Source: Octopus sinensis (taxonomy: Eukaryota). Taken from it: 27,051 nt of DNA. Within the stretch, counting starts at the first letter, position 1; every line of letters starts with the position of its first letter. A model generated the notes under the pieces. It ran no database searches and was not told the DNA's origin. It saw nothing but the letters and a program-made list of their open reading frames with translations. Made by a program: the position numbers and the translations under genes. The stretch spans positions 1 through 27,051 of the forward strand of contig NW_021836015.1 in the NCBI RefSeq assembly GCF_006345805.1, written 5' to 3'. Below are positions 1 through 27,051 of the stretch, piece after piece.

Positions 1-346
1 TGTACGTATGTATGTTTACCAAAATACACGTTTAGTTGTATAGTGTACTCAATGATGTGTGTAGTAGAATTTTGTTGGTTCGTAGGTGATGAGTCAGTTT
101 ATAGTTTCACTAGAGTTCCGCACTTTGCGCGATCACAGTGGTGACAAGAAGATCCAACCATGACGAGAAACACTGAATAATGACAATAAATATATATAAA
201 AAAATGCGGCTAAGCGAGAATACGTAAATAGTTATCGATACATCTATATGTATGGATGTATATGCTATATATATGTACGTGTGTGTTTACTATATGCAGT
301 ATATATCTAGATGTATGTGTGTGTTTATTTATGAGTATATATTGAT

Positions 347-375
347 ACTAGCAGTATCACCCGGCGTTGCTCGGG
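347..375. mobile_element. Possible Helitron/Helentron-like terminus (ACTAGC...CCCGGCGTTGCTCGGG hairpin)
   Basis: ACTAG followed by a short GC-rich stem-loop, CCCGG-CGTTG-CTCGGG, resembling non-autonomous rolling-circle element ends. No second end found. Confidence 0.25.
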
Positions 376-430
376 TTTGTTTCGACCCTTTAGAATTGGA
401 ACTAACATCTTTACCGCCGCCGCCGCCGCT

Positions 431-1051
431 GCAGACGAGATACCTATTTCTATTTCTTTACTACCCACAAGGGGCTAAACACAGAAGGGACAAACAAGGA
501 CAGACAAACGGATTAAGTCGATCATATCGACCCCAGTGCGTAACTGATACTTAATTTATTTACCCCGAAAGGATGAAAGGCAAAGTCGACCTCTGTGGAA
601 TTTGAACTCAGAACGTAGCGGCAGATAAAATACCTATTTCTTTACTACCCACAAGGGGCTAAACACAGAGAGGACAAACAAGGACAGACAAACAGATTAA
701 GTCGATTATATCGATCCCAGTGCGCAACTGGTACTTATTTAATCGATCCCGAAAGGTTGAAAGGCAAAGTCGACCTCAGTGGAATTTGAACTCAGAATGC
801 AACAACAGACGAAATACCTATTTCTTTATTACCCTCAAGGGGTTAAACATAGAGAGGACAAACAAGGACAGACAAACGGATTAAGTCGATTATATCGACC
901 CCAGTGCGTAACTGGTACTTAATTTATCGACCCCGAAAGGATGAAAGGCAAAGTCGACCTCGGCGGAATTTGAACTCGGAACGTAGCGGCAGACGAAATA
1001 CCGCTAAGCATTTCGCCCGGCGTGCTAACGATTCTGTCAGCTCGCCGCCTT
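431..1051 (-). mobile_element. tRNA-derived SINE (family 1), one head plus three tandem body units
   Basis: Minus strand starts AAGGCGGCGAGCTGACAGAATCGTTAGCACGCC (A-box-like) and has GTTCAAATTCC (B-box-like). The body contains GTCGACTTTGCCTTTCATCCTTTCGGGGTCGATAAATTAAGTACCAG. Units restart at TACC 441, 631, 815 and 999 (periods 190/184/184). Confidence 0.9.
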
Positions 1052-1224
1052 AATTATTAGCACGCCAGCATGCTAATGATTCCGTCAGCTCGCCGCCTTT
1101 ATATCATCCCAGAAATCAGAATAAAAGCTAAATGATCATGCTTGGAACCATATTGATGGCAGGTGAGCCAGACCAGAACCGATCTGGGTGAATCGAGTTC
1201 AGTCGTAGTCATATCGACACCGGC

Positions 1225-1378
1225 AAGAAGAACGAAGAGAACACCAAGAACAAGAAGACGATGGCAACGTCAGCAAGACCATCGACGATTAAAGCAAGTT
1301 TAACTATGCCATCGACGACAGCGTTTACCACCACCACGACGGCGACGACGATAACAACAACAGCGATACATCAATGTC
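1225..1378. repeat. Degenerate trinucleotide low-complexity tract (AAG/GAC/AAC/CAC)
   Basis: Direct reading of the sequence. Confidence 0.7.
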
Positions 1379-1518
1379 GTCTTAGAGTAGTTTACATTTT
1401 TTTTAATGTGTGAGAGAGAGATCGATCGTTATTTATTTTAACGAGATAATTATCAAGATTGATTGATAGATAGGCAAATAGATTGTTTGTACACGTAATA
1501 TATACACACATATGTATG

Positions 1519-1552
<34 letters not shown>

Positions 1553-1946
1553 ATATATATTCTATATAATGTGTATGTATGTATTATATATGTATATGTA
1601 TATATATATATACACACATATGTAATTTAAATGGTCTTAGCATAGAATTGGCAAATAAACTCTAGGAATAATTGACTTAGTAAACATTCTGGGAGAATAT
1701 ATATATGTCGACTGTTCTCTAACCTAGTCAGCACTTACTCTTTCAACTTCTATTTATTATATCTTAAGTCTCACACACACGCCTACATATACACAGATGC
1801 ACGCACGCGCTGTATCAATTTTGATGTATATATATAGGGATGGTATTATTAAAATACCATCACGAGTGGCCAGCGAATTATCAGCCGTACAGGCAAATTA
1901 ATAAAATATATACATACAATATTGGATATGTATGTATTTATATATA

Positions 1947-2183
1947 CACAAGGGCACTACATGAGTACCTACATCGCTAAATTAGAAGTCAAAAATACTT
2001 CTGTACCACCGGTACCAAGTTGACCAGCATTTACTTGTTCTGACCCAGTAAAGGTAAGACATTATTATTGTTCACTGATATTTTTTCCTATCATGTCTGT
2101 AATAGATTTGTGACTATTCAGTGGTGCAGAAGTATTTTTGACTTCTAATTTAGCGATGTGAATACTCATGTAGTACCCTTGTG
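1947..2183. mobile_element. MITE with ~63 bp terminal inverted repeats and TA flanks (Tc1/mariner-type)
   Basis: Left arm CACAAGGGCACTACATGAGTACCTACATCGCTAAATTAGAAGTCAAAAATACTTCTGTACCAC is the reverse complement of the right arm with about 5 mismatches. TA at 1945-46 and 2184-85. Confidence 0.85.
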
Positions 2184-2257
2184 TATATATGTACAGAATG
2201 TATAAATAAGAGGCAGTTAGTTTGATAGCCCCGTGTGTATACGTTTAGCCCTAGATG

Positions 2258-2333
2258 TTCCTGCTGAAGACGATTGCACCTGGCGGGTTCATTTACTAGC
2301 TAAACTAAAATCAGAAACCAATTGGTCCAGGAA
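2258..2333 (+). ncRNA. Type I hammerhead ribozyme motif
   Basis: Helix I TTCCTG/CAGGAA; core CTGAAGA 2264-70; helix II GATT/AATC with a C.A mismatch at the closing position; GAAA 2314-17; palindromic helix III ACCAATTGGT; GTC with predicted cut after 2327. Confidence 0.75.
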
Positions 2334-2630
2334 ACTAGATGGTAAAATGTTTGTATTTTTTATTTCGTTCCTGTTGAATTTTATCCCTAATTTTTGTGGT
2401 TATAGAACCTAGCTGTTCTTTCTAGCGTGTTGAATCCTATGACTGGATTCCTCATGTGTTTAAATATACACTATATATATATATATCCATCTAAGAATCC
2501 ATAAGTCAGGAAAAATTGTCAGTAAAGTGGCTATATTAATCAGAGTGTACAGTATTGTATATCCATTACTGCCGATCTTACCGATCAGTTCGCACTATGC
2601 GGTCGCCATATTTCATTTCATAACTACCAA

Positions 2631-2711
2631 CTCTGAAGAGCGCAGGGTTACACAATCGGGTAGTTACCTAATGCTCCGTTGAATTCCGAGTGCGAAACCG
2701 ATCGGTAAGCT
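2631..2711 (+). ncRNA. Type I hammerhead motif with weak helix I
   Basis: CTGAAGA 2633-39; helix II GCGC/GTGC; GAAA 2694-97; palindromic helix III ACCGATCGGT; GTA with cut after 2707. Helix I has only 2 contiguous bp. Confidence 0.6.
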
Positions 2712-2758
2712 CTGCTGTAATGGATATATAATATCGTAGACTTCAATTAAATATATTA

Positions 2759-2825
<67 letters not shown>

Positions 2826-3196
2826 ATTATGATATTTATATATGGATATGTATATATATATACATACACAAATATGTAATTTAAATGGTCTTAGCATAGA
2901 ATTGCAAATAAACTCTAGGAATAATTGACTTAGTAAACAATTCTGGAGAATATATATATGTCGACTGTTCTCTAACTTAGTCAGCACTTACTCTTTCAAC
3001 TTCTATTTATTAGATCTTAAGTCTCACACACACCTACATATACACCAGATGCACGCACGCGCTGTATCAATTTTGAGTATAGATATAGGATGGTATTATT
3101 AAAATACCATCACGAGTGGCCAGCGAATTATCAGCCGTACGCAAATTAAAAAAATATATACATACAATATTGGATATGTATGTATTTTATATAATA

Positions 3197-3433
3197 AACA
3201 AGGGCACTACATGAGTACCTACATCGCTAAATTAGAAGTCAAAAAACTTCTGTACCACCGGTACCAAGTGACCAGCATTTACTTGTTCCTGACCCAGTAA
3301 AGGTAAGACATTATTATTGTTCACTGATATTTTTTCCTATCATGTCTGTAATAGATTTGTGACTATTCAGTGGTGCAGAAGTATTTTGGGACTTCTAATT
3401 TAGCGATGTGAATACTCATGTAGTACCCTTGTG
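3197..3433. mobile_element. Second copy of the same MITE (within the duplication)
   Basis: Same TIRs as 1947-2183. Confidence 0.8.
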
Positions 3434-3512
3434 TATATTGTACAGAATGTATAAATAAGAGGCAGTGAGTTTGTTTGGTAGCCCCGTGTGTATACGTTTT
3501 AGGCCCTAGATG

Positions 3513-3588
3513 TTCCTGCTGAAGACGATTTGCACCGGGCGGGTTCATTTACTAGCTAAACTAAAATCAGAAACCATTGGTCCAGGAA
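3513..3588 (+). ncRNA. Hammerhead motif, duplicate of 2258-2333
   Basis: CTGAAGA 3519-25; GAAA from 3570; helix III ACCATTGGT (one A fewer than copy 1); GTC with cut after 3582; helix I TTCCTG/CAGGAA. Confidence 0.7.
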
Positions 3589-3887
3589 ACTAGATGGTAA
3601 AATGTTTGTATTTTTTATTTCGTTCCTGTTGAATTTTATCCCTAATTTTTGTGGTTATAGAACCTAGCTGTTCTTTCTAGCGTGTTGAATCCTATGACTG
3701 GATTCCTCATGTGTTTAAATATACACTATATATATATATATCCATCTAAGAATCCATAAGTCAGGAAAAATTGTCAGTAAAGTGGCTATATTAATCAGAG
3801 TGTACAGTATTGTATATCCATTACTGCCGATCTTACCGATCAGTTTCGCACTATGGCGGTCGCCATATTTCATTTCATAACTACCAA

Positions 3888-3968
3888 CTCTGAAGAGCGC
3901 AGGGTTACACAATCGGGTAGTTACCTAATGCTCCGTTGAATTCCGAGTGCGAAACCGATCGGTAAGCT
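3888..3968 (+). ncRNA. Hammerhead motif, duplicate of 2631-2711
   Basis: CTGAAGA 3890-96; GAAACCGATCGGTA 3951-64. Confidence 0.55.
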
Positions 3969-4015
3969 CTGCTGTAATGGATATATAATATCGTAGACTT
4001 CAATTAAATATATTA

Positions 4016-4052
<37 letters not shown>

Positions 4053-4180
4053 CGATTAGATTATCGGATACTGTTATACATCGCTGGTCACAATGCGCTT
4101 TGCATCGTCTTAGTTTTAGAATGGTGCCACCCTACTGGGTAGGCGAGAAGGCCAACATTCTTCCTGATCGGAAAGGCTAC

Positions 4181-4222
4181 CGATCGTCAGTGTAGTATCC
4201 TAACCACTAGGCTACGCACCTT
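4181..4222 (-). mobile_element. Isolated tRNA-like SINE head fragment
   Basis: Minus strand GGTGCGTAGCCTAGTGGTTAGG (A-box-like), similar to the head at 15086. Confidence 0.5.
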
Positions 4223-4379
4223 CACATGGATATGGGGGGGGGTAATTGTATAGGTTACTATTAGTTTTATGTCCTAATAACTCTTCACCAGGTCCTGTCT
4301 GTCTGTTTGTCTGTCCTTGTCTGTTTTTCTCTCCCCCCCCCACTCTTTCTCTCTGTATATAATTTACTGTTCCGTAAAG

Positions 4380-4670
4380 TTAAGATCAACAAACAATGCT
4401 CCACTCAGTGAGAGATAAATATCATTTAATGTGCACCGTATAAAGACAATTGCTAGTAATAGTTTCTTGCTGTGAGGACACGTGGCTAGGTATGTTTTTA
4501 TAACGTACCTTATGTCGCCAAACAATCTACGGGTTCCAAGCACATGGTCTGTTGAAAATTAGGGTACTGTTACATGAGAAACCACGAGAAAAAATAAAAC
4601 GAGATGACTGATGCAAAATGTGGAAGGCTGAATAACAACTGAAAAAGAAGAGAAGAGAAAAATTACGTCT
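4380..4670 (+). repeat. Old ~290 bp repeat, copy A
   Basis: Aligns with 5445-5735. Shared TTAAGATCAACAA, TATCATTTAATGT, AGTTTCTTGCTGTGA(A/G)GACACGT and GATGCAAAA(T/A)GTGGAAGG. Confidence 0.8.
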
Positions 4671-4681
4671 CCTTCGACCGT

Positions 4682-4858
4682 TTCACCCTTCCACTTTTTA
4701 CATCAACCATCTCGATTCTTCTGCTGGTTTCTTAATATACTTGCCTCCTTATTTTCAAATTGAACAGAATATATGCTCAGCGTCCGCAGACTGCTTGTAC
4801 ATTAAAAAAAAACACGTTTTAAAACCTGACTAATGACGTGTCTTCACAGCAAGAAACT
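4682..4858 (-). repeat. Same repeat, inverted copy B
   Basis: ACGTGTCTTCACAGCAAGAAACT 4836-58 and TTCACCCTTCCACTTTTTACATC are reverse complements of motifs in copies A and C. Confidence 0.75.
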
Positions 4859-5371
4859 AATGCTCGGACTTATCTGTCTGCTGTGTAAATGATTATATAT
4901 ATATATATACATAAAAGCTTCACACGTATCTTCAATATTACATATGGTAGAATTATAGATAAAAAGAAAGGAAAATTATTAATAGGAGTTGCATATTATG
5001 ACTTGAAACTTCCTATTCAGAAATACATAAGCAATTGTTGGACGAATAGAATACAACCACTTAACGCAAATATTTAGGCAGCTTATTATAAGTTTTTCTT
5101 CAATAGCAGTGAAAACATCCGGTCTTGCATCATGGGAATAGACTTATGATAAGGATCACAACTTATTACATATTAATATCGCTCGCAGGGCTGGAATATT
5201 TGTTGGATTTGTCAATGCCGTGAATTCGATTGTCATCCGCTGAAATGAAATTCATGCTTTCGCATATAGAAAACTGTAAATAATGCATTGACTGGTATTG
5301 CGGAAGCTTGCCCAGCTGGAGCAAAGGTCGGTATATGCAACTGAAACAGCATTGAAGTCCTAACACACACG

Positions 5372-5405
<34 letters not shown>

Positions 5406-5444
5406 TGCATGTATGTATGTATATGTATGGGTTTGGTGTTTCCG

Positions 5445-5735
5445 TTAAGATCAACAAGAAAAAGACTCCATCCAATAAAAGATAACTATCATTTAATGTA
5501 TACAGTATAAAGGTAAGAGCTAGTAACAGTTTCTTGCTGTGAAGACACGTGTCCAGGCAAATTTTTGTAACGCGTATAGTGTCTCCAAGCAATCTTCGAG
5601 TTCTGAGAGCAAGGCCGCTGGTACAAGAGAAATCACGAAGTAAAAAGGAGGAAACGGTAGATGCAAAAAGTGGAAGGGTGAATAGGAAAGGAAAAAGAAA
5701 GAATAGAAGAGAAAATCGCTGTTATGTCTCTGAGA
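5445..5735 (+). repeat. Same repeat, copy C
   Basis: See copy A; roughly 70% identity by eye. Confidence 0.8.
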
Positions 5736-5736
5736 T

Positions 5737-6112
5737 GAAATACCTATTTCTTTACTACCCACAAGGGGCTAAAAGCAGAGAGGACAAACAAGGACAGACA
5801 AACGGATTAAGTCGATTATATCGACCCCGAAAGGATGAAAGGCAAAGTCGACCTTGGCGGAATTTGAACTCAGAAATACCTATTTCTTTAAAACCCACAA
5901 GGGGCTAAACATAGAGGGGACAAACAAGGACAGACATAGGTATTAAGTCGATTACATCGACCCCAGTGCGAAACTGGTACTTAATTTATCGACCCCGAAA
6001 GGATGAAAGGCAAAGTCAACCTCGGCGGAATTTGAACTCACAACGTAACGACAGACGAAATACCGCTAAGCATTTCGCCCGGAATGCTAACGATTCTGCC
6101 AGATTACCGCTT
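5737..6112 (-). mobile_element. SINE family 1, head plus two body units (one internally deleted)
   Basis: Same consensus as 431-1051. The first unit lacks the segment between the two TATCGACCCC direct repeats. Confidence 0.9.
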
Positions 6113-6734
6113 TTAAGCGTTGCATTATATTGACTACATTTTATCCGTTCTACCAAAGTGGAAATCAAAAAGATGATGTGAATACTCTGACGAGATTCGA
6201 ACTGGAAACGATGAGGTATATCAACGAGTTTATCGTAAAGTTTCTAGAAATGTACTCGGCCTTTCACCACTTTACTCTCCAGAGGTTAAACTGCAGAGAT
6301 TCAGGCTGCACATCAGCCGCATTAATCTCACAAATCTTTGAGTGCGACTGATGAGTGCCACAGCCATTGATCTTCCTACTTCAATAACAACAAATAAAAG
6401 ATGGAAAAAGATAAGTAATTTTCGTTTTTGGATTTGGTTTGCAAGATTATTTATATGAGTTCGTGTGTTGAAGCATATTCTGTTATGTCTGGGGAGAGTC
6501 ATTCTCTGTGGAAATTTTACCGGCGAGTGTGTTAAATAATAAGGCACTAAAAGAGAATGACTCTCTCCAGACACAAGAGAAGTAATTTATTTGAACAAAA
6601 TGTCTGCCTGCCTCTCTCTCCCTCTGTCTATCTATCTATCTATCTCTTTCTTCTCTTCTTATGGATTGTACCAACATCGAAACTAAAAAATTTCTTTAAA
6701 ACCAAAAAACAAGAACAAAAACAGCACGATAGCA

Positions 6735-6814
6735 ACCTTCCACGCTGCAATTGTTTTTTTGTTTCAGCACACGATCTCAGATCAGGTCACATACTATGCA
6801 AGTACATCTCCGTA
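6735..6814 (+). repeat. Solo terminus of the fold-back element at 7064-7382
   Basis: CCTTCCACGCTGCAATTG...GATCTCAGATCAGGTCACAT...CATCTCCGTA is nearly identical to 7302-7382. Confidence 0.9.
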
Positions 6815-7063
6815 ATATATATATATATATATATAGCAACAATGGGAAGAAAAATTAACAACAATAACAATTGCAACAACAAAAAATAACACCAAGACAA
6901 CAACAGCAACAACTACAACAGTAACGTTAACACTGACATCAAGAACACCGCCAACAGCGTAACAGCAGATAATAACTTAAGCGACCAAAGCGGTGTGGGT
7001 GGATTTAGTAGACGGAAACTGAAGGAAACCCACCGTGTATGTGTGCGTGTGCGTGTGTGTATA

Positions 7064-7382
7064 CAATTGCAGCGTGGAAGGTGTTTATAAGTAATTTATA
7101 AGCACACAAAAACCGTTAGATTCACTTCAACATTTAAATATAATTTGCCAAAATATTTTCGTCGCTGCATCTCAGAGATGAGGCACGGAATTTTGTCAGT
7201 GAAAAGGTCGCGGTTTCAAAGCGACGAAAATATTTTGACAATTTAGATTTAAATGTTGAAGTGAATCTAACGGTTTTTGTGTTTTTAAATGGCTTATAAA
7301 CACCTTCCACGCAGCAATTGTTTTTTTTGTTTCAGCACACGATCTCAGATCAGGTCACATGCTATGCAAGTACATCTCCGTA
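7064..7382. mobile_element. Fold-back element with ~103 bp inverted arms (MITE-like or Penelope-terminus-derived)
   Basis: 7064-7166 is the reverse complement of 7220-7320 (~90% identity). The right arm continues a further ~62 bp to a (TA)n tract. Confidence 0.85.
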
Positions 7383-7387
7383 ATATA

Positions 7388-7421
<34 letters not shown>

Positions 7422-7423
7422 CA

Positions 7424-7685
7424 GGCGCAGGCGTGTCTGTGTGGTAAGAAGCTTGCTTCCCAACCACATGGTTCCGGGTTCAGTCCTACTGTGTGGAACC
7501 TTGCGCAAGTGTCTTCTACTATAGCCTCGGACTATATAAATCTTATGAGGGGATTTGGTAGGCGGAAACTGAAAGAAGCCCGTCGTATATATATGTTTGT
7601 GCGTGCGTGACTTTGTGTCTTAGTGGTTCAGCAAAATGGGTTAGACGGAATAAGAACCAGGCTTTGAAAATAAGTCCTGGAGAAT
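7424..7685 (+). mobile_element. tRNA-derived SINE family 2 (CORE-like domain), 3'-degenerate
   Basis: GTGTGGTAAGAAGCTTGCTTCCCAACCACATGGTTCCGGGTTCAGTCC head, ACCTTGCGCAAGTGTCTTCTACTATAGCCTCGG core, GACGGAAACTGAAAGAAGCCCGTCG. Confidence 0.85.
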
Positions 7686-8070
7686 AAAATAATAAAAGAA
7701 TACCTAAAGAATAAAAGAATAACAAAAAAAACATCACCATCACCACCACTATTCCCACCACCGACATCAATAACATGAATATTATCCAGATTAACATCAA
7801 TAACAACAAGAATAATAAGAAGACAACAGCAATAAACAATATTGAAATGTTATGAAGGCTAACTTGTTTTTTTTTTGGTTGTTTTTGCCATAATTACAAC
7901 TAAGAACACGAAAAGACTTCAACCAAAATAACAACAACAATAAAAACAAAGTTTTAAAAAAATTGTTCAGAGAAATTGAACAAACATATATAAACACCAG
8001 AAAACAGCAGAAAATACCAGTGTTTCTTTTTTTTTATTGTTTAGCATATTTACGACCCACATGCAGACAG

Positions 8071-8241
8071 GATATATATATATATATATATATACAAATA
8101 TATATATGTGTGTATATATATATATACAAATATATCTATGATATATATATATATATATATACAAATATCTATATGTATATATATATATATATACAAATAT
8201 ATATGTATATATATATATATATATATACAATATATATATTA

Positions 8242-8273
<32 letters not shown>

Positions 8274-8596
8274 TACACAAATATATGTATGTGTATATAT
8301 TATATATATATATACAACACAAATATATATATGTGTATATATATATGTGTATATATAATGTGTATATATTATATGTGTATATATATATGTGTTGTATATA
8401 TATATATATATATAGGTATACATATACGTATACATATATATATATGTATATATATATGTATATATATTATACATATATATGTATACATATATATATATGC
8501 ATATGTGTATATCATGTATATATATACATATGTATATATATATGTATATATATATGTGTGTGTATACATGTGTATATATATATATGTGTGTGTATA

Positions 8597-8656
<60 letters not shown>

Positions 8657-8657
8657 A
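8071..8657. repeat. Compound (TA)n/(TG)n microsatellite ending in (GA)n
   Basis: Direct reading. Confidence 0.95.
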
Positions 8658-8749
8658 ATGTAGAGTGCGGGAGAGTGATGGGATTGTGAGGTATGACTTT
8701 AAAATGAATTTGAAGGGTCTCTTAATTTTTTGCTCTCCCTCATCAGACA

Positions 8750-9900
8750 TATGCGTATGTAGGTGTGTGTTTGTATATATGTATACATATGTATGCACAT
8801 GTGTGCGAATGTATGTATATATATACGTGTGTGTGTGTGTGTGTATACATATGAGTATGTATGTATATATATATAAAGTTAATCCAAACAAGAAAGCACA
8901 AAAAAACACAACATATATATATATATATATATCCGTGTACGTATGTATATGAGTTTATATGTGTGTGTATGTATATATACGCATAAGTATAGGTGTACGT
9001 ATGTGTGTGTATATGTGCGCGTTGGTATATATATATATGTGCATGTGTGTATTGTGGTGCATATATATATTTGATTATTTGTGTATGTACATATACGCAT
9101 GCATTTGTGTGTGTGCGTGTGTATGTGTGTGTGTGCGTGTGTATGTGTGTGTGTCTATATATTCCTTTACGTGGATAAACAGAGTTAAAATGAAATTACA
9201 CCCCAATGATATATCTGAAAATTAAATAAAAAAAACAAAAAAACAAAATAGTCGTGAACAAAAATAGACAAGTATAAATACCATAAAAAGAGAAACAGCA
9301 GCAGACAAACAAATAAACAAATAAAATAATCAATAAATAATATTAGAAAATGGTAGTAACGTAGAGTTATGCAATTACATACATACATACATACATATAT
9401 ATATATTATATATTATATATATTATATATAGATATATATACATTATATATATATATAAGTACTATATATATATCTTTTATATATATAATATATATTTATT
9501 TATATATATATATAAGTATTGTATTTGTAGGTATATGCCCACAACTATCGATGTATATGTATATACGTACGTATAGATGTATGTACCTATATATATATGT
9601 GTGTGTCTGTATTTCTGTCTGTGTACGTATATCAGTGCCTACTATATATGCATATATATGTGTGTTTGTGTGTGTGTGTGTGTCTGTGTGTGGTTGTATT
9701 TGTCTGCGTGCATGTTTGTGTGTGAGTATGTATATATATATATATGGGTGTGTATGTTTATGTTTGTGTGTTTGTCTGCGTTTCTGTTTGTGTATGTATA
9801 TCAGTGCATACTACATATATGCATATATACGTATAGATATATGTCTGTATTTGTGTACGTGTATGTGTGTGTGAGTGTACGTGTGTGTGTGTGTGTTTAG
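8750..9900. repeat. Degenerate (TA)/(TG) microsatellite field with A-rich spacers
   Basis: Direct reading. Confidence 0.85.
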
Positions 9901-10149
9901 TACAAATGAATTCGAAGTGAACTCTAATAAGATGCTGGAATCTAATATATAAAGACGGTCAATCAATAACAAACGAACAGTGTTAGATGTGGTGTGAGTA
10001 CATGAAGGACTGTCATGTAGATAACAACAACAACAACAACTCTACTACTACTACTACTATACTACTACAACATTAGAAACAACGTTTGTGCCTTCGCCAA
10101 TACAAACGCCATCTTTTTTTCCTTAAACTTTCCATCAATATGAACATGT

Positions 10150-10545
10150 ATCTTTTATCTTCTACTTGCTTCAGCCGTTAGACTGCGGCCATGCTGGGGC
10201 ACCGCCTTGAAGAAATTTTAATCAAATGCATCGACTCCCTCCAATACTTATCGTCTTGTGCTTTTGTTTTCTTAAGCGCGGCGCTTATTCTGTGTGTTTT
10301 TGCCGAACCGTTAATGTCACGGGGATGTAAACACACCAACAGCGGTTGCCAAATCATGGTGGGACACACACACACACACAGACACACACACATATATATG
10401 ATGGGCTTCTTTCAGTTTCCGTCTGCCAAATCCACTCACAAAACTTTGGTCTACCCGAGTGTATAGTAGAAGACACTTTGCGCAAGGTGTCACACAGCGG
10501 GACTGAACCCGGAACCATGTGAATGGGAAGCAAACCTCTTAGCCC
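10150..10545 (-). mobile_element. SINE family 2, near full length
   Basis: Reverse complement of the family 2 head and core, plus the 3' tail GTGCCCCAGCATGGCCGCAGTC. Confidence 0.85.
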
Positions 10546-10687
10546 CCCCCCCACATACACTACAGCGCTCTTTCGGTTTCCGTCTAACAAATCCACTTAC
10601 TAGGCTTTTGTCTGCCACGCAGCATTCTGAACATTAACAACAACAATAATACCATTGTTCTCTATCCTTACCATCACCTATACCACT

Positions 10688-10926
10688 AAATACCTATTTC
10701 TTTACTACCCACAAGGGGCTAAAAACAAAGAGGACAAGCAAGGACAGACAAACGGATTAACTCGATTATATCGACCCTAGTGTGTAACTGATACTTATTT
10801 AATCGACCCCGAAAGGATGAAAGGCAAAGTCGACCTCGGCGGAATTCGAACTCACAACGTAACGGCAGACGAAATACCGCAAAGCATTTCGCCCGACGTG
10901 CTAACGTTTCTGCCAGATCACCGCCT
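10688..10926 (-). mobile_element. SINE family 1 monomer, full length
   Basis: Head at 10926 down to tail ...AAAGAAATAGGTATTT at 10688. Confidence 0.92.
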
Positions 10927-10994
10927 AAATACCATAGACACTACTAATAATGGCAGCAACCACACTACCATCAACACTAGCACCGGTACCATTT

Positions 10995-11131
10995 AGTCAG
11001 TTCCCCCTGTGCCACGAGGCACATAAGTCCACAACATGTTCTCTCCATCCAGCTCTGTTTACTGTCTCTGTTATGGTCTCGTTCCGGCTTCTCCCCTCTT
11101 CTCGTCTCCTTTCTTTGCCAACAGTCCTTTG
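10995..11131 (-). mobile_element. RTE-clade LINE 3' end (5'-truncated)
   Basis: Minus frame RTVGKERRREEGRSRNETITETVNRAGWREHVVDLCASWHRGN* resembles RTE C-termini (WRRTVEKE...NRxGWRxxVxALCASWH). Confidence 0.7.
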
Positions 11132-11370
11132 AGTCAGTTCCCCCTGTGCCATGAGGCACATAAAGCCACAATATGATATCTCCATCCAGCTCTATTTTCT
11201 GTCACTATTCTGGGCTCGTTTCTGCTTCCCTACCATTTTCGTCTCTTTTCCTTGTTGATGGTCCTTCAACCCTTGTGGGTTTTCAGGGCACCCTGATGCT
11301 CTCCCCACCTCAGGCTGTCAATTTAGCGACCAACATCACCTTTATTTTCAACAGCATCAGGAAAACAGTG
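11132..11370 (-). mobile_element. Second RTE 3' end of the same family, head-to-tail with the first
   Basis: RTINKEKRRKW*GSRNEPRIVTENRAGWRYHIVALCASWHRG. AGTCAGTTCCCC restarts at 10995 and 11132. Confidence 0.7.
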
Positions 11371-11379
11371 CTACTAACC

Positions 11380-11780
11380 GCCGCCGCTGCCACCATGTAT
11401 ATCAACAACAATGTTACCACTACCACCACCACCCAGCACCACCATCACCACCTCTATTAACACCATCACCACCGCAACCATCACCAACAACGCCTTCACT
11501 ACCACCACAACAACCAACAAGACCATCACTACTATCATTAATATAATCACCACCACCACCAACACCTTCACTGCCATCACCAGCGCCGCCACAATCAGCA
11601 CTACAACCACCCCCAACACCACCATCTCGACCACCACCACCACCACAATCAACCACCTCCACCACCACCACCACCACCACCACCACAATCAACCACCACC
11701 ACCACCACTACCCACCACCATCATCACAATCAACCACCACCACCACCACCATCACAATCAACAACAACCACAACAACAAA
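11380..11780. repeat. (CAC)/(CAT)/(AAC) trinucleotide low-complexity tract
   Basis: Direct reading; source of the poly-Thr/His ORFs. Confidence 0.9.
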
Positions 11781-12099
11781 CGGTTTTGTCGTCATTCATC
11801 GCCAGTCTCTATAATCACTGCGAGCAGGAATCAATGCTATCTGTTACAGACACACTTTGGTCTGTGGGTGTCAGACGCAAAGTCACACTTTAACTTTGGC
11901 CTTTCACACAACGGCAATGGACTTCTTAACAAGGAAACTGTTAAACTAATCGGTCTGGGGAATACTTCAGAAAATCTGTTTAAAACGATTGTCAGAAGCG
12001 ATTGTCTTGTTTTGTAGTTGTGATGAATGAACTCGTCTAAAAAGGCTGCGAGTTTTCTTTGTTTTTTGTTTCTGTTTTCTTACGAAGTGACGCACGTCG

Positions 12100-12808
12100 T
12101 CCGTCACCCGCCTCTGCGTGTCTTGAGAACGGAAAAAGTGGGAATATTTCGGAAAATCTGCTACTCGCCGTCCGCCTCTGAGTGTACTTGTACTTGTACT
12201 TGTGACGGCGTTCACCCAGGGCGGGTTGAGCCGGCTTCTTCTCTGGTCCTGACGGCATCACGAACCATAGCGGCCCACGTTCGACGGTCCTGTACGAGGT
12301 CACTGGAGATAGCGAGCCATTCGCGGTTCCATAGGATTCATAGAAGAAGTTTCGGGGGAATATTGAATTCACAAGCGGTCCCTGACATCCTGCATGCATA
12401 TCCCGAGTGACGAGACACCCTGTTTGCCGCGGAGTCTCCACAGACGCAGGGACAGAACGATCTCGAAGCCGCCGGTTGCCGATCAGACGCCTCTTGGAAT
12501 TTTCACCAGAGCCCCGTTGGCCACGCTGCAGCCATAATACCGCTCGGTGCCAGATCAATCCGCCTTGGGTGGCTCTACCAGGAACCGAAGTTCCCGACGG
12601 CATAGCTCTGACACTGCCCGTTTACACCACCCTACCGCTTTGAGGAGGAGTTGGACTTTAGGGTAGGGTTGGACTCTGAGTGTGACTCGTGAATAAGGAA
12701 AGTGGGAATGTTTCAGAAAATCTACCATCCGTCGTTCGCCTCTGAGTGTGACTCGAAGATGAGAAAAGTGGGAATATTTCAGAAAATATGTTTAAAACGA
12801 TTGTCAGA
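12100..12808. repeat. 66 bp tandem repeat (three units) interrupted by an RTE insertion
   Basis: AAGTGGGAAT(A/G)TTTC(A/G)GAAAAT at 12136, 12700 and 12766. The period is exactly 66 after removing the 498 bp insert plus TSD. Confidence 0.8.
12186..12673 (-). mobile_element. 5'-truncated RTE LINE with (CAAGTA)3 tail and 10 bp TSD
   Basis: Minus frame ILWNREWLAISSDLVQDRRTWAAMVRDAVRTREEAGSTRPG* (stop 12212-14). Tail (TACTTG)3 at 12185-12202. TSD CTCTGAGTGT at 12176-85 and 12674-83. Confidence 0.85.
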
Positions 12809-13000
12809 TACCTTGACGAATTCTTTGCCATGAAACCACCTCAATTCTGGGAAGAGGGTATTTTCAAGTTAAAGGAAAGATGGAGACGCATTGTGCAACA
12901 AAATGGTTCATATTTGGTTGATTAAAAATGTAATGGCAAATATTTATTGAACTTTTCCTTTCTTTTAAAAATCGGCACGAACTTTCCGGACAACCCAATA
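12809..13000 (+). mobile_element. Mariner transposon 3' end (transposase C-terminus plus right TIR)
   Basis: YLDEFFAMKPPQFWEEGIFKLKERWRRIVQQNGSYLVD* (stop 12923-25), then AAAATCGGCACGAACTTTCCGGACAACCCAA+TA. Confidence 0.9.
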
Positions 13001-13239
13001 TTAAAAAAAATTCGTTAACATATACAGGTCTTCTCAGAATTAATGTTAATAAACTCTAACAATATCTATACGCAGCGTTGCATTATTCTTAACATTTACT
13101 CACTGTGTCACTATATAGACAATATTTACATATTGTGTGTGTACGTATAATCAGAGTGGCAAATTTTAATGAACATCTGTATACTAACATTTTTATGTCC
13201 TACGGCCATTTCAAATATTGATTTACAAATACACTCACT

Positions 13240-13850
13240 CACACACACCGACATATACACACTGATACATTTATACATGTATATATACACACACATACAT
13301 ACATATATATTTATACATTTATATATACACACACGTACATACATATACATTTATATATACACACACGTACATACATATACATTTATACATAAATATGTAT
13401 ACACACAGACATACATTATAAATATATATATACTATATATATATATATATAGATTATATAAGATACACACATACATACACTTTATACAACATATGATGTA
13501 CAGATACACACAGACATACAAGTATACAGATATAATATACGAGATAATACACACACAGACATACATTTATACATAAATATATACACACACACTCATACTT
13601 ACACACATATACATTTATAAATGTATATATATATACACACACACACAAACACGTCCAAATATCAAAACACGTAAACATACACATCTATACATGTATATAC
13701 ACACACAGAAAAAAACTTAAGCTGAAACTAATTATTTTTATTGATTAATTATTGGCACGCTTAAACACATACACTGACTTACACACACACACATATGAAC
13801 ACATCTCCACTCTTAAAAATTCACACACATACACACACACACATAAACGC
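13240..13850. repeat. Degenerate (TA)/(CA) microsatellite field
   Basis: Direct reading. Confidence 0.85.
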
Positions 13851-14756
13851 ACACATGTTCCCGTACACTAAAGAGATTGTATTAGAAATAAACAGCCGTT
13901 TTAAAATACGTGAATTCAGGCTCACATATATAATATACTCGTGTATCTGAACAGGTATCCTTCATACATAGTTTCATATATATATGTACGTGTGGGAAAT
14001 GTTTCCATTTCAACCTATATAGTATCTTTATAGACGGAGCTAATTTAATATACTTATGTGTTTGCGCCTATGTATACCCATATGTGTATATATCTTTCAG
14101 CATGGACAAACGCATGTGTGTGTTAGCATATGTATTTATATGTGTACTTGTCTGGATTGGAATGTCTGTGTTTTATACATACATTTATGTAAGAATGTGA
14201 TAGTTCACTAGAACAGTAGTGACCCCAGACGGGATTAAAGAACTCGTGATTTGATAACCGCAGAGTAAATTAAATTTATTGAAATTTTTGTTGACAAATG
14301 TACATCTGTTTCGCTCCACTAAGCTTCTCGAAACACTGGCTATTAGTTTGGATTGACTGAAATACATTGACAAGTAGGTGATGAATAGTAGGAAAGGAAA
14401 AAAAAAAAAAAAAGAGTCGAGCAGAGTTTAGTTTAGTTGATCATTTAGTTATTTATCTATTTTGTTAAAAAGATAAATTGTTTTCTTGTATACGTGAACG
14501 GAAAGAGAAGAAGACGGGGAGGAAACGTTAGAGGAGATATTTATTTAGAGAGAGGGAGAATGGTCTAAAGTTTGGCAGGATATAGAAGTAGAGGTTGGCG
14601 TGTTGTTTCTACAAATATTTAAGCAAGTTTCTATAAAGTGTCTTGTGATTAATTAAGAATCTTATGGAGGAATTTGAGCGTGATTTGTACATAAACGAAT
14701 ATGATGCACTTAAGTATTTATGTATATTCGTAAATACGTGAGAAGACCAATGAAAG

Positions 14757-15086
14757 TAAGAAATGGCACTCCGTCGGTTACAACGATGAGGAGGTCCAGT
14801 TGAGCCGATCAACGGAACAGCCTGCTCGTCAAATTAACGTGCAACTGGTCGAGCACTCCACAGACACGCCTGCCCTCAACGTCGTTCTCCAGGAAGATTC
14901 AGTGTGATACAAAATGCGACGAGGCTGACCTCTTTGAAATGCAGGTGCTATTCGTGTTTGCCAGCTGAGTGGACTGAAGCAACGTGAAATAAAGTGTCTT
15001 GCTCAAGGACACACGTCGCCGGGAATCGAACTCATGACCTTACGATCGTGCGTGAGCCGATTACTCTAACCACTAAGCCAGGCGCC
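14757..15086 (-). mobile_element. tRNA-derived SINE family 3 (CORE-like domain)
   Basis: Minus strand GGCGCCTGGCTTAGTGGTTAGAG (A box), GAGTTCGATTCCCGG (B box), TGTGTCCTTGAGCAAGACACTTTATTTCACG core. Confidence 0.85.
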
Positions 15087-15350
15087 TTGAAAAACGTATG
15101 AACAGATTGGCAGGTACAGAGTAATGCCTCGATATACGAGGAGACCGTTCGTAAAACGAAAACTTGTAAAGCAGAGCAACAATTTCCCAAGGTAGCAATG
15201 TTATAAATCGTAATTCGTTCCCAGAAAAATATTTTACCTGTAAAATTTATAATACTCGTAAACAAATGGCAATAAAACAACAGCAGAATGTGAAGAATAT
15301 TTTATGTTAAGTAAAATGAATGTCAAGATCATTTATAACGGAAAAATATT

Positions 15351-15622
15351 CCTTTCTAGTCTAGGCACAAGGCCCGAGATTTTGGGGAAGGAGACCAGTC
15401 AATTAGATCGACCCCAGTACGCAACTGGTACTTAATTTATCAACCCCGAAAGTATGAAAGGCAAAGTCGACCTCAGCGGGATTCTAACTCAGAACATAAC
15501 GGCAGACGAAATACCTATTTCTTTACTACCCACAAGGGGCTAAACACAGAGGAGACAAAACAAGGACAGACAGACGGATTAAGTCAATTACATCGAACCC
15601 AGTGCGTAACTGGTACTTAATT
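15351..15622 (-). mobile_element. SINE family 1 headless dimer (tail A unit followed by tail B unit)
   Basis: Body consensus twice; junction GACGAAATACCTATTTC at about 15506-22; alternative tail CCTTTCTAGTCTAGGCACAAGG at 15351. Confidence 0.85.
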
Positions 15623-15924
15623 CATAGACAGGTACACGTTGATAGATGTATACATGTCCGTGTGTGCATGTAGACACGTGTACACAAGTATATATACACA
15701 GAAATGTGCTCGCAAAAAGAGGTGTATAAGCAATTTTATTAATATATCTCGAAATGGCAGCTTGCACAAAATTTTGCAAATGTATGCATATAGTATAGAT
15801 ATACATATACACGCGCATACATATAGATACACACACAGACACTCACATGTAACACATACATTCCAAATCCAGACAACTACACATATGCACACACACACAT
15901 GCATATGCATTTATCCACGCGGAA

Positions 15925-15955
<31 letters not shown>

Positions 15956-16019
15956 CATATATACATATATACATATATATATATATATACATATACATTA
16001 TATACATATACATATATAC

Positions 16020-16051
<32 letters not shown>

Positions 16052-16071
16052 ATACATATATACATATATAC

Positions 16072-16103
<32 letters not shown>

Positions 16104-16877
16104 ATACATATATACATATATAATTATATACATATACATATAGATATAACATATATACATACATATATACATTATATTATATATACATATACATATATAT
16201 ATATCATATATACATACATATATATATATATATATATCATATATACATATATATATATACATATATACATATATACATATATATATATATACATATATAC
16301 ATATATATATATATATACAATATACATATATATATATATACATATATACATATATACATATATATATAATAATATACATATATATATATACTAATATACA
16401 TATATATATATTCATATACAATATATATATAATATACATATATACATATATATATAATACATATATACATATATATATTATATACATAATACCATATATA
16501 TATATATATATACATATATACATAATATATATACATATATTATACATATATACATATATATATATACATATACATATATATATACATATATATATATACA
16601 TATATACATATATATACTACATATATACATATATATATATACATAAATATATATACATATATACATATATATACATATATACATATATATACATATATAC
16701 ATATATACATATAATACATATATACATATATATAATATACATATATATACATATATACATATTATACATATATACATATATAGACATATATACATATATA
16801 TACATATATATATATATACATATATATAATATACATATATATATATATACATATATATAATATATACATATATATAT

Positions 16878-16918
<41 letters not shown>

Positions 16919-16920
16919 TA
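15925..16920. repeat. ~1 kb (TA)n/(TACATA)n microsatellite
   Basis: Direct reading. Confidence 0.95.
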
Positions 16921-17628
16921 CGTATGAACAAACATACAATTATACACAATTATACATGCGCACTGAAATGGGAAATGTACATTCACAGAGTAATGGGCAT
17001 ACACATGTAAAATATGCACATACATAGTCACTCAGCTGTGCAATACAAGTTCACATAAACACAGACATTGTTACACACCCGTGAACTTATATCGGAAGCA
17101 TTTTTATTTCGTATTCACACGGAAATCCAATTGAGAATGTAGTGTAATTGCATTATCCGCAGATGCGGTATGACGCCCAAAGATGTGCAGAAAGTCAGTC
17201 AGTGTTTAGAACACACAAACAGAGAAACGACTGTGTAATTACGAGTACATGTAGGTACATATGCGAAAGAGGGGTATAATCGAAAGTGAAGCTGATGTAG
17301 TTATTAATACGGATACACATACGCGAAAATACAAAAGGAAGTATGAGGCATTATTTTGCAAACTATGGTTTTTAAAATAAGATTATGTTTTGTACAAATT
17401 TAAACTAGAATGTATGTCATGCTGCTTTAATCATCTTGTTATATATATATATATATATATATCTAACAGATCTATGGTTTAAAATTTCAGCGTTTTATAT
17501 CTTTTATGTGAACAGGAAGCCACATAAGAAGGACTGTTGGCAAATAGCATTTCAAAGCCCTGGGTGTTGCAAAGTTGTTTTTTTTCTTATTATTATAGTC
17601 ATTTGATTTGTCTAAGGGTAAAATTTTC

Positions 17629-17790
17629 TATTGGGTTGGTGTATAATTATTGCGGTTTTTTTTCAACAAATTTTATTCAATAAAAACAATAACAATATTT
17701 AACAAAAACATCTTTAAATTACGGTCTGATTGTCTGCCAACCAAATGGGAAGCAGTAATTGAAGTAGATGATTTAAAGATGATTTTGTAA
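17629..17790 (+). mobile_element. Internally deleted mariner: left TIR joined to the transposase C-terminus
   Basis: TATTGGGTTGGTGTATAATTATTGCGGTTTTT TIR-like start; DCLPTKWEAVIEVD resembles the mariner C-terminus. No right TIR seen. Confidence 0.6.
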
Positions 17791-17856
17791 CATACTGTTA
17801 TTGCTTTTGCTGATTAAATTTCAACTAAATATAACATTTGAGCACTTGTTTTCTTT

Positions 17857-18750
17857 ATTCAAAACTCAGCCACGATCACAAGTTATGTCGATGATACAAA
17901 AGTCTCACAGGTAATACAGAATCCTGAAGACACTAAGCACCTGCAATGTGAGCTGAATGAAATATACAAGTGGACTGAAAAGAATAACATGCAGTTTAAT
18001 GCTGAAAAGTTTCAAGCCTTGTGCTATCAGCATGCAAAACTAAAGGCAATATCCATTCAGTACACTGGACCTGGAGGGATTGCAATCCCAGAAGCACAGT
18101 CAGTGCGAGACCTTGGCATTTACATGAGTAAAGATGCATTCTTCCAAGTGCATGTTGCTAAATTGGAAATGAAATATAGGTGGCTGACCGGATGGATTCT
18201 TACAACTTTTAGAACAAGAAATAAGGAAACCATGATGTTTCTCTGGAGGACACTTGGCCTAAGACACTTTGATTATTGCTCTCAGCTATGGTTACCAACA
18301 CTGAGGCAATCCAACAAAGATACACGAAGAAGATAGCCTCTATGCAGCATATAAGTTACTAGGAAAGACTCAAAAGATTAAGACTCTATTCCTCAGACCG
18401 TAGGCGAGAAAGATATGCCATAATATACATCTGGAAGATCCTGGAAGGACTTGTCCCAAACTTTGGCATCGAGAGTTACACAAATACTAGAACTGGGCAC
18501 CACTGCATAGTGCCAAGGATTCCAAATTTGCCATCAAGATATAGGACAAGATACTGCAATAGCCAAAGCTTCAGAGGTCCACAGCTCTTCAATATCCCCC
18601 CGAAGATGTCTTCAAAATAAAGATGGACCTCTCACTGTCAAGTGTCCCAAATGAGCCAACCTCGCAAGAGGAAATGCAGATGAGGGCATTCGTTAAGTAA
18701 ATTATGTGCCCCAGCATGGCCACAGTTCGTGAGCTGAAACTAGATACAAA
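17857..18750 (+). mobile_element. CR1/L2-group LINE 3' fragment (RT C-terminal half plus 3' tail), decayed
   Basis: ITSYVDDTK, WTEKNNMQFNAEKFQ, VRDLGIYMS, HFDYCSQLW, then after a frameshift/deletion ERLKRLRLYSSDRRRERYAIIYIWKILEGLVPN. Ends before (TA)n. Confidence 0.9.
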
Positions 18751-18761
18751 CATATATATAT

Positions 18762-18792
<31 letters not shown>

Positions 18793-19268
18793 GTATGTAT
18801 GTATGTATATATATATATATATATACATATAATATATATACACATACTATACATATGTAAATATATATAAGTATATATATATATATACATATATATATAT
18901 AATGCATATAATATAATATATATCAATATATATATATATACATATATATACATATGTATATATATATGTATATATATATAATATATATATATATATGCAT
19001 ATATATAAATATACATATATACATACATATGCATATATATACATATACACATATATGCATATATATACATATGCACATATATGCATATATATATACATAT
19101 ATACATATATATATATATATACATATAGACATATATATAATATATATACATATATATGCGTATACAAGTATACATAAAGACTATATTATATATATATTTT
19201 ATATATATGAATATACATGTTATAAAGACTATATATATATATACGTATATATATACATAAAGACTAAT

Positions 19269-19299
<31 letters not shown>

Positions 19300-19307
19300 T
19301 ATATAAT
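18751..19307. repeat. (TA)n-rich microsatellite
   Basis: Direct reading. Confidence 0.95.
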
Positions 19308-19347
19308 TTAAAGTTACTAATAACCCTCGGCACTTTCAAATTTTATA

Positions 19348-19410
19348 ATGGAAATTGATGATGGGAAGTAAGTAAATTAAATACTTTAATCTCGAAACGC
19401 GTATGTTGCT
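19348..19410 (+). ncRNA. Degenerate hammerhead-like motif
   Basis: TTGATGA 19355-61 (C3 to T); helix II GGGA-AGTA/TACT-TCTC; GAAACGCGTA 19394-403; partial helix I. Confidence 0.4.
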
Positions 19411-19692
19411 AATCGACGTCGTGTTGATTCATTATTTTTCTCTTGGCCTACGTAAAAAAGCGTGTTACTGTCTGGGAGATTCTCACGGTAGTAGAAAACG
19501 AATTTTTAACCCCATATTTCTACATTCGGTATGTGGTGAAGCAATTATCTGAGCCCTAATTATAATTACGTTTATAATTATAGAATGTATATATGACCAT
19601 CATGCATATATATAGACACACAGACCACACACACACACACATATATATATACATACACAGACACACACACACACACACAATATATATATATA

Positions 19693-19733
<41 letters not shown>

Positions 19734-19870
19734 TATACATACATATATATATATATATATATATTATATATTATCATATGTGTACAGATGCATTTATACA
19801 TATATATGCATATACATCTTTGCATATACTTATGTATAGGCATATAAATTACATAAATTATACATACCAC

Positions 19871-19908
<38 letters not shown>

Positions 19909-20039
19909 CGGTGCTTTATTTTACTGCAAAGTAACACATTAGTATTGCAATATTTATTTTTCATTGAAAACTTTTCACTGTTCTCGTTCTGTTAACACTT
20001 AGCGTTGATGTGGCAACATTTGAAATATTGTCTAGGTAA

Positions 20040-20110
20040 ATGCAGCTGATGAAGACTAATCAAATTTACGTTGTCAAAAGTATTTGAAAAGTCAGAAACC
20101 GGTTTGACTG
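20040..20110 (+). ncRNA. Degenerate hammerhead-like motif
   Basis: CTGATGA 20046-52; helix II GACT/AGTC plus CAAAT/ATTTG; GAAACCGGTT 20095-104; helix I poor. Confidence 0.45.
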
Positions 20111-20112
20111 TT

Positions 20113-20733
20113 ATATCTGGCTGCCCAGTCCTGGCTAAGAAGGTATATATTCCCAGACACGACAGAGTTTGGACCTACATGCACTGGAAGCTATTCCAAC
20201 ACTATGGAATAACATCAGAAAAAAGACGGTATAAGCATACGCCAGAAGAAGTCGCAGAAAACGAAATAGCAACCATACTATGGGATATGCCAAAACACAG
20301 ATAGAGAAATTAAGGCCAATAGACCAGATATAGTTGTCAGAGATCATGAAAAAAAATATGCTTTCTAATTGATGTATCAATACCAGCAGATGACAACGTT
20401 TCTCTAAAAGAAATGGAGAAGCTTTCAAAATACAAAGACCTGGAAATAGAGGTAACTTGAATATGGAATCTAAAAACAGAAACAATTCCTATCATAGTAG
20501 GCGCATTTGGTATGATAAAAAATGTTCAGAAAAATTCATAACAAAAACACCAGGACTTACAAGTACATATAACATACAGAAAATAGCACTACTGGGCACC
20601 TAACACATCCTACGTAAAACACTTTCAATAGAGTAACCATAAGAGCATCACAGCAAACCACAGTACATATCTAAGGCACACAGAGCTGCGCTCGGTATTG
20701 TAGTGAAAGCACGTGATAAAAACAAGACTACTG
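20113..20733 (+). mobile_element. R4/Dong-type non-LTR retroelement 3' end (restriction-like endonuclease), decayed
   Basis: ISGCPVLAKKVYIPRHD, ILWDMP, IKANRPDIVVRD, FLIDVSIPADDNVSLKEMEKLSKYKDLEIEV, IPIIVGAFG, HILRKTLSIE* (stop 20634-36). 3' UTR runs into (TAA)n. Confidence 0.9.
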
Positions 20734-20767
20734 AATAATAACAATAATAATAATAATAATAAAAATA

Positions 20768-20812
<45 letters not shown>
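20734..20812. repeat. (TAA)n microsatellite
   Basis: Direct reading. Confidence 0.97.
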
Positions 20813-20814
<2 letters not shown>

Positions 20815-21068
20815 AGAGAGTAGACGTGATATCAATAGTATTTGGTGCACTTGGAAGTATCAGCAGTTAACTACCAACATGGCTGAAAAAAACCGGTGCA
20901 AGTGTGAAGGTAGAACACCTACAAAAATCAGAATTGCTTGAAACTACAAGAAGTCTTCGCAGGGTTATTGAAGCATGACCAGTAAACGAACGTCACCTTA
21001 GTCTGCTGGTTGTGGACAGCTGATACTTTCCATCATACCCAGCAATATAAGCTGTGAATTTTATTGCA

Positions 21069-21070
<2 letters not shown>
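20813..21070 (+). mobile_element. Second, distinct R4/Dong-type 3' end
   Basis: KRVDVISIVFGALGSISS*LPTWLKKTGASVKVEHLQKSELLETTRSLRRVIEA* (stop 20976-78). Different 3' UTR; (TAA)n on both sides. Confidence 0.8.
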
Positions 21071-21111
<41 letters not shown>

Positions 21112-21318
21112 CCTTTCTACTGTTGGCACAAGGCCTCATATTTGTGGGGAGGGGACTAGTCGATTACATCGACTCCAGTGTTTTACTCGGATTTAATTTA
21201 TCGACCCTGAAAGGATGAAAGGCAATGTCAGCCTCGCTGGAATTTGAATTCGTAACGTAGCGGCGAACGAAACACCGCTAAGCATGTCGTCCAGTGTGCT
21301 AACGATTCTGCCAGCTCG
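21112..21318 (-). mobile_element. SINE family 1 with tail B, diverged
   Basis: Head CGAGCTGGCAGAATCGTTAGCAC, body consensus, tail ...TTGTGCCAACAGTAGAAAGG running into (ATT)n. Confidence 0.85.
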
Positions 21319-22197
21319 ACAGTTTTTTATAATAATAATAATAATAATATGATGATGATGACATAAGGATGACAACCATAATAATAATAATAATCATTAT
21401 TAATATAAAAGTGAAAGTGTTCTTTAAGTTAAATATAATTACATATAACACATATTTACTGATTTATCCTGTCATTTTTTATGGTGTTTTATTAGTTTAA
21501 TCACTGGTTTTGTTCAATGTTGTGCTGTGCTTACAAGTGAAATAAGATATGGAGATATGAGTGGTTGCATTCTATCAACGATTTCAAGGTCATTTTATCA
21601 TCGTATCTGTGCGTGGTAATATCATTTAAAAGGTTTCGTTCCGATTTCTTATAAGTGCTGGCTATAGAATTAGATAAGAATATGTGATATAGAGTTTCGC
21701 TAATTTTATTCACTTTCTTGTATTAGCTGAATCTACGAAGATTGTATGCTTCGTTTTGTTTTGTTCTTTTTCCACATCGGTAATTTTGGTTTCAAATTCC
21801 TGAGAAAGTTATTGTTAAATTTTATGAATTTGACGTTCCTAATTAACAAAAAAAAAAAAAATCCTTTCTTCAAAAGGTTGGAGTATTTATTAAAAAGGTG
21901 GGGCATTTCGCGTAGGTGGTATCTATGTATGTTTAAAATATTGTTCTTGTAGGTATAATTGTCAAACAAGAATGAGAATCAAGTTAGAATTTTCATAATA
22001 AATTGATTGGCATGAAACACTGAAGCTGAAATAAAATATTTCAGAGACAGAATGTCAACAATCTTGGTAAAATTGCCACACACGCACACTCTCACACACT
22101 CATGCACACACAAAAATGTGTATATATATATATATATATATATGGGCTCAGTGTGAGCAATCATCTGAAAGTTTTTTGTGCATTTTGATCTTGACAT

Positions 22198-22302
22198 AAG
22201 TTCCTTGCTTTTCCTGATGAGAAAGCGGCATAATGCACCCCTTATTCCTTCGCAATTAGGAATATGCAGTCTTCGAAACATATGTCGAAAATAAAGGAAT
22301 TT
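22198..22302 (+). ncRNA. Type I hammerhead ribozyme, canonical core
   Basis: Helix I TTTTC/GAAAA plus TTCCTT/AAGGAA; CTGATGA 22214-20; helix II closed G22221-C22274 (GAA/TTC, GCATA/TATGC); GAAA 22275-78; helix III ACATATGT palindrome; GTC with cut after 22286. Confidence 0.85.
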
Positions 22303-22492
22303 TGTTAATTCGTCGTTCAGCTCCATTTTTTCATATATTTATATTTTCAAAATAAACATACAAATTTCCACACGAAAGCACGTAATCTATGCCCTAGGCA
22401 CGTAACCTCAACCGTGTTTTTTTTATGTGAATTTGCTACCCAGGTATCGGTTAATTCGAATTATCCTTAATAAGATAATTCATTCAACTACT

Positions 22493-22534
<42 letters not shown>

Positions 22535-22899
22535 TATGTGTGTGTGTTTGTGTGCATGTCATTTATTTAGGATGATCTGGGTCAGTTTAAAACTGATACA
22601 CACAGCTCTAGTATTGAGTACTTCCAGTACAGTTATCCTCTTCGTTATAACAGCCGTATATGTACAAGTATGCATTCACATATATCTATGTGTGTGTATG
22701 ATGCCTTAACCTCCTACACTTCGGACTTACTACTGCCTGAACTTTCTGCACATCTCATCTACATACCAGCAATCCACTGAGATTATCATTTGATTTACTA
22801 ATGGATTCCACTGGACTTTTCCGTTGATTAAAAATCGATCCAATACACCACGGCGTTTGAACCTTTCTGGACTATTTTGAATTTACTGTTTTTTCTTAC

Positions 22900-23046
22900 T
22901 CTATTTATTTTCGTGTGTTCCTTTCCGTTGAAGAGCGTATGCTCGAAACATAAAAGACTTTCTCACTTTCCAGAGCGTCAAACTAATATACCCGCTTGTT
23001 GTTCATACACCTACCTTCGTCTTTTGTTTTTCTAAAAATTTCAACT
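22900..23046 (+). mobile_element. Possible Penelope-like element terminus with minimal hammerhead-like motif
   Basis: TTGAAGA-G-CGTATGCT-C-GAAAC at 22928-49, pyrimidine-rich flanks, ends at (TA)n. Helix III and cleavage triplet are not intact. Confidence 0.35.
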
Positions 23047-23186
23047 ATATTATATATATATATATATATATACACACTCACGTCAAGCAAACATATAAAC
23101 AAACCTACATATACATGAATATATAAAGGGATATATGTAAATATATTTTGTAATATGATATATATATTATAAATATACATACATAC

Positions 23187-23582
23187 TCTTTTACTCTTTT
23201 GCTTGTTTCAGTCATTTGACTGCGGCCATGCTGGAGCACCGCCTTTAGTCGAGCAAATCGACCCCGGGACCTATTCTTTGTAAGCCCGGTACTTATCCTA
23301 TCGGTCTCTTTTGCCGAACCGCTAAGTTACGGGGACGTAACCACACCAGCATCAGTTGTCAAGCAATGCTAGGGGGACAAACACAGACACACAAACACAC
23401 ACACACATATATATATACACATATATACGACAGGCTTCTTTCAGTTTCCGTCTACTCACAAGGCTTTGGTCGGCCCGAGGTTATAGCAGAAGACACTTGC
23501 CCAAGATGCCACGCAGTGGGACTGAACCCGGAACCATGTGGTTGGTTAGCAAGCTACTTACCACACAGCCACTCCCGCGCCT
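23187..23582 (-). mobile_element. SINE family 2, full length
   Basis: Head AGGCGCGGGAGTGGCTGTGTGGTAAG, core, internal (TG)n, tail GGTGCTCCAGCATGGCCGCAGTCAAATGACTGAAACAAGC(AAAAGAGT)n. Confidence 0.93.
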
Positions 23583-23644
23583 ATACATACATATATATAT
23601 ATTACTTATATGTATATATTATAACTATATATATACTATATATA

Positions 23645-23682
<38 letters not shown>

Positions 23683-23830
23683 TACATATGTAGTATATAT
23701 ATAATATATATGTATATATAATATAACATATATGTGTATATATATATATATATATGCTAATAATATATATATATCATACATATGTAGTATATATATAATA
23801 TATATGTATATATAATATAACATATATGTG

Positions 23831-23874
<44 letters not shown>

Positions 23875-23959
23875 ATATCAACATATGTAGTATATATATA
23901 ATATATATGTATATATAATATAACATATATAATATAACTATATATGTGTATATATATAG

Positions 23960-23994
<35 letters not shown>

Positions 23995-24275
23995 TGCATA
24001 AATACATACACAAGCACAAGTAATATCGAATGGCGAACGTACAAACTGCAGCGATAAAAATGTCACCATGATGAATATCGTTGAGCTGTCTCTGGAGAAG
24101 CTAAAGAAGTCCCAAAAACGTCATCGATGCAGTTCAATACGTAGAACTGATAAGTTATCAGCATTTTACCATTCTACTGAGAATCTGTGGTCAGTTTAGT
24201 TATCTCGCTGGCGCATTCGAACTCTTATCTCAATGTGTCTTTCCTTCTCTACACACACACACATACACACACACA

Positions 24276-24314
<39 letters not shown>

Positions 24315-24612
24315 CACACACACAAAGAGAAGGAGAGAGAGAGAGAGAGAGTGGGAGTAAAAAATATTCACATAAATAACACGAGTAAAATTTGAGAAAA
24401 AAATTAAGAAACAAACAAGCAAAAGTATACAAGAACCACTTGAGTGAGAAAAGCGAAAAGTTGTGTCTGAGAAAAGTGGAAACCATTTTGGGAAGACTGA
24501 AGGATATATATATATATATATATACATACATACATACATACATACATACGTACATAATATATATATATATATATATAATATATATATATATATATACATA
24601 CATACATAAATG

Positions 24613-24654
<42 letters not shown>

Positions 24655-25155
24655 CATAAATAATGCATACATATATATATATATATATATATACATACAT
24701 ACATAAATGCATACATATATATATATAATATATATTATATACATACATATAGGTACGTACATATATGTTTATATATATGCATATGTTTTATTTCATTTAT
24801 TAATATATATATATATATACATACATACATATGCATACACGCACGCACGCATATATATATACACACACATACACGCTTAAATATATACATGCACACTATA
24901 TACAAATACACACTCACACATATATATTTATCTACACACATGTATACATACACGTTCACACATATACACACTCAACACACACACACACTACACACATACA
25001 TATATATATACATACATACACATGCATTCAAAGACATACACAGGCACACACATACACACTTATACATAAACACACATACATGTATTCCTGAGTGCACACA
25101 CCTACACACATATATTCGCGAGTGCACACACCCACACATATATACGCACGTGCAT
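23583..25155. repeat. Microsatellite field: (TA)n, (CA)n, (GA)n, (TACA)n with short unique spacers
   Basis: Direct reading. Confidence 0.85.
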
Positions 25156-25336
25156 TAAAATACAAATGGGCGATTATGGGTTCACACCATTGTTGTGAAC
25201 TCTCGTAATGCGACCGAGATACTCAAACTTGCAAGACTCAAACAGCCTTTATCCAAAGTTTAATCTGTGTGAATCACTACATGGAGATTTGCGCTCTCGG
25301 AGCTTGCAGATAAAGAAATCAACGGTGTGGGTGTGC

Positions 25337-25337
<1 letters not shown>

Positions 25338-25396
<59 letters not shown>

Positions 25397-25405
25397 GAGA
25401 GAGAG
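25338..25405. repeat. (GA)n microsatellite
   Basis: Direct reading. Confidence 0.95.
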
Positions 25406-25650
25406 TATATGCATAAGGCAGATGTAGGACAAAATAATGCTGCCAGATCGAAACTTTTCACTCCATACATGGAAATATCTCCAGCAGGCTAGACCGAGAA
25501 CAGAGAAGAATGTATGTCAATAAAAAACCAGCCAGCGTCTTAGATTTCCTGATAATCTAATGCTGATAAGAGACTGTTTAGAAGAGGCTGAGAGAAGGCT
25601 GAAAGAATTATGGAGCTGAAGCAAAAACCTTCCGAGTGGTTATGCTTTTC

Positions 25651-26263
25651 TTTTCTACTTTAGGCACAAGGTGGTAAATTTGGAGGGAGGGGGCCTGTCG
25701 ATTACATCGACCCCAGTACTTAACTGGTACTTAATCTATCGAGCCCGAAAAGATGAAAAGCAAAGTTGACCTCGGCGGAATTTGAACTCAGAACTTAAAG
25801 ACAGACGAAATACTGCCAAGCATTTCACCCGGCGTGCTAACGTTTCTTATTTCTTTATTGCCACAAGGGGCTAAACATAGAGGGAACAAACAAGGAGAGA
25901 TAAAGGGATTAAGTTGATTACATCGACCCCAGTGTGTAACTGGTACTTAATTTATCGACCCCGAAAGGATGAAAGGCAAAGTCGACCTCGGCGGATTTTG
26001 AACTCAGAACATAAAAACAGACGAAATACCTATTTCTTTACTACCCACAAAGGGCTAAACACAGAGGGGACAAACAAGGACAGACACACAGATTAAATCG
26101 ATTACATCGACCCCAGTGCGTAACTGGTACTTATTTAATCGACCCCGAAAGGATGAAAGGCAAAGTCGACCTCGGCGGAATTTGAACTCAGAACATAACG
26201 GCAGACGAAATACGGCTACGCATTTCGCCCGGCGTGCTAACGTTTCTGCCAGTTCGCCGCCTT
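25651..26263 (-). mobile_element. SINE family 1 trimer (head, tail A, tail A, tail B)
   Basis: Three body units, head at 26263, junctions near 26030 and 25848, tail B at 25651. Confidence 0.9.
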
Positions 26264-26281
26264 AAATTTTGTAATATATTC

Positions 26282-26340
26282 TTTTCTAATCTAGGCACAA
26301 GGGCATAAATTTTTGGGGAGGGGGGGGGCAGTCGATTACA
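26282..26340 (-). mobile_element. SINE family 1 tail B fragment
   Basis: CTTTTCTAATCTAGGCACAAGG...GGGGCAGTCGATTACA. Confidence 0.65.
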
Positions 26341-26384
26341 GATTGTATTTGTAATGTGCGAGTTAGCTGGTTGATTATATATAT

Positions 26385-26600
26385 GTGTGTGTATGTGTGT
26401 GCCTTTGTTCTTCCATCACTGCTTGACAACGTTCTAAGTTTGTTTACATCCCTGTAACATAGCGGTTCGGCAAAAGAAACTGATAGAATAAAGACGCCAT
26501 TTGAAAAAAAAAAATAATAAATACTGGAGTCGATTCCTTCGACTGAAATTATTCAAGGTGGTGCTCCAGCATGGCCGCACTCTAATGACTGAAACAAGTA
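26385..26600 (+). mobile_element. SINE family 2 3' half
   Basis: GCTTGACAAC...GTTTACATCCCTGTAACATAGCGGTTCGGCAAAAG...GGTGCTCCAGCATGGCCGC...ATGACTGAAACAAGTA. Confidence 0.85.
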
Positions 26601-26646
26601 CAATATAAAAGATATAAGTTGGTCCTTAACAGAGACTGGAAGTAAA

Positions 26647-26946
26647 TGGCGGCGTGCCAACACGAAACGGAATGATCAATGCTAGATATAACACATAATG
26701 ACACACAGACAGACAAATGAGTAAGAGAACGAACGAAGGTGGACGATACTCTGACCATTACCAAAAATAGAAAATGGACGTGGGCAGAACGCATTATCAG
26801 AATGACAGATTACCCTTATACCAGAAATCTAGAATGACTATCAATGATTAGAAAGACTATGATAGCAAGACCATGAAAAGGATGGCATGACAAGATCAAC
26901 GATTACTGAACCACCACCAACTGGCAACATCATACAGATAGACTCA
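26647..26946 (+). mobile_element. RTE-clade LINE C-terminal remnant (different family)
   Basis: One frame E*SMLDITHNDTQTDK*VRERTKVDD...NRKWTWAERIIRMTD...LE*...ARP*KGWHDKINDY*TTTNWQ, matching the RTE pattern ERSML..W.R.RTKV.D..KW.WAGH..R.GRP..RW.D. Confidence 0.75.
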
Positions 26947-27051
26947 CACTCACACACACAACACACTCACACACCACCAACACACACTCACACACACACA
27001 CACACACACTCACACACACACACTCACACACACACACACACACACTCACAC
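26943..27051. repeat. (CA)n microsatellite
   Basis: Direct reading. Confidence 0.95.

What the first reader, a model, noticed from the sequence alone, without database searches (positions are those of the whole stretch)
22198..22302. Apparently intact type I hammerhead ribozyme
Every canonical element is present: CUGAUGA, a G-C pair closing helix II, GAAA, an A-U/C-G helix III with the palindrome ACAUAUGU, and a GUC triplet. Helix I is 5 bp, a 2x2 internal loop, then 6-9 bp, and that loop could contact the helix II loop. It sits in a ~350 bp module between (TA)n tracts ending at 22143 and starting at 22497. This is the best candidate for a still-active self-cleaving RNA in the window.
Basis: partly seen in the sequence, partly recalled or inferred. 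Interest (0 to 1): 0.85.

Follow-up and report, generated by a model that had tools for sequence, protein, structure and literature searches.

The report
Retrotransposon hammerhead ribozyme in octopus DNA
The motif is a real, sequence-intact hammerhead ribozyme, but it is the standard ribozyme carried in the terminal repeat of a Penelope-like retrotransposon, sitting here in a truncated dead copy that is one of many near-identical copies (at least 40 aligned, about 4,100 candidate matches) in an octopus genome, so it is ordinary rather than new.

Summary
At 22198-22302 (+) every hammerhead (HHR) core element and all three helices are present as described, with the predicted cut after C22286.

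The motif is not a free-standing gene. Window 22144-22496 is a 353-bp, 5'-truncated 3' end of a dispersed retroelement. There were 4,108 first-look candidates in the 2.72-Gb genome, which appears to be Octopus sinensis, and all 40 scored copies are 95-97% identical. Longer copies continue upstream into an ORF whose two ends align to a ~700-aa protein family. [quoted passage not shown] Its motifs match the published 'Hydra' clade of Penelope-like elements (PLEs), which insert into (TA)n and always carry HHRs.

In eight independent relatives I found the same type I HHR in the flanking repeats, with compensatory changes in the helices. A covariance model built from those relatives alone recovers the candidate (17.8 bits, E~0.013). 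Rfam misses all of them.

Activity is untested. The minimum-energy fold is not the hammerhead. Helix III is only 2 bp plus a palindromic loop, which implies a dimer mechanism. Helix II is unusually long (54 nt).

Verdict: a new member of a known kind, of low to moderate interest.

The parts
22144..22496 (+). 353-bp 5'-truncated 3'-terminal (pseudo-LTR) fragment of a Penelope-like retroelement. It differs from the family consensus at 11 of 354 positions.
   Evidence: 40 scored genomic copies, all 95-97% identical over positions 1-353; longer copies extend upstream, and all end ...CAACTACTCAAA + (TA)n; divergence from consensus.
22121..22143 (.). Upstream (TA)n tract, the target microsatellite into which the element inserted
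   Evidence: (TA)n flanks are shared by most copies.
22497..22531 (.). Downstream (TA)n tract directly abutting the element's 3' end
22198..22213 (+). Helix I, 5' strand: 5 bp next to the core, a 2x2 internal loop, then 9 further pairs
   Evidence: constrained fold
22214..22220 (+). Core C3-U4-G5-A6-U7-G8-A9 (CUGAUGA)
22221..22274 (+). Helix II, a 54-nt imperfect hairpin closed by G10.1-C11.1. It carries 3 substitutions relative to the family consensus (22236 T>C, 22239 T>C, 22270 C>T).
22275..22277 (+). Core G12-A13-A14
22278..22285 (+). Helix III, the palindrome ACAUAUGU. It forms 2 bp plus an AUAU loop in a monomer, or 8 intermolecular bp in a double hammerhead.
22286..22286 (+). C17; the predicted scissile bond is 3' of this base
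   Evidence: by the hammerhead numbering rule
22287..22302 (+). Helix I, 3' strand

Best explanation
The motif is the type I hammerhead ribozyme of the terminal repeat (pseudo-LTR) of a Penelope-like retroelement (PLE) that inserts into (TA)n microsatellites. The element resembles the published 'Hydra' clade, and the genome appears to be Octopus sinensis.

Shown here:
- Window 22144-22496 is a 5'-truncated 3' end of this element, lying inside a (TA)n tract.
- The HHR is on the element's sense strand, about 600 nt after the ORF stop and 210 nt before the element's 3' end.
- It is part of the family consensus.

Inferred from the architecture and the literature:
- In tandem or full-length elements the sense transcript carries the HHR both upstream and downstream of the ORF.
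- Because helix III is only 2 bp plus a palindromic tetraloop, two HHR copies pair through ACAUAUGU to form a double hammerhead.
- Each copy then cuts after its C17, trimming longer-than-unit PLE RNA to the unit used for target-primed reverse transcription.

The window copy keeps every core base. It is nevertheless a dead-on-arrival truncated insertion without a partner copy nearby. Any cleavage of it would be incidental and is likely weak as a monomer.
For: Repeat family:
- 4,108 first-look candidates; 40 scored, all 95-97% identical over the whole 353 bp.
- Copies are 5'-truncated at different points (L017, L024, L025, L008, L009, L022). All share the same 3' end followed by (TA)n.
- Inverted 5'-truncated copies lie head-to-head upstream in seven loci.
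- A tandem junction from the 3' end into the 5' end and ORF start is seen in L002 and L029.

Coding part:
- The C-terminal ORF aligns to residues 566-681 of the 690-aa protein P0113 (E 4e-19).
- The N-terminus aligns to residues 3-119 (E 2e-10).
- The P0113 family has more than 1,110 members of about 700 aa.
- Its conserved motifs are RWR, ADKT, YRDDG, CNCRx4C, a GIY-YIG-like block without CCHH, CxxC-E, N and CxH.
- These are the descriptors of the Hydra clade in PMC8557442 section 11. That section also states (TA)n insertion and universal HHRs.
- The AlphaFold model of P0113 has pLDDT 92. Its best PDB match is telomerase TERT, 3du5_A, E 1.9e-8.

HHR:
- The consensus of 34 copies carries the intact motif.
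- The descriptor is unique in the window, with 0.01-0.06 hits expected by chance.
- Eight independent relatives carry a type I HHR with the same GAA-ACA..UGU-H helix III in both flanking repeats, followed by a short tail and (TA)n.
- In those relatives 94% of cells are paired and 9 of 13 pairs have compensatory changes.
- Covariance model R1, built from the relatives only, matches 22207-22293 end to end (17.8 bits, E 0.013). In 97 kb of other octopus loci it finds almost only this family.

Dimer:
- The double hammerhead scores -52.0 kcal/mol, against -40.2 for two monomer hammerheads.
- Short palindromic helix III, dimer action and low in-vitro activity of PLE HHRs are described in PMC4209133.
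Against: - No Rfam hammerhead model matches, even at E<=10. This test is weak, because Rfam also misses all eight HHRs of the relatives.
- The nearest-neighbour MFE (-26.1 kcal/mol) excludes the hammerhead (-18.5). GCUUUUC pairs with GAAAGC and sequesters the core. The relatives show gaps of 0.5-7.9 kcal/mol, so the candidate's 6.7-7.6 is at the high end but not outside the range.
- Helix II (54 nt) is far longer than the 4-8 bp typical of metazoan and PLE HHRs.
- The CxCX5C linker of the Hydra clade is replaced by an Asn-rich low-complexity stretch in the octopus ORF.
- Individual copies carry random hits in core bases (L002 U4>C, L014 G5>A, L026 inverted copy C17>G). There is therefore no sign of selection on inserted copies.
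- No RNA or cleavage data were available.
Confidence: 0.85

Rival explanations
1. The module is a non-LTR 'retrozyme'. This would be a short non-coding HHR-bearing repeat that is transcribed, self-cleaves, is circularised by a tRNA ligase, and spreads as a small circular RNA, using PLE proteins in trans.
For: The module is about 350 bp, AT-rich, and carries a type I HHR. That is the size class described for metazoan retrozymes (PMC7229834). A 2026 preprint argues that animal retrozymes derive from PLE pLTRs. An internally deleted derivative exists in L002, with the 5' ~590 nt joined to the 3' end.
Against: The window copy is single, not a tandem array, and no second copy lies within 27 kb. The 353-bp boundary is only this copy's truncation point. 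Other copies run continuously upstream for more than 1.5 kb into an ORF. Different copies are truncated at different points, which is the signature of abortive reverse transcription and not of a unit-length circle.
Confidence: 0.07
2. This is a chance or decayed hammerhead look-alike. The sequence fits the consensus by accident, or descends from a ribozyme that no longer folds. The RNA instead adopts the more stable non-hammerhead fold and never cleaves.
For: The MFE fold is 7-8 kcal/mol more stable than the hammerhead fold, and P(HHR-compatible) is about 1e-5 to 1e-6 in the nearest-neighbour ensemble. There is no Rfam hit. Helix II is atypically long. PLE min-HHRs have shown only low activity in vitro (PMC4209133).
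Against: Chance expectation is 0.01-0.06 per window. The motif is at the homologous place and strand in eight related elements, whose helices covary. A model from the relatives finds it. At least four other octopus HHR-like motifs next to (TA)n also have 45-51-nt helix II inserts, so the long helix II is a recurring feature, not decay. The energy gap lies within the range of the relatives.
Confidence: 0.08

Closest known systems
Hammerhead ribozymes in the pseudo-LTRs of Penelope-like elements (Cervera & De la Pena 2014, PMC4209133)
   Same: Type I topology. Sense strand of the element's terminal repeat. Very short helix III with a palindromic loop, implying dimeric action. G10.1-C11.1 closing pair. 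Thousands of mostly solitary, truncated copies per genome. Pairs of motifs on opposite strands arising from inverted truncated copies.
   Different: Helix II here is a 54-nt imperfect hairpin, against 6-8 bp. Helix I is long (5 + 9 bp around an internal loop), against 4-5 bp. A real 2-bp helix III plus tetraloop is present, so it is closer to the 'canonical' than to the 'minimal' variant.
Hydra clade of C-terminal-EN+ PLEs (Craig et al. 2021, PMC8557442)
   Same: Insertion into (TA)n. An HHR is present. DKT instead of DKG. An RW motif near the N-terminus. An EN domain without CCHH, with CxxC and CxH flanking the conserved E and N. Found in aquatic invertebrates including Mollusca.
   Different: The CxCX5C linker is replaced by an Asn-rich low-complexity stretch in the octopus copies examined. 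The 3' UTR is longer: the HHR lies about 600 nt after the stop, against 64-294 nt in the relatives I examined. Clade membership was judged from motifs and pairwise alignments, not from a phylogeny.
Amphibian satellite / axolotl retrozyme HHRs and Schistosoma Sm-alpha HHRs (PMC7229834)
   Same: Type I HHRs of metazoan repeats. Weak helix III with a palindromic tetraloop. More efficient as dimers.
   Different: Those sit in short tandem non-coding repeats or a SINE, with a 4-bp helix II and defined loop 1-loop 2 contacts. This one is in an ORF-bearing PLE family, in a single truncated copy, with a long helix II.

Membership tests
Hammerhead ribozyme, type I | Conserved core C3 U4 G5 A6 N7 G8 A9 / G12 A13 A14 / A15.1-U16.1 / H17 (not G) | tested here: met
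   Read and captured by the descriptor. All positions are canonical, and H17 = C22286.
Hammerhead ribozyme, type I | Three helices around the core, with helix I open-ended and helix II closed by G10.1-C11.1 | tested here: met
   Helix I is 5 + 9 bp, helix II is closed by G22221-C22274, and helix III is 2 bp plus AUAU.
Hammerhead ribozyme, type I | Match to the curated Rfam hammerhead covariance models | tested here: not met
   No hammerhead family matched at gathering score or at E<=10. The test is insensitive for this class: the same library found none of the eight HHRs in related PLEs.
Hammerhead ribozyme, type I | Match to a covariance model of HHRs from related elements (model built without the candidate) | tested here: met
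   Model R1 hits 22207-22293, model positions 1-52, 17.8 bits, E about 0.013. The calibration is rough.
Hammerhead ribozyme, type I | Helices supported by compensatory changes | tested here: inconclusive
   Within the octopus family the copies are 95-97% identical and uninformative. Across eight relatives, 9 of 13 pairs show compensatory changes, but those motifs were partly selected by a pairing descriptor.
Hammerhead ribozyme, type I | Helix I / helix II tertiary contact | tested here: inconclusive
   An internal loop lies 5 bp into helix I, and bulges lie 4-7 bp into helix II. The terminal loop of helix II is too far away.
Hammerhead ribozyme, type I | Mg2+-dependent site-specific self-cleavage giving 2',3'-cyclic phosphate and 5'-OH ends | not testable with these tools
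   No RNA or biochemical data are available.
Penelope-like element, Hydra-type | Reverse transcriptase related to telomerase RT | tested here: inconclusive
   Met for the relative P0113: pLDDT 92, top PDB hits are TERT, and a YRDDG motif is present.
Penelope-like element, Hydra-type | C-terminal GIY-YIG-type EN without CCHH, with CxxC and CxH around the conserved E and N | tested here: met
   The ORF end reads ...TIYQCKISS..FFYIGATSSKLAQRISNHYSTF...CDICYSE...LIN...YRCMHW. It aligns to the P0113 EN region. Pfam itself gives no hit.
Penelope-like element, Hydra-type | DKT motif and an RW(K) motif in the N-terminal region | tested here: met
   The L002 tandem copy reads ...NRIRWLAFF... and ...QSDKTRNT..., aligned to P0113.
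Penelope-like element, Hydra-type | CxCX5C linker before the EN domain | tested here: not met
   The octopus copies have an Asn-rich low-complexity stretch there. The relatives do have the linker.
Penelope-like element, Hydra-type | Partial tandems (pseudo-LTRs), inverted 5'-truncated copies, variable 5' truncation, insertion into (TA)n | tested here: met
Metazoan non-LTR retrozyme | Short (150-450 bp) non-coding unit in head-to-tail tandem arrays, each unit with an HHR | tested here: not met
   There is a single copy at this locus. The family continues into an ORF.

The most novel reading that the evidence does not exclude
Octopus (perhaps cephalopod) PLE hammerheads form a lineage-specific variant. 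In this variant helix II has grown into a 45-54-nt structured arm. In this family, a competing hairpin (GCUUUUC with GAAAGC) also sequesters the CUGAUGA box. Together these could act as a switch or protein-binding platform that gates self-cleavage, for example allowing it only in multimeric or RT-bound RNA.
Probability: 0.12. Interest if true: 0.45.

Novelty: new member of a known kind. Interest (0 to 1): 0.25.

Why it matters
The finding adds cephalopods to the animals in which PLE-borne hammerheads are documented. I found no paper reporting octopus HHRs.

It also shows that a (TA)n-targeting, Hydra-like PLE family has been recently active in an octopus genome, since copies are only about 2-3% from consensus.

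Practically, the curated Rfam hammerhead models miss this whole class, while a small clade-specific model finds it. That matters for annotating ribozymes in invertebrate genomes.

The finding does not reveal a new ribozyme class or a host function.

Tried and rejected
- Rfam at gathering and at E<=10 gave no hammerhead hit. It was equally blind to the relatives.
- Pfam and NCBIfam on the octopus ORF and on P0113/P0022 gave nothing significant.
- A PDB sequence search with P0113 gave nothing. Only the fold search gave TERT.
- The fetch from genomes and the genome search were closed after the first genome search. I therefore could not walk upstream to the RT domain of the octopus element, count copies properly, or collect diverged subfamilies for covariation.
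- The look-up of encoding contigs for the O. sinensis protein P0001 found nothing on record.
- The supplements of PMC8557442 are not held, so I could not check whether an octopus Hydra family is already listed there.
- A tRNA-derived SINE, like Schistosoma Sm-alpha, was considered and dropped. The family has an ORF and no tRNA-like head.
- The constrained-fold comparisons for three extra octopus motifs (win2264, L028m, L010m) used badly trimmed helix I ends and should be ignored.

Full report
**The observation.**
- CUGAUGA is at 22214-22220.
- A G-C pair (G22221-C22274) closes helix II.
- GAA is at 22275-22277.
- The palindrome ACAUAUGU is at 22278-22285, giving A15.1-U16.1 and C15.2-G16.2 around an AUAU loop.
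- C17 is C22286.
- Helix I has 5 bp, a 2x2 internal loop, and 9 further pairs.

The (TA)n tracts end at 22143 and begin at 22497 as stated. A hand-written RNAmotif-style descriptor finds this site and no other in the window. Across 300 dinucleotide-preserving shuffles it gives 0.063 (loose) or 0.01 (strict) hits per window.

Two qualifications apply:
- Helix II is a 54-nt imperfect hairpin. Its terminal loop is too far from the core to be the partner of the helix I internal loop.
- The minimum-free-energy fold of the 105 nt (-26.1 kcal/mol, z -2.7) is not the hammerhead. GCUUUUC pairs with GAAAGC and loops out the CUGAUGA box. The hammerhead-constrained fold scores -18.5 kcal/mol.

**What the module is.** The 353 bp between the (TA)n tracts is a dispersed repeat. 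One search of the window's own 2.72-Gb assembly gave 4,108 first-look candidates. All 40 that were scored were 95-97% identical over the whole 353 bp.

A protein hit named 'Octopus sinensis' lies on a contig whose length (30,097,204) equals that of contig C22 of this assembly. The genome is therefore very probably O. sinensis.

The flanks of 29 other copies show the following:
- The 3' end is constant (...CAACTACTCAAA) and is followed by (TA)n.
- The 5' end is variable. Some copies stop where the window copy does, others 60-460 bp further upstream, and four continue beyond the 1.5 kb of flank available.
- Seven loci carry an inverted, 5'-truncated copy head-to-head just upstream.
- In L002 and L029 the 3' end runs directly into another sequence that opens an ORF after about 50 nt. 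This is a head-to-tail junction.

Variable 5' truncation, partial tandems, inverted truncated partners and microsatellite targets are the insertion pattern described for Penelope-like elements (PMC8557442).

**The coding part.** Upstream of the module, long copies carry the end of an ORF (L030 34-966). Its last ~120 residues align to residues 566-681 of a 690-aa protein, P0113 (34% identity, E 4e-19). The ORF start at the tandem junction aligns to residues 3-119 of the same protein (E 2e-10).

P0113 belongs to a family of more than 1,110 proteins of about 700 aa, mostly on 2.3-3 kb contigs from marine samples, plus a bryozoan chromosome. The family alignment shows RWR, ADKT, YRDDG, CNCRx4C, a GIY-YIG-like block without CCHH, CxxC next to an invariant E, an invariant N, and CxH. 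These are, point for point, the descriptors that Craig et al. give for their 'Hydra' clade of PLEs. That paper also states that almost all families insert into (TA)n and that canonical HHRs are readily detected.

Sequence libraries (Pfam, NCBIfam, PDB sequences) do not recognise the protein. An AlphaFold model from the alignment is confident (pLDDT 92.2). Its best structural matches are telomerase catalytic subunits: 3du5_A at E 1.9e-8, then Tetrahymena and Candida TERT. This is what is expected of a PLE reverse transcriptase.

The octopus copies have DKT, RW, CxxC-E, N and CxH. They have an Asn-rich low-complexity stretch where the CxCX5C linker should be.

**Is the hammerhead part of that element type?** I fetched contigs for eight members of the protein family and scanned them. 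Every one carries a type I hammerhead on the sense strand.
- The HHR lies 64-294 nt after the stop codon.
- Where the upstream repeat is present, the HHR appears again upstream of the ORF.
- In several contigs it is followed by a short tail and (TA)n.
- All share the helix III start A15.1-C15.2-A / U-G16.2-U16.1 around a near-palindromic centre. The octopus ACAUAUGU has the same start.

On an alignment of the eight, 94% of cells pair, against 67% in shuffles. Nine of 13 pairs show changes on both sides. The covariation score is 0.71, against 0.20 in shuffles and 0.05-0.13 in slid controls. One caveat is that a descriptor requiring pairing helped to find them.

Rfam detects none of these eight either, so its silence on the candidate says little.

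A covariance model built from the eight relatives alone (R1) matches the candidate over the full model, treating the helix II interior as a local insertion (22207-22293, 17.8 bits, E about 0.013). In 97 kb of other octopus loci the same model finds the family's copies plus three other motifs. Two of these three have long helix II inserts and lie 35-105 nt upstream of a (TA)n tract.

**State of this copy and of the family.** The consensus of 34 aligned copies carries the intact motif. The window copy differs from consensus at 11 of 354 positions; the mean copy differs at 6.2.

Three of the window copy's differences fall within the HHR, all in helix II (22236, 22239, 22270). None touches the core or helices I and III.

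Other copies have scattered hits in core positions: U4>C in L002, G5>A in L014, and C17>G in the inverted copy of L026. The rate is about the same as elsewhere in the module. Inserted copies are therefore decaying neutrally, and the motif is maintained only in the source elements.

**How it most likely works.** Steps shown:
- sense-strand position in the terminal repeat;
- a palindromic helix III;
- presence in both repeats of related elements.

Steps inferred:
- Two copies on longer-than-unit transcripts, or on separate transcripts, pair through ACAUAUGU to form a double hammerhead.
- Each copy then cuts after its C17, releasing unit-length RNA for reverse transcription.

In the nearest-neighbour model the double hammerhead of the consensus scores -52.0 kcal/mol. 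Two monomer hammerheads score -40.2, and two monomer MFE folds score -53.6. Dimerisation therefore removes most of the energetic handicap.

The gap between MFE and hammerhead fold is 6.7-7.6 kcal/mol for the candidate and 0.5-7.9 for the relatives.

PLE min-HHRs showed no cleavage as monomers and low cleavage as dimers in vitro (PMC4209133). Invertebrate HHRs with a 2-bp helix III and tetraloop can be efficient (PMC7229834). Activity of this one is therefore open.

**Comparison and novelty.** The motif works like, and by the tests above belongs with, the PLE pseudo-LTR hammerheads. The element fits the Hydra-type description except for the linker. It is not a retrozyme at this locus, because it is a single copy and the family is ORF-bearing.

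What is unusual is the long helix II. It recurs in at least five octopus HHR-like motifs (45-54 nt), against 12-25 nt in the non-octopus relatives. I found no paper reporting octopus hammerheads.

This is a new member of a known kind, with a possible lineage-specific variant that is worth a modest follow-up.

The element is a retrotransposon, and no full-length consensus was built.

Noticed in passing
window 1620-4055 (HHR-like motifs at 2257-2334, 2631-2709, 3512-3589, 3888-3966, all +): Two head-to-tail units (1620-2876 and 2877-4055, 97% identical), each ending in (TA)n and unrelated in sequence to the finding's family. Each unit holds two hammerhead-like motifs with perfectly palindromic helix III (ACCAAUUGGU and ACCGAUCGGU) and 46-nt-class helix II inserts. 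Model R1 scores them 16 and 20 bits (E 0.04 and 0.003), the second above the finding itself. The 2264/3519 motif has a 6-bp helix I. The 2633/3890 motif has only about 2 bp of helix I, and an upstream inverted repeat covers its 3' half. Being in tandem, these may be better placed for dimeric cleavage than the finding.
   Followed up: partly
L028 1143-1234 (-), L010 2008-2087 (-), L025 62-102 (-): Three further hammerhead motifs of other families lie in the flanks of unrelated octopus loci (27.6, 19.5 and 15 bits with R1). The first two have 45-51-nt helix II inserts and lie 35-105 nt upstream of a (TA)n tract. The third is a classic minimal HHR with no helix III loop. This suggests many (TA)n-targeting PLE lineages in this genome.
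   Followed up: partly
window 22207-22226: GCUUUUC (helix I 5' strand) is complementary both to GAAAAU (helix I 3' strand) and to GAAAGC (helix II 5' strand). The second pairing forms a hairpin with CUGAUGA in its loop, and this drives the non-hammerhead MFE. It is present in the family consensus too. It could be a conformational switch or an accident.
   Followed up: partly
L030 34-966 and the equivalent region of L004, L014, L028: Between the RT-proximal part and the GIY-YIG-like domain, the octopus ORF has a ~130-residue Asn/Ser/Ile-rich low-complexity stretch. Related proteins have a CxCX5C zinc-finger-like linker at this position. Many copies also have frameshifts and stops there.
   Followed up: no
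L002 (reverse-complemented to the element's + strand) 1854-2540: The copy downstream of a tandem junction has its first ~590 nt (5' end plus ORF start) joined directly to the 3' part of the module, from inside the HHR onward. It is an internally deleted, possibly non-autonomous derivative.
   Followed up: no
window 441-1132, 5733-6194, 10683-10929, 15350-15645, 21111-21309, 25621-26344: A ~184-bp unit occurs in short tandem runs and as dispersed copies (families D11, D12, D18, D20), at 60-95% identity. It looks like an abundant SINE-like or satellite repeat of this genome.
   Followed up: no
window 17842-18336 (+): A 164-codon open frame contains ...SYVDDTKV... followed by ...MQFNAEKFQAL.... 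It looks like a fragment of a LINE-type reverse transcriptase, unrelated to the PLE.
   Followed up: no
L031-L047 (relatives) and the window: The Rfam 15 hammerhead models returned no hit, even at E<=1, for any of the eight clear type I HHRs of Hydra-type PLEs. The only 'significant' hits there were microRNA models matching TA/CA microsatellites, which are false positives.
   Followed up: yes
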